DNA from: a virus | Length of the DNA stretch: 12,156 bases | Direction: 5' to 3' (one strand) | UHGV virus genome: UHGV-0071740 | Part shown: positions 1-12,156 of the stretch, piece by piece | How the letters are laid out: every line of letters starts with the position of its first letter | How positions within the stretch are numbered: the stretch's first letter is position 1 | Notes under the pieces: generated by a model | What the model was told of the DNA's origin: nothing | Database searches by the model: none | The model's input: only the letters and a program-made list of their open reading frames with translations | Position numbers and translations under genes: made by a program

Positions 1-170
1 TTTGGTCATTAGAGGCGCCGCACCCCCTGTGTCTGGCCGCAGCACCACAGAGTGCACAGGCGCGCAGTGACACTGCGCTGGATCGTCTGATGCAGGGGGC
101 ACCGGCACCGCTGGCTGCAGGTAACCCGGCATCTGATGCCGTTAACGATTTGCTGAACACACCAGTGTAA
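1..170 (+). CDS. C: capsid assembly protease C / scaffold Nu3, C-terminal end (5' partial, runs off window start)
   Basis: Frame open from window start to TAA at 168-170; translated tail ...APAPLAAGNPASDAVNDLLNTPV; sits immediately upstream of D as in lambda. Identity rests on position and recollection of lambda, not a search. Confidence 0.7.
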   Translation, partial: WSLEAPHPLCLAAAPQSAQARSDTALDRLMQGAPAPLAAGNPASDAVNDLLNTPV

Positions 171-179
171 GGGATGTTT

Positions 180-512
180 ATGACGAGCAAAGAAACCTTT
201 ACCCATTACCAGCCGCTGGGCAACAGTGACCCGGCTTATACCGCAACCGCGCCCGGCGGATTGAGTGCGAAAGCGCCTGCAATGACCCCGCTGATGCTGG
301 ACACCTCCAGCCGTAAGCTGGTTGCGTGGGATGGCCCCACCGACGGTGCTGCCGTTGGCATTCTTGCGGTTGCTGCTGACCAGACCAGCACCACGCTGAC
401 GTTCTACAAGTCCGGCACGTTCCGTTATGAGGATGTGCTCTGGCCGGAGGCTGCCAGCGACGAGACGAAAAAACGGACCGCGTTTGCCGGAACGGCAATC
501 AGCATCGTTTAA
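180..512 (+). CDS. D: head decoration protein D (110 aa)
   Basis: ORF track 174..512; translation from ATG 180 ([12 protein letters not shown]...[11 protein letters not shown]) matches lambda gpD almost residue for residue as I recall it; the ATG at 174 only adds MF. Confidence 0.95.
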
Positions 513-530
513 CTTTACCCTTCATCACTA

Positions 531-554
531 AAGGCCGCCTGTGCGGCTTTTTTT
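531..554 (+). terminator. GC-rich hairpin plus T-tract between D and E (terminator-like)
   Basis: Stem GCCGC (534-538) / GCGGC (543-547) extendable to about 8 bp, 4-nt loop CTGT, followed by a T run 548-554. Confidence 0.45.
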
Positions 555-567
555 ACGGGATTTTTTT

Positions 568-812
568 ATGTCGATGTACACAACCGCCCAGCTGCTGGCG
601 GCAAATGAGCAGAAATTTAAGTTTGATCCGCTGTTTCTGTGTCTCTTTTTCCGTGAGAGCTATCCCTTCACCACGGAGAAAGTCTATCTCTCACAAATTC
701 CGGGACTGGTAAACATGGCGCTGTACGTTTCGCCGATTGTTTCCGGTGAGGTTATCCGTTCCCGTGGCGGCTCCACCTCTGAATTTACGCCGGGATATGT
801 CAAGCCGAAGCA
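568..812 (+). pseudogene. E: major capsid protein E, N-terminal fragment (codons 1-82), interrupted by insertion
   Basis: Translation from ATG 568 (MSMYTTAQLLAANEQKFKFDPLFL...GYVKPKH) matches the lambda gpE N-terminus; the frame then reads 9 foreign codons (LAWLSEAFV) to a stop at 841-843. The rest of E resumes at 7333. Confidence 0.95.
803..812. repeat. left copy of 10-bp direct repeat AGCCGAAGCA (attL core / target duplication)
   Basis: Identical 10-mer at 803-812 and 7333-7342, exactly at the two points where E coding sequence breaks and resumes. Confidence 0.8.
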
Positions 813-920
813 CTTAGCATGGCTTTCTGAGGCTTTCGTGTAGTTGCTGGTTTTTACACTTAATCTTTTGATAATAAAGAATAAGTTTATCTGGCGCTTT
901 CACTGGATTTTCCTCGTTAT

Positions 921-962
921 CTGTGTGTTGCAATCATCTCTGTATTGCAGCTTGTATTGCTT
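921..962. repeat. direct repeats of TGT(G)TTGCA-type motif (candidate integrase arm-type sites, left end)
   Basis: TGTGTGTTGCAA 923-934, TGTATTGCAG 941-950, TGTATTGC 953-960, the last two 12 bp apart; the same motif recurs at 7234-7256 near the other end. Confidence 0.55.
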
Positions 963-975
963 TTTGGGGCTAAAA

Positions 976-2211
976 ATGGCTGGCGAGAACAAACTGAGCG
1001 ACAAAGCACTTAAAGGATATCTGGGGAAACCCAGAGAAAAGCAGATCACCATTGCTGATGGAAAGGGGCTTTCTATTCGTGTGAGTACCAAGGGGGCTGT
1101 GAGCTTTGTTTTCTTCTACAGGTTAGCAGGTGGCCGGGCTGCTCCGGTCTGGCTAACGTTGGGTAAATATCCTGATATGTCACTCAAACAGGCAAGGGAA
1201 AAGCGCGACGAGTGCCGTGGTTGGTTGGCTGACAAACGTGATCCGCGTATCCAGATTAAGATTCAGGCTGAAGAACGCTTAAAGCCGGTCACAGTGGAGG
1301 ATGCACTAAATTACTGGTATGAAAATTACTGTAAGGTGCGTCGTAAAACTCATGCTGTAACGCTTGGCAGATTTCGAAAGCATATCTTTCCCTATATCGG
1401 TCATTTGCCCGTAAATGACACTCACCTATATGAATGGCTGGACTGTTTTGACCGAATTAAACGTAATGCACCAGTTATGGCGGCGTATGTTTTTTCTGAC
1501 ACTAAATTAGCTCTTCGTTTTTGTCGGGTACGCCAGTACGCGACGTGTGATGTTTTAAAGGATTTGCGCATGAGTGATGTGGGGCAGATTGCAGGTAAGC
1601 GGGATCGGGTTCTGGATGAAGCCGAACTGGGCCAGCTCTGGAAGGCAATTTTTGTCGAGCCTGATTTAAAACTAATGTCTGAATACACGCGAAAAATGTT
1701 TGTGCTTTGTACAGTATTTGGATGTCGAATGAGTGAAGCCCGATTATCTGAATGGAGCGAATGGGATCTCGAAAGTTGGGTTTGGACTGTACCAAAAGAT
1801 CACTCAAAAACTGGTGTTGAAATCGTCAGACCAGTACCTGAAATTCTACGACAGTGGGTAACGGATGTTCACGAAGAGACAAAACATACTGGTTATGTGC
1901 TGGGAAGTCTGCGAATTAGAGAAAGCGTAAGCAAGATTGGGGGGAAAATCGGTAAACGTTTGGGCCATGAAAAACAATGGTCACTACACGACCTTAGAAG
2001 AACGCTATCTACTCATCTAAGTGATCTCGGTGTTGAATTTTATGTAGTAGAACAACTGTTAGGCCATGCGCTACCTGGCGTGGCAGGTGTTTACAACCGG
2101 AGTAAGTTTATGGCTAAAAAACTGGATGCTCTGGAACTCTGGACTACATATCTCAATAGCATCGCAGGTGCTGATTCAAAAGTGACAATCCTCAAACAAA
2201 AGGCTGGTTAA
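976..2211 (+). CDS. int: tyrosine recombinase / phage integrase, P4-like with N-terminal arm-binding domain
   Basis: ORF track 844..2211; most plausible start is ATG 976 (MAGENKLSDKALKGYLGKP...). C-terminal catalytic signature HDLRRT...LLGHA...GVYNRS (conserved His/Arg and putative catalytic Tyr); sits next to the element boundary. Confidence 0.9.
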   Translation: MAGENKLSDKALKGYLGKPREKQITIADGKGLSIRVSTKGAVSFVFFYRLAGGRAAPVWLTLGKYPDMSLKQAREKRDECRGWLADKRDPRIQIKIQAEERLKPVTVEDALNYWYENYCKVRRKTHAVTLGRFRKHIFPYIGHLPVNDTHLYEWLDCFDRIKRNAPVMAAYVFSDTKLALRFCRVRQYATCDVLKDLRMSDVGQIAGKRDRVLDEAELGQLWKAIFVEPDLKLMSEYTRKMFVLCTVFGCRMSEARLSEWSEWDLESWVWTVPKDHSKTGVEIVRPVPEILRQWVTDVHEETKHTGYVLGSLRIRESVSKIGGKIGKRLGHEKQWSLHDLRRTLSTHLSDLGVEFYVVEQLLGHALPGVAGVYNRSKFMAKKLDALELWTTYLNSIAGADSKVTILKQKAG

Positions 2212-2212
2212 C

Positions 2213-2434
2213 ATGAAAAAAATGGCAATTGTTGATAAAAAGGGTCTGGAGTACATTCCTAACATCGATCGTATGATCCGTGAGAAAGAATGTCGGGAGC
2301 TAACCACTCTTGCAAACAGCACACGCTGGAAGCTGGAGAAGGAAGGAAAATTTCCTAAGCGGATCAAGATTGGTTCCACTGCTGTTGCATATCGTCTTTC
2401 AGAAGTGCAGGCATGGATTAGGGGAGAGTGGTAA
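2213..2434 (+). CDS. alpA: AlpA-family (CP4-57 type) DNA-binding regulator / excisionase-like protein
   Basis: 73-aa ORF starting 2 nt after the int stop; small basic protein with ...KRIKIGSTAVAYRLSEVQAWIRGEW, typical of AlpA/Vis-like winged-helix proteins that accompany satellite integrases. Confidence 0.75.
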   Translation: MKKMAIVDKKGLEYIPNIDRMIREKECRELTTLANSTRWKLEKEGKFPKRIKIGSTAVAYRLSEVQAWIRGEW

Positions 2435-3835
2435 GAATTTAGACAGTGGATGGAATCCTATGGGGGGAACCCATAGGGTTTTAAATAACATAAATTCAAA
2501 AACGTGCGTAGTTGATGAGATTATATAATTAGGTGGTAAGTATTGAACTATTTCTCCATCTTCTTCAAAAATATGAATAACTCTTGGGAATAATTCAGGG
2601 CGTATAGGATTTAATGCCTTCGGATTATGAAACATGTATATTGCTGTACACCATGGTTCTTGATATGAAGGTGCATTGACAAGAGCAGTAAAAGGCATTG
2701 GGGTACAGCCTTCATCAGTTTTAATACCTCTAACGATGGATTTGACATTTTTTTGTTCAATCCCTGCCACTACTCCCATTCTATCAAATTTTGGGATGGT
2801 GGCATGTGTCGCAAGTAATATGGCTGAGACATTCTCATTTTTATTAGAGCCGAAAAAATTAGATGGTATACTTCGATTTTCAAATAAATGTTGTTCAATT
2901 TTACTTCCAGAATCCATATCTACACCATACAGATAGCTTTGTAGTGCTGGCATTGATATACTCATCGAAAGTCTGTGTGAGTAATCGTGTAAAGCAATAA
3001 TGAAAGGCTTTCCTTTTGTATGATCTAGTTCCCAATAGCATAATTTTAAGGGTTCAGGTTTATGCCTAACTTTCTTTAATAGAGTGCGGGCAAATTTGAA
3101 TGGCATTTGTTCTTTTACATATCTCTGAAGATCTTCTACTGCCTCATGATCAAGTATCAATTTCTCGGTAGGTTCCTCTTGTTCTGCAACTGTGGCAGCT
3201 TCTACAGCAATATCAATGCCATTTTTTGAGATAATATAATCAGGTTGAGCATAATCTCTGCATATTACGAAATCCATTTCGTAGAAAACTGCGTTTAGAT
3301 AAAGTTCGAATAAGCGAGAGTTAAATGAAGCACTCTGGAAATCTCTGATGAATATTCCATCAGGATCTTTACACCAATAAGCTAACTCTTGCATAACAAT
3401 AAATGCAGGATAGTGTTTGGGTTCCTCAAGTAGCATTCTTAGATAAACGTTTTTTTTATGTTCTGGAACTTTGGCTAGGAATATTGAAAATGCCGACTCT
3501 GATTCGTCACCCTGTATAAAACAACCGTTCTTGTGTAGTGATAATAGCTCTGGTATGGCTTTTTCCATATCAGTAATTAAATCATCTTTAGATTCACGGG
3601 ATACAATTACTTTAATCGCTCTAAATTTTTTATCTAAATCCCTACCTAGAAATATAGCGTTGTAATCATTATCTATTTTACAAAAAACAATTGTTGCTAA
3701 GATTGTGACATCATCCTTTATAAATTTGAACCAACAGATTTCCTCCGAAAAGGTTTTTACGTATGGTGTACGACCATAGAAAAATACATCAAATTGTTCT
3801 TTACTGATTTCTAGCATTTTGTGACTTGTTGTCAT
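2399..3835 (-). CDS. hypothetical 478-aa protein, AT-rich, no family assignable by eye (candidate defence/effector cargo)
   Basis: Long uninterrupted minus-strand ORF; start ATG at 3835 preceded by AAGGA Shine-Dalgarno; lies 23 nt downstream of the RHH gene on the same strand; strongly AT-rich relative to its surroundings. Confidence 0.7.
   Translation of the reverse strand: MTTSHKMLEISKEQFDVFFYGRTPYVKTFSEEICWFKFIKDDVTILATIVFCKIDNDYNAIFLGRDLDKKFRAIKVIVSRESKDDLITDMEKAIPELLSLHKNGCFIQGDESESAFSIFLAKVPEHKKNVYLRMLLEEPKHYPAFIVMQELAYWCKDPDGIFIRDFQSASFNSRLFELYLNAVFYEMDFVICRDYAQPDYIISKNGIDIAVEAATVAEQEEPTEKLILDHEAVEDLQRYVKEQMPFKFARTLLKKVRHKPEPLKLCYWELDHTKGKPFIIALHDYSHRLSMSISMPALQSYLYGVDMDSGSKIEQHLFENRSIPSNFFGSNKNENVSAILLATHATIPKFDRMGVVAGIEQKNVKSIVRGIKTDEGCTPMPFTALVNAPSYQEPWCTAIYMFHNPKALNPIRPELFPRVIHIFEEDGEIVQYLPPNYIISSTTHVFEFMLFKTLWVPPIGFHPLSKFLPLSPNPCLHF
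2456..2482 (+). terminator. rho-independent terminator-like hairpin after alpA
   Basis: TCCTATGGG (2456-2464) / CCCATAGGG (2470-2478), 5-nt loop GGGAA, then TTTT 2479-2482; begins 22 nt after the alpA stop. Confidence 0.55.
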
Positions 3836-3858
3836 AGAAGAATCCTTTATGCAAATTA

Positions 3859-4053
3859 TCAGCCTTTAGGTGTTATTCCTTGTTTTATTAGTTCGGCACG
3901 AGCCAGTTCTTTTAGCCAGTTACCTAAGCTCATCCCTTCTTTGGCAGCGACATTAACCATTTGTTCTTTTAATTCTGGGTTAATACGGACTTGGAATGCT
4001 GGTGCTTTACCTGCACCTTTCGGTTGTTTATCACGTTGAATGATAGTTGACAT
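3859..4053 (-). CDS. Arc/CopG-like ribbon-helix-helix DNA-binding protein (putative regulator or antitoxin)
   Basis: 64-aa ORF; segment PAFQVRINPELKEQMVNVAAKEGMSLGNWLKELARAEL fits the beta-strand then helix pattern of Arc/MetJ-type RHH proteins; first gene of the operon with the 478-aa ORF. Confidence 0.6.
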   Translation of the reverse strand: MSTIIQRDKQPKGAGKAPAFQVRINPELKEQMVNVAAKEGMSLGNWLKELARAELIKQGITPKG

Positions 4054-4095
4054 GTGTGTACCTATTGCTTAGTATGATTCTTGATAGGTACACAC
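4054..4095. promoter_or_regulatory. perfect 12-bp inverted repeat GTGTGTACCTAT-N18-ATAGGTACACAC (operator-like)
   Basis: Arms at 4054-4065 and 4084-4095; lies between the predicted -10 and the RHH start codon (4051-4053). Confidence 0.6.
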
Positions 4096-4113
4096 CTTAT
4101 CATGTTTTATTGC

Positions 4114-4142
4114 TATATAACAACGCCCTGCAGTGCTCGCAA
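4114..4142 (-). promoter_or_regulatory. predicted sigma70 promoter for the RHH/478-aa operon
   Basis: On the minus strand: -35 TTGCGA (4142-4137), 17-bp spacer, -10 TATATA (4119-4114); would start transcription about 50 nt upstream of the RHH ATG. Confidence 0.5.
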
Positions 4143-4156
4143 CACATACAGGGCGT
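4123..4156. promoter_or_regulatory. second inverted repeat ACGCCCTG-N18-CAGGGCGT overlapping the predicted -35
   Basis: Perfect 8-bp arms at 4123-4130 and 4149-4156, with the same 18-nt spacer length as the 12-bp palindrome. Confidence 0.4.
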
Positions 4157-4390
4157 CTAACCACCAACGATAGCAACAGTATCGAGGTAGCTATGAGAAA
4201 TCATACCACACACCCGCAAGGGCGGGATTCGCACAACCTGAATAAATACATCTGGCGTTTTATCGCCCTGAGCACCGCACAACCACGCGTAATACACATC
4301 GAGGCCGCCAGCGAACAGGAAGCCCGCCAGCAATCCCCAACTGGCTACGTGATGATATTCGCCGCCCGTATTCGTCAGGAGGTGTGCCAT
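4157..4390 (-). CDS. possible small hydrophobic protein (77 aa); coding status uncertain
   Basis: ORF track; GC-rich block with frequent G at codon position 1 and common E. coli codons in this frame; hydrophobic stretch WGLLAGFLFAGGLDVYYAWLCGA. But its start codon overlaps the start and Shine-Dalgarno of the divergent + gene, which is awkward. Confidence 0.3.
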   Translation of the reverse strand: MAHLLTNTGGEYHHVASWGLLAGFLFAGGLDVYYAWLCGAQGDKTPDVFIQVVRIPPLRVCGMISHSYLDTVAIVGG

Positions 4391-4613
4391 GAATGATCTT
4401 TATTTTAAAGTGCTGACACATGCTGAAAACGCGCTCGTTTGTGGCAAAAATATGCGAGAAATCTTATCAACCTGGCTTGATGGGACAACAAATGCAGAAC
4501 ACGATGAACGGGATGCTAATTTAGCTGGAGCGTTAATTACGTTACTTGATCCTGTCATCAAAGAGCTGGATGAAGCTATAAAAATACACGACCAGAGCTA
4601 TACCGGAGAATAA
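4389..4613 (+). CDS. hypothetical protein (74 aa), first gene of the primase operon
   Basis: ATG 4389 preceded by AGGAGG 4377-4382; followed 3 nt later by the next ORF. Confidence 0.55.
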   Translation: MNDLYFKVLTHAENALVCGKNMREILSTWLDGTTNAEHDERDANLAGALITLLDPVIKELDEAIKIHDQSYTGE

Positions 4614-4616
4614 AAA

Positions 4617-4904
4617 ATGAAAAATAAATTTTCTGGCTTTATTGCCAGCGGTCAAACTCATTCAAAAATCAGCCTTGGGGATATTTTCAAAGACAGCTAT
4701 GGCTATCGGGTAAAGATTATTTCGGTTGATGATCGTCGTGTCTCTTATTTGCGTGATGGTTATGATTTTGAATGTGTTATGCCGCGTCAGCAGTTCGAAA
4801 GAGATTTCATTCTGGTAAAAAATTGCAAGACAGATAATCAGAGGCGTGCCGCAGGCTATATCCGTAAAATTCGGGCAATGTTAGTTGCCGGAGGTAACAA
4901 ATGA
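4617..4904 (+). CDS. hypothetical protein (95 aa), translationally coupled to primase
   Basis: ATG 4617 preceded by GGAGA; its stop overlaps the primase start (ATGA at 4901-4904). Confidence 0.55.
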   Translation: MKNKFSGFIASGQTHSKISLGDIFKDSYGYRVKIISVDDRRVSYLRDGYDFECVMPRQQFERDFILVKNCKTDNQRRAAGYIRKIRAMLVAGGNK

Positions 4905-6667
4905 AACGTGCTCCGAACTTAAAATACCAACCGCGCGACAAAATGACGGAAGTCATCATTTTTGCTGGCAGTGATGCCTGGAGCCATGCAAAAGAATGGA
5001 ATGAATGGGCAGGTAAGCATATTGCAGCAGATGATACACCACCAGTCATTCTGGGTACGGAACAACTGGAAAACCTGGATGATATGCAAATTATCGATGA
5101 AGGCCGTCATTATGTGCGTGTTTATCGTGCCGGAAAGATTGCAGAGAAAAGTCTGACGAAGGTTGCGACATTACTTGCTATTGCAGGCGTAAAGGAAGCA
5201 CGTTGTTACCGTAGCTTTGTTGATCGAGAGCCTGAAGACTGGACTCCGCGCCTTGTCGGCCTAAAAGCTGAAGCGGAGCATGGGGAAAGTCTGGTGATTG
5301 AACTGCCAGTGAAGAAGGCTGAGCGCAAAAATGACGAGCGTGCTTCATCTTTGGCGTTGAATCAGATGGGGGCCAGCCAGCGCGGTGAAGTTCTCCTTGC
5401 ACATTACGGCGGCGAACTGGCAATCAATGCCGACTCTGACACCGTTCATCATTACAACGGCGTTGTATGGGAGCCGGTTCAGGATAAAGAGTTACAGCGT
5501 GCTATGGCGCAGATTTTCATTGATGCGGAGATCAGCTATTCGCAGAACGCTATTAAATCGGCGGTAGATACCATGAAGTTAAGTTTGCCTGTAATGGGGA
5601 ATACAGCCCGTAACCTGATTGGATTCAGTAACGGGGTATTTGATACCAGAACTGGTAATTTTCGGGAGCATAACAAAAACGACTGGTTGTTAATTGCCAG
5701 TGAATTACCTTTCAGCCCACCAGCAGAGGGGGAAACGCTGGCAACACATGCGCCGAATTTCTGGAAGTGGTTGCGCCGTTCGGTGGCTGAGAATGACCGC
5801 AAGGCAGATCGCGTACTGGCGGCATTATTCATGGTGCTGGCGAACCGGTACGACTGGCAGTTATTCATTGAGGTAACAGGGCCGGGGGGAAGTGGTAAAA
5901 GTGTGATGGCGGAGATTTGCACCATGCTGGCGGGTAAGGCTAATACAGTATCAGCAAGCATGAAGGCGCTGGAAGATGCAAGGGAACGTGCGTTAGTGGT
6001 TGGCTTTTCGCTGATTATCATGCCGGATATGACCCGCTACGCTGGTGATGGGGCAGGGATTAAGGCCATTACAGGCGGTGACAAGGTGGCAATTGACCCG
6101 AAACACAAAGCCCCCTATTCAACGCGTATTCCGGCAGTAGTGCTGGCGGTTAACAATAACGCCATGTCATTCAGTGACCGCAGCGGGGGGATCTCACGTC
6201 GTCGGGTGATATTCAATTTTTCGGAAGTTGTACCGGAGAACGAACGCGATTCGATGCTGGCGGAAAAAATAGAAGGTGAGCTGGCGGTAGTGATTCGTCA
6301 TCTGCTTACAAGGTTTGCTGATCAGGACGAAGCCAGACGCCTGTTATATGAGCAGCAGAAATCTGAAGAAGCACTGGCGATAAAGCGAGAGGGGGATTCG
6401 CTGGTGGACTTCTGCGGTTATCTCATGGCATCGGTAATGTGTGATGGCCTGTTAGTGGGTAATGCTGAAATTGTGCCATTCAGCCCACGCAGGTATCTCT
6501 ATCATGCCTATCTTGATGAGCTGTTCGTTCCATGTGCATCACCGAGTTTATTACGAAGAGTACCTAACCCATTTACAACTGCAGAACAACCGCCGAGAAT
6601 TTGTTTGAAGATATTTTCAGTATGTTGGTCGGCAGATAGGTTAAGTTCTTTTGAAAGAGTTTTATAA
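4901..6667 (+). CDS. P4-family primase/helicase-like replication protein (D5_N-like region, SF3-type P-loop), C-terminus apparently truncated or chimeric
   Basis: 588-aa ORF; Walker A GPGGSGKS encoded near 5880-5900; hydrophobic-D Walker B-like LIIMPD; overall pattern of phage/plasmid primase P4-family C-terminal domain; the last ~50 codons are antisense to the HEPN gene and look like read-through. Confidence 0.8.
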   Translation: MKRAPNLKYQPRDKMTEVIIFAGSDAWSHAKEWNEWAGKHIAADDTPPVILGTEQLENLDDMQIIDEGRHYVRVYRAGKIAEKSLTKVATLLAIAGVKEARCYRSFVDREPEDWTPRLVGLKAEAEHGESLVIELPVKKAERKNDERASSLALNQMGASQRGEVLLAHYGGELAINADSDTVHHYNGVVWEPVQDKELQRAMAQIFIDAEISYSQNAIKSAVDTMKLSLPVMGNTARNLIGFSNGVFDTRTGNFREHNKNDWLLIASELPFSPPAEGETLATHAPNFWKWLRRSVAENDRKADRVLAALFMVLANRYDWQLFIEVTGPGGSGKSVMAEICTMLAGKANTVSASMKALEDARERALVVGFSLIIMPDMTRYAGDGAGIKAITGGDKVAIDPKHKAPYSTRIPAVVLAVNNNAMSFSDRSGGISRRRVIFNFSEVVPENERDSMLAEKIEGELAVVIRHLLTRFADQDEARRLLYEQQKSEEALAIKREGDSLVDFCGYLMASVMCDGLLVGNAEIVPFSPRRYLYHAYLDELFVPCASPSLLRRVPNPFTTAEQPPRICLKIFSVCWSADRLSSFERVL

Positions 6668-7173
6668 AGCTCTGACATTTCAATATTTTTATTATTATAC
6701 TGAATGCCCATATCATCAAGAATGTGTTTGCAAACTGTTTCAAGAAGTGTTCTTGCGGAGGTTATCGCACCATCCGGATCTGTATGGCGCCGTTCAAGTG
6801 CTTTTATCCAAACGGCGTGGACTCCATCCTCGTTAAACTTTCTTAATACATCAGATATGTCTTCATCCGCTGGAGCTTTATTTTTCCCTTCTAGATAGTC
6901 CAGCATCGGCTGAAATGCCTTATAAATCAAATCTCTCCGGGGGGCATACTTTTCAGTCTTTTTTATAAATCCCCAAAATTCTTTTAGTGAGCGATTAGTT
7001 CTCACAAACTCTGGTAATAGCTGATGTAAAGGAGGATTTTGTAAGAAATATGTTCTTAGAAGCAAATAATCATTATTAGCTTCATCCTGGGCTCCTGTAG
7101 CTCTTGCAATTAGTATGTTTTGAAGCGCTACTGCGCGCTCTAGGTCATTTTGAAGGGTATCTATAATATTCAT
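6508..7173 (-). CDS. HEPN-type abortive-infection-like protein (Abi_C-like), 221 aa
   Basis: Minus-strand ORF, AT-rich; C-terminal GLGTLRNKLGDAHG contains an R-x6-H motif of the HEPN/Abi_C type; only 7 residues follow the motif His, so the protein may be C-terminally shortened. Confidence 0.55.
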   Translation of the reverse strand: MNIIDTLQNDLERAVALQNILIARATGAQDEANNDYLLLRTYFLQNPPLHQLLPEFVRTNRSLKEFWGFIKKTEKYAPRRDLIYKAFQPMLDYLEGKNKAPADEDISDVLRKFNEDGVHAVWIKALERRHTDPDGAITSARTLLETVCKHILDDMGIQYNNKNIEMSELYKTLSKELNLSADQHTENIFKQILGGCSAVVNGLGTLRNKLGDAHGTNSSSR

Positions 7174-7233
7174 AACAAATCTTTATTCACTTCATTTGTG
7201 GGTTGATAATTGAATGGTTTGTACATTGATTTC

Positions 7234-7256
7234 TGTGTATTGCAGTGTGTATTGCA
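7234..7256. repeat. tandem direct repeat TGTGTATTGCA x2 (candidate integrase arm-type sites, right end)
   Basis: Copies at 7234-7244 and 7246-7256 (12-bp register), about 80-100 bp inside the right junction; same motif and orientation as the left-end copies. Confidence 0.55.
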
Positions 7257-7332
7257 ACATAGCCATTCAGGTAGAGATTATGCTCTATTTTTCCTCTTAT
7301 ATCATTCACATACTTACACCATTGACTCATGT

Positions 7333-7342
7333 AGCCGAAGCA
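7333..7342. repeat. right copy of 10-bp direct repeat AGCCGAAGCA (attR core)
   Basis: Identical to 803-812; lambda-like E sequence resumes from here. Confidence 0.8.
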
Positions 7343-8123
7343 TGAAGTGAATCCGCAGATGACCCTGCGTCGCCTGCCGGATGAAGATCCGCAGAATCTG
7401 GCGGACCCGGCTTACCGCCGCCGTCGCATCATCATGCAGAACATGCGTGACGAAGAGCTGGCCATTGCTCAGGTCGAAGAGATGCAGGCAGTTTCTGCCG
7501 TGCTTAAGGGCAAATACACCATGACCGGTGAAGCCTTCGATCCGGTTGAGGTGGATATGGGCCGCAGTGAGGAGAATAACATCACGCAGTCCGGCGGCAC
7601 GGAGTGGAGCAAGCGTGACAAGTCCACGTATGACCCGACCGACGATATCGAAGCCTACGCGCTGAACGCCAGCGGTGTGGTGAATATCATCGTGTTCGAT
7701 CCGAAAGGCTGGGCGCTGTTCCGTTCCTTCAAAGCCGTCAAGGAGAAGCTGGATACCCGTCGTGGCTCTAATTCCGAGCTGGAGACAGCGGTGAAAGACC
7801 TGGGCAAAGCGGTGTCCTATAAGGGGATGTATGGCGATGTGGCCATCGTCGTGTATTCCGGACAGTACGTGGAAAACGGCGTCAAAAAGAACTTCCTGCC
7901 GGACAACACGATGGTGCTGGGGAACACTCAGGCACGCGGTCTGCGCACCTATGGCTGCATTCAGGATGCGGACGCACAGCGCGAAGGCATTAACGCCTCT
8001 GCCCGTTACCCGAAAAACTGGGTGACCACCGGCGATCCGGCGCGTGAGTTCACCATGATTCAGTCAGCACCGCTGATGCTGCTGGCTGACCCTGATGAGT
8101 TCGTGTCCGTACAACTGGCGTAA
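7333..8123 (+). pseudogene. E: major capsid protein E, C-terminal fragment (codon ~80 to end), no start codon of its own
   Basis: Frame open from 7335, with an in-frame TAG at 7332-7334 just upstream; translation ...KPKHEVNPQMTLRRLPDEDPQN...DEFVSVQLA matches the remainder of lambda gpE. Confidence 0.95.
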
Positions 8124-8125
8124 TC

Positions 8126-8143
8126 ATGGCCCTTCGGGGCCAT
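8126..8143 (+). other. stable hairpin ATGGCCC-TTCG-GGGCCAT in the E-FI intergenic region
   Basis: 7-bp perfect stem with a UUCG tetraloop immediately after the E stop; its ATG (8126) is a spurious ORF start. Confidence 0.45.
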
Positions 8144-8164
8144 TGTTTCTCTGTGGAGGAGTCC

Positions 8165-8563
8165 ATGACGAAAGATGAACTGATTGCCCGTCTCCGCTCG
8201 CTGGGTGAACAACTGAACCGTGATGTCAGCCTGACGGGGACGAAAGAAGAACTGGCGCTCCGTGTGGCAGAGCTGGAAGAGGAGCTTGATGACACGGATG
8301 AAACTGCCGGTCAGGACACCCCTCTCAGCCGGGAAAATGTGCTGACCGGACATGAAAATGAGGTGGGATCAGCGCAGCCGGATACCGTGATTCTGGATAC
8401 GTCTGAACTGGTCACGGTCGTGGCACTGGTGAAGCTGCATACTGATGCACTTCACGCCACGCGGGATGAACCTGTGGCATTTGTGCTGCCGGGAACGGCG
8501 TTTCGTGTCTCTGCCGGTGTGGCAGCCGAAATGACAGAGCGCGGCCTGGCCAGAATGCAATAA
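8165..8563 (+). CDS. FI: DNA packaging / head assembly protein FI
   Basis: Translation from ATG 8165 (MTKDELIARLRSLGEQLNRD...ERGLARMQ) matches lambda gpFI; GGAGGA Shine-Dalgarno 8155-8160. Confidence 0.9.
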   Translation: MTKDELIARLRSLGEQLNRDVSLTGTKEELALRVAELEEELDDTDETAGQDTPLSRENVLTGHENEVGSAQPDTVILDTSELVTVVALVKLHTDALHATRDEPVAFVLPGTAFRVSAGVAAEMTERGLARMQ

Positions 8564-8574
8564 CGGGAGGCGCT

Positions 8575-8928
8575 GTGGCTGATTTCGATAACCTGTTCGA
8601 TGCTGCCATTGCCCGCGCCGATGAAACGATACGCGGGTACATGGGAACGTCAGCCACCATGACATCCGGTGAGCAGTCAGGTGCGGTGATACGTGGTGTT
8701 TTTGATGACCCTGAAAATATCAGCTATGCCGGACAGGGCGTGCGCGTTGAAGGCTCCAGCCCGTCCCTGTTTGTCCGGACTGATGAGGTGCGGCAGCTGC
8801 GGCGTGGAGACACGCTGACCATCGGTGAGGAAAATTTCTGGGTAGATCGGGTTTCGCCGGATGATGGCGGAAGTTGTCATCTCTGGCTTGGACGGGGCGT
8901 ACCGCCTGCCGTTAACCGTCGCCGCTGA
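8575..8928 (+). CDS. FII: head-tail joining protein FII
   Basis: GTG start 8575 after GGGAGG; translation MADFDNLFDAAIARADETIRGYMG...PPAVNRRR matches lambda gpFII. Confidence 0.9.
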   Translation: MADFDNLFDAAIARADETIRGYMGTSATMTSGEQSGAVIRGVFDDPENISYAGQGVRVEGSSPSLFVRTDEVRQLRRGDTLTIGEENFWVDRVSPDDGGSCHLWLGRGVPPAVNRRR

Positions 8929-8939
8929 AAGGGGGATGT

Positions 8940-9518
8940 ATGGCCATAAAAGGTCTTGAGCAGGCCGTTGAAAACCTCAGCCGTATCAGCAAAACGGCGG
9001 TGCCTGGTGCCGCCGCAATGGCCATTAACCGCGTTGCTTCATCCGCGATATCGCAGTCGGCGTCACAAGTTGCCCGTGAGACAAAGGTACGCCGGAAACT
9101 GGTAAAGGAAAGGGCCAGGCTGAAAAGGGCCACGGTCAAAAATCCGCAGGCCAGAATCAAAGTTAACCGGGGGGATTTGCCCGTAATCAAGCTGGGTAAT
9201 GCGCGGGTTGTCCTTTCGCGCCGCAGGCGTCGTAAAAAGGGGCAGCGTTCATCCCTGAAAGGTGGCGACAGCGTGCTTGTGGTGGGTAACCGTCGTATTC
9301 CCGGCGCGTTTATTCAGCAACTGAAAAATGGCCGGTGGCATGTCATGCAGCGTGTGGCCGGGAAAAACCGTTACCCCATTGATGTGGTGAAAATCCCGAT
9401 GGCGGTGCCGCTGACCACGGCGTTTAAACAAAATATTGAGCGGATACGGCGTGAACGTCTTCCGAAAGAGCTGGGCTATGCGCTGCAGCATCAACTGAGG
9501 ATGGTAATAAAGCGATGA
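8940..9518 (+). CDS. Z: tail assembly protein Z
   Basis: Translation MAIKGLEQAVENLSRISKTAVPGAAAMAINRV... matches lambda gpZ. Confidence 0.9.
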   Translation: MAIKGLEQAVENLSRISKTAVPGAAAMAINRVASSAISQSASQVARETKVRRKLVKERARLKRATVKNPQARIKVNRGDLPVIKLGNARVVLSRRRRRKKGQRSSLKGGDSVLVVGNRRIPGAFIQQLKNGRWHVMQRVAGKNRYPIDVVKIPMAVPLTTAFKQNIERIRRERLPKELGYALQHQLRMVIKR

Positions 9519-9910
9519 AACATACTGAACTCCGTGCAGCCGTACTGGATGCACTGGAGAAGCATGACACCGGGGCGACGTTTTTTGATGGTCGCCCCGC
9601 TGTTTTTGATGAGGCGGATTTTCCGGCAGTTGCCGTTTATCTCACCGGCGCTGAATACACGGGCGAAGAGCTGGACAGCGATACCTGGCAGGCGGAGCTG
9701 CATATCGAAGTTTTCCTGCCTGCTCAGGTGCCGGATTCAGAGCTGGATGCGTGGATGGAGTCCCGGATTTATCCGGTGATGAGCGATATCCCGGCACTGT
9801 CAGATTTGATCACCAGTATGGTGACCAGCGGCTATGACTACCGGCGCGACGATGATGCGGGCCTGTGGAGGTCAGCCGCTCTTACTTATGTCATTACCTA
9901 TGAAATGTGA
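9515..9910 (+). CDS. U: tail terminator protein U
   Basis: Start overlaps the Z stop (ATGA); translation [31 protein letters not shown]... matches lambda gpU. Confidence 0.9.
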
Positions 9911-9917
9911 GGACGCT

Positions 9918-10658
9918 ATGCCTGTACCAAATCCTACAATGCCGGTGAAAGGTGCCGGGACCACCCTGTGGGTTTATAAGGGGAGCGGTGACCCTTATGC
10001 GAATCCGCTTTCAGACGTTGACTGGTCGCGTCTGGCAAAAGTTAAAGACCTGACGCCCGGCGAACTGACCGCTGAGTCCTATGACGACAGCTATCTCGAT
10101 GATGAAGATGCAGACTGGACTGCGACCGGGCAGGGGCAGAAATCTGCCGGAGATACCAGCTTCACGCTGGCGTGGATGCCCGGAGAGCAGGGGCAGCAGG
10201 CGCTGCTGGCGTGGTTTAATGAAGGCGATACCCGTGCCTATAAAATCCGCTTCCCGAACGGCACGGTCGATGTGTTCCGTGGCTGGGTCAGCAGTATCGG
10301 TAAGGCGGTGACGGCGAAGGAAGTGATCACCCGCACGGTGAAAGTCACCAATGTGGGACGTCCGTCGATGGCAGAAGATCGCAGCACGGTAACAGCGGCA
10401 ACCGGCATGACCGTGACGCCTGCCAGCACCTCGGTGGTGAAAGGGCAGAGCACCACGCTGACCGTGGCCTTCCAGCCGGAGGGCGTAACCGACAAGAGCT
10501 TTCGTGCGGTGTCTGCGGATAAAACAAAAGCCACCGTGTCGGTCAGTGGTATGACCATCACCGTGAACGGCGTTGCTGCAGGCAAGGTCAACATTCCGGT
10601 TGTATCCGGTAATGGTGAGTTTGCTGCGGTTGCAGAAATTACCGTCACCGCCAGTTAA
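9918..10658 (+). CDS. V: major tail tube protein V with C-terminal Ig-like domain
   Basis: Translation from ATG 9918 ([22 protein letters not shown]...) matches lambda gpV, 246 aa; the ORF track start at 9834 is an upstream extension overlapping U. Confidence 0.95.
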
Positions 10659-10673
10659 TCCGGAGAGTCAGCG

Positions 10674-11096
10674 ATGTTCCTGAAAACCGAATCATTTGAA
10701 CATAACGGTGTGACCGTCACGCTTTCTGAACGGTCAGCCCTGCAGCGCATTGAGCATCTCGCCCTGATGAAACGGCAGGCAGAACAGGCGGAGTCAGACA
10801 GCAACCGGAAGTTTACTGTGGAAGACGCCATCAGAACCGGCGCGTTTCTGGTGGCGATGTCCCTGTGGCATAACCATCCGCAGAAGACGCAGATGCCGTC
10901 CATGAATGAAGCCGTTAAACAGATTGAGCAGGAAGTGCTTACCACCTGGCCCACGGAGGCAATTTCTCATGCTGAAAACGTGGTGTACCGGCTGTCTGGT
11001 ATGTATGAGTTTGTGGTGAATGATGCCCCTGAACAGGCAGAGGACGCCGGGCCTGCAGAGCCTGTTTCTGCGGGAAAGTGTTCGACGGTGAGCTGA
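10674..11096 (+). CDS. G: tail assembly chaperone G
   Basis: Translation MFLKTESFEHNGVTVTLSERSALQRIEHLALMKRQAEQ... matches lambda gpG, 140 aa. Confidence 0.9.
   Translation: MFLKTESFEHNGVTVTLSERSALQRIEHLALMKRQAEQAESDSNRKFTVEDAIRTGAFLVAMSLWHNHPQKTQMPSMNEAVKQIEQEVLTTWPTEAISHAENVVYRLSGMYEFVVNDAPEQAEDAGPAEPVSAGKCSTVS
11072..11078 (+). promoter_or_regulatory. programmed -1 ribosomal frameshift slippery heptamer GGGAAAG (G to G-T fusion)
   Basis: Heptamer in the G frame as G GGA AAG, six codons before the G stop; the T frame opens in the -1 frame exactly here. Confidence 0.85.
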
Positions 11097-11512
11097 GTTT
11101 TGCCCTGAAACTGGCGCGCGAGATGGGGCGACCCGACTGGCGTGCCATGCTTGCCGGGATGTCATCCACGGAGTATGCCGACTGGCACCGCTTTTACAGT
11201 ACCCATTATTTTCATGATGTTCTGCTGGATATGCACTTTTCCGGGCTGACGTACACCGTGCTCAGCCTGTTTTTCAGCGATCCGGATATGCATCCGCTGG
11301 ATTTCAGTCTGCTGAACCGGCGCGAGGCTGACGAAGAGCCTGAAGATGATGTGCTGATGCAGAAAGCGGCAGGGCTTGCCGGAGGCGTTCGTTTTGGCCC
11401 GGACGGGAATGAAGTTATCCCCGCTTCCCCGGATGTGGCGGACATGACGGAGGATGACGTAATGCTGATGACAGTATCAGAAGGGATCGCAGGAGGAGTC
11501 CGGTATGGCTGA
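11078..11512 (+). CDS. T: tail assembly protein T, expressed only as a G-T fusion via the -1 frameshift
   Basis: -1 frame ORF with no convincing own start; translation ...FDGELSFALKLAREMGRPDWRAMLAGMSSTEYADWHRFYSTHYFHDV... matches lambda gpT. Confidence 0.85.
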   Translation: MFDGELSFALKLAREMGRPDWRAMLAGMSSTEYADWHRFYSTHYFHDVLLDMHFSGLTYTVLSLFFSDPDMHPLDFSLLNRREADEEPEDDVLMQKAAGLAGGVRFGPDGNEVIPASPDVADMTEDDVMLMTVSEGIAGGVRYG

Positions 11513-12156
11513 ACCGGTAGGCGATCTGGTCGTTGATTTAAGTCTGGATGCGGCCAGATTTGACGAGCAGATGGCCAGAGTCAGGCGTCATTTTTCCGGT
11601 ACGGAAAGTGATGCGAAAAAAACAGCGGCAGTCGTTGAACAGTCGCTGAGCCGACAGGCGCTGGCTGCACAGAAAGCGGGGATTTCCGTCGGGCAGTATA
11701 AAGCCGCCATGCGTATGCTGCCTGCACAGTTCACCGACGTGGCCACGCAGCTTGCAGGCGGGCAAAGTCCGTGGCTGATCCTGCTGCAACAGGGGGGTCA
11801 GGTTAAGGACTCCTTCGGCGGGATGATCCCCATGTTCAGGGGGCTTGCCGGCCACCTCGCTGGCGGTGGCGACCGGTGCGCTGGCGTATGCCTGGTATCA
11901 GGGCAACTCAACCCTGTCCGATTTCAACAAAACGCTGGTCCTTTCCGGCAATCAGGCGGGACTGACGGCAGATCGTATTCTGGCCCTGTCCAGAGCCGGG
12001 CAGGCGGCAGGGCTGACGTTTAACCAGACCAGCGAGTCACTCAGCGCACTGGTTAAGGCGGGGGTAAGCGGTGAGGCTCAGATTGCGTCCATCAGCCAGA
12101 GTGTGGCGCGTTTCTCCTCTGCATCCGGCGCGGCGGGGGACAAGGTCGCTGAAGCC
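11505..12156 (+). pseudogene. H: tail tape measure protein H, 5' part, frame-disrupted near 11850 (3' partial, runs off window end)
   Basis: ATG 11505 (MAEPVGDLVVDLSLDAARFDEQ...) matches the lambda gpH N-terminus, but this frame ends at 12023 after a Gly/Arg-rich nonsense tail, while the +1 frame is open from 11827 to the window end and reads ATSLAVATGALAYAWYQGNSTLSDFNKTLVLSGNQAGLTADR... Confidence 0.7.

Follow-up and report, generated by a model that had tools for sequence, protein, structure and literature searches.

A probable internally deleted helper-embedded PICI within the major capsid gene of a lambda-type prophage

Organization of the locus

The window analysed here is the whole stretch of 12,156 nucleotides of the virus genome UHGV-0071740, and its features are collected in Table 1. 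It contains a lambda-type major capsid gene, E, which is flanked by lambda D and by FI to H and is interrupted within codons K79-H82 by a 6.5-kb element (813-7342). The DNA between the repeats that bound this element is unrelated to lambda. In a collection of 50,697 deposited phage records, 18% of it finds a match at 80% identity; this match is a segment of the primase gene, and no counterpart of the element is present in the collection. The genes int, alpA and pri lie on the + strand, as do D, E and FI through H.

Table 1. Features of the interrupted capsid gene and of the element within it (positions are those of the window)
Feature	Position	Strand	Evidence or remark
E 5′ fragment, codons 1-82	568..812	+	Lambda-type major capsid gene; reconstruction 99.8% identical to lambda E
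attL core AGCCGAAGCA (identity block)	803..812	+	Repeat search; block tabulated in the supplement of PMC10111431
Element body, probable internally deleted 6.5-kb HE-PICI	813..7332	+	
Degenerate third half-site TGTGTTGCA	923-931		Near the left (P′) doubled motif
Left (P′) doubled motif tgTGTATTGCantgTGTATTGCa	939..961	+	Begins 131.5 bp downstream of core centre
Tyrosine integrase, 411 aa, intact	976..2211	+	Pfam Arm-DNA-bind_3, Phage_integrase
AlpA-family excisionase/regulator, 73 aa	2213..2434	+	Pfam Phage_AlpA E = 2.7e-15; PHROG 'excisionase and transcriptional regulator'
PD-T7-1 anti-phage defence gene	2399..3835	-	PADLOC E = 9.1e-154, profile 1-448 of 452
Small Arc/HicB-like ribbon-helix-helix protein, 64 aa	3859..4053	-	Pfam HicB E = 5e-4 (weak); PHROG Arc-like repressor E = 1.2e-5
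Icd-like / repressor-family small protein	4133..4396	+	phrog_6196 E = 2.7e-53
Conserved hypothetical protein, 74 aa	4389..4613	+	phrog_2196 E = 3.9e-35
DUF4222 protein	4617..4904	+	Pfam DUF4222 E = 3.4e-22
D5-type primase/helicase	4901..6667	+	Pfam D5_N, DUF5906
AbiJ-like abortive-infection gene, truncated	6508..7173	-	Pfam Abi_C; PADLOC AbiJ
Junction of ~4.7-kb internal deletion	6513..6513	.	1-nt microhomology
Right (P) doubled TGTATTGC motif	7234..7256	+	Ends 81.5 bp upstream of core centre
attR core AGCCGAAGCA	7333..7342	+	Repeat search
E 3′ fragment, codons 83-341	7343..8123	+	In-silico rejoining and comparison with lambda E
Reconstructed attB			GGATATGTCAAGCCGAAGCATGAAGTGAATCC
Reconstructed attP			TTGACTCATGTAGCCGAAGCACTTAGCATGGC

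The integrase is identical at 409 of 411 residues (99.5%) to that of 11capE, an element of E. coli strain NRG857c that belongs to the helper-embedded PICIs (HE-PICIs). At the DNA level, int-alpA is 99.4% identical to NRG857c 1199340-1200958, a segment inside the published coordinates of 11capE. No intrinsic-terminator-like site was found on the + strand between positions 812 and 976. The zone adjoining alpA holds PD-T7-1 as cargo, a gene whose defence activity has been validated by Vassallo et al. In sibling contigs this gene stops at the equivalent of 2486 and encodes 449 aa, while a stop-loss found in the window alone adds 29 codons. The Icd-like gene is called from 4193 to 4396 in an identical contig, and PGAP names its counterpart in strain SCU-316 'host cell division inhibitor Icd-like protein'. 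The 74-aa hypothetical protein also occurs in 11capE (WP_000999172.1).

Interruption and restoration of the capsid gene

The broken E frame continues from the 5′ fragment into the element and reaches a stop at 841-843. When the element is excised in silico (568-812 joined to 7343-8126), a single uninterrupted ORF of 341 codons results, which matches lambda E (J02459 6135-7160) at 99.8% identity across all 1026 nt; Pfam Phage_cap_E is recorded for the E gene call in an identical contig. As long as the element is integrated, E is split and no capsids can be made by the prophage; the exact gene returns on precise excision.

Two and only two copies of AGCCGAAGCA are present in the window, with 0.04 expected by chance, and none of 200 shuffled windows contained two copies. 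An identical identity block is given for the HE-PICIs of the E:Phage_cap_E:80 group in the supplement of PMC10111431. Membership of this E-site group is defined by a core of the family A[A/G]CC[C/G]AAGCA near codon 80 in a lambda-type E, as found here, and also by an attP without replacement sequence. In the IMG/VR loci there are relatives in which the attL core differs from the attR core, which reduces the shared requirement to AAGCA. In addition to the cores, the arrangement TGTATTGC-N4-TGTATTGC is present at 941-960 and 7236-7255 (two found, 0.01 expected). The distances of these doubled motifs from the core centre, -81.5 and +131.5 bp, agree with those published for HE-PICIs, to which this motif is specific: 81 +/- 2 bp on the upstream side of the attP centre and 132 +/- 2 bp on its downstream side (PMC10111431).

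A first-pass annotation of this DNA had proposed that E is split near codon 82 by 6.5 kb of foreign DNA and that a perfect 10-bp direct repeat bounds the insert, and both proposals hold: E is lambda-identical on rejoining, and the repeat is not reproduced by shuffling. The same annotation described the arm-type repeats as inward-facing. This has to be corrected, as both copies of the doubled motif lie on the + strand and are co-oriented direct repeats.

An internal deletion within the element

Positions 32-6513 of the window are 99.2% identical to SCU-316, and positions 6513-12156 are 97% identical to strain KMi006, in which the two breakpoint ends stand 4.7 kb apart. The breakpoint was mapped against SCU-316, KMi006 and NRG857c, and the deletion that it marks was overlooked in the first-pass annotation, together with the loss of replication and packaging functions. 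At this junction two genes are joined. The primase is authentic to about codon 538 (nt 6513), and its final 50 codons are antisense Abi sequence, out of context; the full-length primase of 11capE (606 aa) carries at its C-terminus a further domain, Pox_D5 (residues 497-592), that is absent from the window. The AbiJ-like gene retains 221 of 253 aa and has lost its C-terminus, with an Abi_C match covering 2-57 of 83 positions vs 2-82 in KMi006.

The deletion removed other elements as well. In 11capE, at least 10 ACTGTTCACC iterons occupy a 288-nt gap after pri, and none is found in the element of the window. Likewise, a BLAST search with the helper cos region recovers in full-length relatives the published cos-like segment, which in 11capE is 258 bp long and has 90% identity to that region, and no counterpart in the window element. 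The exact lambda cosN, GGGCGGCGACCT, was found in helper prophages only; the element copies have no match to it apart from a single 2-mismatch site inside the primase gene, which is at chance level. In all, the deletion cost the element its iteron origin, its SSB gene and its cos-like site, the C-terminal part of the primase and the 3′ end of the AbiJ-like gene, and also the E-like capsid gene and the D-like decoration gene that belong to the island itself. What was retained comprises the integrase, AlpA, both att cores, both arm motifs and PD-T7-1.

The deletion is real: the exact 588-aa fusion ORF that it creates recurs across several samples, on no fewer than 24 contigs, one of these contigs being 401 kb long. 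None of 5426 complete E. coli genomes contains the variant, a scan of species-representative genomes for the deletion junction returned nothing, and none of 13 complete IMG/VR elements is as short as 6.5 kb. Sibling contigs differ by about 10 substitutions in 12 kb, and element and flanks alike are nearly identical, which fits clonal descent of one host lineage and not repeated transfer.

With its int and alpA genes, its two att cores and its two arm motifs all undamaged, the 6.5-kb copy probably still excises. It would be unable to replicate alone or to be packaged as a satellite, where the loss of origin and cos function is deduced from the absence of the corresponding sequence motifs.

Recurrence at the same site

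Among 5426 complete E. coli genomes, 173 contain the identical left junction at full length and 45 the identical right junction; int-alpA is found in 175-179 of the 5426. All 50 IMG/VR contigs that carry the left end of the element have the 5′ part of E directly upstream. Both junctions are also base-identical in independent metagenome contigs. A scan of species-representative genomes for the left end returned nothing. The host prophage of SCU-316 lies at the Qin locus, while those of published HE-PICIs lie at icd, ybhC, thrS and proP (PMC10111431), and this diversity of loci was counted in favor of site-specific integration in E.

The first-pass annotation had proposed to look for the same element at the same position of E elsewhere, and it does occur there; the junctions of the window, which recur in complete genomes, are not an assembly chimera. 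The annotation's reading of the locus as site-specific integration of a PICI-type satellite also stands, given an intact integrase and AlpA, a precise duplication, exact restoration of E and recurrent junctions. For the attP junction, which it proposed to look for, the outcome is divided. No attP junction was found in IMG/VR, although one contig from a gut metagenome (L004) contains the circular or tandem junction of a full-length sibling, with the core AACCCAAGCA. The attP of the 6.5-kb copy itself was not found in the IMG/VR and metagenome scans.

Relation to known elements

An HE-PICI at this E site with the same integrase was described by Tommasini, Mageeney and Williams (NAR Genom Bioinform 2023; PMC10111431), who reported 201 cases that use the E site. 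For 11capE, precise excision after mitomycin C was demonstrated by qPCR and deep sequencing, virions of the element or of its helper were not recovered by the authors, and a satellite life cycle was inferred by analogy with EcCICFT073 (PMC10111431). The concept has been known since 2023, and so have the precise insertion site, the integrase, the att motifs and the way in which the element excises (PMC10111431). A phage structural gene as target, which the first-pass annotation had recognized, corresponds to what was published, namely a satellite in the major capsid gene of its helper prophage; the arrangement is not new, as that annotation had taken it to be.

The element of the window shares with 11capE (Eco567.11capE, NRG857c) the integrase, AlpA, the target codons in a lambda-type E, the family of 10-bp identity blocks, the doubled TGTATTGC motif at -81/+132, the co-orientation with the late genes and the DUF4222-primase block. 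It differs in size, 6.5 kb compared with about 11 kb, and, unlike 11capE, is devoid of the primase C-terminus, the iteron origin, SSB, the cos-like segment, the E-like capsid and D-like decoration genes and a second AlpA-like HTH. The cargo is also different: PD-T7-1 and a truncated AbiJ-like gene in the window, a pair made up of a DUF262 gene (NsnA/PD-T4-2_A-like) and a HEPN gene in 11capE. Placement in the HE-PICI clade and its E-site subclade is made by sequence identity (the 409/411 match) and not by a phylogenetic tree.

Gram-negative PICIs such as EcCICFT073 (Fillol-Salom et al. 2018, ISME J; PMC6092414) have the same int-alpA-...-pri order, unidirectional genes and lambdoid helpers. The gene set, gene order and att sites of this class are present in the window, and the size of 6.5 kb, below the usual 10-20 kb, is due to the internal deletion. 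The complete primase, origin, capsid homologue and cos that make up the typical replication and late zones of HE-PICIs and Gram-negative PICIs are absent. The loss of these zones marks a deletion derivative and leaves the family placement unchanged. Classical PICIs integrate in chromosomal genes and meet their helper only in trans, whereas this element lies inside its helper's capsid gene.

Taken together, these features indicate, with a probability of roughly 0.88, that the element is a deleted copy of an HE-PICI of the E:Phage_cap_E:80 group (11capE family), which acts as an excisable, passively replicated interruption of E that carries PD-T7-1.

Alternative readings

It might be argued that the 6.5-kb copy works in full as a minimal satellite, one that excises, replicates through its truncated primase or the helper, is packaged and transfers itself. 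Its integration and excision apparatus (int, alpA, att cores, arm motifs) is whole, the primase keeps D5_N and the DUF5906 helicase core, and the variant is present in several samples. Nevertheless, this is very unlikely: the deleted block contained the iteron origin and the cos-like segment as well as the Pox_D5 part of the primase, the siblings show the pattern of clonal descent, and neither the complete E. coli genomes (0/5426) nor the complete IMG/VR elements (0/13) include so short a form. Still less can be said for the notion that the junctions are a chimera, or a random insertion or rearrangement, even though the window is a metagenome contig with a coverage of 4.2 and has private oddities that resemble assembly errors. 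That notion is effectively refuted by the base-identical junctions in complete genomes and independent contigs, the precise 10-bp duplication with exact restoration of E, and the 201 published cases at the same site (PMC10111431).

A different family assignment, to P4-like satellites or capsid-forming PICIs, could be considered on account of the P4-type integrase architecture, the D5-type primase, and the capsid and decoration genes of full-length relatives. Indeed, P4 resembles the element in that its integrase is of a related clade, its regulator AlpA-like, its primase of the D5 type and its cargo of defence genes variable. However, none of the nine ORFs is a homologue of psu, sid, delta or epsilon in Pfam and PHROG scans, and the CI/C4 RNA of P4 is likewise lacking: an Rfam scan of the window (E <= 1) did not recover the C4/isrK immunity RNA, its sole match being a chance-level Pseudomonas sRNA, in H. 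P4 has a P2-type helper and a tRNA gene as target, in place of the lambdoid helper and phage-gene target seen here. As for capsid-forming PICIs, portal, protease, large terminase and connector genes are absent from the window copy, SCU-316, KMi006 and NRG857c; the three full-length relatives have an E-like capsid and a D-like decoration gene only, with a Nu1-like gene in addition in KMi006. With an integrase 99.5% identical to that of the HE-PICI type element, such an assignment is extremely improbable.

A model for the split capsid gene

In the HE-PICI reading preferred here, the integrase recombined attP, with its A[A/G]CC[C/G]AAGCA core and co-oriented doubled TGTATTGC motifs, with the matching sequence at codons 79-82 of the prophage E; int, alpA and pri have the orientation of the late operon. 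No capsids can be formed from the split gene until precise excision gives E back. Once the prophage is induced, the composite would replicate, and Q-antiterminated late transcription from D and E′ may then enter int-alpA and cause the island to excise late. That such read-through triggers excision was hypothesized in PMC10111431. The satellite would in this way be replicated in cis by its helper and probably transcribed in cis as well. The 6.5-kb copy, in turn, may persist as an excisable interruption of E that bears PD-T7-1 and is replicated passively.

The skin element in sigK of B. subtilis and phi10403S in comK of Listeria are known examples of 'regulated gene integrity', or phage regulatory switches. 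In both, as here, integration of an element keeps a gene inactive, and precise excision at a developmentally set time makes the gene whole again. Unlike in these systems, it is a gene of the helper phage, itself a mobile element, that is interrupted here, and the timing would serve the satellite and not the cell. The concept of regulated gene integrity is cited in PMC10111431.

A more speculative view, which is unlikely, is that the 6.5-kb derivative represents a stable reduced form that relies on the helper and spreads in cis, having become a cassette carried by the helper, able to excise and controlling capsid production. The unexcised composite might then fit the lambda head, because 6.5 kb is added rather than about 11 kb; co-packaging of the composite was posed as an open question in PMC10111431, where an 11-kb insert was judged too large. 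If this were true, the capsid protein for packaging the unexcised composite would be supplied by sibling genomes that have already excised the element, and the reduced form would have kept only int, alpA, the att sites and one defence gene.

The window thus offers no new principle, yet it is a striking case in which the capsid gene of a helper stays broken until the satellite departs. To what was published, the present analysis adds an independent count of E-site elements (the int-alpA frequency given above) and a natural deletion derivative from multiple samples that has its excision machinery and is without origin, cos-like site and late genes. It also adds that, in these elements, the two variable slots contain known defence genes (PD-T7-1, AbiJ-like, DUF262/HEPN), which are undiscussed in PMC10111431.

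A defective helper, which a frameshift in the tape-measure gene had suggested, was rejected as a property of the lineage, as siblings with the same element have an intact H of 853 aa. The window itself shows an apparent 26-nt deletion in H at 11849, as well as apparent substitutions at 2453-2501, which may be assembly errors.

Interruption of the capsid gene

The morphogenesis genes of the window are of lambda type and arranged as in lambda (D, E, FI, FII, Z, U, V, G, T, H), with E interrupted. The decamer AGCCGAAGCA is found in exactly two copies, at 803-812 and 7333-7342 (chance expectation 0.04; two copies in 0 of 200 shuffles). As the first-pass annotation had described, these copies form a direct repeat at the ends of the interruption: when 568-812 is joined to 7343-8126, the product is an open frame of 341 codons that is 99.8% identical to lambda E (J02459 6135-7160) over the full 1026 nt. 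The split, placed earlier near codon ~82, is located at K79-H82. Integration is site-specific, and precise removal of the insert restores E. Intact E homologues are present in 89 phage records; the 6.5-kb insert has essentially no counterpart among deposited phage genomes. E departs from lambda E at just two nucleotides. One of these lies in codon 25 (640-642), which is TGT (Cys) in place of Arg; no difference from sibling contigs, that is, contigs with the same element, was found there.

The left junction recurs base for base in 173 of 5426 complete E. coli genomes, and the right junction in 45 of them. Since both are reproduced exactly, an assembly chimera, which had been raised as the alternative to integration, is excluded. 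Sibling contigs carry an intact 853-aa H and the full Nu1-to-J late region, and thus, judging from gene content, the helper of this lineage is not obviously defective.

Relationship to published islands

The type element of this site, 11capE, is an 11-kb phage-inducible chromosomal island (PICI) of E. coli NRG857c; it occupies a prophage capsid gene E of lambda type and has an identity block of 10 bp (Tommasini, Mageeney and Williams 2023, PMC10111431). That work reports another 201 cases for this site (group E:Phage_cap_E:80) and 290 for other late genes. It also describes a doubled motif, tgTGTATTGCantgTGTATTGCa, that is specific to helper-embedded PICIs (HE-PICIs) and flanks the attP centre at 81 +/- 2 bp on the upstream side and 132 +/- 2 bp on the downstream side. 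Mitomycin C leads to precise excision of the composite, which replicates before the satellite itself excises and E is restored (PMC10111431).

The window integrase is identical to that of 11capE at 409 of 411 positions, and the int-alpA DNA is 99.4% identical to NRG857c 1199340-1200958, a span within the published 11capE coordinates. AGCCGAAGCA is among the identity blocks tabulated for the site group (PMC10111431), one doubled motif ends 81.5 bp before and the other starts 131.5 bp after the core centres, and int, alpA and pri share the orientation of E. Therefore, the window element is a member of the published HE-PICI family at its published site. In effect, the first-pass annotation was right in both observation and interpretation, including that of a site-specific satellite, except that the terminal repeats it described as inward-facing, which are the two copies of the doubled motif, are co-oriented. 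The phenomenon has already been published in detail for this family and site, and the residual interest lies in the short derivative and its defence cargo.

Genes and motifs of the insert
Feature	Position	Strand	Remarks
Doubled motif TGTATTGC-N4-TGTATTGC	941-960, 7236-7255	both +	co-oriented copies
Tyrosine integrase with arm-binding domain	976-2211	+	
AlpA	2213-2434	+	
PD-T7-1 defence protein	2399-3835	-	PADLOC E = 9e-154, full profile
Arc/HicB-like small protein	3859-4053	-	
Icd-like/repressor-family protein	4133-4396	+	
Conserved 74-aa protein	4389-4613	+	
DUF4222	4617-4904	+	
D5_N/DUF5906 primase	4901-6667	+	
AbiJ-like Abi_C protein	6508-7173	-	

Immediately upstream of the left doubled motif there is a third, degenerate half-site, TGTGTTGCA (923-931); with it, the P' arm has three half-sites and the P arm two.

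Internal deletion

Comparison with the full-length elements of SCU-316, KMi006 and NRG857c maps a breakpoint to 6513, to the left of which the window follows SCU-316 (99.2%) and to the right KMi006 (97%). The two ends are 4.7 kb apart in KMi006 and share 1 nt of microhomology. Primase codon ~538 is thereby followed by the 3′ part of the convergent AbiJ-like gene, read in antisense; the result is a 588-aa chimeric ORF and an Abi protein truncated to 221 aa by loss of its last 32 codons. The deletion also took away the Pox_D5 C-terminal domain of the primase, the gene for SSB, the E-like capsid and D-like decoration genes that belong to the element itself, and a second gene for an AlpA-like HTH protein. 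Lost as well is the 288-nt stretch that follows pri; in 11capE it contains at least 10 ACTGTTCACC iterons and is presumed to act as origin, and no such iterons are found in the window element. A 258-bp cos-like segment, which in 11capE has 90% identity to the cos region of the helper, is likewise absent from the window.

The deletion is real: at least 24 contigs, one of them 401 kb long and together representing several samples, contain the exact 588-aa ORF. It is also rare: the fusion is found in 0 of 5426 complete E. coli genomes, no E-site elements of 5-9 kb appear in the lists of PMC10111431, and the 13 complete IMG/VR copies measure 10.4-11.7 kb. Sibling contigs differ very little from the window, whether in the element or in its flanks, which fits clonal descent within one host lineage.

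Recurrence and excision

Of 5426 complete E. coli genomes, 175-179 contain int-alpA, and among the 60 records listed, 58 have a 'major capsid protein' fragment next to it. All 50 IMG/VR contigs that include the left end of the element have E 5′ sequence immediately upstream of it; their cores are AGCCGAAGCA (27), AACCCAAGCA (19), AACCGAAGCA (2) and AGCCCAAGCA (2). In two of them, L036 and L050, the attL and attR cores differ, AGCCGAAGCA against AACCCAAGCA. AAGCA is the only sequence that attP and attB necessarily share, so strand exchange must occur within it. The host prophage locus is Qin in SCU-316, and icd, ybhC, thrS and proP are listed in the published table (PMC10111431); such different chromosomal sites speak for several integrations and against inheritance of a single one.

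An attP junction of a sibling element was also encountered. A human gut metagenome contig (L004, ENA ORSG01002381), 99.96% identical to the KMi006 element, has the order pri - late zone - Abi - attP - int - alpA, with the junction of a full-length sibling (right end - AACCCAAGCA - left end) at 6602-6639. This contig, which spans attP, is direct evidence that the sibling takes a circular, concatemeric or tandem form in a natural sample.

Excision after induction occurs in 11capE (PMC10111431). From lambda biology, and as proposed in PMC10111431, Q-antiterminated late transcription would proceed through D and E' into int-alpA. Because of this read-through, the island would exit late, once passively replicated as part of the composite. 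The + strand between 812 and 976 has no terminator-like site. The window copy probably retains its excision machinery and has presumably lost autonomous replication and cos-dependent packaging; it may thus persist vertically as an excisable interruption of E carrying PD-T7-1.

Defence cargo

These HE-PICIs have two variable slots, after alpA and before attR, that hold genes with a known or candidate role in defence. The window carries PD-T7-1, whose function was validated by Vassallo et al.; 11capE, a DUF262 NsnA/PD-T4-2_A-like gene and a HEPN gene (L003, NRG857c, 12537-14253); KMi006, an AbiJ-like gene (L002 11149-11910); and SCU-316, a gene annotated as restriction endonuclease that has no PADLOC match. 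Defence cargo is not discussed in the 2023 paper (PMC10111431).

Contig quality and cohesive ends

The window is ENA contig ERZ1742012 NODE_1002, at 4.2x coverage. Three features are private to it relative to sibling contigs (1-31, 2453-2501 and 11849) and may be assembly errors. Positions 1-31 align with neither sibling contigs nor related genomes, all alignments beginning at 32, and are probably a contig-end artefact. Eight substitutions cluster at 2453-2501, also relative to SCU-316; that at 2487 (A for C) destroys the stop codon of PD-T7-1 and lengthens its reading frame by 29 codons over the alpA 3′ end. A 26-nt deletion at 11849/11850 frameshifts the tape-measure gene H (11505-12023), with a stop at 12023; at this position, H is intact in contigs L005 and L010 and consists of Ns in L006.

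In full-length relatives, the cos-like segment has flanks with about 90% identity to the cos region of the helper. When NRG857c (L003 about 12089-12100) and the SCU-316 element segment (L001 24701-24910) are compared with helper cosN (L001 9404-9415), the right half of the 12-nt cohesive-end sequence differs, GGGCGTCAGGCG in the element and GGGCGGCGACCT in the helper, so the sticky ends of element and helper would be incompatible.

Follow-up and report, generated by a model that had tools for sequence, protein, structure and literature searches.

The split E gene and its reconstruction

The window, the whole stretch of 12,156 nucleotides analysed here (UHGV-0071740), is a contig of metagenome assembly ERZ1742012 with 4.2x coverage. 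It carries late genes of a lambdoid prophage that resides at the Qin locus. The head decoration gene D (180..512, + strand; called gene, PF02924 HDPD) is followed by the 5′ part of the capsid gene E (568..812, + strand), an ORF that comprises codons 1–81 and two bases of codon 82. The 3′ part of E, from the third base of codon 82 to the stop codon, lies at 7343..8123 (+ strand; assigned by the in-silico join described below). Between the two parts sits an integrated island of 6,530 bp (813..7342, + strand), the GC content of which is 33–52%, versus ~57% in the flanks. Downstream of E, the late genes FI, FII, Z, U, V, G, and T (8165..11512, + strand) are full length and match the expected Pfam families.

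The tape-measure gene H (11505..12023, + strand) is frameshifted by a 26-bp deletion between positions 11849 and 11850. This deletion is missing from the sibling contigs L006 and L011, in which H is 853 aa long or reads on, and is probably an assembly artefact of the 4x-coverage contig or a rare variant. In view of the intact H of the sibling contigs and the 4x coverage of the window, we do not take the frameshift as a sign of a dead helper.

In the integrated state, the 5′ ORF of E continues into unrelated island DNA and ends with a stop at 843. The resulting 91-aa product matches PF03864 (Phage_cap_E), and the island does not supply a replacement for the missing part of the gene. E is therefore interrupted as long as the island is integrated, as the first-pass annotation had stated. 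Sequence comparison reveals a 10-bp identity block, the core AGCCGAAGCA, at both junctions (attL copy, 803..812; attR copy, 7333..7342). Neither strand of the window has a further copy of the core, and the sequences flanking the two copies on their outer sides are unrelated. The core covers codons 79–82 of gpE, which agrees with the site group E:Phage_cap_E:80, defined by insertion near codon 80 of the Phage_cap_E profile.

The first-pass annotation had proposed that, with the core inside the E frame, recombination between attL and attR would restore E, and had named a stop or a frameshift in the rebuilt gene as what would speak against the proposal. In accordance with the proposal, joining 568–812 to 7343–8123 in silico yields 1026 nt in frame, a single ORF of 341 aa with no stop and no frameshift. 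Residues 5–339 of the rebuilt protein align to positions 1–328 of the PF03864 profile. The in-silico attB of 240 nt (120 nt per side) is 100% identical to positions 6260–6499 of lambda J02459.1 and is likewise 100% identical in HK630, 434, and others. The rebuilt attB junction reads ...GTCAAGCCGAAGCATGAAGTG... and the attP junction reads ...CATGTAGCCGAAGCACTTAGC....

The rebuilt protein shows one difference, R25C, from lambda gpE. The substitution lies in the 5′ part of E and is common to the whole lineage; read from the sequence, position 25 is R in the E fragments of three relatives. On 75 public contigs, a major capsid protein with exactly the rebuilt sequence, including C25, is encoded without interruption.

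Excision module, cargo, and internal deletion

The island carries an int-alpA module at one end, as Gram-negative phage-inducible chromosomal islands (PICIs) do. The tyrosine integrase (Int; 976..2211, + strand) is an intact protein of 411 aa, co-oriented with E, that matches Pfam Arm-DNA-bind_3 and the full length of Phage_integrase. By direct reading, the motifs at the expected catalytic R, HxxR, H, and Y positions are all present, and 409 of the 411 residues are identical to those of the 11capE Int from E. coli NRG857c. The adjacent alpA gene (2213..2434, + strand) encodes a 73-aa protein of the excisionase/activator family (PF05930 Phage_AlpA, E = 2.7e-15) that is identical to 11capE AlpA at 73 of 75 positions (97%).

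Each end of the island also bears a doubled TGTATTGC motif, a putative arm-type site. One pair (939..960, + strand; cores at 941 and 953) lies ~132 bp downstream of the attP centre, and the other (7234..7256, + strand; cores at 7236 and 7248) ends ~81 bp upstream of it. The two pairs are co-oriented, and with att core centres at 7337.5 and 807.5 their spacing fits the definition of helper-embedded PICIs (HE-PICIs), in which one doubled motif precedes the attP centre by 81 ± 2 bp and the other follows it at 132 ± 2 bp (PMC10111431). We find no disabling mutation in int, alpA, either core, or any of the four TGTATTGC half-sites.

The genes int, alpA, and primase are all on the + strand, co-oriented with D, E, and FI through H, and no terminator-like site is predicted on this strand between the E fragment and int. 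A search of the whole window against Rfam at gathering thresholds gives no match, and immunity RNAs of the C4/isrK type, which are present in some PICIs (PMC10111431), are not detected.

The variable zone contains a PD-T7-1 anti-phage defence gene (2399..3835, − strand; PADLOC PD-T7-1, E = 9e-154), the match of which spans positions 1–448 of the 452-position profile. Its true stop is probably at 2486, corresponding to the 449-aa form that is present in sibling contigs; in the window, a cluster of eight substitutions (2453–2501) that occurs in no other copy abolishes this stop, and the frame reads through to 2399. This cluster and the 26-bp deletion in H may well both be artefacts.

Several small genes follow. 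A 64-aa protein of HicB-like/ribbon-helix-helix type (3859..4053, − strand), a probable regulator, matches PF05534 HicB weakly, slightly below the curated cut-off; its homologue in relative L001 is labelled HicB family antitoxin in RefSeq. A called gene for a 67-aa Icd-like protein (4193..4396, + strand) has a homologue in the same relative that is annotated 'host cell division inhibitor Icd-like'. The conserved genes for a 74-aa hypothetical protein and a DUF4222 protein (together 4389..4904, + strand; DUF4222 E = 3e-22) encode products 100% and 99% identical, respectively, to their 11capE homologues.

Comparison with the 11.2-kb element of the L002 type shows that 4,700 bp have been deleted from the interior of the island; the joint is at position 6513 and has 1-nt microhomology. 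The lost segment comprises the iteron cluster, SSB, an HTH gene, terS, and the cos-like region, together with homologues of the capsid and decoration genes. The joint affects the genes on both of its sides. The primase/helicase gene (4901..6667, + strand; D5_N and DUF5906) is authentic only up to 6513; its last 51 codons are out-of-context sequence that runs antisense through the Abi gene, and the protein is ~69 C-terminal residues short of the 606 aa seen in relatives. The AbiJ-like abortive-infection gene (6508..7173, − strand; Pfam Abi_C, PADLOC AbiJ) is truncated C-terminally because of the deletion: its product has 221 aa versus 253 aa at full length and covers positions 2–57 of the 83-position Abi_C profile. 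The full-length gene is present in L002.

Downstream of the primase gene, four full-size relatives carry 8–10 copies of the iterons CTGTTCACC/GGTGAACAG; the window carries none. In a BLAST search with the helper cos region, 11capE shows a cos-like segment of 258 bp at 89.9% identity and the relatives match over 72–258 bp; the window gives no match. The simple cosN pattern GGGCGGCGACCT, allowing at most one mismatch, has no site in any island. Neither the ORF list nor Pfam reveals a capsid, decoration, or terS gene within the window island, and the full-size relatives encode their own E and D homologues.

The window island is therefore no longer a working satellite, because the origin, the cos-like site, the late genes, and the primase C-terminus are missing. 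What defines a functional PICI, namely an own origin with an intact primase and a packaging signal or redirection genes, is absent from it. Of the four zones in the family order (integration, Bro/variable, replication, and late), the late zone is gone and the replication zone has been cut short. This 6.5-kb copy could not plausibly be transferred as a satellite. The element is a descendant of the HE-PICI family that has lost complete membership.

Kinship and recurrence of the island

The arrangement is already known and was described in 2023. HE-PICIs were named, surveyed, and partly tested by Tommasini, Mageeney, and Williams (NAR Genom Bioinform 2023, PMC10111431), who list 201 further instances of the E:Phage_cap_E:80 site. 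The identity block of the E site is agccgaagca or aacccaagca, with target-gene replacement sequence absent; in Supplementary File 1, the block 'agccgaagca' is entered for E_Phage_cap_E_80 HE-PICIs (PMC10111431). 11capE excises precisely 2 h after mitomycin C, and no helper or satellite virions were recovered in its system. The authors call such an arrangement 'regulated gene integrity' and regard the regulation as benefiting the satellite, not the phage or the cell (PMC10111431).

The window island shares with the 11capE group (Eco567.11capE) the target codons, the core block, the late-operon orientation, and the doubled TGTATTGC at about −81 and +132 bp. Gene order is common to both through the integration, variable, and replication zones up to the primase. 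Int (99.5% identical) is placed in the HE-PICI E-site subclade by its 409/411 identity; a tree is not the basis of this placement. The window copy differs in its size, 6.5 kb compared with ~11 kb in the 11capE family, since the deletion has removed the late zone in full and the terminal part of the replication zone, and in its variable-zone cargo, PD-T7-1. Among the HE-PICIs in the part of the supplement of PMC10111431 available to us, there is no element of 6.5 kb. The first-pass annotation, which described a prophage, had read the splitting and rebuilding of E correctly and missed that the interrupting element is a satellite (PICI).

Precise site-specific excision restores a split gene in the skin element (Bacillus subtilis sigK) and in phi10403S (Listeria comK). 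By analogy, the window resembles skin and active-lysogeny elements in that a gene is split without replacement sequence and its integrity would be conditional. Here, however, the split gene is a prophage gene, and the interrupter is a satellite and not a (defective) prophage.

Gram-negative PICIs such as EcCICFT073 (PMC6092414, PMC6739421) likewise combine an int-alpA module, a primase-type replication module, small size, and defence cargo in a variable region, and the family relies on lambdoid helpers. Classical PICIs are located in chromosomal genes and contact the helper in trans only (Fillol-Salom et al. 2018, PMC6092414; 2019, PMC6739421), whereas the window island lies inside a helper late gene and has neither the origin nor the packaging functions by which a mobilisable PICI is defined. 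The satellite phage P4 has an integrase super-clade related to that of HE-PICIs (PMC10111431) and shares the D5_N/DUF5906 primase, alpA, and an Icd-like gene, but it differs in its helper (P2 instead of a lambdoid phage) and its integration target. Pfam searches over the island ORFs reveal no homologues of Psu, Sid, or Delta and no epsilon-type capsid-size or helper-control families. With psu, sid, and delta absent, classification as a P4-like satellite is ruled out.

The junctions recur widely. Of 5,426 complete E. coli genomes, 173 carry the attL junction, and attR with the same right end is present in 45 genomes. At least 24 independent assemblies contain the identical short element, at ~99.9% identity, one of them in a 401-kb contig (ERZ28757217 contig_4937). 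It is absent from the complete E. coli genomes, in which only one record covers at least 80% of the island and its match ends at the joint; the deletion joint has no exact match among one-genome-per-species genome contigs.

The finished genome of E. coli TO6 contains the empty site. It matches the left flank of the window island over 10.2 kb and the right flank over 9.3 kb, at 99.9% identity, and the overlap between the flanks there is precisely the 10-bp core. As in a gene-integrity switch, the gene is split without replacement and would be rebuilt exactly by site-specific excision, to judge from the in-silico join and the natural empty site.

As indirect evidence of excision, a gut-metagenome contig contains an exact attP junction; it belongs to a full-size relative sharing the right end of the window island. 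This relative carries the other core variant AACCCAAGCA, and a tandem array would look the same. An exact attP pattern search of IMG/VR viral contigs gives no match, and an attP junction specific to the 6.5-kb copy is not found.

Excision, inheritance, and capsid gene integrity

The best joint explanation, which we consider very probable, is that the window island is an HE-PICI of the E:Phage_cap_E:80 group (11capE family), reduced by the 4.7-kb deletion to a remnant that Int and AlpA may still excise. Excision is plausible given that both att arms are intact, as are int and alpA. Int and AlpA would then still be able to release the 6.5-kb copy and rebuild E. Helper late transcription that reads through into their genes may drive their expression, or an incoming phage may activate them, and expression of E would stay conditional on excision. 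The excised circle could neither replicate nor be packaged, and therefore the copy would be a dead-end remnant inherited vertically. It may have been retained owing to the PD-T7-1 defence gene. The first-pass interpretation is partly supported. Its central idea is right, namely that the integrity of the capsid gene depends on precise int/alpA-mediated excision, which would rebuild E; the same is proposed in PMC10111431.

The first-pass annotation had further suggested that the element would control virion production upon SOS induction. The dependence of gene integrity on excision stands, but control of virion output is doubtful in this lineage, because the near-isogenic TO6 prophage is without annotated integrase, immunity, and replication genes. 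The TO6 prophage is also IS-truncated, and judging from this relative the host prophage of the window is probably defective as well. The switch would therefore probably have little effect on virion output in the lineage.

The main alternative, to which we give a clearly smaller though appreciable chance, is a fixed fossil that does not excise: E would be permanently inactivated in a cryptic prophage, int and alpA would never act productively, and only the defence cargo would function. The loss of replication and packaging with the deletion, the gene content of the TO6 prophage, the near-unchanged state of the derivative in many samples, which fits purely vertical inheritance, and the failure to find the attP junction of this copy are consistent with it. 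However, int, alpA, the cores, and the TGTATTGC half-sites are undamaged, whereas in a fossil they would be expected to decay alongside the rest; Int is 2 of 411 residues off an integrase known to excise; and the deletion may simply be recent.

In a further reading, the 6.5-kb derivative is a satellite that is turning into a resident cassette of the Qin-type prophage, a pure gene-integrity switch with a defence module for the late operon of that prophage; owing to its small size of 6.5 kb, it might also travel in cis in a recombinant helper genome instead of in its own virion. This reading rests on the shedding of the origin, cos, and capsid genes, the retention of int-alpA-att and PD-T7-1, and the nearly unchanged persistence in at least 24 metagenome assemblies, and we consider it improbable.

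Two other explanations have next to no probability, as the recurrence of the attL junction in 173 genomes and of the short element in at least 24 assemblies leaves the junction neither a chance event nor an assembly chimera. Insertion of a chromosomal PICI or P4-like island into E as a chance secondary site would suit a core of just 10 bp and the occasional off-target integration by HE-PICI integrases (PMC10111431), but is refuted by the same junction in those complete genomes and in the published instances, and is opposed by the canonical spacing of the doubled motifs and the near-identity of Int to the E-site type integrase. A metagenome chimera of a prophage and an unrelated island could be suspected in a low-coverage contig with the window-only anomalies in H and PD-T7-1; for the junctions it is refuted by the identical architecture in independent assemblies, including the 401-kb contig, and by their presence in complete, finished genomes.

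Returning to the 11capE-family remnant, we conclude that the observation is real and correctly read, and that the copy is probably decaying. To the known arrangement the window adds a near-isogenic empty site, clean and from the finished E. coli TO6 genome, and one more case of an HE-PICI whose variable zone carries defence cargo, here PD-T7-1. It also adds a natural deletion derivative in which the integration/excision module is separated from the satellite functions, a possible minimal test object for the switch. In this arrangement a phage parasite is lodged in the capsid gene of its helper, and no helper heads are made until the parasite exits.

Capsid gene E and its empty site

A 6.5-kb block of 33–52% GC splits the lambda-type late region of the window (D, E, FI, FII, Z, U, V, G, T, and the start of H; ~57% GC) between 812 and 7343. 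The core AGCCGAAGCA is present at 803–812 and 7333–7342, with no third copy in the window, and the two flanks are unrelated outside the ten core bases. The first-pass annotation claimed that excision would regenerate an uninterrupted E ORF. In accordance, joining 568–812 to 7343–8123 in silico gives 1026 nt with a single 341-aa ORF. Over 240 nt, the rebuilt junction matches lambda J02459.1 6260–6499 with 100% identity, and likewise many other lambdoid phages.

The rebuilt protein differs from lambda gpE by R25C only (CGT to TGT, window 640–642; codon 25 lies in the capsid protein's N-terminal arm). Residue 25 reads as R in the E fragments of three relatives, and R25C is common to the whole window lineage. 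The exact rebuilt protein, including C25, is uninterrupted on 75 public contigs. R25C is also present in E fragments split by full-size islands, and the exact 91-aa product of the E fragment occurs in 106 blocks. R25C is therefore a common allele and not decay after insertion.

Among these 75 contigs is the finished E. coli TO6 genome, in which a prophage aligns with the flanks of the window lineage at 99.9% identity (10.2 kb on the left side, 9.3 kb on the right side). The two alignments overlap by exactly the 10-bp core, indicating that TO6 carries a natural empty site. The split E with precise core junctions is thus confirmed as a real feature, and the reasoning of the first-pass annotation was correct.

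With a 240-nt query across attL, at least 80% of which had to be matched, the junction is found in 173 of 5,426 complete E. coli genomes; the E segment alone occurs in ~3,200 of them. The attR junction with the right end of the window is present in 45 genomes. In other genomes the match is confined to E and the 42 island nucleotides next to it, indicating that island right ends vary. This recurrence of the junctions excludes both off-target integration and an assembly chimera.

Relationship to the 11capE family

The first gene of the block encodes a tyrosine integrase (int, 976–2211, + strand), followed by AlpA (2213–2434, + strand) and, on the − strand, a PD-T7-1 anti-phage defence protein of 449/478 aa (2399–3835, true stop probably at 2486; full-length PADLOC match, E = 9e-154). 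Next come a small HicB-like protein, an Icd-like protein, a 74-aa protein, a DUF4222 protein, the primase (D5_N/DUF5906, 4901–6667, + strand), and last, on the opposite strand, an Abi_C protein.

Eco567.11capE, an 11-kb PICI with a 10-bp identity block, resides in E. coli NRG857c, where it interrupts a prophage's lambda-E-like capsid gene (PMC10111431). Upon mitomycin C treatment the composite excises and replicates, and satellite excision is then precise at 2 h, with a yield of 42–98% (PMC10111431). The same work counts 201 further instances at the E:Phage_cap_E:80 site, gives the block 'agccgaagca' for members of this group in its Supplementary File 1, and places a doubled motif tgTGTATTGCantgTGTATTGCa on either side of the attP centre, 81 ± 2 bp upstream and 132 ± 2 bp downstream (PMC10111431). 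In the window, the motif cores lie at 7236/7248 and 941/953 and the core centres at 7337.5 and 807.5, reproducing both spacings. The integrase is identical to that of 11capE at 409 of 411 positions, and AlpA at 73 of 75. By descent, the island undoubtedly belongs to the 11capE family. The published system is matched in every defining feature tested, except the late and replication zones, which are lost to deletion. A split of E by an excisable island is therefore already known; what is mildly new here is the deletion derivative.

The island is ~11 kb in the four finished genomes inspected (SCU-316, KMi006, AST215, and NRG857c), and attL and attR are 10.4–11.3 kb apart where both junctions are listed. 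Downstream of the primase, these islands also carry a small ORF, SSB, homologues of the major capsid and head-decoration genes that are their own, and an HTH gene, together with variable cargo, e.g. terS, Abi, restriction endonuclease, or HEPN/DUF262. The PD-T7-1 protein matches no Pfam family. At its position in the variable zone of the island, relatives carry other cargo (DUF2971 plus SWIM, Abi, or a 178-aa hypothetical protein), which marks a defence hotspot. The late variable zone at the right end of full-size E-site islands also holds defence-like cargo, namely TIR_2/DUF3298, HEPN plus DUF262, or a restriction endonuclease (L014 19612–20276, L005 10537–12253, and L001 15941–16813).

An internal deletion in this copy

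Mapping against the KMi006-type element, which has the same right end, reveals a clean 4,700-bp deletion with its joint at 6513 and one base of microhomology. About 69 last codons of the primase are gone, and its ORF now continues for 51 codons in antisense to the Abi gene. The AbiJ-like gene has lost its C-terminus; the Abi_C match ends at profile position 57 of 83. The SSB, the capsid and decoration homologues, the HTH gene, and terS are gone as well. Also lost is an intergenic iteron cluster (CTGTTCACC/GGTGAACAG), with 8–10 copies in each of four full-size relatives and zero in the window. In all full-size relatives the cluster, which is dense and has CTGTTCACC in both orientations, lies directly 3' of the primase gene (11capE contig L005, 7044–7290; L001, 11925–12147; L002, 9065–9287; L003, 19919–20141) and is presumably the replication origin. 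The 258-bp, 90% match reported for the cos-like segment of 11capE (PMC10111431) is reproduced, and a search of the window for this segment gives no match. The island is therefore no longer expected to replicate or be packaged.

The derivative is absent from all 5,426 complete E. coli genomes. Its exact 588-aa primase fusion protein is recorded in 25 blocks of assemblies, and five aligned sibling contigs are ~99.9% identical to the window (ENA ERZ1742012 NODE_1002, coverage 4.2).

Two anomalies are specific to the window. A 26-bp deletion at 11849/11850 frameshifts the tape-measure gene H after residue ~116; it is not present in siblings L006 and L011, where H has 853 aa or reads on. Contig L007 has a different anomaly at this spot. 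Eight substitutions within 49 bp (2453–2501) abolish the stop of PD-T7-1, making its ORF 29 codons longer. They fall within a hairpin (CCTATGGG...CCCATAGG) and next to it, where alpA and PD-T7-1 converge; L001, L006, and L010 agree with one another against the window. Given the 4x coverage and the absence from sibling contigs, we treat both as probable assembly artefacts; the H deletion probably arose where several lambdoid prophages collapse.

Excision and the host prophage

In identity and anatomy, the island is very probably a decayed HE-PICI. Its integration module is without lesion: the arm motifs and cores are intact, and the integrase is 99.5% identical to the one with published excision. 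From these sequences, we lean towards an island that still excises. The main alternative is a completely inert fossil, which the deletion would allow; set against the intact module, this is less likely.

A weak consensus scan predicts no + strand terminator-like site between the E fragment and int, compatible with the published idea that helper late transcription runs into the island (PMC10111431).

In L012, a human-gut metagenome contig, the right end of a KMi006-type island is joined directly to int via the core AACCCAAGCA. This is the attP expected from an excised circle; a tandem array would give the same picture. The core has two synonymous variants, AGCCGAAGCA (window 803–812) and AACCCAAGCA (L005 1331–1340; L012 6611–6620). 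Comparison of two integrated elements, those of the window and 11capE, shows at each junction the variant found in that element's own host E gene. L012 has the AACCC variant, yet its right arm is 99.8% identical to that of the window, suggesting a crossover in the AAGCA part or core conversion on integration.

Upstream of Nu1, a 401-kb sibling contig carries holin, DUF1327, lysozyme, DUF2514, cold-shock, gnsB-type, and DUF1398 genes, in the TO6 order essD(Q)-ydfR-rrrQ-rzpQ-cspI-gnsB-ydfO-ynfO-nohA. The TO6 prophage occupies the Qin locus, with rspB on one side and ydfK/pinQ on the other. Its annotation includes antiterminator, lysis, and complete late genes and no integrase, immunity, or replication genes; the rspB-flxA segment holds IS remnants only. 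In this prophage (NZ_LS992166.1 2379204-2415262), IS elements replace the early left end; the lambda-type late operon is complete from Nu1 through J, and the tail fibres are kept. K-12 Qin ends after nohA. Given its near-isogeny with TO6, from which the early region is deduced, the window lineage probably has a defective Qin-type prophage as its helper.

A truncated appearance is also noted for many HE-PICI helpers (PMC10111431). For the decayed HE-PICI of the window, we propose that the Int/AlpA module could still restore E. The island would no longer be a satellite and would pass on by vertical inheritance of the prophage, itself probably defective; its PD-T7-1 defence gene may be the reason it is kept.

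Follow-up and report, generated by a model that had tools for sequence, protein, structure and literature searches.

Doubled repeats on both arms of a capsid-gene satellite as likely arm-type sites of its tyrosine integrase

The DNA considered here is a stretch of 12,156 nucleotides of the virus genome UHGV-0071740, to whose full length we refer as the window. Its flanks consist of lambda-type head and tail genes (D, E, FI, FII, Z, U, V, G and H, assigned with Pfam), and gene E is split by an insert of 6.5 kb with a G+C content below that of the flanks: the 5' part of the gene runs to position 812 and the 3' part begins at position 7343. When 541–812 is joined to 7343–8123, so that one copy of the core is kept, an uninterrupted reading frame is obtained; the 341-aa protein read from Met 568 matches Pfam Phage_cap_E (E 1.1e-71), with the insertion near position 80 of the profile. 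The insert is bounded by a 10-bp identity block, AGCCGAAGCA, of which the window holds two exact copies against 0.04 expected (two copies were reached in none of 200 shuffles). A tRNA gene was considered as the integration target and rejected: the window contains none, and the target is a protein gene. The features of the locus, in window coordinates, are as follows.

568–812, + strand: helper prophage major capsid gene (lambda E type), 5' part, interrupted by the satellite; from ORF joining
803–812, + strand: attL copy of the identity block AGCCGAAGCA, the crossover core; direct repeat
861–873, − strand: perfect match TATCAAAAGATTA to the IHF consensus WATCARNNNNTTR, found in a scan of the reconstructed attP; candidate bending site
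924–932, + strand: degenerate extra motif copy TGTGTTGCA with one mismatch, 17 bp upstream of the pair; doubtful site
941–961, + strand: int-side doubled motif TGTATTGCA-gct-TGTATTGCT, half-sites 941–949 and 953–961; candidate P'-type arm sites
976–2211, + strand: tyrosine integrase, 411 aa; Pfam Arm-DNA-bind_3 at residues 7–93, Phage_integrase at residues 213–377
2213–2434, + strand: alpA, 73 aa, excisionase-type wHTH regulator; Pfam Phage_AlpA, E 2.7e-15
2399–3835, − strand: PD-T7-1 defence protein, full-length homologue; PADLOC, E 9e-154
within the insert: HicB/YlcI-like protein and small ORFs; DUF4222 protein
4901–6667: D5-type primase
6508–7173, − strand: AbiJ-like protein, truncated; Pfam Abi_C, PADLOC AbiJ, E 8e-17
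7234–7256, + strand: far-arm doubled motif TGTGTATTGCA-g-TGTGTATTGCA, core 9-mers 7236–7244 and 7248–7256; candidate P-type arm sites
7333–7342, + strand: attR copy of the identity block AGCCGAAGCA; direct repeat
7343–8123, + strand: capsid gene E, 3' part; from ORF joining

The element is a helper-embedded PICI (HE-PICI) of site group E:Phage_cap_E:80, residing in the capsid gene of a lambda-like prophage. It lies inside a prophage late gene without replacement sequence, precise excision would restore gene E, and int, alpA and pri share their strand with D, E, FI and the genes further on. Tommasini, Mageeney and Williams (2023, NAR Genom Bioinform; PMC10111431) described 491 HE-PICIs at 14 prophage late-gene sites, 201 of them at E:Phage_cap_E:80, and proposed read-through from the helper late operon as their route of activation. 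With the type element of that study, 11capE, the window element shares the target codon region of capsid E, the gene order from int and alpA to pri, the co-orientation with the late operon, and the motif that is the subject of this report, in two co-oriented doubled copies at distances of 81 and ~132 bp. It differs in being 6.5 kb long, against ~11 kb, and in lacking the late zone and the 3' end of the primase gene.

This loss is best described by comparison with full-length relatives. Two of them (L002 and L003) are ~11 kb long, occupy the same capsid-gene site, and additionally carry ssb, capsid and decoration genes of their own, an HTH gene and terS. The window element retains the PICI order of int, alpA, variable zone, DUF4222 and D5_N primase; relative to positions 6449–11173 of L003, it has undergone a clean 4.7-kb deletion, with its junction at 6513, that took the 3' end of the primase gene, ssb, the satellite's own capsid and decoration genes, the HTH gene, terS and the 3' end of the AbiJ-like gene. 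A preliminary description of this DNA had called the element a complete att-int system: this holds for int, alpA, attL and attR, but not for the satellite as a whole, from which the late zone and primase 3' end are gone. The window satellite is, then, a deletion derivative or remnant in which the att-int-alpA module is intact; its ori, which in PICIs lies downstream of pri (PMC10111431), and its packaging functions have probably been lost. As a result of the deletion, the convergent primase and AbiJ-like ORFs are fused at their ends. Both variable hotspots hold anti-phage defence genes, PD-T7-1 in one and the AbiJ-like gene in the other; in relatives, the cargo at these places includes DUF2971, SWIM and other Abi genes.

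The same preliminary description had pointed to a repeated motif near both ends of the element, all copies in one orientation, and we confirm this in the sequence: there are four exact copies of TGTATTGC, at 941, 953, 7236 and 7248, all on the + strand. Within each arm two copies stand in a 12-bp register (941/953 and 7236/7248). On the int side, the second half-site, TGTATTGCT (953–961), has a single mismatch, at its last base; on the far arm the longer unit TGTGTATTGCA occupies 7234–7244 and 7246–7256. The left copies are 112–149 bp inside attL and the right copies 77–99 bp inside attR, in keeping with the 80–150 bp first given. The left copies also fall, as had been noted, inside a TTG-started ORF (844–2211); alignment with all relatives puts the start of the integrase at the ATG of position 976, and hence the int-side pair 15–35 bp upstream of the gene.

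Four exact copies compare with 0.55 expected, a count reached in one of 200 shuffles, and the doubled pattern TGTATTGC-N4-TGTATTGC is found twice against 0.01 expected even when up to two mismatches are allowed (two were reached in none of 200 shuffles). The loose count of 9-mers with at most one mismatch, six against 3.9 expected, is not significant by itself, and for that reason the exact and doubled patterns were examined instead: the motif signal resides in the exact copies and in their pairing. A similar density of the motif throughout the window, which would speak against a site function, was not seen. Outside the element ends, the 12,156 bp hold a single match with at most one mismatch, TGTCTTGCA on the − strand at 4824, and the doubled pattern occurs at the ends only.

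The preliminary description had counted three copies on the left and two on the right, all in a 12-bp register. The two 12-bp pairs are borne out; the copy at 924 is degenerate, 17 bp out of step with the pair, and not conserved. In relatives it reads TGTGCGTTGCA, TGCGCGTTGCG or TATGCGTTGCA (TGYGCGTTGCR, at least two mismatches), and in an alignment of five int-side arms, whose integrases are 83–100% identical, the pair is invariant and the 924 copy is changed at two to four positions. What is conserved, then, is one doubled motif per arm, rather than three copies plus two, and the third left copy (924–932) is, by this comparison, probably not a site of the same kind. Both it and a TGTACATTGA stretch at 7220 were considered as conserved sites and rejected when compared with relatives.

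The distances of the two pairs from the core agree with those reported for HE-PICIs. Counted from the core start, the int-side pair begins at 138 bp, in line with the distance of 132 ± 2 bp from the attP centre given in PMC10111431; the first far-arm copy is exactly 97 bp before the core, and the end of that pair is 81 bp from the attP centre, as published. In window coordinates, 7256 + 81 = 7337, which lies inside the core (7333–7342) and corresponds to 807 in attL; 807 + 132 = 939, close to position 941, where the left pair begins.

The motif, the places where it lies and the arm-site hypothesis have all been published before. PMC10111431 reported that every HE-PICI attP contains the doubled motif tgTGTATTGCantgTGTATTGCa twice, co-oriented, at 81 ± 2 bp on the upstream and 132 ± 2 bp on the downstream side of the centre, and proposed that its binder is the arm domain of the integrase, AlpA or an unknown protein that binds DNA. 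Since that study reported both the doubled motif and the arm-domain option, the finding as first stated for this DNA was already known, and in that form adds little. Of the papers searched, none that mentions HE-PICIs tests the doubled motif, and a literature search on arm sites of P4 integrases returned nothing specific.

Among 5,426 complete E. coli genomes, 177 carry an integrase gene at least 95% identical to that of the window, and in 172 the identity is at least 99% at the DNA level. All four loci that were examined (L001, L002, L003 and the window) have the insertion in the capsid gene. L002, which was chosen by similarity to the int region and not by its motif, is particularly instructive: it has the same integrase, other cargo (DUF2971) and an unrelated far arm, within which two exact copies of TGTATTGCA are 12 bp apart, the first exactly 97 bp before the core. 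The copies stand at −97 and −85 in every one of 14 different far-arm sequences at the capsid site. The att copies of L002 (strain E1) are also of interest in that they differ from one another, the identity block being AAACCCAAGCA at attL (1580–1592) and TAGCCGAAGCA at attR (12535–12547). They have only AAGCA in common, which places strand exchange in the right part of the window's 10-bp repeat; by this sequence comparison, the integrase tolerates target variation to the left of the AAGCA portion.

A search of genome contigs with the integrase yielded three close relatives only; more distant ones were reached through DNA pattern scans of viral contigs. A scan of 2.9 million viral contigs for the doubled motif gave 120 loci, from which the 14 far-arm variants mentioned above were taken. 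Because these were retrieved by the motif, its retention in them is circular and only the spacing is independent; the independent evidence otherwise comes from loci chosen by integrase or int-region similarity (L002, L124, L125, L128 and L129). The pair is present on both arms in the integrase-selected loci from Kosakonia (L124, integrase 89% identical) and Cedecea (L125, 83%), in L129, and, with one mismatch in the far-arm pair, in L128. The same motif is also found upstream of integrases that are only 50–57% identical to that of the window and that target other late genes. PICI or capsid-E hallmarks are carried by 97 of the 120 loci, and the other 23 are, by inspection, mostly HE-PICI ends at other late-gene sites, together with ~10 unrelated low-G+C phages; this distribution makes the doubled motif highly specific to these elements. 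The search of the whole window and of related elements that had been suggested at the outset thus finds pairs at element ends, and at fixed positions in the relatives.

These comparisons also dispose of the notion that the repeats arose by chance in AT-rich intergenic DNA. The insignificant loose 9-mer count is what that notion would predict, but two exact doubled motifs are far above expectation, they stand at the same position in many relatives and in other genera, and the hallmark distribution among the 120 viral loci is hard to reconcile with coincidence; we regard chance as scarcely credible, and as already refuted by the comparative sequence data.

Two observations on individual loci may be recorded here. 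L128 (E. coli 90-9280) is a case of one satellite inside another: the HE-PICI is inserted in the ClpP-protease/capsid fusion gene of a second PICI, which occupies tRNA-Ile2, in agreement with the C:CLP_protease:110 cases of PMC10111431. Separately, five viral contigs of 26–42% G+C (L013, L014, L029, L046 and L091) belong to unrelated phages that have TGTATTGCA pairs or arrays but no PICI hallmarks; in L014 there are four TTGTATTGCAAA-like units. These arrays may be operators of another regulator.

Another informative group of elements is that of the gram-negative PICIs that integrate at the 3' end of the chromosomal fis gene, which we retrieved through their att identity block. Their integrases are 40–52% identical to that of the window, a range that overlaps the 50–57% of HE-PICI integrases at other late-gene sites, and their alpA is not adjacent to int as it is here. 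In agreement with PMC10111431, they lack TGTATTGCA. That study also considered the doubled motif to be unique to HE-PICIs and absent from fis PICIs, and here our sequence comparison contradicts it: the fis elements have position-equivalent doubled motifs of their own, in the same 12-bp register, with sequences that differ by integrase subclade (TGTATAAACA, GTGGGGTAC, GTGGGGCACA, GTGCAGTCAG, GTGTAACTAT, GTTGTCA and GTGTATCACT). On the int side, next to int, the first copy is ~143 bp from the core (integrases 44–52% identical where both the int-side motif and the core spacing were measured), and on the far arm the motif is ~90 bp before the core. The class-specific pair is present on the far arm, co-oriented, for GTGCAGTCAG in L167, L132 and L163, for GTGGGGTAC in L135 (the same contig as L169) and for TGTATAAACA in L140; the far-arm pair of GTGTAACTAT in the complete element L172 is more degenerate. 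In L176-type elements int begins 233 bp further on, yet the distance from pair to core is still 143 bp, which indicates that the pair is anchored to the core and not to the start of the gene.

This last point bears on the proposal that the int-side pair is mainly an operator of int (and alpA) and the far-arm pair an operator of the divergent cargo gene, the likeness to arm sites being incidental. Such an arrangement would be in keeping with the closeness of the left pair to the int ATG, with the location of the right pair 61–83 bp upstream of the AbiJ-like gene start (7173, − strand), and with the precedent of KplE1 IntS, which controls int from sites at attL (PMC2951348). However, the far-arm cargo varies (AbiJ-like, DUF2971 and others) while the distance from pair to core remains exact, and the L176-type pair follows the core and not int. 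Promoter and terminator scans found nothing overlapping either pair; the one weak promoter-like match, at 853–882, is upstream of the int-side pair. Moreover, autoregulation by the integrase would fit an arm-site model and is not an alternative to arm sites. That the pairs are mainly operators is, in our judgement, highly improbable.

We next consider the protein that might read the motif. The integrase contains an arm DNA-binding domain (PF13356, Arm-DNA-bind_3; E 3.7e-19) at its N-terminus, and this domain matches by sequence the solved N-domains of CP4-like integrases (3JU0 and 3JTZ). Co-variation was assessed with 16 representatives (120 pairs), the motif register across classes being aligned by eye on a shared xTG anchor. 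Similarity between motifs correlates with that between integrase residues 1–95 (Spearman 0.74, Mantel p 2e-4), in a set that is small and phylogenetically structured, with eight members sharing one motif, and for which the Mantel test corrects only partly. The corresponding value for the rest of the integrase is 0.07 and not significant. For AlpA, the raw correlation is 0.49, falling to 0.07 once the integrase N-domain is controlled; when instead AlpA is controlled, the N-domain retains 0.72. That the motif follows the N-domain, and neither the rest of the integrase nor, with the N-domain controlled, AlpA, favours the arm-site reading.

Individual comparisons point the same way. L183 and L176 have AlpA proteins that are 98.9% identical and integrase C-terminal parts that are 79.7% identical, but they have different motifs, and the identity between their N-domains is only 58%. 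Conversely, HE-PICIs that share TGTATTGCA have N-domains that are 63–72% identical, against 43–54% for the rest of the integrase; measured against the window integrase, N-domain identity in this clade is 65–72%. Invariant positions in the HE clade number 39 of 95 in the N-domain and 68 of 316 elsewhere; of five positions that separate HE from fis integrases, three (Q23, F44 and W59) are in the N-domain. A single-sequence AlphaFold model of the N-domain has a pLDDT of 44.8 and is unreliable, such that the placement of these three residues on DNA-contacting strands is only suggestive.

The case for AlpA, acting at the pairs as a directionality factor and/or as a transcriptional activator, deserves separate attention. 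AlpA is tightly conserved in HE-PICIs and was among the published candidates (PMC10111431), its identity does correlate with motif class before correction, and direct repeats spaced by about one helical turn are typical binding sites of directionality factors (RDFs; PMC7498355). If AlpA were the binder, the sequence of the site should follow that protein, and this is not what we find: nearly identical AlpA proteins are associated with different motifs, both in L183 and L176 and in L154 and L153 (86% identical, same recognition helix), and HE-PICIs that share TGTATTGCA have AlpA identities down to 42%, with recognition helices as different as NSTRWKLE, RNHRYYLE, RRHRSLLE and QAGLYRAE. RDF sites are normally on one arm only, and the pairs described here sit on both. 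We consider it quite unlikely that AlpA is what the pairs bind.

Short tandem repeats are also typical of replication origins, and a host factor or another satellite protein (a replication initiator acting on iterons, or a regulator from the Bro zone) might be envisaged as the binder. Such an assignment would be covered by the unknown DNA binding protein that PMC10111431 left open. A host factor is difficult to reconcile with motifs that differ between satellite subclades of the same host range; as for satellite proteins, elements that share the motif differ freely in their Bro, cargo and replication genes. Iterons would be expected at the ori, which lies downstream of pri and not at element ends (PMC10111431), and the window has lost that region and kept both pairs; elements with a RepA helicase (L127 and L128) also share their motif with the window, which encodes a D5-type primase. 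We judge a binder of this kind to be very unlikely.

We return to the integrase. Every computational comparison that was made (domain content, fixed positions on both arms, co-variation) favours the layout of P and P' arm sites that the preliminary description had proposed: the repeated motif is distinct from the core, is present on both arms at a fixed core distance across relatives, and changes along with the arm-binding domain, as in the comparison of L183 with L176 and in the contrast of 0.74 for the N-domain with 0.07 for the C-terminal part. We therefore think it likely, on these sequence grounds, that the two TGTATTGCA pairs are arm-type sites of the satellite's heterobivalent tyrosine integrase.

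The following scheme can be envisaged. In the attP circle, one pair would be ~81 bp to one side of the crossover centre, and the co-oriented pair, immediately upstream of int, ~132 bp to the other side. The four half-sites would be held by the N-terminal domains of four integrase protomers, and the core sites at AGCCGAAGCA by the C-terminal domains, with the arms folded into an intasome that would integrate the satellite into gene E. Excision, which restores the capsid gene, would be carried out by this assembly too, with AlpA as the directionality factor. Binding itself, its 4:4 stoichiometry and an IHF-type bend are what we infer from this arrangement. The IHF-consensus match at 861–873 is situated between the core and the int-side pair, in the longer arm, and is retained in Kosakonia L124 and present with one mismatch in Cedecea L125; no comparable conserved match to the consensus was found when the short arm of the reconstructed attP was scanned. 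This match may be a bend site, and we treat it as a candidate only.

The arrangement resembles the arm sites of phage lambda Int (P1, P2 and P'1–P'3), for which the introduction of PMC2951348 outlines the layout of a heterobivalent integrase: in both cases there is a separate N-terminal arm-binding domain, and short repeats distinct from the core, about one helical turn apart, are present on both attP arms. The satellite differs in having four half-sites in two pairs, against the five sites of lambda, with another motif; in having an N-domain of the Arm-DNA-bind_3 (P4/CP4) type; in the location of int, which is inward from attL and followed by alpA; and in that its sites are candidates predicted from the sequence. 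A second useful comparison is with the KplE1 IntS/TorI system, in which int is likewise next to attL and reads inward, with arm-type sites that lie between the core and the start of int. Panis et al. (2010; PMC2951348) found that KplE1 IntS represses its own promoter through sites that overlap attL. Given the same location of the candidate sites here, integrase occupancy of the int-side pair could damp int expression. Binding and autoregulation are experimental findings for KplE1; in the window, the promoter-like match is upstream of the pair and does not overlap it, and because nothing promoter-like overlaps either pair, autoregulation of int through the int-side pair remains an inference.

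More tentatively, we propose a family-wide modular code of arm sites, in which each PICI subclade, fis PICIs included, has its own doubled motif, specified by the N-domain, at ~90 bp before and ~140 bp after the core, with N-domain and sites swapped as a unit. The pair L183 and L176 suggests that this unit can be exchanged independently of the core-binding and catalytic part of the integrase. From the sequence comparisons at hand, we consider such a code reasonably probable.

As to what is new, the comparisons narrow the published three-way choice between integrase arm domain, AlpA and unknown protein to the arm domain of the integrase. The far-arm pair is exactly 97 bp from the core despite unrelated far arms, and the motif tracks the integrase N-domain; a further, modest addition concerns fis PICIs, which have the doubled-motif architecture too, in sequences that are specific to the clade and follow the N-domain. 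If arm motif and N-domain do form a swappable unit, compact att-int modules of this kind could become orthogonal integration systems, and such exchange could help to explain how satellites gain new target sites in the late genes of their helpers. A modular code, if true, would explain how HE-PICIs retarget the core to 14 late-gene sites with one arm motif.

Two further features of the fis PICIs were noted. In L176, L184 and L152 the doubled motif and int are separated by ~190 bp of additional sequence; within it, ~60–190 bp upstream of int, three tandem copies of GTTGTTCCA and three inverted copies of GGAACAAC constitute a second repeat system. Finally, in L141, at ~7260–7530, two fis PICIs whose arm motifs differ seem to lie in tandem: TGTATAAACA occurs twice in the far arm of the first, at −90 from the shared core, and GTTGTCA twice in the int-side arm of the second.

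Follow-up and report, generated by a model that had tools for sequence, protein, structure and literature searches.

The helper-embedded PICI family (HE-PICI) and its insertion site E:Phage_cap_E:80 have been published, with 11capE of E. coli NRG857c as the type element (Tommasini, Mageeney & Williams 2023, PMC10111431). Elements of this site group lie co-oriented within the cognate of lambda gene E, at about codon 80, and all of those catalogued at E:Phage_cap_E:80 (201/201) are 10-18 kb in size (PMC10111431). A doubled TGTATTGC motif characterises the family; more specifically, two co-oriented doubled tgTGTATTGCantgTGTATTGCa arm motifs are found ~81 bp upstream and ~132 bp downstream of the attP centre (PMC10111431). 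HE-PICIs and Gram-negative PICIs share a layout of four ordered zones, namely Integration, Bro/immunity, Replication and Late, and HE-PICIs are replicated passively within the composite with their helper (PMC10111431). Excision of 11capE with restoration of gene E was measured (PMC10111431). In Gram-negative PICIs the origin directly follows the rep gene on its 3' side (Fillol-Salom et al. 2018, 2019). Another group of small satellites, the PICMIs of Vibrionaceae, is found next to fis, exploits virulent helpers, needs a working primase and is packaged as concatemers (Barcia-Cruz et al. 2024, PMC10803314).

Here we describe a small element in a stretch of viral DNA of 12,156 nucleotides (UHGV virus genome UHGV-0071740; this whole stretch is referred to as the window). 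The most informative fact about the element, absent from the initial annotation, is its place inside the capsid gene of a lambda-like helper prophage. It occupies 813-7342 on the + strand (6,530 bp), as delimited by core repeats and by the restoration of gene E; the initial annotation had set it at 976-6667, bounds that give way to those marked by the repeat AGCCGAAGCA. The gene that received the insertion is the lambda-type major capsid gene E of the prophage, split at codons 79-82, and the features of the insertion site are as follows.

568-812, + strand: 5' fragment of the helper prophage major capsid gene E, codons 1-82 (annotated as a partial 'major capsid protein' in relatives)
803-812, + strand: attL core AGCCGAAGCA, a 10-bp direct repeat with 7333-7342
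937-960, + strand: doubled arm motif TCTCTGTATTGCAGCTTGTATTGC, downstream arm of attP (repeat family D3; identical in the NRG857c type element)
7232-7255, + strand: doubled arm motif TCTGTGTATTGCAGTGTGTATTGC, upstream arm of attP (repeat family D3; in register with the type element)
7333-7342, + strand: attR core AGCCGAAGCA, direct repeat with 803-812
7343-8123, + strand: 3' fragment of helper capsid gene E, codons 83-341 (joins to 568-812)

When 568-812 and 7343-8123 are joined, a 1,026-nt ORF results that encodes an intact lambda-type gpE of 341 aa. Gene E is disrupted without any replacement sequence, and int, alpA and the replicase are co-oriented with helper genes D, E and FI-H. The attL/attR repeat AGCCGAAGCA is the published identity block agccgaagca of site E:Phage_cap_E:80, and the arm motif at 937-960 agrees with the published HE-PICI-specific motif. 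The upstream motif ends 82.5 bp from the core centre (published 81 +/- 2 bp) and the downstream motif starts 129.5 bp from it (published ~132 bp), an offset that depends on the reference point of measurement. From attL through int and alpA, the DNA matches NRG857c 11capE at 99.4% identity with 100% coverage, an identity that puts the integrase with the 11capE clade, and full-length relatives at the same E site are ~11 kb long. The element is thus very probably a member of the HE-PICI family, site group E:Phage_cap_E:80, of which this copy represents a decayed deletion derivative. A plasmid or ICE backbone, which the initial annotation had named as the finding that would speak against a satellite, was considered and rejected.

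The gene content agrees in outline with what had been proposed from the sequence at first reading: int and alpA are present, as are the pair of small ORFs and the replicase resembling P4 alpha. The features within the element are:

976-2211, + strand: tyrosine integrase, 411 aa, intact (Pfam Arm-DNA-bind_3 and Phage_integrase)
2213-2434, + strand: AlpA-family excisionase/regulator, 73 aa, intact (PF05930 at 2.7e-15; 37% identity to P4 Vis)
2399-3835, - strand: PD-T7-1 anti-phage defence gene in cargo hotspot 1, 478 aa (PADLOC PD-T7-1 9.1e-154, profile positions 1-448/452)
3859-4053, - strand: 64-aa ribbon-helix-helix (HicB/Arc-like) protein (weak HicB and Arc-like repressor matches)
4133-4396, + strand: Icd-like small protein, called as 67-87 aa (NCBIfam phage_ICD_like 1.1e-19; phrog_6196)
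4389-4613, + strand: 74-aa backbone ORF (phrog_2196 at 3.9e-35)
4617-4904, + strand: 95-aa backbone ORF, DUF4222 (PF13973 at 3.4e-22)
4901-6513, + strand: truncated replicase, codons 1-538/606, with D5_N and DUF5906 helicase (domain matches; homology to relatives ends at 6513)
6508-7173, - strand: truncated Abi_C/AbiJ-like gene in cargo hotspot 2, 220/253 codons kept (PADLOC AbiJ 8.3e-17; phrog_23253 positions 1-220/253)
6513/6514, no strand: deletion junction with 1-nt microhomology (T), from a three-way alignment
6514-6667, + strand: end of the fused ORF, out of context and reading the Abi gene in antisense (aligns to the Abi region of L003 and L008, no replicase)

The exact integrase protein also occurs in the full-length elements L007-L016, and the alpA interval 2213-2434 shows 0 differences from the parent element described below. 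Three distant integrase-related loci, in Kosakonia, Cedecea and Kluyvera, have no nucleotide similarity to the window and were left out of the comparison. PD-T7-1 is 478 aa long in the window versus 449 aa in all other copies, its native stop (~2486-2488) having been lost via clustered substitutions, although the window sequence is a metagenome contig at 4x coverage and differences private to it are unreliable. The 64-aa ribbon-helix-helix gene lies upstream of PD-T7-1, divergent from the replication operon, and is kept in relatives with different cargo. A sigma-70-like site at 4047-4075 is the only positionally plausible candidate promoter upstream of the Icd-like gene, such sites occurring at chance density; in the scan as a whole, neither promoter nor terminator hits were denser than chance. 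A search of the whole window against Rfam at E<=1 returned no immunity RNA of C4/isrK type and no other credible match.

The initial annotation had placed the two small ORFs where P4 carries epsilon and orf151. The likeness is one of position only, since in sequence neither ORF is homologous to epsilon, orf151 or orf106 of P4 (best E 0.18). The 74-aa ORF occupies the equivalent place in L001, L002 and the type element, where all three are annotated WP_000999172.1. Likewise, the gene called primase-like does carry D5_N/DUF5906 and resembles P4 alpha over residues 323-712, but it gave no primase-domain match and its homology to relatives stops at codon 538/606. Identity to P4 alpha is 51% and is confined to those residues, which cover the helicase and some of the origin-binding domain. 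Residues 1-322 of P4 alpha, its primase domain, find no match, and the origin-binding domain is cut in the window. In the full-length replicase this domain is recognised at residues 498-594 (PDB 1KA8 of P4 alpha, E 1.9e-24).

These likenesses to P4, namely an alpha-like helicase and origin-binding module in the replicase, a Vis-like AlpA and an Icd-like ORF, speak for a decayed P4-type satellite. Such an origin is nevertheless so improbable that it can be set aside. Identity between the integrase and P4 Int is only 25%, and no P2-type cos is present. The earlier claim that sid, psu and delta are absent held up: the P4 proteins Sid, Psu, Delta and Epsilon, compared with the window by tblastn, gave nothing better than E ~1, and across blastp and tblastn no match to them fell below E ~0.1. 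Homologues of all four are missing from the full-length relatives as well. There, lambda-type E- and D-like genes stand instead of sid, psu and delta, which refutes the P4-type reading; backbone, att site and late zone (with its lambda-type capsid and decoration genes) are those of an HE-PICI.

Comparison with full-length elements showed how the HE-PICI copy in the window came to be so small. Up to 6513, the left arm of the window is 99.2-99.8% identical to full-length elements, and from 6513 on the right arm is 99-100% identical to them. Relative to the full-length parent, L008 (GCA_044129235.1), 4,724 bp are missing, with the window arms meeting L008 at 15538 and 20263; in the deleted form, represented by L012 (GCA_014515425.1) and by metagenome copies, 6 substitutions separate the left 15.5 kb from this parent, and none the right 974 bp. 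What was lost extends from replicase codon 539 to codon 221 of the convergent Abi gene, leaving Abi without its last 33 codons (Abi_C profile coverage 2-57/83 in the window versus 2-82/83 in the full-length gene). The last 50 codons of the fused 'primase' ORF at 4901-6667 are not replicase but the antisense strand of Abi. Judged from the aligned sequences, the deletion is one illegitimate-recombination event with 1-nt microhomology. An assembly artefact was rejected, the junction recurring in independent assemblies.

The deleted segment encodes SSB, a Phage_cap_E capsid protein, an HDPD head-decoration protein, AlpA-like and Nu1-like proteins, an 81-aa ORF and a 91-aa ORF, and it contains the cos site. 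Also lost are most of the origin-binding winged-helix domain of the replicase and the iteron origin, with 9-10 GGTGAACAG iterons just 3' of the replicase gene in relatives versus 0 in the window. The window copy thus has no initiator with an adjacent iteron origin, that is, no PICI replicon of its own, and the four-zone PICI layout has lost its Late zone and part of its Replication zone. Nor does it retain a PICI packaging determinant (cos/pac, terS or rpp). As the initial annotation had noted, small terminase and cos-like sequence are both missing: profile searches of the element found no terminase, capsid or Nu1 family, and blastn (word 7, E<=0.01) against helper and satellite cos regions found no cos-like segment in the window, where cosN-like 12-mers occur at chance level only. 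A cos-like segment is present in the full-length relatives. Searches of PDB sequences with the Nu1-like 180-aa and AlpA-like 127-aa late proteins of the full-length relative L010 gave no Rpp match.

The minimal gene set therefore exists because of one 4,724-bp deletion. The initial annotation had offered decay of a satellite as its alternative, and it is this alternative that the truncation of two genes and the near-identical full-length parent bear out; on the sequence evidence, the element is an ordinary case of decay in a known family and does not represent a minimalist kind of its own.

The likeness to minimalist islands that had first been put forward rests on the gene list. The PICMI core of int, alpA and primase (DUF3987 or DUF5906) is matched by Pfam here, satisfying an int + alpA + prim (DUF5906) search model, capsid-remodelling genes are missing, and at ~6.5 kb the element comes near PICMI115 (6.1 kb), the group being of ~6 kb; moreover, the variant occurs in at least 11 samples. 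A functional PICMI-like satellite might then manage with int, alpA and the DUF5906 replicase, being packaged as concatemers in helper capsids via an unrecognised site. We regard this as very unlikely. The two genes that meet at the junction are both cut short and fused antisense, there is an 11-kb parent that is almost identical, and origin iterons, most of the origin-binding domain and cos are gone; the flanks are lambda gene E fragments in an E. coli prophage, not fis in a member of the Vibrionaceae; and the copies are near-identical, all within the same prophage, as expected of a clone. Whereas PICMIs need their primase, the minimal set here stems from a recent deletion that cut the replicase and removed its origin. 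From the gene content and the backbone, the resemblance to PICMIs appears superficial, at the level of the gene list, and the backbone is that of an E. coli helper-embedded PICI, with no separate minimalist lineage.

The spread of the decayed HE-PICI copy was followed by means of its junction. The 588-aa ORF specific to the deletion was found in 25 index blocks from at least 11 samples, all 99.84-100% identical, and the same junction at such identity in so many samples implies a single event. The exact integrase is present in 148 index blocks, 25/148 of which carry the deletion variant. All of these near-identical copies lie in one and the same prophage, which suggests that the variant spread clonally, not horizontally. 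The junction was found in 0/5,426 complete E. coli genomes, and exact searches for it gave nothing in GTDB species representatives, JGI metagenome contigs or IMG/VR; the predicted attP junction of an excised circle was likewise not found in metagenome contigs or IMG/VR. In the E. coli census the late module was present in 299 genomes versus 175-179 for this int-alpA, but the module is common to other PICIs, so that late-zone and int-alpA counts cannot be linked per element.

These population data also bear on whether the deleted form is under selection, for instance by being kept for its cargo, as the initial annotation had supposed it might be. A disarmed satellite could benefit helper or host through the loss of its interference and packaging genes, persisting as an excisable carrier of PD-T7-1 that is passively replicated in cis and places gene E under int/alpA control. 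The perfectly conserved integration module, the PD-T7-1 gene that is intact in other copies, the share of the variant among blocks with the exact integrase and the passive replication of HE-PICIs within their composite are all compatible with this. However, with 6 substitutions in 16.5 kb separating it from its parent, the deletion is so young that conservation says nothing about selection and the retention of PD-T7-1 needs none; Abi, the second defence gene, was itself damaged by the deletion; and all copies are clonal, with the junction absent from the complete E. coli genomes. We therefore think selection of this sort improbable. A kindred view, 'taming' rather than plain decay, in which genes costly to the helper were lost and a non-parasitic, excisable insert gates the capsid gene and supplies defence, strikes us as doubtful. 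On this view, the competing capsid, Nu1-like gene, cos and replicon are the costly parts that went, and a perfect int/alpA/att module and PD-T7-1 are what was kept. If it were true, the recurrence in at least 11 independent samples would be a result of selection acting on helper and host as a pair. More generally, a variant found in many samples might be favoured by selection or retain some mobility, instead of persisting neutrally within a single successful clone.

For the decayed HE-PICI copy, the following behaviour may be proposed. Upon helper induction, late transcription coming through D and the E fragment would continue into int and alpA. Excision of the element would then restore gene E, as measured for 11capE. 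From its intact integration module the element is probably still excisable. The excised 6.5-kb circle would not replicate, having no origin and a crippled replicase, and would not be packaged, having no cos. It would no longer interfere with the helper or spread horizontally, and would persist by vertical inheritance within the prophage only. The truncated replicase, with its helicase core kept, might act on another origin in trans, and PD-T7-1 together with the small ribbon-helix-helix gene probably still gives the host anti-phage defence.

The underlying biology of HE-PICIs was already described in 2023, and the main value of this element is a caution: a profile of int, alpA and DUF5906 would mislabel a crippled copy of an 11-kb HE-PICI as a minimalist satellite. 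It is also the first element below 10 kb in a site group of which all catalogued members are larger, a size comparison that rests on the published catalogue and exact-protein look-ups. In addition, L008 and the deleted form (L012 and the metagenome copies) make up a natural near-isogenic pair, which may be used to study what the HE-PICI replication and late zones add to the spread of the satellite and to its interference with the helper, and whether excision by itself rescues the helper capsid gene.

Among known systems, the int-alpA integration module of this element is found also in EcCICFT073, the model Gram-negative PICI (Fillol-Salom et al. 2018, 2019). The full-length relatives are like EcCICFT073 in further respects: an iteron origin next to the replicase, capsid and head-decoration homologues encoded by the satellite itself, cos packaging by lambdoid helpers and a size of ~11 kb. 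EcCICFT073 differs in its chromosomal site, outside its helper, and the window copy has lost all the features that replication and packaging of the EcCICFT073 type require. The closest likeness is to 11capE and the E:Phage_cap_E:80 group. Although at 6.5 kb the window element is without the replicase end, origin, SSB, Late zone and cos of a group whose catalogued members measure 10-18 kb, it has in common with 11capE the lambda-type E site, the 10-bp identity block, the doubled TGTATTGC arm motifs at equal spacing, the near-identical int-alpA, a backbone of Icd-like gene, 74-aa ORF, DUF4222 and replicase, the orientation with the helper late genes and the placing of defence cargo at the same two hotspots.

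By its gene calls, the window covers late genes of a lambda-like prophage, with gpD, a split major capsid gene E and then FI, FII, Z, U, V, G, T and the start of H, and it contains no tRNA gene. An ENA metagenome contig (ERZ1742012 NODE_1002, coverage 4.16) is identical to it. G+C content, about 57% in the phage genes, falls to 33-50% from roughly 800 to 7300; the left flank terminates in ...GTCAAGCCGAAGCA and the right flank restarts at AGCCGAAGCATGAAGTG. The features to which we refer are as follows.

Features of the window, with coordinates and strand where assigned
174-512: gpD, upstream of the split E
803-812 and 7333-7342: 10-bp direct repeat AGCCGAAGCA, the att cores
937-960 and 7232-7255: doubled motif tgTGTATTGCantgTGTATTGCa
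976-2211: tyrosine integrase, 411 aa
2213-2434: AlpA, 73 aa
Minus strand: PD-T7-1 defence gene, PADLOC model matched over its full length (E 9e-154)
64-aa RHH/HicB-like gene
Icd-like ORF
74-aa ORF, phrog_2196, function unknown
95-aa ORF, DUF4222
588-aa ORF, D5_N and DUF5906 domains
6508-7173, minus strand: Abi_C/AbiJ-like gene

Joining 568-812 to 7343-8123 yields a 1,026-nt ORF encoding an intact 341-aa lambda-type gpE. The core repeats and this restorable gene therefore delimit the element as 813-7342 (6,530 bp), inserted at codons 79-82 of the helper capsid gene, with int, alpA and the replicase gene in the orientation of the helper late operon. When relatives are compared with the window (loci L001, L003 and L028), the 10-bp attL and attR cores of a single element differ at wobble positions, for example AACCCAAGCA and AGCCGAAGCA. 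Because these positions vary, the obligatory crossover segment, read from the sequences, is probably only the shared AAGCA, which published tables of helper-embedded PICIs (HE-PICIs) also list for some elements. The initial annotation had described int, alpA, two small ORFs and a P4-family primase-like gene, all of which are recovered by domain and phrog profile matches, and had seen no sid, psu or delta and no cos sequence. Indeed, P4 Sid, Psu and Delta found nothing in a six-frame search of the window, the cos region of the helper, as found in a relative, had no match there at E<=0.01, and cosN-like 12-mers occur at chance frequency. This account of gene content and absences holds; its element limits and its assumption of an intact replicase ORF do not. 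The PD-T7-1, RHH/HicB-like, Icd-like and Abi_C/AbiJ-like genes also lie within the element and were missing from that list.

The element is a degenerate member of a family already described, the HE-PICIs of Tommasini, Mageeney and Williams 2023 (PMC10111431), 201 of which were mapped at the site E:Phage_cap_E:80. Their type element, 11capE of E. coli NRG857c, occupies this site in gene E with a 10-bp identity block, and its excision was measured at about 2 h after mitomycin C, following replication of the helper-satellite composite (PMC10111431). Relative to the attP centre, the family-specific doubled motif is placed 81 ± 2 bp upstream and 132 ± 2 bp downstream (PMC10111431); the two copies in the window match these distances, and the arms that bear them align in register with NRG857c. 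Across attL-int-alpA the two DNAs are 99.4% identical, and among 5,426 complete E. coli genomes 175-179 carry the int-alpA module. A backbone of the Icd-like ORF, the 74-aa ORF, DUF4222 and a 606-aa replicase is common to the type element and other relatives. Relatives continue 3' of the replicase with an 81-aa ORF, SSB, a Phage_cap_E capsid gene, a head-decoration gene, an AlpA-like 127-aa gene and a cos-like segment, beyond which lie a Nu1-like gene or its remnant, the second cargo slot and attR.

Much of this right half has been lost from the window in a single deletion. Positions 32-6513 are 99.2-99.8% identical to full-length elements, and from 6513 onwards the sequence has 99-100% identity with the right end of elements with the same Abi cargo; a three-way alignment places the junction at 6513, on a single shared T. 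Four full-length elements (L008, L010, L013 and L016) carry the exact cargo pair of the window, PD-T7-1 and a 253-aa Abi_C gene. Between the full-length parent, L008 (GCA_044129235.1), and the deleted form there are 6 substitutions over 15.5 kb to the left of the junction and none over 974 bp to its right; relative to L008, 4,724 bp are missing. The deletion breaks the replicase at codon 538 of 606 and the Abi gene at codon 220 of 253, such that the final 50 codons of the 588-aa 'primase' ORF are antisense Abi sequence, and the Abi_C domain is covered over 2-57 of 83 positions in the window versus 2-82 in the parent.

The deletion removes features linked to both replication and packaging. In the full-length replicase, residues 498-594 match the origin-binding domain of P4 alpha, whose crystal structure is 1KA8 (E 1.9e-24), and 41 of these 97 residues are left in the window. 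In relatives, a 288-bp spacer 3' of the replicase holds 9-10 GGTGAACAG iterons in both orientations flanking an AT-rich stretch, a position and layout established by experiment as the origin of E. coli PICIs; the window has none of these iterons. Also absent is the satellite cos-like segment, which in three BLAST comparisons shows 83-93% identity with the cos region of the helper. Its cosN 12-mer is GGGCGTCAGGCG versus GGGCGGCGACCT in the helper, with helper flanking sequence kept (L001 21234-21439; L002 ~21341-21556; L003 11492-11563), and this difference in sequence may be relevant to the way in which packaging distinguishes satellite DNA from helper DNA. Within the window, the deleted segment with the satellite cos has its sole match in the paralogous part of gene E, and no other remnant of it occurs there beyond this 75% paralogy of the satellite and helper capsid genes.

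To assess the spread of the deleted form, we used an exact-protein look-up. The deletion-specific 588-aa ORF occurs in 25 index blocks, and the exact integrase in 148; 24 contigs were read, from ENA, Logan, JGI and NCBI samples, representing at least 11 samples and including GCA_014515425.1. An assembly artefact was rejected, since the same junction recurs in copies from at least 11 samples. The deleted copies are 99.84-100% identical among themselves and share the same helper, one having a diverged tail region. An independent minimalist family was likewise rejected, since all copies are near-identical, sit in the same helper and derive from the 11-kb parent; the deleted form is one deletion event in one lineage. 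The published catalogue lists sizes at this site of 10 kb (n=5), 11 kb (n=188), 12 kb (n=5), 14 kb (n=2) and 18 kb (n=1), with no element below 10 kb, and the junction occurs in none of the complete E. coli genomes. In one deleted variant (L019, ERZ28571311; 14982-17643 and 1000-2990) the helper H/tail region is only 91% identical and the portal/protease region is disrupted, which points either to mosaicism of the helper or to chimerism of the metagenome scaffold.

The window copy also carries differences of its own. Eight clustered substitutions at 2453-2501, just downstream of alpA, destroy the native PD-T7-1 stop, the predicted protein having 478 aa in the window and 449 aa in other copies. 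They also change a hairpin located between alpA and PD-T7-1, two genes that converge. Smaller clusters specific to the window are present at 9871/9879 and 12131-12137. Within gene H (11505-12023), 26 bp (TGCGATCACCCTGCCGATGGTGGGGG) present in every other copy (L011, L012, L018 and others) are missing at 11840-11860, which frameshifts the tape-measure gene after about residue 115 and, if real, would leave the helper prophage tail-defective. As these changes are absent from all other copies and the contig coverage is 4x, they are probably assembly errors.

Integrase, AlpA, both core repeats and both arm motifs are all intact, and within the element the window differs from L008 only at position 2212, in the 2453-2501 cluster beside the PD-T7-1 stop and by a substitution at 2976. 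By analogy with the 11capE experiments and model, helper late transcription would run into the element, and Int and AlpA would excise it, restoring gene E. Given the losses, the excised circle would be unable to start replication or to be recognised by terminase, and hence would be neither amplified nor transduced. The capsid, decoration and Nu1-like proteins, through which an intact satellite might compete with its helper, are no longer encoded. PD-T7-1, a single-gene anti-T7 system found in an E. coli functional screen, is together with its upstream RHH gene the sole cargo still intact in the lineage; conservation is uninformative on whether the element is retained for this cargo, because the deletion is too recent. 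Cargo in both slots is of defence type and differs between copies. Across loci L001-L003, L007-L016 and L028, the slot next to alpA is occupied by PD-T7-1, by a TIR-domain protein or by DUF2971 and then a SWIM zinc-finger protein, and the one preceding attR by Abi_C, GmrSD-like DUF262 with HEPN, a restriction endonuclease or DUF2971. A further relative, L014 (GCA_049388085.1, 16000-21236), has an identical integrase and the same left half as the window element; beyond SSB it carries PerC, an HK97-type capsid (PF05065), an S78 protease, a portal, head-completion and connector proteins and an HNH gene, a late zone whose gene content resembles that of a capsid-forming PICI. Upstream, the helper protease and D region are apparently missing from this locus.

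Direct comparison of P4 proteins with those of the element gave 51% identity between the replicase and P4 alpha, confined to alpha residues 323-712, 37% between AlpA and Vis and 25% between the integrase and Int. The 74-aa and 95-aa ORFs showed no significant similarity to P4 epsilon, orf151 or orf106. PICMIs, to which the element might also be compared, are defined by int, alpA, a working primase and an adjoining fis in Vibrionaceae (PMC10803314); they replicate, and virulent helpers package them as concatemers (PMC10803314). On its gene list the window element would be accepted by this model, but it departs from the model in integration site and in replicase integrity. The minimalist likeness favoured in the initial annotation is thus superficial, and its alternative of a decayed satellite is the one upheld: on sequence comparison, the element is demonstrably derived from an 11-kb PICI by the 4,724-bp deletion.

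Follow-up and report, generated by a model that had tools for sequence, protein, structure and literature searches.

What are the two AT-rich genes that face leftward near the start of this viral sequence, and do they form a defence or toxin module? A first-pass annotation of the window (the whole 12,156-nt stretch of UHGV virus genome UHGV-0071740 that we analysed) had seen in its compositionally most foreign part a small ribbon-helix-helix (RHH) gene, followed 23 nt later by a 478-codon gene of no recognizable family with its own Shine-Dalgarno sequence, and a palindrome next to them. The layout is as it was described, both genes being on the minus strand and the palindrome being a perfect 12-bp inverted repeat (Table 1). 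The composition is equally clear: the two-gene segment has the lowest GC of the whole window (0.356, and 0.344 for the large gene), against 0.45-0.48 in the backbone of the surrounding island and 0.56-0.57 in the flanking lambda-like genes. The finding is real but already largely explained: the large gene is a known defence gene in the cargo slot of a phage satellite, co-transcribed with the Arc-like repressor of the satellite, and the two constitute its sole leftward operon.

Table 1. Coordinates of the genes and sequence elements discussed in the text.
Feature	Position	Strand	Description
attL core AGCCGAAGCA	803-812		10-bp direct repeat, in lambda-type capsid gene E, codons ~78-82
Tyrosine integrase of the satellite	976-2211	+	411 aa as called on the source contig; Pfam Arm-DNA-bind_3 and Phage_integrase
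alpA, excisionase/regulator	2213-2434	+	Pfam Phage_AlpA, E 2.7e-15
PD-T7-1 homologue	2399-3835	-	478 aa as read; canonical 449-aa protein at 2489-3835
Read-through tail	2399-2488	-	29 codons and stop; K449M and stop-loss
Hairpin CCTATGGG/CCCATAGG	2457-2477		Terminator-like, between convergent alpA and PD-T7-1; putative function
Shine-Dalgarno AAGGA of the PD-T7-1 gene	3843-3847	-	7 nt ahead of the ATG, within the 23-nt spacer (3836-3858)
Arc-like RHH protein	3859-4053	-	64 aa; satellite backbone regulator
Rightward promoter-like site	4047-4075	+	icd-like/primase operon; TTGACA (4047-4052), 17 nt, TAGTAT (4070-4075); 10/12 matches
Putative operator GTGTGTACCTAT/ATAGGTACACAC	4054-4065 and 4084-4095		Perfect 12-bp inverted repeat, 18-nt spacer; proximal arm abuts the RHH ATG
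Leftward promoter candidate	4094-4123	-	RHH and PD-T7-1; TTGTTA (4123-4118), 18 nt, extended -10 TGaTAAGGT (4102-4094)
Hairpin ACGCCCTG ... CAGGGCGT	4123-4156		Leader of the rightward operon; compensatory changes in 4 of 12 pairs, 6-7 islands
attR core AGCCGAAGCA	7333-7342		Second copy of the 10-bp direct repeat

We found that the large protein matches the PADLOC profile of PD-T7-1 (PDLC04073) over its full length (E 9.1e-154, 510 bits, residues 7-447 against 1-448 of 452) and is 99% identical to a 449-aa E. coli cluster. Judged by its sequence, it is a near-identical copy of the validated E. coli anti-phage gene PD-T7-1. This high-confidence match to a known defence family overturns the view that the protein has no known family, while the proposal that a candidate defence gene rides on a satellite is supported. 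Further matches are to PADLOC PD-T7-5 (PDLC04110; E 9e-39, residues 118-431) and to PHROG 8571 (E 9e-91, residues 111-444). Pfam and NCBIfam searches of the protein returned no domain and no P-loop, the latter in agreement with what had been judged by eye.

PD-T7-1 was entered as one CDS from ECOR46, labelled 'nuclease' (Table S2), by Vassallo et al. (2022, Nat Microbiol), who found protection against T7 and, to a greater degree, against T-even phages. A second study reported that the gene protects against a Teseptimavirus and makes T7 plaques smaller, and published protection is limited to the ECOR46 and NILS69 alleles. The ORF coordinates given for ECOR46 (Vassallo et al., 2022) span about 1,350 nt, that is, 449 codons and a stop; this length and the cluster membership suggest identity to the ECOR46 protein RCQ85672.1. 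The gene behaves as a single-gene system with no obligatory partner, being one CDS in the published table, occurring at three loci (L003-L005) as homologues devoid of an RHH gene, and being absent from other islands that do carry the RHH gene. A caveat to this single-gene status is that the published clone, by its coordinates, probably contained the RHH gene as well. Because a profile search of genome contigs with the family alignment yielded only three loci, gene contexts were taken from the encoding contigs and from an E. coli genome collection.

The predicted model of the large protein has a pLDDT of 91.8, with values below 50 at residues 454-478. Foldseek comparison of the model with the PDB and BFVD returned nothing at E <= 0.001, and a sequence profile search of solved structures gave no match. 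The protein comprises three parts: a family-specific N-terminal alpha+beta domain (residues ~1-110), a central restriction-endonuclease-like core with E177, D199 and E212, and a beta-rich C-terminal domain common to PD-T7-5. E177, the P198-D199 pair and E212 are invariant in 76 sequences, and A or V, but no K, stands at position 214. Since the canonical (D/E)xK lysine is missing from the third strand (E212-A-A), catalysis is not assured; a candidate relocated substitute is K255, which is invariant and lies on the helix that follows. The N-terminal domain, searched against 1.84 billion protein representatives, gave 77 matches, almost all with the same architecture or fragments of it, and nothing among these 77 speaks for a shuffled sensor domain. 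After infection, PD-T7-1 would presumably work as a nuclease, with nucleic acid of the phage or of the cell as its target.

The element that carries this copy is a small PICI-type phage satellite inserted in a lambda-like capsid gene E (HE-PICI, capE site). It has the int, alpA, primase gene order of Gram-negative PICIs and of the capE group of HE-PICIs, its att repeats lie within a lambda-type late gene, and an E ORF of 341 aa is restored once the flanks of the satellite are joined at the att core. Of 5426 complete E. coli genomes, 173 contain the attL junction, and the core agrees with the 10-bp identity block given for capE HE-PICI in a 2023 report (Tommasini, Mageeney & Williams, PMC10111431). 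An HE-PICI integrating in a capsid gene is already described there, which rules out the satellite-in-capsid-gene arrangement as something new, and the experimental proof of induction, excision and helper-dependent transfer in that paper is for 11capE only. The satellite in the window is a reduced variant of 6.5 kb, with an altered primase 3' end and lacking the SSB, capsid and decoration genes; given this, it may be decaying. It carries an Abi_C/AbiJ-like gene (6508-7173), whose GC of 0.384 is the second lowest in the window. A search of the whole window against Rfam (E <= 1) found no C4, isrK or CI-like immunity RNA, the only match being a chance one to P10, and the P4-style RNA immunity that some PICIs are reported to have is thus not detectable here.

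The length of 478 aa given earlier holds for the ORF as read but not as the canonical length of the protein. Most of the listed close relatives have 449 aa, and eight of nine aligned relatives end at the same position or within two residues of it. In a DNA alignment with E. coli MLI104K2, AAG TGA is replaced by ATG TTA at 2491-2486, so that the ORF runs 29 codons further, crossing the hairpin at 2457-2477 and reaching into alpA at its 3' end; the E. coli relative has an 11-bp stem at the position of this hairpin. The window copy might on these grounds be a dead or artefactual allele that gives no defence, produced by a low-coverage or chimeric assembly or by decay of a crippled satellite. The exact 478-aa protein is on record for the source contig only (ENA ERZ1742012 NODE_1002, coverage 4.16), eight substitutions are clustered within some 50 nt on either side of the stop, compared with a divergence of about 0.8% over the 2-kb segment 2200-4200, the gene losses and altered primase end of the satellite fit such decay, and both complete RefSeq genomes with the gene annotate it as broken. 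However, the window copy preserves every invariant residue of the family, the tail lies outside the folded body and has predicted disorder, natural relatives bear C-terminal extensions of 20-90 aa, and the hairpin is retained despite the substitutions. We consider a dead allele unlikely, and keep to the reading of a defence gene with a read-through tail.

In about half of the sampled rows from the 404 matching E. coli genomes, the query match stops at base 232-240, where alpA ends, and the variable cargo slot has its left edge at the alpA stop codon. The slot extends from there to the RHH gene, and is occupied here by PD-T7-1. Within the int-alpA...RHH-icd-like frame, other islands carry a 241-aa hypothetical protein, putAbiC, DUF2971 with SWIM, or a 305-aa hypothetical protein. 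At three loci (L020, L024, L025) there is no annotated gene behind the RHH gene, and at a fourth (L019) there is a 41-aa ORF only. The RHH gene is present with other cargos or with none across 15 islands, and PD-T7-1 homologues at 53-60% identity have no RHH gene upstream. For these two reasons, we regard the RHH protein as part of the satellite backbone and not as a component of PD-T7-1, and the regulator-plus-effector or toxin-antitoxin module that had been proposed for the pair does not stand.

The assignment of the small protein as Arc-like, by contrast, was sound. It matches PHROG 228 'Arc-like repressor' (E 1.2e-5), and phmmer places its residues 12-59 on residues 2-49 of P22 Arc (1b28) with an E of 0.063. 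The Arc/MetJ beta-alpha-alpha pattern is present, which lends modest support, and beyond the Arc fold the protein has only an N-terminal tail of 11-16 residues. Pfam matches are sub-threshold: Arc at E 0.045, and HicB at 20.3 bits (gathering cut-off 21) over 29 residues only. The NCBI annotation name of HicB antitoxin was rejected, given this score and the absence of any HicA-like ORF from the window.

Within 3840-4420, no inverted repeat was detected other than the 12-bp one in front of the RHH gene (by a rough estimate, about 0.003 such repeats would be expected by chance), and 13 of the 15 related islands retain it at this position. Both arms change together among islands, and the half-site covaries with residues of the RHH beta-strand, giving three predicted operator types over the 15 islands: APAFQ[VI]RI goes with GTGT-GT-ACCTAT, APPFHMRI with GTGT-AC-ACCTAT (eight islands, including Edwardsiella) and APMFNVRI with GTAT-AG-ACCTA. 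The variable residues align with Q9 and N11 of Arc, which we take to be its base-contacting positions. The coordinates place the rightward promoter-like site interleaved with the operator arms, and the distal arm overlaps the -10/start region of the leftward promoter candidate. The strong leftward promoter predicted earlier was not recovered, since a consensus scan yielded no sigma-70 match for the coding strand ahead of the RHH gene, the sole good match there being the oppositely directed site of the icd-like/primase operon. The candidate in Table 1 fits the consensus poorly and escaped the scan; it is recognizable only through its TTGnnn ... TGnTAAKGT pattern, which is conserved over the island variants. 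The conserved hairpin in the rightward leader belongs to no Rfam family at E <= 1.

Taken together, we hold it to be probable that the leftward operon of the satellite consists of a backbone RHH regulator and PD-T7-1 in a cargo slot, with the functions predicted for each. The RHH protein would most likely bind, as a dimer of dimers, the repeat beginning at the ATG of its gene. As the repeat interleaves with the -35/-10 of the divergent icd-like/DUF4222/primase promoter and also overlaps the -10/start of the RHH gene itself, it would hold the replication genes of the satellite off and autoregulate, although sequence does not decide between repression and activation. PD-T7-1 would be translated from its own Shine-Dalgarno sequence on the RHH transcript, and its amount may thus be low and autoregulated for as long as satellite and prophage stay quiescent. 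More tentatively, and with somewhat less than an even chance of being right, the RHH protein and its covarying operator could be the master (immunity) repressor of capE HE-PICIs and of related Gram-negative PICIs, a repressor that would keep the icd-like/primase operon silent and drive whichever defence cargo lies behind it. The GT, AC and AG half-sites would then define satellite immunity groups, and the published 'single-gene' PD-T7-1 phenotype would have come from a clone that also carried the repressor.

Alternatively, the RHH protein could be a dedicated regulator of the defence gene that gates PD-T7-1 on infection, and not a controller of the satellite. The two genes are co-transcribed, the predicted operator overlaps the promoter that would drive PD-T7-1, and the published clone (the ORF and 302 nt on one side) would span the whole RHH gene if the ECOR46 layout is identical. 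Yet the RHH/operator unit occurs in islands devoid of any cargo, it is always divergent to the icd-like/replication operon in PICIs at several chromosomal sites with different integrases and replication proteins, and the best overlap of operator and promoter is with the rightward operon, which makes this second possibility quite improbable. Least probable is a type II toxin-antitoxin system, in which an RHH antitoxin would neutralise a PD-(D/E)xK nuclease toxin and autoregulate the operon, for the RHH gene is kept with at least four unrelated downstream cargos and at three loci with no downstream gene, is missing beside the 53-60% homologues, occurs with PD-T7-1 as both type A (the window, L006) and type B (L007) and hence does not co-vary with the supposed toxin, encodes in 64 aa essentially a DNA-binding fold alone with no C-terminal extension of the kind that RHH antitoxins use for toxin binding, and scores below the curated HicB cut-off with no HicA partner: the two genes are not a toxin-antitoxin pair.

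The PD-T7-1 gene itself is one further, slightly aberrant copy of a validated defence gene, of little discovery value. Three by-products may be of use. In hundreds of E. coli islands, the NCBI pipeline names the 64-aa protein 'HicB family antitoxin' or 'YlcI/YnfO family protein'; its behaviour is that of an Arc-like regulator of the backbone, whose operator code can be read, and not that of an antitoxin. The possible presence of its gene in native-promoter PD-T7-1 clones matters for work on mechanism. In helper-embedded and other Gram-negative PICIs, the alpA-RHH slot is a hotspot for defence cargo, which holds PD-T7-1, putAbiC, DUF2971/SWIM and unknown genes, and the latter are defence candidates. 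Fillol-Salom et al. (2022) reportedly describe defence hotspots in PICIs.

Compared with known systems, the large protein shares with PD-T7-1 (Vassallo et al., 2022; PDLC04073) the full-length profile match, the 99% identity, a predicted PD-(D/E)xK-like stretch (~171-219) and carriage on a mobile element. It differs from the cluster representative by the 29-aa tail and by H293, P332, T386, P425 and M449 (positions read by eye in the alignment). The nuclease core and C-terminal domain are common to PD-T7-1, PD-T7-5 and PHROG 8571, whereas the N-terminal domain of ~110 residues is specific to PD-T7-1. With the 11capE HE-PICI (site group E:Phage_cap_E_80; PMC10111431), the satellite shares integration in lambda-type gene E at the 10-bp identity block and the order of int-alpA, dynamic zone and replication zone, and its full-size relatives carry their own E-family capsid gene; it differs in its reduced 6.5-kb size and in having an Abi_C/AbiJ-like gene in place of SSB and the Late zone. 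The sections of that paper considered here do not discuss an antisense operon of RHH and cargo genes or its defence content. Variable cargo between conserved backbone genes is also a feature of the defence hotspots in P2/P4 and PICIs (Rousset et al., 2022, PMC9122126), but in another element family and another slot than that between alpA and RHH.

With the P22 Arc and Mnt repressors, the RHH protein shares an alignment over the whole Arc fold, a predicted inverted-repeat operator over promoters, and divergent promoter placement. Its similarity to Arc is weak against the PDB, and the predicted operator has 12-bp arms at 30 bp from centre to centre. The operator of Arc is 21 bp. Lastly, the operon resembles lambda cI-rexAB, in layout only, in that variable defence cargo would be expressed with a maintenance regulator.

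Judged by its profile match, the 478-aa protein encoded behind the 64-aa Arc-like ribbon-helix-helix protein (RHH) is PD-T7-1, the product of an already known and validated defence gene. It matched nothing in Pfam or NCBIfam, and the first-pass annotation had assigned it to an unknown family; that assignment does not hold in view of the PADLOC PD-T7-1 profile (E 9.1e-154, residues 7-447 against positions 1-448 of 452), although the accompanying suggestion of a defence role was right. The related PD-T7-5 profile also matches residues 118-431 (E 9e-39), and the nearest database cluster, at 99% identity, is 449 aa long and has 71 members, from E. coli and Escherichia.

PD-T7-1 originates from ECOR46, where it was obtained as a single CDS by functional selection in E. 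coli; the coordinates listed for the ORF cover some 1,350 nt, in agreement with 449 codons plus a stop, and the label given was "nuclease" (PMC9519451). It protects against T7 and blocks T-even phages more strongly (PMC9519451). A later study includes it among the NILS69 systems as protective against a Teseptimavirus, with smaller T7 plaques upon expression in K-12. Reviews class it among the single-gene systems, as a PD-(D/E)xK protein whose mechanism is not known. We found homologues of about 60% identity in temperate phages of Yersinia, Morganella and Escherichia. In Pseudomonas fluorescens HK44 (L004 3736-6407), a homologue with 53% identity begins 4 nt before the preceding gene ends, and that gene encodes a 421-aa reverse transcriptase (Pfam RVT_1 E 2e-18; PADLOC RT E 3e-44 and RT_UG17 E 4e-35); this pair may be a two-gene defence arrangement of reverse transcriptase and nuclease.

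The AlphaFold model of the large protein (76 homologues) reached a pLDDT of 91.8 and a pTM of 0.90, and Foldseek searches with it against PDB and BFVD returned nothing significant. Published HHpred matches, all weak, cover residues 161-220 and include Hjc, PDDEXK_5, BsuBI/PstI, Vsr and RmuC (PMC9519451). Family-invariant residues include E177 (core helix 1), P198-D199 (ahead of strand 2) and E212 (strand 3). These map to the nuclease motif tentatively proposed beforehand, which was therefore in the right place, and the nuclease guess itself appears correct. Two residues past E212, where a lysine would be expected, the family has A or V; the invariant K255, in the helix that follows, is a candidate to take over its role. 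The N-terminal region of about 110 residues is missing from PD-T7-5 and PHROG 8571 and is almost confined to the PD-T7-1 architecture.

The annotated length of 478 aa is what the ORF reads in the window, but it is not canonical: most of the close relatives listed have 449 aa, and the C-terminus lies at ...FEFK or at most two residues away in eight of nine aligned relatives. The window carries a stop-loss (AAG TGA to ATG TTA), so that the frame runs 29 codons further, crossing a hairpin (2457-2477) and reaching into the convergent alpA gene at its 3' end. This 478-aa sequence is on record nowhere but in the source contig, which is metagenomic (ENA ERZ1742012 NODE_1002, coverage 4.16), and tail residues 454-478 have a pLDDT below 50 in the AlphaFold model. 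Around the PD-T7-1 stop codon and the hairpin (2440-2500), some 50 nt hold a cluster of eight substitutions, against a divergence from E. coli MLI104K2 of about 0.8% across the 2-kb segment 2200-4200; the cluster may stem from a low-coverage or chimeric assembly or from a small recombination patch. Among complete RefSeq E. coli genomes, just two carry this PD-T7-1 gene, and it is annotated as broken in both (L001 6287-7635, MLI104K2, 316 + 131 aa; L018 5787-6869, SCU-316, 360 aa). Because neighbouring genes in the two records are also marked as frameshifted, these breaks may reflect indel errors in the assemblies and not genuine decay.

Features of the window and cargos of the alpA-RHH slot in other loci
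Feature	Position	Strand	Remarks
RHH ORF, 64 aa	3859-4053	minus	ORF call
Large ORF, 478 aa	2399-3835	minus	ORF call; 23-nt gap behind the 64-aa ORF
Putative operator, perfect 12-bp inverted repeat	arms 4054-4065 and 4084-4095		directly upstream of the RHH ORF
Rightward promoter-like site	TTGACA 4047-4052, 17 nt, TAGTAT 4070-4075		faces away from RHH; only good consensus-scan match in the region upstream of RHH
att 10-bp repeat AGCCGAAGCA	803-812 and 7333-7342		island bounds, both within gene E, the lambda-type major capsid gene
Abi_C/AbiJ-like gene, AT-rich	6508-7173	minus	PADLOC AbiJ E 8e-17; PHROG 23253 E 2e-157
Slot cargo, 241-aa hypothetical protein	L012 4788-5513
Slot cargo, putAbiC protein
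Slot cargo, DUF2971 + SWIM protein	L014 4729-6071
Slot cargo, 305-aa hypothetical protein	L015 4759-5676	other strand

The RHH aligns to P22 Arc across nearly the whole fold (E 0.063) and matches the PHROG "Arc-like repressor" family (E 1.2e-5); a Pfam HicB match was under the cut-off. Sequence comparisons indicate that it is a backbone gene of the satellite and not a partner of PD-T7-1. Complete E. coli genomes hold varied cargos between alpA and RHH in an int-alpA ... RHH-icd-like-DUF4222-primase frame, and in about half of the rows sampled from 404 matching genomes the likeness to the window ends at the alpA stop codon. Related islands of PICI type, which occupy different chromosomal sites, use different integrases and have RepA in place of primase, keep the divergent RHH/icd-like pair; behind RHH, three of them lack any annotated gene and in a fourth there is just a 41-aa ORF. 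Conversely, no RHH lies upstream of the PD-T7-1 homologues of 53-60% identity in one Enterobacteriaceae and two Pseudomonas genomes. What had been taken for a two-gene module is thus a probable satellite repressor beside a cargo slot, the RHH being kept with other cargos or none. The 241-aa, 305-aa and DUF2971 + SWIM occupants of this slot, for which the PADLOC match is absent or faint, are plausible uncharacterised defence candidates.

We compared the putative operator in 15 islands. In 13, the proximal arm ends at the RHH ATG or at most 3 nt off, with a spacer of 16-21 nt; different repeats are present at a Serratia relative and at a more distant 59-aa RHH. Type A RHHs (APAFQ[VI]RI; the window and four others) accompany the half-site GTGT-GT-ACCTAT, with imperfect arms in L024, type B RHHs (APPFHMRI; eight islands, Edwardsiella among them) GTGT-AC-ACCTAT, and APMFNVRI (one island) GTAT-AG-ACCTA. 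Half-site changes are mirrored between both arms, and the variable RHH positions align to Arc Q9 and N11, base-contacting residues of that repressor. PD-T7-1 occurs with type A in the window and Buttiauxella and with type B in Edwardsiella, so the RHH type does not track the cargo.

Apart from the protein length, the first-pass annotation accurately described the two ORFs, their spacing, the Shine-Dalgarno of the large ORF (AAGGA in the gap, 7 nt ahead of the ATG), the palindrome and the low GC (0.344 in the large and 0.41 in the small gene, against 0.45-0.48 in neighbouring island genes and 0.56-0.57 in the flanking lambda-like head/tail genes). The operator was the sole inverted repeat found in 3840-4420. 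The strong promoter also claimed is not borne out: the consensus scan gave no site on the coding strand upstream of RHH, and the one good site points in the opposite direction. One operator arm falls between the hexamers of this rightward site and the other just downstream, a geometry from which we infer that RHH would repress the icd-like/primase operon. Also conserved among islands is a leftward element, TTGnnn, 18 nt, TGnTAAKGT (4123-4094 in the window); the overlap between its -10/start region and the distal arm suggests that RHH autoregulates. PD-T7-1 would then be expressed from the repressor transcript during satellite quiescence. The published clone extended beyond the ORF by 45 nt at one end and by 302 nt at the opposite end (PMC9519451); as the 218 nt upstream of the ORF are the RHH gene in every E. 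coli copy examined, it probably included RHH. The leader of the icd-like operon contains a hairpin, ACGCCCTG ... CAGGGCGT (4123-4156), kept among E. coli, Buttiauxella, Edwardsiella and Serratia islands; of its 12 pairs, 4 have undergone compensatory changes, and it matched no Rfam family, C4/isrK included.

When the flanks of the island are joined, as in precise excision, an E ORF of 341 aa is regained. Among 5426 complete E. coli genomes, 173 contain the attL junction and 3103 the uninterrupted site. Full-size relatives, some 10 kb long, additionally have SSB, a decoration gene and an E-family capsid gene of their own that shares 42% identity with that of the helper. At 6.5 kb, the satellite in the window is a reduced form without SSB, own capsid, decoration and HTH genes (compared with full-size L016 23882-28855), and it diverges from the full-size islands from about 6513, so that the primase 3' end is altered. 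The Abi_C/AbiJ-like gene occupies the place of the SSB and capsid genes and is possibly a second defence cargo. Repeated TGTATTGC motifs just inside both island ends (window 7230-7270; L016 18600-18650 and 28760-28790) are likely arm-type binding sites of the integrase, which has an Arm-DNA-bind_3 domain.

We found no discussion of the antisense RHH-cargo operon in the consulted sections of the paper describing helper-embedded PICIs (HE-PICIs) of the E:Phage_cap_E_80 site group (Tommasini, Mageeney and Williams, 2023; PMC10111431). The island itself is an HE-PICI of this already described group; only two points are mildly new, namely the operator-code evidence for the RHH and the identification of the alpA-RHH slot of such satellites as a hotspot for defence genes.

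Follow-up and report, generated by a model that had tools for sequence, protein, structure and literature searches.

A predicted two-layered immunity switch between the repressor and primase operons of a helper-embedded phage satellite

How the PICIs of Gram-negative bacteria are silenced is unsettled: in a paper of 2018, their global repressor was described as unclear and their transcription as unidirectional (PMC6092414). The stretch of the UHGV virus genome UHGV-0071740 analysed here (12,156 nucleotides, hereafter the window) raises this question at one place, between a leftward operon with a gene for a ribbon-helix-helix (RHH) protein and a divergent operon of small ORFs and a primase gene. 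The initial annotation had placed the regulatory hub of the satellite in this interval, and our analysis supports that placement. We consider it fairly probable, taking all parts of the model jointly, that positions 4047-4208 of this phage satellite, a helper-embedded PICI, form a two-layered immunity/regulatory switch, whose candidate components are a repressor, its operator, a promoter and an antisense RNA.

The assignment of the element to the helper-embedded PICIs, a class described with examples such as 11capE (PMC10111431), agrees with its integrase, AlpA and P4-type primase domains, which are co-oriented and located within a prophage late gene. According to the ORF list, a lambda-type E gene is split at positions 843 and 7347, with gpD-like and tail genes around it, and the same split-E-gene satellite configuration is found in the annotation of E. 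coli strain SCU-316 (NZ_CP054371); MLI104K2 (NZ_CP116925) is another E. coli strain with the element. The late zone has been lost from the window's copy of the PICI. On the plus strand, the rightward operon begins with an icd-like gene (4193-4396, 67 aa; NCBIfam NF033153, E=6.6e-20), followed in order by orf74, DUF4222 and the P4-type primase, which extends to 6667 and was assigned by Pfam D5_N/DUF5906 and TIGR01613. On the minus strand, an anti-phage defence gene, PD-T7-1 (2399-3835; PADLOC PD-T7-1, E=9e-154), lies directly downstream of the repressor gene. The cargo of this leftward operon is variable, and relatives carry an Abi protein or hypothetical proteins at the place of PD-T7-1.

The Arc-like repressor, its likely operator and the predicted facing promoter

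The repressor gene (3859-4053, minus strand; start codon complementary to 4051-4053) encodes a protein of 64 aa with the beta-strand PAFQVRI. A profile of 18 homologues matched the Arc repressor in the PDB (1b28, E=2.3e-5), together with an RHH antitoxin, an 'Arc family DNA-binding protein' and a CopG-family RHH protein. The single repressor sequence aligned with Arc over residues 12-59 at E=0.063, and a match to PHROG 228 ('Arc-like repressor', E=1.2e-5) was also obtained. Judged by these profiles, the protein is a member of the Arc/MetJ RHH family, and the RHH identity first proposed for the small leftward gene product is borne out by the Arc profile match and the PHROG family. The protein is named 'HicB family antitoxin' at NCBI. 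This name was rejected, as the Pfam HicB score (20.3 bits) falls below the cut-off of 21 and only the RHH-like part was matched, and no HicA neighbour is present, the gene being flanked by PD-T7-1 and the icd-like gene.

Both inverted repeats reported by the initial annotation are present and perfect, as shown by sequence reading and by a repeat search. IR1 has 12-bp arms (GTGTGTACCTAT at 4054-4065 and ATAGGTACACAC at 4084-4095), and IR2 has 8-bp arms (ACGCCCTG at 4123-4130 and CAGGGCGT at 4149-4156). Chance expectations were estimated from 100 dinucleotide-preserving shuffles of the window. For perfect 12-bp repeats with a spacer of at most 40 nt, 0.03 are expected per window and one was observed, a number reached by 2 of the 100 shuffles, so IR1 is significant on its own. 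For perfect 8-bp repeats, 7.6 are expected and 11 were observed, five of which lie inside IR1; IR2 alone is at chance level and is credible only because the comparison with relatives, given below, supports it. Both repeats do have an 18-nt spacer, as had been pointed out, but this common length is a coincidence, since the IR1 spacer ranges from 16 to 19 nt among relatives and the distance between the IR2 arms is variable as well.

A promoter scan detected a predicted rightward promoter, P_R (TTGACA-17-TAGTAT, 4047-4075; 10 of 12 consensus matches), which had been missed initially and which faces the icd-like/primase operon. Its features are those of a sigma-70 promoter, with hexamers 17 nt apart, within the range of 16-18 nt for such promoters, A at -11 and T at -7, and its start is predicted at about 4082-4084. 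The -35 hexamer (4047-4052) lies across the Met-Ser-Thr codons of the repressor gene and is found in every distinct repressor locus examined; in relatives, TAG[T/C]AT or a TAnnnT variant lies 17-18 nt from TTGACA. The -10 hexamer (4070-4075) is inside the IR1 spacer. The left arm of IR1 (operator half O1, 4054-4065) is located within the -35/-10 spacer of P_R and includes, on the minus strand, the AGG of the repressor gene's Shine-Dalgarno sequence, and the right arm (operator half O2, 4084-4095) covers approximately +1 to +12. For the repressor gene itself, a candidate leftward promoter, P_L, is indicated by the extended -10 motif TGaTAAGGT (4102-4094, minus strand; predicted start about 4087), which abuts the right arm. 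As read by eye from the sequences, most repressor loci have TGnTAAGGT, or a motif close to it, after the right arm on the minus strand.

Among approximately 30 distinct relatives, both arms of IR1 vary jointly with the DNA-reading beta-strand of the repressor. In the 18 distinct arm pairs, PAFQ[V/I]RI occurs with GTGTGTACCTAT, PTFQ[I/M]RI with GTACGTACCTA, PPFHMRI with GTGTACACCTAT and PMFNVRI with GTATAGACCTAT. The window's arms are retained even by repressors that are only 67-70% identical, when these retain the window's beta-strand. Arm positions 3, 5 and 6 vary in both arms along with the beta-strand residues, and the variable residues align to Gln9 and Asn11 of Arc. As this correlation runs along clades, part of it stems from shared ancestry. 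The mismatches of IR1 in relatives (G.T on the minus strand in 11 cases and on the plus strand in 4, with 8 of other kinds) are not strand-specific, which fits a DNA site, and elements with regulators of the YlcI/YnfO type have their own repeated palindromes at the equivalent position. Taken together, the joint variation of arms and beta-strand suggests that IR1 is likely the two-part operator of the adjacent Arc-family repressor. The proposal of an autoregulated RHH operator thereby stands in its first half, the operator, whereas the promoter most obviously controlled is the rightward P_R.

The minus-strand hairpins and the predicted antisense RNA

IR2 forms the base of a terminator-like hairpin on the minus strand, SL2 (4122-4157), in which G.U pairs extend the stem to about 16 bp around a 3-nt loop. 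The folding energy of the window's sequence is -37.4 kcal/mol (z=-4.6) on the minus strand and -22.6 kcal/mol (z=-2.9) on the plus strand, and the RNAalifold consensus energies are -19.5 and -5.8 kcal/mol, respectively. Compensatory changes were found at 7 of the 20 predicted pairs, including a co-varying inner stem, and 98% of the cells are paired compared with 34-52% in slid controls; none of 500 shuffles reached the observed value on any of five measures. Across 33 SL2 variants the arm sequences vary freely beside a nearly invariant leader, while pairing is kept, and the non-Watson-Crick cells comprise 254 G.U on the minus strand versus 1 on the plus strand, which correspond to roughly four to six independent G.U events. 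The minus-strand hairpin is the more stable one in 67 of 83 distinct upstream sequences. When 13 divergent leader types are considered, it is more stable in 11 and less stable in none, and a stable stem of the terminator type (G+C-rich, with a short loop) is present on this strand in all 13.

The stem is followed on the minus strand by a U-rich tail (4108-4121; GUUAUAUAGCAAUA in the window). Starting with the final two U that are still paired, its consensus in the family reads UUGYUUUUU, and in 36 distinct tails T makes up a fraction of 0.56, compared with a background of 0.25. In the window the U-tract (UUGUUAUAU) is interrupted, weaker than in most relatives and non-contiguous with the stem, and it was not listed by a simple terminator scan. 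Termination at SL2 may therefore be partial. Variable arms with conserved pairing, G.U pairs confined almost entirely to the minus strand and a U-rich tail are properties of a hairpin in a leftward-transcribed RNA, and on this comparative evidence IR2 is to be read as the base of such a minus-strand RNA hairpin and not as a protein site. Conserved or cognate-tied arms, a fixed half-site spacing and mismatches without strand bias, which characterize palindromic operators, were all missing from IR2.

A second hairpin, SL1 (4158-4193, minus strand), is complementary to the Shine-Dalgarno sequence (4184-4187) and the AUG start codon (4193-4195) of the icd-like gene. Its outer stem, UAGCUACC/GGUGGUUA, depends on G.U pairs, two of which are invariant in the data set, so few independent events are represented. 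In the linker, GGUUAG is nearly invariant between leader types. Together, SL1 and SL2 are predicted to make up a leftward RNA, about 80 nt long, that is antisense to the ribosome-binding site of the icd-like gene. A strand-specific conserved structure that overlaps the ribosome-binding site of the target, as known for cis-antisense RNAs, is present here. A candidate promoter for this RNA, P_as, consists of the extended -10 motif TGgTATGAT (4208-4200, minus strand), with a start predicted at about 4191-4194. The site keeps TATGAT, TATAAT or TATATT, also where the plus-strand gene differs. P_as has no -35 element and did not appear in the promoter-scan output, and the motif coincides with conserved His/Tyr-Thr codons, so conservation of its -10 is inseparable from coding constraint. 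Gene callers that place the icd-like start further upstream translate through the hairpin.

Two other pairings were considered and rejected. For a trans-acting partner like seqA/seqB/seqC, a search of the window for a second copy of the leader CTAACCACCAACG or its complement gave only chance-level matches. A 20-nt complementarity of 80% between 4072-4091 and 4187-4206 was regarded as a coincidence, as matching changes in relatives were not seen (by inspection, with no formal test). It reflects the alike -10 and start regions of P_R and of the candidate leftward promoter.

With a covariance model of a single leader type, other types and a copy in Xenorhabdus were recovered (E values from 1e-20 to 3e-3), and the matches are always in the orientation of the repressor. 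Of 5426 complete E. coli genomes, 1353 have a match to the leader module. In a 14-mer scan of genome contigs, almost all hits were chance matches in unrelated phyla, and only the Xenorhabdus locus (L217) was real. Rfam returned nothing relevant for the whole window at the gathering score, nor for 3800-4700 at E up to 1, and this holds for the C4, isrK and c4-a1b1 models as well; a related PICI (L003) served as positive control and scored 46.8-77.6 bits. Our first guess, that IR2 belongs to an RNA of the P1 C4 or P4 CI type, was dropped on this null result. DNA similarity to 4096-4400 was not found in 50,697 phage records (P4 being expected among them), and the annotated records that were examined have no RNA feature at the leader position. 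A literature search retrieved no antisense RNA or RHH repressor in PICIs, although such reports may exist elsewhere.

The two-layer model and its alternatives

In the model that we favour, we infer from the sequence where transcription starts, that the repressor binds, that the leftward transcript ends at SL2 and that the RNA has a regulatory effect. At the DNA layer, the Arc-family protein would bind both arms of IR1, one of which fills the -35/-10 spacer of P_R while the other would cover its start point. Because the arms occupy these two places, the bound repressor would shut off transcription of icd-like, orf74, DUF4222 and the primase gene. It probably limits its own synthesis too, because the right arm abuts the conserved leftward extended -10 of P_L. 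At the RNA layer, a leftward transcript started near the icd-like start codon would fold into two hairpins, SL1 (4193-4158), which may pair with the icd-like Shine-Dalgarno sequence and AUG, and SL2 (4157-4122), which with its U-rich tail would act like an intrinsic terminator. The resulting RNA would be complementary throughout to the 5' leader of all transcripts from P_R, and could either block translation of the icd-like gene or lead to decay of the leader duplex. In this way, a putative division inhibitor and the replication genes would be kept from leaky expression.

Several other readings of the same region were weighed against this model. It is unlikely, though of the alternatives the one we take most seriously, that the structured RNA is the 5' leader of a repressor/PD-T7-1 mRNA started at about 4193, with SL2 as a leaky terminator or attenuator and with the switch operating mainly by interference between P_R and a convergent promoter. 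Face-to-face promoters are known from coliphages 186 and P2. The imperfect U-tract of the window, the constant co-orientation of the covariance-model matches with the repressor gene and the lack of a well-conserved canonical promoter between SL2 and this gene all agree with an mRNA leader. However, the conserved TGnTAAGGT by the right arm is a possible dedicated promoter of the repressor, the leader module also accompanies unrelated regulators of the YlcI/YnfO type at differing distances, and the layout of SL1, linker, SL2 and U-tail is that of a free-standing antisense RNA. The mRNA-leader and antisense readings are compatible, because partial termination would yield both products. A hairpin function might also be assigned to IR1, whose 12-bp stem in the repressor mRNA would sequester the Shine-Dalgarno AGG beside the AUG and provide translational control instead of, or besides, the operator. 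We regard this as improbable. In its favour, the fold of the leftward RNA from 4107 to 4040 places the Shine-Dalgarno sequence in the stem (-20.5 kcal/mol, z=-5.4), the spacer varies in length as a loop might, and the mismatches lean to minus-strand G.T by 11 to 4. However, 8 of the 23 mismatches are unpairable on either strand. Moreover, the arms lie exactly on the core elements of P_R and track the DNA-reading residues of the protein, which an RNA hairpin does not require, and an mRNA started at the candidate P_L would lack most of the right arm.

The arrangement proposed in the initial annotation, in which a strong leftward promoter drives the repressor gene, IR1 is autoregulatory and IR2 is a site for AlpA or a helper-phage factor, appears very improbable after the comparison with relatives. 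Its hexamers are indeed present within 4114-4142, with TATATA at 4114-4119 and TCGCAA at 4137-4142 (TTGCGA on the minus strand, 4142-4137) at a distance of 17 nt, IR1 separates them from the start codon, and the repressor gene must have some leftward promoter. Against this, TATATA has A in place of the near-invariant T at -7, the pair was missing from the consensus-scan output, and close relatives with the same repressor, IR1 and IR2 carry TACATA, TCCAGA, TACAGA or ATCTGT instead, so that the promoter was judged to be neither strong nor conserved. The supposed -10 falls in the tail of SL2 and the supposed -35 in its loop, which differs among the 33 variants, and the protein site at IR2 is contradicted by arms that vary yet still pair, by their variable distance and by the strand bias of the G.U cells (254 versus 1). 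The lowest probability was given to a function of the IR2 hairpin in the plus-strand mRNA leader (as a stabiliser, as a site for RNase III or as a structure that an AlpA-type antiterminator bypasses) or as a single-stranded DNA structure. The hairpin forms on the plus strand too, with the energy given above, an alpA gene lies upstream in the window, and a precedent exists in P. aeruginosa, where AlpA is a processive antiterminator (PMC7969949, PMC9371919). On that strand, however, the mismatches would be non-pairing C.A or A.C (254 cells versus 1), the consensus fold is weak, and the hairpin is followed by TCTAACCACC and not by a U-tract. As for single-stranded DNA, the features of an origin are absent here, and minus-strand DNA and RNA are inseparable by sequence.

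The two-layer model names the exact bases for mutation, and the natural variants of operator and beta-strand provide a specificity series for an Arc-like protein. The predicted RNA would accompany the leader module wherever this occurs, in about a quarter of complete E. coli genomes as well as in the Xenorhabdus copy, and would stand outside the Rfam families. More tentatively, we suggest that an undescribed two-layer immunity module may exist in the Gram-negative PICIs of this lineage, in which Arc-like repressors of exchangeable specificity, directed at the promoter of the replication operon, and a widespread, Rfam-absent cis-antisense RNA silencing the icd-like first gene would supply the 'missing' repressor function. 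Should the transcripts be absent, the region would be an ordinary divergent promoter/operator of a known element type.

Comparison with known systems

Stl and Rpr of Gram-positive PICIs are larger proteins and helix-turn-helix repressors, unlike the 64-aa RHH repressor found here. In both cases the repressor gene is divergent from the replication operon, with an intergenic operator (PMC6092414). The account of the helper-embedded class that includes 11capE describes neither the operator of the RHH protein nor P_R, nor an antisense RNA transcribed leftward (PMC10111431).

The protection of an icd-type ribosome-binding region, or of the leader of a satellite primase operon, by a small RNA is shared with the immI region of P1/P7 (c4 RNA, icd, ant) and with CI/seqA of P4. 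In the related PICI L003, Rfam models for C4 (RF01695, twice), isrK (RF01394) and c4-a1b1 (RF03163) match immediately after the same leader. C4 and CI are excised from the sense transcript and act by loop-target pairing, whereas the RNA proposed here would come from the opposite strand and be fully complementary. Type I toxin-antitoxin systems such as hok/sok rely on a cis-encoded antisense RNA that is expressed constitutively, has a hairpin for recognition at its 5' end and a terminator at its 3' end, and covers the ribosome-binding site of the toxin. The predicted RNA would likewise lie across the ribosome-binding site of a small protein that is potentially toxic, but the gene targeted here opens a long operon and the toxicity of the icd-like protein is putative.

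The immI region of P22 combines the RHH repressors Arc and Mnt, the overlapping promoters Pant and Pmnt and the antisense RNA sar. Sequence similarity between P22 and the window is confined to the RHH fold, and the window's system is predicted from sequence. It has a single repressor and two inverted arms, whose centres are about 30 bp apart and flank the -10, whereas the Arc operator is a compact 21 bp, and its target operon encodes an icd-like protein and a satellite primase in place of the antirepressor of P22. In its overall plan, the switch described here nevertheless resembles immI: a small Arc-family RHH repressor, operators on the core of a strong promoter (here likely and predicted, respectively), an adjacent divergent promoter for the repressor gene (here predicted) and a short antisense RNA whose sequence is complementary to the ribosome-binding site of the gene downstream (likewise predicted).

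The satellite element and its surroundings

The window is the late region of a lambda-like prophage (a gpD-like gene, gene E for the major capsid protein, and tail genes), in which gene E (541-843 and 7347-8123) is interrupted at 843/7347 by a 6.5-kb satellite (844-7346). In element order, the satellite encodes an integrase (982-2211), AlpA (2213-2434), a leftward gene pair, a rightward operon and an AbiJ-like protein (6508-7173). The leftward pair consists of a 64-aa ribbon-helix-helix (RHH) regulator gene (3859-4053, minus strand) and, downstream of it, a 478-aa PD-T7-1 defence gene (2399-3835, minus strand; PADLOC, E=9e-154), while the rightward operon is headed by an icd-like gene (4193-4396) and continues with orf74, DUF4222 and a P4-type primase gene (4901-6667). 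The element corresponds to a 'capE'-type helper-embedded PICI. PICIs embedded in capsid gene E have been described (PMC10111431), and the annotation of E. coli SCU-316 shows the same insertion and gene arrangement, so the element type and insertion site are already known; the finding lies in the 139 bp that separate the regulator gene from the icd-like gene.

Compared with the 99%-identical SCU-316 element, ~5.2 kb (L001, the SCU-316 locus, 11715-16974) is replaced in the window by ~0.8 kb containing the AbiJ-like gene (6514-7301), and the primase C-terminus, SSB, the element's own major-capsid and decoration genes, an HTH gene and a restriction endonuclease are absent. Since the primase ORF runs out into unrelated sequence, this copy of the satellite may be unable to replicate. 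In relatives, the place of the PD-T7-1 gene is taken by an Abi gene or by genes for unrelated hypothetical proteins. This variation suggests that the slot is a hotspot for defence cargo, transcribed together with the repressor.

An Arc-like repressor and its predicted operator

The only Pfam match of the regulator is a sub-threshold one to HicB, and NCBI names it HicB antitoxin; no HicA partner gene was found beside it. As a single sequence, it aligns with the P22 Arc repressor across the whole strand-helix-helix unit (E=0.063), and a profile of 18 homologues matched Arc at E=2.3e-5 together with further RHH proteins. PHROGs labels it an Arc-like repressor. By these comparisons, the regulator is an Arc-family RHH protein.

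Sequence reading and a repeat search located two inverted repeats, IR1 (12 bp, 4054-4065/4084-4095) and IR2 (8 bp, 4123-4130/4149-4156), and the hexamers TATATA and TTGCGA where the initial annotation had placed them; the equal 18-nt spacers of the two repeats, which it had pointed out, are a coincidence. Perfect 12-bp repeats with a spacer of ≤40 nt are expected 0.03 times per shuffled window, and perfect 8-bp repeats 7.6 times. IR1 is real by itself; IR2 requires outside evidence.

A consensus scan detected a rightward promoter missed by the initial annotation, here called P_R (TTGACA at 4047-4052, 17 nt, TAGTAT at 4070-4075; 10/12 positions). Its TTGACA overlies the regulator's Met-Ser-Thr codons and was found in every distinct repressor locus, with a TAG[T/C]AT or TAnnnT hexamer 17-18 nt away in relatives. 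The left arm of IR1 occupies the -35/-10 spacer of P_R and the predicted start (~4083) coincides with the beginning of the right arm, so that, judging from this geometry, bound repressor would block P_R of the icd-like/primase operon.

The regulator/leader/icd-like region is syntenic in nine further E. coli loci and 45 viral-contig loci, each with a leftward 60-65-aa RHH gene, a spacer of ~135 nt, the leader and a rightward icd-like or ash-like gene. Across 18 distinct arm pairs, the IR1 arms track the beta-strand of the regulator: PAFQ[V/I]RI occurs with GTGTGTACCTAT, PTFQ[I/M]RI with GTACGTACCTA, PPFHMRI with GTGTACACCTAT and PMFNVRI with GTATAGACCTAT. The left and right arms vary in concert among relatives, and the arms of the window are retained with proteins merely 67-70% identical, provided that the beta-strand is the same. 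The variable beta-strand residues align with Gln9 and Asn11 of Arc, which make base contacts in that protein. Mismatches between the IR1 arms are mixed (11 are G.T if read on the minus strand and 4 if read on the plus strand, and 8 are unpairable), which would be the behaviour of a DNA site, not of an RNA stem. In addition, elements with YlcI/YnfO-type regulators, distant homologues of this one, have their own 10-12-bp palindromes, in two copies, at the same place. It is thus very probable that the Arc-like repressor uses IR1 as its operator, as proposed by the initial annotation, with the difference that the promoter under it is rightward.

The strong leftward TTGCGA-17-TATATA promoter of that annotation was not supported: it has A at -7, was not returned by the consensus scan, and its TATATA is replaced by TACATA, TCCAGA, TACAGA or ATCTGT in relatives that share the regulator, IR1 and IR2 with the window. 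A better conserved candidate for the regulator's own promoter, detected by sequence reading, is TGnTAAGGT (4102-4094, minus strand), which borders the right arm of IR1 in most loci.

IR2 and a predicted leftward RNA

A megablast search of 5,426 complete E. coli genomes gave matches in 1353, mostly just from ~4109-4126 to ~4391, namely IR2 and the icd-like gene; the whole query was present in only five. Among 120 viral contigs having the 16-mer immediately right of IR2, all carry a hairpin at IR2, with differing sequence, such as ACGCCCTG/CAGGGCGT, GAAGCCCCG/CGGGGCTTC, ATGCCTCG/CGAGGCAT or GAGGCTG/CAGCCTC, and the inner stem co-varies (AGTG/CACT to GGTG/CACC). Formal structure tests used 87 distinct sequences, for which RNAalifold gave -19.5 kcal/mol on the minus strand versus -5.8 on the plus strand, with compensatory changes in 7 of 20 consensus pairs. 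Paired cells amounted to 98%, versus 34-52% in slid controls, and none of 500 shuffles attained the observed value by any of five measures. Moreover, the tolerated non-Watson-Crick pairs are minus-strand G.U (254 cells versus 1), the plus-strand equivalent of which is a C.A mismatch. The initial annotation had read IR2 as a second protein operator. However, its arms vary freely in sequence and in distance and tolerate wobble pairs on one strand only, which argues against a protein-binding palindrome; IR2 is instead the base of a hairpin, SL2, in a predicted leftward transcript.

In the window, minus-strand RNA 4194-4108 folds into two adjoining hairpins (-37.4 kcal/mol, z=-4.6; plus strand just -22.6). 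This layout recurs on the minus strand in 13/13 divergent leader types, that strand being the more stable in 11 and the less stable in none. The first hairpin, SL1 (4193-4158, minus strand), is complementary to the icd-like Shine-Dalgarno (4184-4187) and start codon, and most other leader types have the anti-Shine-Dalgarno CUCC within its loop. SL1 is followed by a nearly invariant GGUUAG linker, SL2 and a U-rich tail (consensus UUGYUUUUU); the 12 nt past SL2 are 56% T across 36 different tails, versus 25% background. Cis-antisense RNAs are usually laid out in this way. The linker (CTAACC on the plus strand, 4158-4163), single-stranded between the hairpins, is the sole motif nearly invariant over all divergent leader types. 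Full termination at SL2 would yield an RNA of ~80 nt; alternatively, partial termination would make it the leader of the repressor/PD-T7-1 mRNA. We infer transcription, binding and regulation throughout this model of the switch.

A covariance model from one leader type recovered the other types and a Xenorhabdus copy (E 1.5e-20 to 3e-3), always in the orientation of the regulator gene. The Xenorhabdus budapestensis copy (L217 5926-6025, 72 bits) indicates that the motif is not confined to Escherichia. One E. coli locus carries a second copy (L130 716-815).

An extended -10, TGgTATGAT (4208-4200, minus strand; predicted start ~4191-4194), could serve the leftward RNA, and TATGAT, TATAAT or TATATT is retained there even in loci with a different plus-strand gene. 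It is only a candidate, because it has no -35 and overlaps conserved codons. P_R and its start region resemble, inverted, this candidate promoter and its start region (GTATGATT...ATAG[G/C]TAC), and the 20-nt stretches 4072-4091 and 4187-4206 are 80% complementary; since no matching change between them was found in the relatives' sequences, this is probably a coincidence.

The longest ORF for the icd-like gene runs from GTG 4133 (plus strand, to 4396) and starts inside SL2. PHROG 6196 ('transcriptional repressor', 93 positions) has ~26 additional N-terminal positions, so some gene callers evidently place the start upstream, reading through the hairpin. Within the first ~26 icd-like codons (4196-4270), also common to 'ash family' genes, lie the palindrome CCCGCAAGGGCGGG (4213-4226) and a stem, GGCGTTTTATCGCC (4254-4267); DNA conservation is ≥90% here versus ~80-90% for the remainder of the gene. 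This may reflect either a promoter or regulatory signal that overlaps the codons or a recombination joint.

Relation to known immunity systems

The global repressor of Gram-negative PICIs was stated to be unclear in 2018 (PMC6092414), and we found neither an RHH repressor nor this leftward RNA described in the PICI literature consulted (including PMC10111431 and PMC6092414). No Rfam 15 family matches this region. As a control, Rfam detected isrK, C4 (twice) and c4-a1b1 in a related PICI (L003 2703-3366), where the same leader is closely followed by the 'ash family' pseudogene that contains them. Therefore, P1/P4-type immunity RNAs are detectable when present and are absent from the window, and the leader with SL2 and a C4 system can coexist. 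The nearest functional analogue of the proposed switch is P22 immI, where Arc and Mnt act on Pant together with the sar antisense RNA. Another is P1 immI, the c4 RNA of which acts on the icd ribosome-binding site.

Follow-up and report, generated by a model that had tools for sequence, protein, structure and literature searches.

A 160-bp convergent overlap of a P4-alpha-like primase gene and an AbiJ-like gene as the very probable scar of a 4.7-kb deletion in a satellite embedded in a capsid gene

[quoted passage not shown] The E fragments are flanked by the D gene upstream and the FI-FII-Z-U-V-G-T-H genes downstream, and the int, alpA, and primase genes of the insert lie on the same strand as E, i.e., the element is placed inside a late gene of the prophage and co-oriented with it. 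In relatives, the 5′ fragment of E is annotated as "major capsid protein, missing C-terminus." In silico excision, joining 568–812 to 7343–8123, generated an in-frame E ORF of 341 aa. The embedding of a satellite in a prophage capsid gene had gone unnoticed in the preliminary description of this DNA, which was concerned with the 3′ end of the primase gene. According to the ORF list of the window, a plus-strand ORF of 588 aa (4901–6667) and a minus-strand ORF of 221 aa (6508–7173) have the stretch 6508–6667 in common, which is exactly the convergent overlap of 160 bp described earlier. The primase frame reads ...PRRYLYHAYL and continues as DELFVPCASP..., and the Abi protein terminates in ...LRNKLGDAHGTNSSSR, seven residues past the histidine of an R-x6-H motif; both readings had been given correctly. 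The GC content falls from ∼0.50 to ∼0.35 at ∼6500 of the window.

Table 1. Features of the satellite and of the surrounding prophage, in window coordinates.
Feature	Position	Strand	Basis or remark
Head decoration gene, lambda D homologue, of the surrounding lambdoid prophage	174..512	+	PF02924 HDPD
Prophage major capsid gene E, 5′ fragment	568..843	+	PF03864 on the 91-aa product; 81 native residues to the att core, then into the satellite
attL core AGCCGAAGCA, 10-bp identity block	803..812		Identical 10-mer at 7333–7342
Doubled arm-type motif TGTATTGCA..TGTATTGC	937..960	+	Repeat family; 131.5 bp past the attL core center
Satellite tyrosine integrase, 411 aa	976..2211	+	Arm-DNA-bind_3 and Phage_integrase domains
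AlpA-family regulator/excisionase	2213..2434	+	PF05930
PD-T7-1 anti-phage defense gene, cargo of the "Bro zone" slot	2399..3835	-	PADLOC PDLC04073, E 9e-154, profile 1–448/452
Icd-like gene, hypothetical gene, and DUF4222 gene, same operon upstream of the primase	4193..4904	+	PF13973; annotation of 99%-identical relatives
Primase/helicase, native part, P4-alpha-like, residues 1–538 of 606	4901..6513	+	Identity to WP_000817024.1; D5_N and DUF5906
Deletion junction	6513..6514		Three-way comparison with L001 and L021; T at 6513 common to both parental sides (1-bp microhomology)
Read-through tail of the primase ORF, 50 antisense-Abi codons and stop	6514..6667	+	Protein comparison; without primase homology
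AbiJ-like HEPN (Abi_C) gene, truncated	6508..7173	-	Pfam, PADLOC; residues 1–220 native (6514–7173), then one new codon (R) and TAG from primase antisense
Second doubled arm-type motif	7232..7255	+	Same repeat family; 82.5 bp before the attR core center
attR core AGCCGAAGCA	7333..7342		Matches the attL core
Prophage capsid gene E, 3′ part	7343..8123	+	Phage_cap_E profile 94–328/329

Judged from its sequence features, the stretch 813–7342 appears to be a helper-embedded PICI (HE-PICI) that has its insertion site in the lambdoid capsid gene E and belongs to the capE type known from the literature. For 11capE, the prototype of the E:Phage_cap_E group, a 10-bp identity block in the capsid gene has been reported, and the doubled motif tgTGTATTGCantgTGTATTGCa of HE-PICIs is located 81 ± 2 bp upstream and 132 ± 2 bp downstream of the attP center (Tommasini, Mageeney & Williams, 2023; PMC10111431). 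The AGCCGAAGCA pair of the window corresponds to this block in its length and its location in the capsid gene, and the spacings of the arm motifs (82.5 and 131.5 bp) are in agreement with the published distances. The second of these motifs, at 7232–7255, puts the Abi gene inside the satellite. As in 11capE, the element lies in and is co-oriented with E, and int and alpA come first, followed by a variable zone and then the primase gene. The HE-PICI layout consists of four ordered zones, namely, Integration, Bro/variable, Replication (pri, ori, and SSB), and Late (PMC10111431). All four are present in the intact relatives L001, L018, L020, and L021, in which an origin after pri, an SSB gene, and a late zone that includes a capsid gene follow the 11capE-type layout, whereas in the window only the Integration zone, the variable zone, and a truncated pri are left. 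Since the element lacks the origin, SSB, and the Late zone, and since all four zones occur in the intact relatives, it is best regarded as a deleted derivative of the HE-PICI family and not as a complete member. It also differs from 11capE in its cargo, which consists of PD-T7-1 and the AbiJ-like gene. Truncated helpers are mentioned in the published account, but truncated satellites are not; internally deleted copies are not described there, and defense cargo is not discussed (PMC10111431).

The junction, which had been suspected near 6508–6530, was pinned at 6513/6514 by comparison with the intact relatives. In Escherichia coli C 237-04 (L021), a 606-aa primase (WP_000817024.1) and a 253-aa Abi protein (WP_001021158.1) are encoded in one element. 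Window positions 4249–6513 are 99.25% identical to positions 4010–6274 of L021, and the window from 6513 onward equals L021 from 11000 onward, leaving 4,726 bp missing. The same breakpoints were obtained with KMi006 (L001), relative to which 4,700 bp are missing, and SCU-316 (L018) showed the same breakpoint on the left side only. Neither protein of the window aligns end to end with its full-length homologues; the earlier suggestion of a recombination scar truncating one or both genes was thus borne out for both, at a single junction. The segment absent from the window contains, in the intact relatives, the TGTTCACC iteron origin and the genes for SSB, an E-like capsid protein, a D-like decoration protein, an AlpA-like protein, and a Nu1-like small terminase. 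That the internal deletion also took the origin and the whole late module had been missed in the preliminary description. Comparison of the breakpoints with L001 and L021 revealed no repeat able to explain the deletion apart from the one shared T. A similarity between GGCTTAT and GGCTTAAT was considered as a cause of slipped mispairing and was rejected, as it sits entirely within the deleted segment. Promoter and terminator scans near the junction and near the intact Abi 3′ end remained at the background level. Zero matches were obtained when the window was scanned for tRNAs and, at gathering thresholds, with Rfam, and a C4/isrK-type immunity RNA or a tRNA att site is not involved.

Residues 1–538 of the window primase showed 100% amino acid identity to the 606-aa protein, and the homology of the gene to L001, L018, and L021 ends at 6513. 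Pfam recognized D5_N (PF08706, residues 163–292) and DUF5906 (PF19263, residues 326–434) in the window protein, i.e., the D5_N domain and the SF3 helicase P-loop are present; the TIGR01613 score of 92.8 bits was under the cut-off of 108.7 bits. The Pox_D5 domain (residues 496–591) was reported by Pfam in the intact primase and not in that of the window. Residues 497–593 of the intact primase match the P4 alpha origin-binding domain (PDB 1KA8, E 1.8e-24), and the LY..Y..WC..G..P.S motif, given in the preliminary description as a C-terminal motif of P4-family primases, could be assigned more specifically to this domain. In the window primase, the domain is cut after ∼42 of 98 aligned residues, and over half of the P4-alpha-type origin-binding domain is lost. 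The cognate iterons are missing as well. In L001 and L018, 8–9 TGTTCACC iterons were found within 220 bp 3′ of the primase stop, whereas zero were found within the element of the window; the sole match in the window, at 8204, belongs to the FI gene of the prophage and is no more than chance would give. The octamer is identical to the "ori type 1 repeat" annotated in the P4 record, and a full-text literature search for it returned unrelated primer sequences alone.

The intact allele therefore resembles P4 alpha in having D5_N, an SF3-type P-loop, and a 1KA8-type C-terminal domain, and the octamers of the intact relatives, which cluster directly 3′ of the primase gene, resemble the type 1 ori repeats of P4. 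It differs in its length (606 aa vs. 777 aa for P4 alpha) and in that Pfam recognized no N-terminal primase domain in it; also, P4 has separate ori and crr regions, in contrast to the one iteron cluster downstream of the gene in the intact relatives. The window departs from P4 in the state of both components, and owing to the loss of the iterons and the halving of the alpha-type origin-binding domain, the remnant is predicted to be no longer able to replicate. It is also predicted to be unable to direct its own packaging.

The Abi protein of the window is 100% identical to the intact protein over residues 1–220, with 0 nucleotide differences. The Abi_C profile (PF14355) is covered from 2 to 57 of 83 positions in the window protein as against 2–82 in the intact one, and the PADLOC AbiJ profile (281 positions) is covered over 162–250 as against 162–274; the Abi_C domain is therefore incomplete. 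The HEPN motif R-x(4-6)-H is retained as R207-N-K-L-G-D-A-H214, and R207 and H214 are invariant in 30 homologues. Family members are nearly all 248–257 aa long. The lost tail includes 14 nearly invariant positions in the homologue alignment and corresponds to the last helix (residues 225–252) in the AlphaFold model. The HEPN assignment leans on the Pfam and PADLOC profiles and on the motif, as Foldseek of the model against PDB gave no significant match (best related, the HEPN protein Csm6, probability 0.5, E 0.3); a PDB sequence search with the intact protein gave no match. Hence, the window protein is similar to AbiJ/Abi_C HEPN proteins in its Abi_C match, the C-terminal half of the AbiJ profile, and R-x6-H, but its N-terminal half finds no match in the AbiJ profile and the conserved last helix is missing. 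Because this helix of the HEPN domain is gone, the window protein is expected to be inactive.

Carriers of the junction turned up solely via exact-protein look-ups, in which the exact chimeric 588-aa and 221-aa proteins were found on at least 24 contigs each. The 65-nt junction was identical in all loci fetched, from 10 different samples including that of the window, and nine or more metagenome or isolate assemblies, independent of one another, contained the exact junction. The sources were ENA, JGI, Logan, and an NCBI TPA E. coli genome, one contig being 401 kb long, and the chimeric primase is found in NCBI as HHV2223335.1 [E. coli]. The junction-bearing contigs were 99.6–100% identical to the window. 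The overlap was not conserved in relatives: it was present in 0 of 5,426 complete E. coli genomes (megablast), where the two halves match separately only, and an exact 35-nt junction scan of GTDB representative genomes gave no match.

The overlap is most readily explained, with a probability of about 0.9, as the scar of a single ∼4.7-kb deletion in a capE-type satellite that truncated both genes and removed the origin and the late module. The ancestor would have had the order int, alpA, defense slot, icd-like gene, DUF4222 gene, P4-alpha-like primase/helicase gene, iteron origin, SSB, E-like capsid, D-like decoration, AlpA-like gene, Nu1-like small terminase, hypothetical gene, and a convergent AbiJ-like HEPN gene by attR. 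One illegitimate deletion of ∼4.7 kb with 1-bp microhomology would have joined primase codon 538 to Abi codon 220, and the overlap would measure 160 bp because each ORF then continues through the antisense of the other up to a chance stop. The positions of the breakpoints, the shortening of both proteins, the absence of iterons and late module, and the junction in independent samples were observed directly, and the event is regarded as a recent deletion in a single step and as ordinary decay within a known type of element. The reverse polarity, with the window ancestral and the relatives carrying an insertion, was rejected, because it is precisely at the junction that conserved domains are cut off in both ORFs. 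An assembly chimera may be suggested by the coverage of only 4.16 of the window contig (ENA ERZ1742012 NODE_1002) and by the absence of the junction from the complete E. coli and GTDB representative genomes; it is, however, refuted by the identical 65-nt junction and both chimeric proteins across independent projects and assemblers, and retains a negligible likelihood.

Illegitimate recombination between two satellites, e.g., a carrier of PD-T7-1 and a restriction endonuclease and a carrier of Abi cargo, would be an alternative to an intramolecular deletion. Over its left 6.5 kb, the window shares 99.2% identity with L018, which carries PD-T7-1 like the window and has an Mrr_cat restriction endonuclease, not Abi, in the attR-proximal slot, whereas the Abi block matches L001 and L021 at 100% identity, and the Bro-zone cargo of these two differs from PD-T7-1. 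The family is mosaic with both cargo slots variable, and an ancestor identical across the whole element was not found among the relatives compared. However, primase and Abi alleles identical to those of the window occur in L021 within a single element, separated by 4.7 kb, so that one event suffices for an intramolecular deletion, without a second element being involved; the late zone that separates primase and Abi is ∼94% identical among elements, and ordinary homologous exchange can therefore explain the allele combinations. A two-satellite origin, from which the same scar would result, is accordingly considered improbable. There is next to no likelihood that the overlap is native and selected, e.g., for antisense regulation between the primase operon and Abi, with both proteins being natural short forms. 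Both ORFs are open and identical across the junction-bearing contigs, which speaks for such an arrangement, but all carriers are ≥99.6% identical, which indicates one recent lineage and not conservation. The tail of 50 aa shows no homology to primases, the homologues measure 606 aa and ∼250 aa, and strongly conserved residues are missing. Moreover, when the codons of the Abi gene were shuffled 20,000 times, the primase frame stayed open for at least 51 codons in 11% of the shuffles; an overlap of this length is within what chance produces.

With the deletion as the preferred reading, the locus illustrates a route of satellite decay in which one deletion removes the origin, the origin-binding domain, the packaging module, and one defense gene, while the integration module and the other defense gene stay. 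The att cores, arm motifs, int, alpA, and PD-T7-1 are all intact in the remnant. Excision, restoring E, and PD-T7-1 defense may persist, since int, alpA, both att sites, and PD-T7-1 are preserved. As the remnant still interrupts the prophage capsid gene, capsid production by the prophage hinges on its ability to excise. It is conceivable, though rather unlikely, that the deleted satellite is a domesticated, non-replicating cassette that still excises, acting as a removable plug in the helper capsid gene and as a PD-T7-1 carrier inherited and disseminated in cis with the prophage and no longer as a satellite; if so, its occurrence in many independent samples without further decay would reflect selection and not youth alone. 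The current understanding of satellites is unchanged, as the element type was already published in 2023. As regards annotation, HHV2223335.1, the "DNA primase family protein" of 588 aa, and the Abi protein of 221 aa should be flagged as pseudogenes, being fusion/truncation products.

The satellite family has two slots with strain-variable defense genes, similar to the defense hotspots of P4-like elements (PMC9122126) and PICI-borne immune systems, with the difference that the slots sit in an HE-PICI and not in a P4-like element. Depending on the strain, the slot after alpA contains PD-T7-1, an "abortive infection protein," or DUF2971 with SWIM, and the slot adjoining attR contains an AbiJ-like gene or an Mrr-type endonuclease gene. 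Unlike in such variable hotspots, one of the two cargo genes of the window was damaged by the deletion.

The open reading frames (ORFs) of the P4-alpha-like primase/helicase and of the minus-strand AbiJ-like HEPN (Abi_C) gene (Abi) overlap by 160 bp (6508-6667), as stated in the preliminary description. Its reading of both termini was also correct: the primase reads ...PRRYLYHAYL and then DELFVPCASP..., and the Abi protein terminates with LRNKLGDAHGTNSSSR and the stop codon, seven residues past the His of the R-x6-H motif. GC content drops at ~6500 from ~0.50 to 0.35 and stays low as far as ~7350. Past the junction at 6513/6514, the primase frame continues for 50 codons without a stop; when the Abi codons were shuffled 20,000 times, 11% of the shuffles gave a run of at least 51 codons. 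On the other strand, a stop closes the Abi ORF two codons beyond the junction. The length of the overlap itself has no meaning.

Features of the window and their coordinates
Feature	Position	Strand	Size or support	Source or location
Primase ORF	4901-6667	+	588 aa	ORF list
Abi ORF	6508-7173	-	221 aa	ORF list
PD-T7-1, intact	2399-3835	-	PADLOC E 9e-154	Between alpA and regulatory genes
att core 10-mer AGCCGAAGCA	803-812 and 7333-7342
Doubled TGTATTGC motif	937-960 and 7232-7255

Comparison with intact relatives supported the earlier proposal of truncation at a junction near 6508-6530, showed that both genes are truncated there, and sharpened its position to 6513/6514. Megablast of window 5900-7500 and of a shorter junction query against 5,426 complete E. 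coli genomes retrieved no junction-spanning record with either query length. Window 6513-7500 was matched in the same search by many records with up to 100% identity, annotated as "abortive infection family protein | major capsid protein." E. coli KMi006 (L001) carries, in order, genes for a primase (605 aa), a hypothetical protein, SSB, a major capsid protein, a head decoration protein, an HTH protein, a small terminase, another hypothetical protein, and a convergent Abi (253 aa); a lambda-type capsid gene lacking its N-terminal part follows, and then FI, FII, Z, U, V, G, T, and H. Window 5298-6513 aligned with L001 2086-3301 and window 6513-12156 with L001 8001-13667; since these BLAST blocks meet at 6513 but stand apart in L001, the window is 4,700 bp short. 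The two L001 sides share only the T at 6513 at the breakpoint. The match of strain SCU-316 (L018) to window 32-6513 (99.2% identity) likewise ends exactly at 6513. The best model of the parent is strain C 237-04 (L021), in which a single element encodes a 606-aa primase (WP_000817024.1) as well as a 253-aa Abi (WP_001021158.1) and the breakpoints lie 4,726 bp apart. Primase residues 1-538 and Abi residues 1-220 of the window are 100% identical to the L021 proteins, and the nucleotide differences amount to six in the primase, all synonymous, and none in Abi; hence, the deletion is recent and was not followed by further decay. At the sequence level, these comparisons show what appears to be a single illegitimate deletion of ~4.7 kb, with 1 bp of microhomology, that fused two convergent genes of a helper-embedded PICI (HE-PICI).

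The intact primase contains a Pox_D5 domain at residues 496-591, and its residues 497-593 match the P4 alpha origin-binding domain (PDB 1KA8, E 1.8e-24). The LY..Y... motif named in the preliminary description lies within this domain. The window primase departs after ~42 of the 98 residues aligned to 1KA8; Pfam reported D5_N and DUF5906 (SF3 helicase P-loop) in it, and no Pox_D5. Directly 3' of the primase stop, TGTTCACC octamers occur nine times in L001 (within ~220 bp, in both orientations) and eight times in L018, totals never attained in shuffled sequence. In P4, the annotated "ori type 1 repeats" consist of this octamer; no copy was found inside the window's element. With the iterons gone and the origin-binding domain cut, the deletion therefore removed the origin along with its recognition domain. 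Also deleted were SSB, an E-like capsid, a D-like decoration, an AlpA-like and a Nu1-like small terminase gene, and two hypothetical genes. The intact relatives have their own late genes at L001 4679-7207 and L021 7679-10209, namely a lambda-E-like capsid (346 aa), D-like decoration, second AlpA-like, and Nu1-like small terminase gene; such satellites thus carry a capsid gene of their own while interrupting the helper's E.

In Abi, the Abi_C profile (83 positions) is covered over 2-57 in the window vs. 2-82 in the intact protein (Pfam), and the PADLOC AbiJ profile (281 positions) over 162-250 vs. 162-274. Nearly all homologues are 248-257 aa long among the best 120 of 3,546. Across 30 aligned homologues, 14 positions of the segment absent from the window protein are almost invariant, with the pattern P..RHAELAVNL.G....FL..T. 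In the AlphaFold model of intact Abi (mean pLDDT 82), R207-H214 lies at the end of helix 187-214 and the lost part corresponds to the last helix (225-252); the helix anticipated past the R-x6-H motif is thus present in the intact protein and gone from the window. Foldseek of the model against the PDB gave no significant match, so the HEPN assignment rests on profiles and the motif.

The length of the homologues and the loss of conserved residues rule out a selected overlapping arrangement of the two genes. The window assembly (ENA ERZ1742012 NODE_1002) has a coverage of ~4x; an assembly chimera was, however, ruled out by independent assemblies carrying the junction. The exact 588-aa and 221-aa proteins are each encoded on at least 24 contigs assembled by ENA, JGI, or Logan, one junction-bearing contig is 401 kb long, and the chimeric primase is present in NCBI (HHV2223335.1, E. 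coli). The 65-nt junction is identical across all loci fetched, and junction contigs are 99.6-100% identical to the window, which fits one event passed down in one lineage. Exchange between two distinct satellites could also have produced the junction, as none of the relatives found is identical from end to end; L021, where both alleles lie in one element, makes that route unnecessary.

Upstream of the satellite are terminase, W, portal, S49 protease, D, and a 91-aa E fragment; downstream, a 254-aa E fragment is followed by tail genes, and in silico joining of both sides gave an in-frame 341-aa E. The HE-PICI prototype 11capE resides in a lambda-like capsid gene via a 10-bp identity block, its motif tgTGTATTGCantgTGTATTGCa has distances to the attP centre of 81 ± 2 and 132 ± 2 bp, and the HE-PICI layout runs through an integration zone, a variable region, a replication zone with the origin downstream of pri, and a late-gene zone (Tommasini, Mageeney & Williams 2023, PMC10111431). 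The window's element, which spans 813-7342, agrees with 11capE in its capsid-gene site, 10-bp block, and motif distances (82.5 and 131.5 bp) and, judged by these sequence features, is a published helper-embedded PICI of the capE type. The junction is an ordinary decay of a known element type; its use is mainly practical, for annotation, and the wider surprise is small.

The remnant would have lost replication and self-packaging, and the truncated Abi is probably inactive. The remnant may still excise and restore E, since int and alpA are preserved along with the two att cores and the two arm motifs, and PD-T7-1 may remain functional. A 6,538-bp metagenome contig (JGI 3300014919) is 100% identical to window 808-7345 and spans the deleted satellite and no more, with an att core at each end. 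It could represent the excised form, or the assembly graph may simply have broken there because E occurs both with and without the insertion. The contig ends show no overlap of the kind a circle would give. The mechanical call of the integrase ORF begins with TTG at 844, immediately past the E-fragment stop, and public assemblies place the start at 976, beyond the arm-type motif.

Abi follows the late zone and precedes the attR-side arm motif, which makes it satellite cargo. The same slot holds an Mrr-type endonuclease in L018 and in L020, a further strain with an intact relative, where a pseudogene fragment and an Mrr_cat restriction endonuclease replace the small-terminase gene (L018 16681-18227, L020 13955-15501); the late-zone/cargo boundary has thus undergone more than one rearrangement in the family. 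Relatives carry other genes in the post-alpA slot occupied by PD-T7-1. PD-T7-1 is 478 aa long in the window; sibling contigs have a 449-aa form, the difference being due to a cluster of eight SNPs at 2453-2501 that includes a stop loss. Given the 4x coverage, the cluster could stem from sequencing error or from a small conversion tract.

The helper in SCU-316 lies at a Qin-type locus, with ydfO, ynfO, and nohA upstream of terminase (L018 1-1771). In sample ERZ28571311 (L011), which carries the same deleted satellite, the helper prophage is itself decaying: unannotated ORFs (373-2637) stand in place of recognisable portal and S49 protease genes, and the tape-measure gene is shorter (724 vs. 853 aa; 14996-17170).

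Follow-up and report, generated by a model that had tools for sequence, protein, structure and literature searches.

A 26-nt gap in the tape-measure gene H of a lambda-type prophage contig is probably a low-coverage artefact, and the split capsid gene E holds a helper-embedded PICI

Is a lambda-type prophage in which the major capsid gene E is split and the tape-measure gene H breaks frame a prophage in decay, or do the two interruptions have different origins? The window, i.e. the whole 12,156-nt stretch of DNA analysed here, raises this question. It is a complete SPAdes-style metagenome contig with a k-mer coverage of 4.16 (a contig-wide value taken from the contig name), and by blastn against lambda (NC_001416) its positions 32-812 correspond to lambda 5599-6379 and its positions 7333-12156 to lambda 6370-11219, the latter at 98.9% identity and with a single gap. 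That gap lies in H. Gene order around it is that of lambda (G 10674-11096, T 11078-11512, H from 11505), the T/H overlap is kept and the slippery heptamer GGGAAAG of G-T is present. The H region divides into the following parts.

11505..11849, plus strand: H codons 1-115 in the native frame, with no difference from H in either E. coli TO6 or the sibling contigs; the product matches Pfam TMP_2
11849..11851, plus strand: deletion junction GCC/GG/CCACC, placed by alignment, with 2 nt (GG) as the sole microhomology
11850..12023, plus strand: the Gly116 codon (unchanged), a Gly/Arg-rich out-of-frame tail of 56 residues and TAA, the end of the 172-aa product
11851..12156, plus strand: continuation of native H (codons 125-226), now in +1 and without a stop up to the contig end; the same as in the sibling contigs save for three private substitutions

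Nucleotide alignment of the window with lambda H (NC_001416 10542-) opens one gap only, of exactly 26 nt and after position 11849. The absent stretch, GGTGCGATCACCCTGCCGATGGTGGG, is lambda 10887-10912, its placement being uncertain by 2 nt owing to the GG at both ends (the rightmost placement is lambda 10889-10914). Eight codons and 2 nt are thus missing, which removes G116-V123 of gpH together with 2 nt of the G124 codon (GAITLPMVG) from the native context ...FRGLAGAITLPMVGATSLAVATG... A first-pass annotation, made from the letters of the window, had proposed a deletion of about 26 bp near 11850 that costs H 8 codons plus 2 nt, and this the alignment bears out; the gpH string it gave (GLAG-AITLPMVG-ATSLAVATG) is indeed that of lambda (...FRGLAG-AITLPMVG-ATSLAVATG). 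Its reading of the frames likewise agrees with the ORF call. From ATG 11505 the H frame runs to a stop at 12021-12023 and ends in the Gly/Arg-rich tail, giving a product of 172 aa in which residues 1-116 are native and the next 56 out of frame, while the last stop in +1 is at 11824-11826, after which this frame stays open over 11827-12156 (the window end) and is where H codons 125-226 resume and match lambda-type H. Rather than a single ORF of ~853 codons we therefore find a frame that breaks at codon 116 and stops at 12023 in a gene that leaves the contig, the end of which is 305 nt from the deletion site.

Apart from the 26-nt gap, nucleotide identity to lambda H is ~99% over the 652 nt present and, judged by sequence, the H match is homology at ~99% identity, not a chance pattern. 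The window shares with lambda gene H and its product gpH (NC_001416 10542-13103; TMP_2 and Tape_meas_lam_C) the G-T-H synteny, the 8-nt T/H overlap and the same N-terminal sequence, and TMP_2 (PF06791) is found on the 172-aa product itself; it differs from lambda in that 26 nt (codons 116-124) are missing and in that its annotated H frame stops 172 codons in. The intact H genes most closely related to it are those of E. coli TO6 and of L006 (853 aa), one of the sibling contigs dealt with below. Residues 116-140 of gpH form a hydrophobic stretch, tentatively proposed to be a membrane-spanning segment, and residues 818-849 sit in the tail tip complex (PMC12617516). The residues lost from the window are the start of the predicted membrane segment 116-140 and, taken literally, the 172-aa product would be a null allele for tail assembly, since it is without 737 of 853 residues including the C-terminal part at the tail tip.

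Two frames that overlap over 197 nt (11827-12023), together with a rare AGG codon just upstream (TTC AGG GGG, 11835-11843), may bring to mind functional recoding, in which a +1 ribosomal frameshift within the overlap joins the two parts or H is made as two polypeptides. To our minds the probability of this is practically negligible. The two-frame arrangement is conserved nowhere, being shared by none of the relatives; neither a recognised shift site nor a stimulator was found in the H overlap, and inspection shows no ribosome-binding site next to a codon at which translation could plausibly restart. Moreover, the predicted membrane segment 116-140 (PMC12617516) would lack its first 8-9 residues in the recoded product.

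The view that two lesions, the split in E and the frameshift in H, have independently inactivated an old prophage that is domesticated or decaying draws on E and H both being interrupted in the contig as assembled, and so calls for a closer look at E. Here, a 6.5-kb element (813-7332) is inserted in codons 79-82 of the major capsid gene.

803..812, plus strand: attL identity block AGCCGAAGCA (10 bp, E codons 79-82), with the doubled motif TGTATTGCnnnnTGTATTGC at 941-960
813..7332, plus strand: helper-embedded PICI, with int 976-2211, alpA 2213-2434, DUF4222 4617-4904 and primase 4901-6667
6508-7173, minus strand: Abi_C gene of the PICI
7333..7342, plus strand: attR identity block AGCCGAAGCA (10 bp), with the doubled motif at 7236-7255

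The primase is of the D5_N/DUF5906 type, and int, alpA, DUF4222 and primase are co-oriented with the late genes. E:Phage_cap_E:80 is a published integration site of helper-embedded PICIs (Tommasini, Mageeney & Williams 2023, PMC10111431). According to the same study, the doubled TGTATTGC motif is unique to these elements, with spacings of 132 +/- 2 and 81 +/- 2, and the doubled motif tgTGTATTGCantgTGTATTGCa is located ~81 bp upstream and ~132 bp downstream of the attP centre (PMC10111431). The window holds exactly two matches to the doubled motif, both with 0 mismatches (0.14 expected by chance), which lie, measured from the core centres, 133 nt to the right of attL and 82 nt to the left of attR, so that both the att block at the published site and the doubled motif are in place. 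For 11capE, the founding element from E. coli NRG857c, precise excision after induction has been demonstrated by read counts and qPCR (PMC10111431). With the att block, the diagnostic motifs and the excision of 11capE taken together, the E split appears designed and reversible instead of decayed; judged from these features and by analogy with 11capE, the E interruption is a known satellite-helper arrangement. The first-pass annotation had counted the split E as a second inactivating lesion, a claim that is not supported in view of the att block, the diagnostic motifs, the published site E:Phage_cap_E:80 and an intact int and alpA.

Like Eco567.11capE, the window element occupies E codons 79-82, has the 10-bp identity block and the doubled motif at the same spacings and carries int, alpA and primase in co-orientation. 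Unlike 11capE, it measures 6.5 kb rather than 11 kb, is without a captured capsid gene and has the Abi_C gene and a minus-strand 449-aa ORF of no assigned function, which are possibly defence cargo. A relative of ~11 kb is present at the same E site and with the same left junction in E. coli SCU-316 (L002, NZ_CP054371; locus 8035-19030), where it brings major capsid and decoration genes of its own, encodes a restriction endonuclease and has an ssb that is frameshifted; the two elements are 99.4% identical over their first 5.7 kb.

Nor does the remainder of the late region look decayed. D, FI, FII, Z, U, V, G and T are all intact in the window, the late genes other than E and H are ~99% identical to lambda and their real differences are mostly synonymous. 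Twenty-four differences from lambda are common to the window and E. coli TO6, and with 19 transitions, 5 transversions and 14 synonymous changes they behave, as far as base changes can tell, as real divergence. When these shared sites were compared with private ones, Fisher tests returned p = 0.0046 for transition/transversion and p = 0.021 for synonymous/nonsynonymous, both on a provisional set of 9 private sites of which three (9824, 9883, 10732) were later found to be common to the composite family, the final private set being 14. Relaxed selection in the neighbour genes is thus not what we see, the shared lambda differences being mostly transitions and mostly synonymous. A cryptic prophage is expected to have several irreversible lesions; in the window H is the only candidate, and its lesion is inherited by no relative. 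With a member of a satellite class known to excise precisely (PMC10111431) sitting in E, complete with intact int and alpA, perfect att block and motifs, we consider decay through two lesions extremely unlikely. The earlier verdict of a doubly defective, domesticated or decaying prophage is therefore one that we do not share: the E split is reversible, the H lesion is private and the other late genes are intact.

How private the H lesion is can be gauged from other copies of the same composite. At least 24 contigs of other samples encode the Abi_C protein of the PICI with exactly the same sequence, and their flanks show the same prophage-plus-satellite composite. Eight sibling contigs overlap the window at 99.6-99.98% identity and, compared position by position, are essentially identical to each other where they overlap; four of them (L006, L007, L008, L010) have zero differences among themselves over 12 kb. 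The deletion site is reached by three of the eight (L006, L011, L007). In L006, a 401-kb contig that represents 7 further similar places, the 26 nt are present and H is intact with 853 aa, and L011 also reads through the site with the 26 nt in place. L007 has a gap there, to which we return below.

Searches beyond the siblings gave the same picture. The exact 172-aa product is recorded on one contig only, the window's own (ENA ERZ1742012, NODE_1002_length_12156_cov_4.16379). Among phage records every match has the extra 26 nt (783 vs 757 nt), and so have all 3,706 that match out of 5,426 E. coli complete genomes (327 vs 301 nt; 97 vs 71), genomes in which H has a median of 2 copies. Exact searches with junction 25- to 39-mers returned no match in GTDB species genomes, IMG/VR or JGI metagenomes, and the out-of-frame tail, run against a protein set of 5.8 billion clusters, hit three multiply frameshifted H fragments only, all of which keep AITLPMVG. 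Among the matches listed for IMG/VR, contigs with both flanks have the middle 26 nt in all cases but one, which has 25 nt. Hence, the lesion is absent from the siblings reaching the site, from E. coli genomes, GTDB, IMG/VR and JGI and from the protein clusters. Of the H disruption proposed by the first-pass annotation, the 26-bp deletion relative to lambda consequently stands, while its reading as decay falls, as the siblings and all searched collections lack the deletion.

The single IMG/VR exception (L102, IMGVR_UViG_2778261640_000002, 1341-1389) is itself a 1-nt H frameshift at a G run, where GGGGG has become GGGG.

If the deletion is private to the window, the question arises what else is. 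In comparison with the siblings, 14 substitutions are private to the window (11 transversions, 3 transitions), at position 336, at eight positions in 2453-2501, at 9871 and 9879 and at 12131, 12134 and 12137; 13 of the 14 thus fall in three tight clusters.

1..31, unstranded: contig head, unlike gene C of lambda, TO6, SCU-316 and the siblings
2453..2501, unstranded: 8 private substitutions in 49 nt, through which the minus-strand PICI ORF loses its stop codon; read-error-like
9871..9879, plus strand: 2 private transversions in gene U; the 28-mer spanning them is in no E. coli complete genome
12131..12137, plus strand: 3 private substitutions, GTGGAGGTGG to GCGGCGGGGG, 20-26 nt from the contig end; read-error-like

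Most of these changes turn a base into a copy of its neighbour (GGGGTA to GGGGGG; GGCA to GGCC; AAAT to AAAA; GTGGAGGTGG to GCGGCGGGGG), from which we infer a phasing-type read-error pattern. With its stop codon removed, the minus-strand PICI ORF has 478 aa in the window and now overlaps alpA, compared with 449 aa in the four siblings that have the whole ORF. No E. coli complete genome has the private clusters. Neither the window itself nor lambda, the E. coli complete genomes or the GTDB species genomes contain a match to the 31-nt head, which is probably chimeric or junk sequence at the contig tip. Other changes of a technical type, namely 14 private substitutions and the 31-nt head, therefore accompany the H gap on the same contig, and the read depth, going by the contig-wide coverage of 4.16, is low.

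Further evidence comes from an independent assembly of the composite, L007 (ERZ28571311, sample SAMEA2580210, scaffold_562). It has a run of 30 N at 2663-2692, corresponding to window 11849/11850 (...GGGGGCTTGCCGG, then N x 30, then CCACCTCG...), and the edges of this run, ...CTTGCCGG and CCACCTCG..., are the window's deletion edges to the nucleotide. L007 contains five N-runs. When sized against L006, the runs of 30, 130 and 31 N correspond to 26, 140 and 38 nt, respectively, and 10 N appears to be the minimum. Since the N-runs track true gap sizes, ~26-30 nt exist at the site in the L007 sample too, albeit unassembled. The neighbouring contig within L007 also stops no more than 10 nt from the base at which good sequence starts in the window. 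Independent assemblies thus disagree or fail at the H site, with L006 and L011 intact and L007 gapped. The coincidence may be read in two ways, either that the same or closely related reads underlie both assemblies or that a short stretch is lost systematically, and both point to a technical origin of the junction. An assembly would break at the edges seen in L007, too, if the population contained both intact and deleted alleles. A bubble between co-resident H alleles is not supported as the source of these edges: the 26 nt vary chiefly at position 22 (G/C) and not at their ends, and divergence between L007 and L006 starts only 422 nt downstream.

Taking these lines together, we consider the 26-nt gap to be probably a low-coverage read or assembly artefact rather than a prophage lesion. 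What favours an artefact is that the deletion is private to a contig of ~4x coverage, that the siblings are intact, that other error-type changes lie on the same contig and that assembly of L007 broke down over these very 26 nt. Most likely, the gap arose when short reads of a thinly covered metagenome region were assembled, the cause at read level being, as we infer, a single chimeric or faulty read or the joining of two contig tips over 26 uncovered nt; the DNA underneath most likely carries an ordinary, intact lambda-type H in a helper prophage with a PICI embedded in E. Low-coverage short-read misassembly resembles the window in its ~4x coverage, its clustered neighbour-copy substitutions, its unmatched end and the independent gap at the same place; a clean 26-nt deletion with 2-nt microhomology, in contrast, is not the commonest type of error, and deletions of 26 nt are atypical of Illumina base-calling errors. 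Sequencing or assembly error, which the first-pass annotation had kept as its alternative, is hence the better supported explanation, the gap being private to one low-coverage contig with other error-like changes.

The main weakness of the artefact lies in how the junction came about. The flanks share only 2 nt and no repeat or hairpin brackets the segment, so a de Bruijn assembler could not have formed the junction by repeat collapse, and at least one read, or a zero-gap scaffolding join, must have supplied it; this is why a chimeric or faulty read or a tip join has to be called upon. Several routes to a deletion in the DNA itself were considered and rejected. Slippage between direct repeats cannot yield a 26-nt loss, as the only nearby repeat, CCGGTGCG, is spaced at 51 nt and the flanks share GG only. 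A hairpin as the cause of the deletion finds no support in the lambda segment, whose folding is no more stable than that of shuffled sequences (z = -0.13) and in which no inverted repeats were found. An indel hot-spot is at odds with the constancy of the 26 nt in the IMG/VR contigs with both flanks among the matches listed, save for the one of 25 nt. The scar of a satellite excised from H is not indicated either, the motif of helper-embedded PICIs being present at the two E-associated positions only; the running text of PMC10111431 makes no mention of a tape-measure or H site.

That the prophage really has lost the 26 bp, very recently and possibly in a subclone of the sample's E. coli population, is in our view unlikely but to be taken seriously. 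The junction is there in the assembled sequence and could not have been created by repeat collapse, the surroundings are otherwise clean lambda-type sequence, and the bubble that a mix of intact and deleted alleles would give in the assembly graph has the same edges and could explain the gap in L007. Small deletions with 2-nt microhomology occur in nature, and frameshifted prophage genes are common in real genomes; in complete genomes they include frameshifted late genes, with T in EF7-18-51 and ssb in SCU-316 being the frameshifted prophage genes that we came across. With a median of 2 H copies per E. coli genome, the loss could also be tolerated or complemented. Against this, the deletion is known from a single contig at ~4x coverage, its siblings are intact, its neighbour genes are without signs of decay, about five other artefact-like features share the contig and all collections searched lack it. 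In four to eight other samples, moreover, the clone does not otherwise vary across 12 kb, which makes a private mutation rare a priori. If the deletion were real nonetheless, the helper prophage and its embedded PICI would be stranded unless another lambdoid prophage supplies H, and a gene that is very common among prophages would have gained a further private null mutation, one that strands an embedded satellite as well.

Were the deletion real and the coincidence with L007 taken at face value, one may go further and envisage that the 26 nt are lost repeatedly and site-specifically where the predicted membrane segment of gpH begins, i.e. a switch-like or hot-spot inactivation of a helper tail gene that would leave both satellite and helper dependent on the tape measure of another prophage. 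We rate this as highly unlikely. With a read or assembly artefact as the preferred explanation, the practical consequences are that prophage decay should not be concluded from a frame that is disrupted on a metagenome contig of 4x coverage, and that a split late gene in a lambdoid prophage calls for a helper-embedded PICI to be tested first, which in the case of E accounts fully for the split.

The hydrophobic segment of H is affected in one further genome. In E. coli EF7-18-51 (L005, NZ_CP063487), H has at about locus 3150-3250 an in-frame 51-bp tandem duplication and is annotated as intact with 870 aa. The duplication doubles 17 residues of the hydrophobic segment and is bounded by the 8-bp direct repeat CCGGTGCG, the 51-nt spacing of which explains it. 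It has the left boundary (GCC/GGTGCG) and the hydrophobic H segment in common with the window deletion, from which it differs in being repeat-bounded, 51 bp long and in frame.

Two observations on the siblings remain. From ~420 nt beyond the site, H of L007 (1-2662) and H of L006 (2635-5296) are 91% identical although the 12 kb upstream are identical, and by this comparison the tape-measure gene is a mosaic inside an otherwise clonal composite. Contig ends coincide, or nearly so, across independent samples: L010 and L013 end at window-equivalent positions 9868 and 9878, in a region adjoining the private substitutions at 9871 and 9879, L011 and L015 both start at 3499, and L012 and L014 both end at 10860. 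Such coinciding ends suggest recurrent break points in the assembly graph, perhaps from paralogous prophage sequence in the same genomes.
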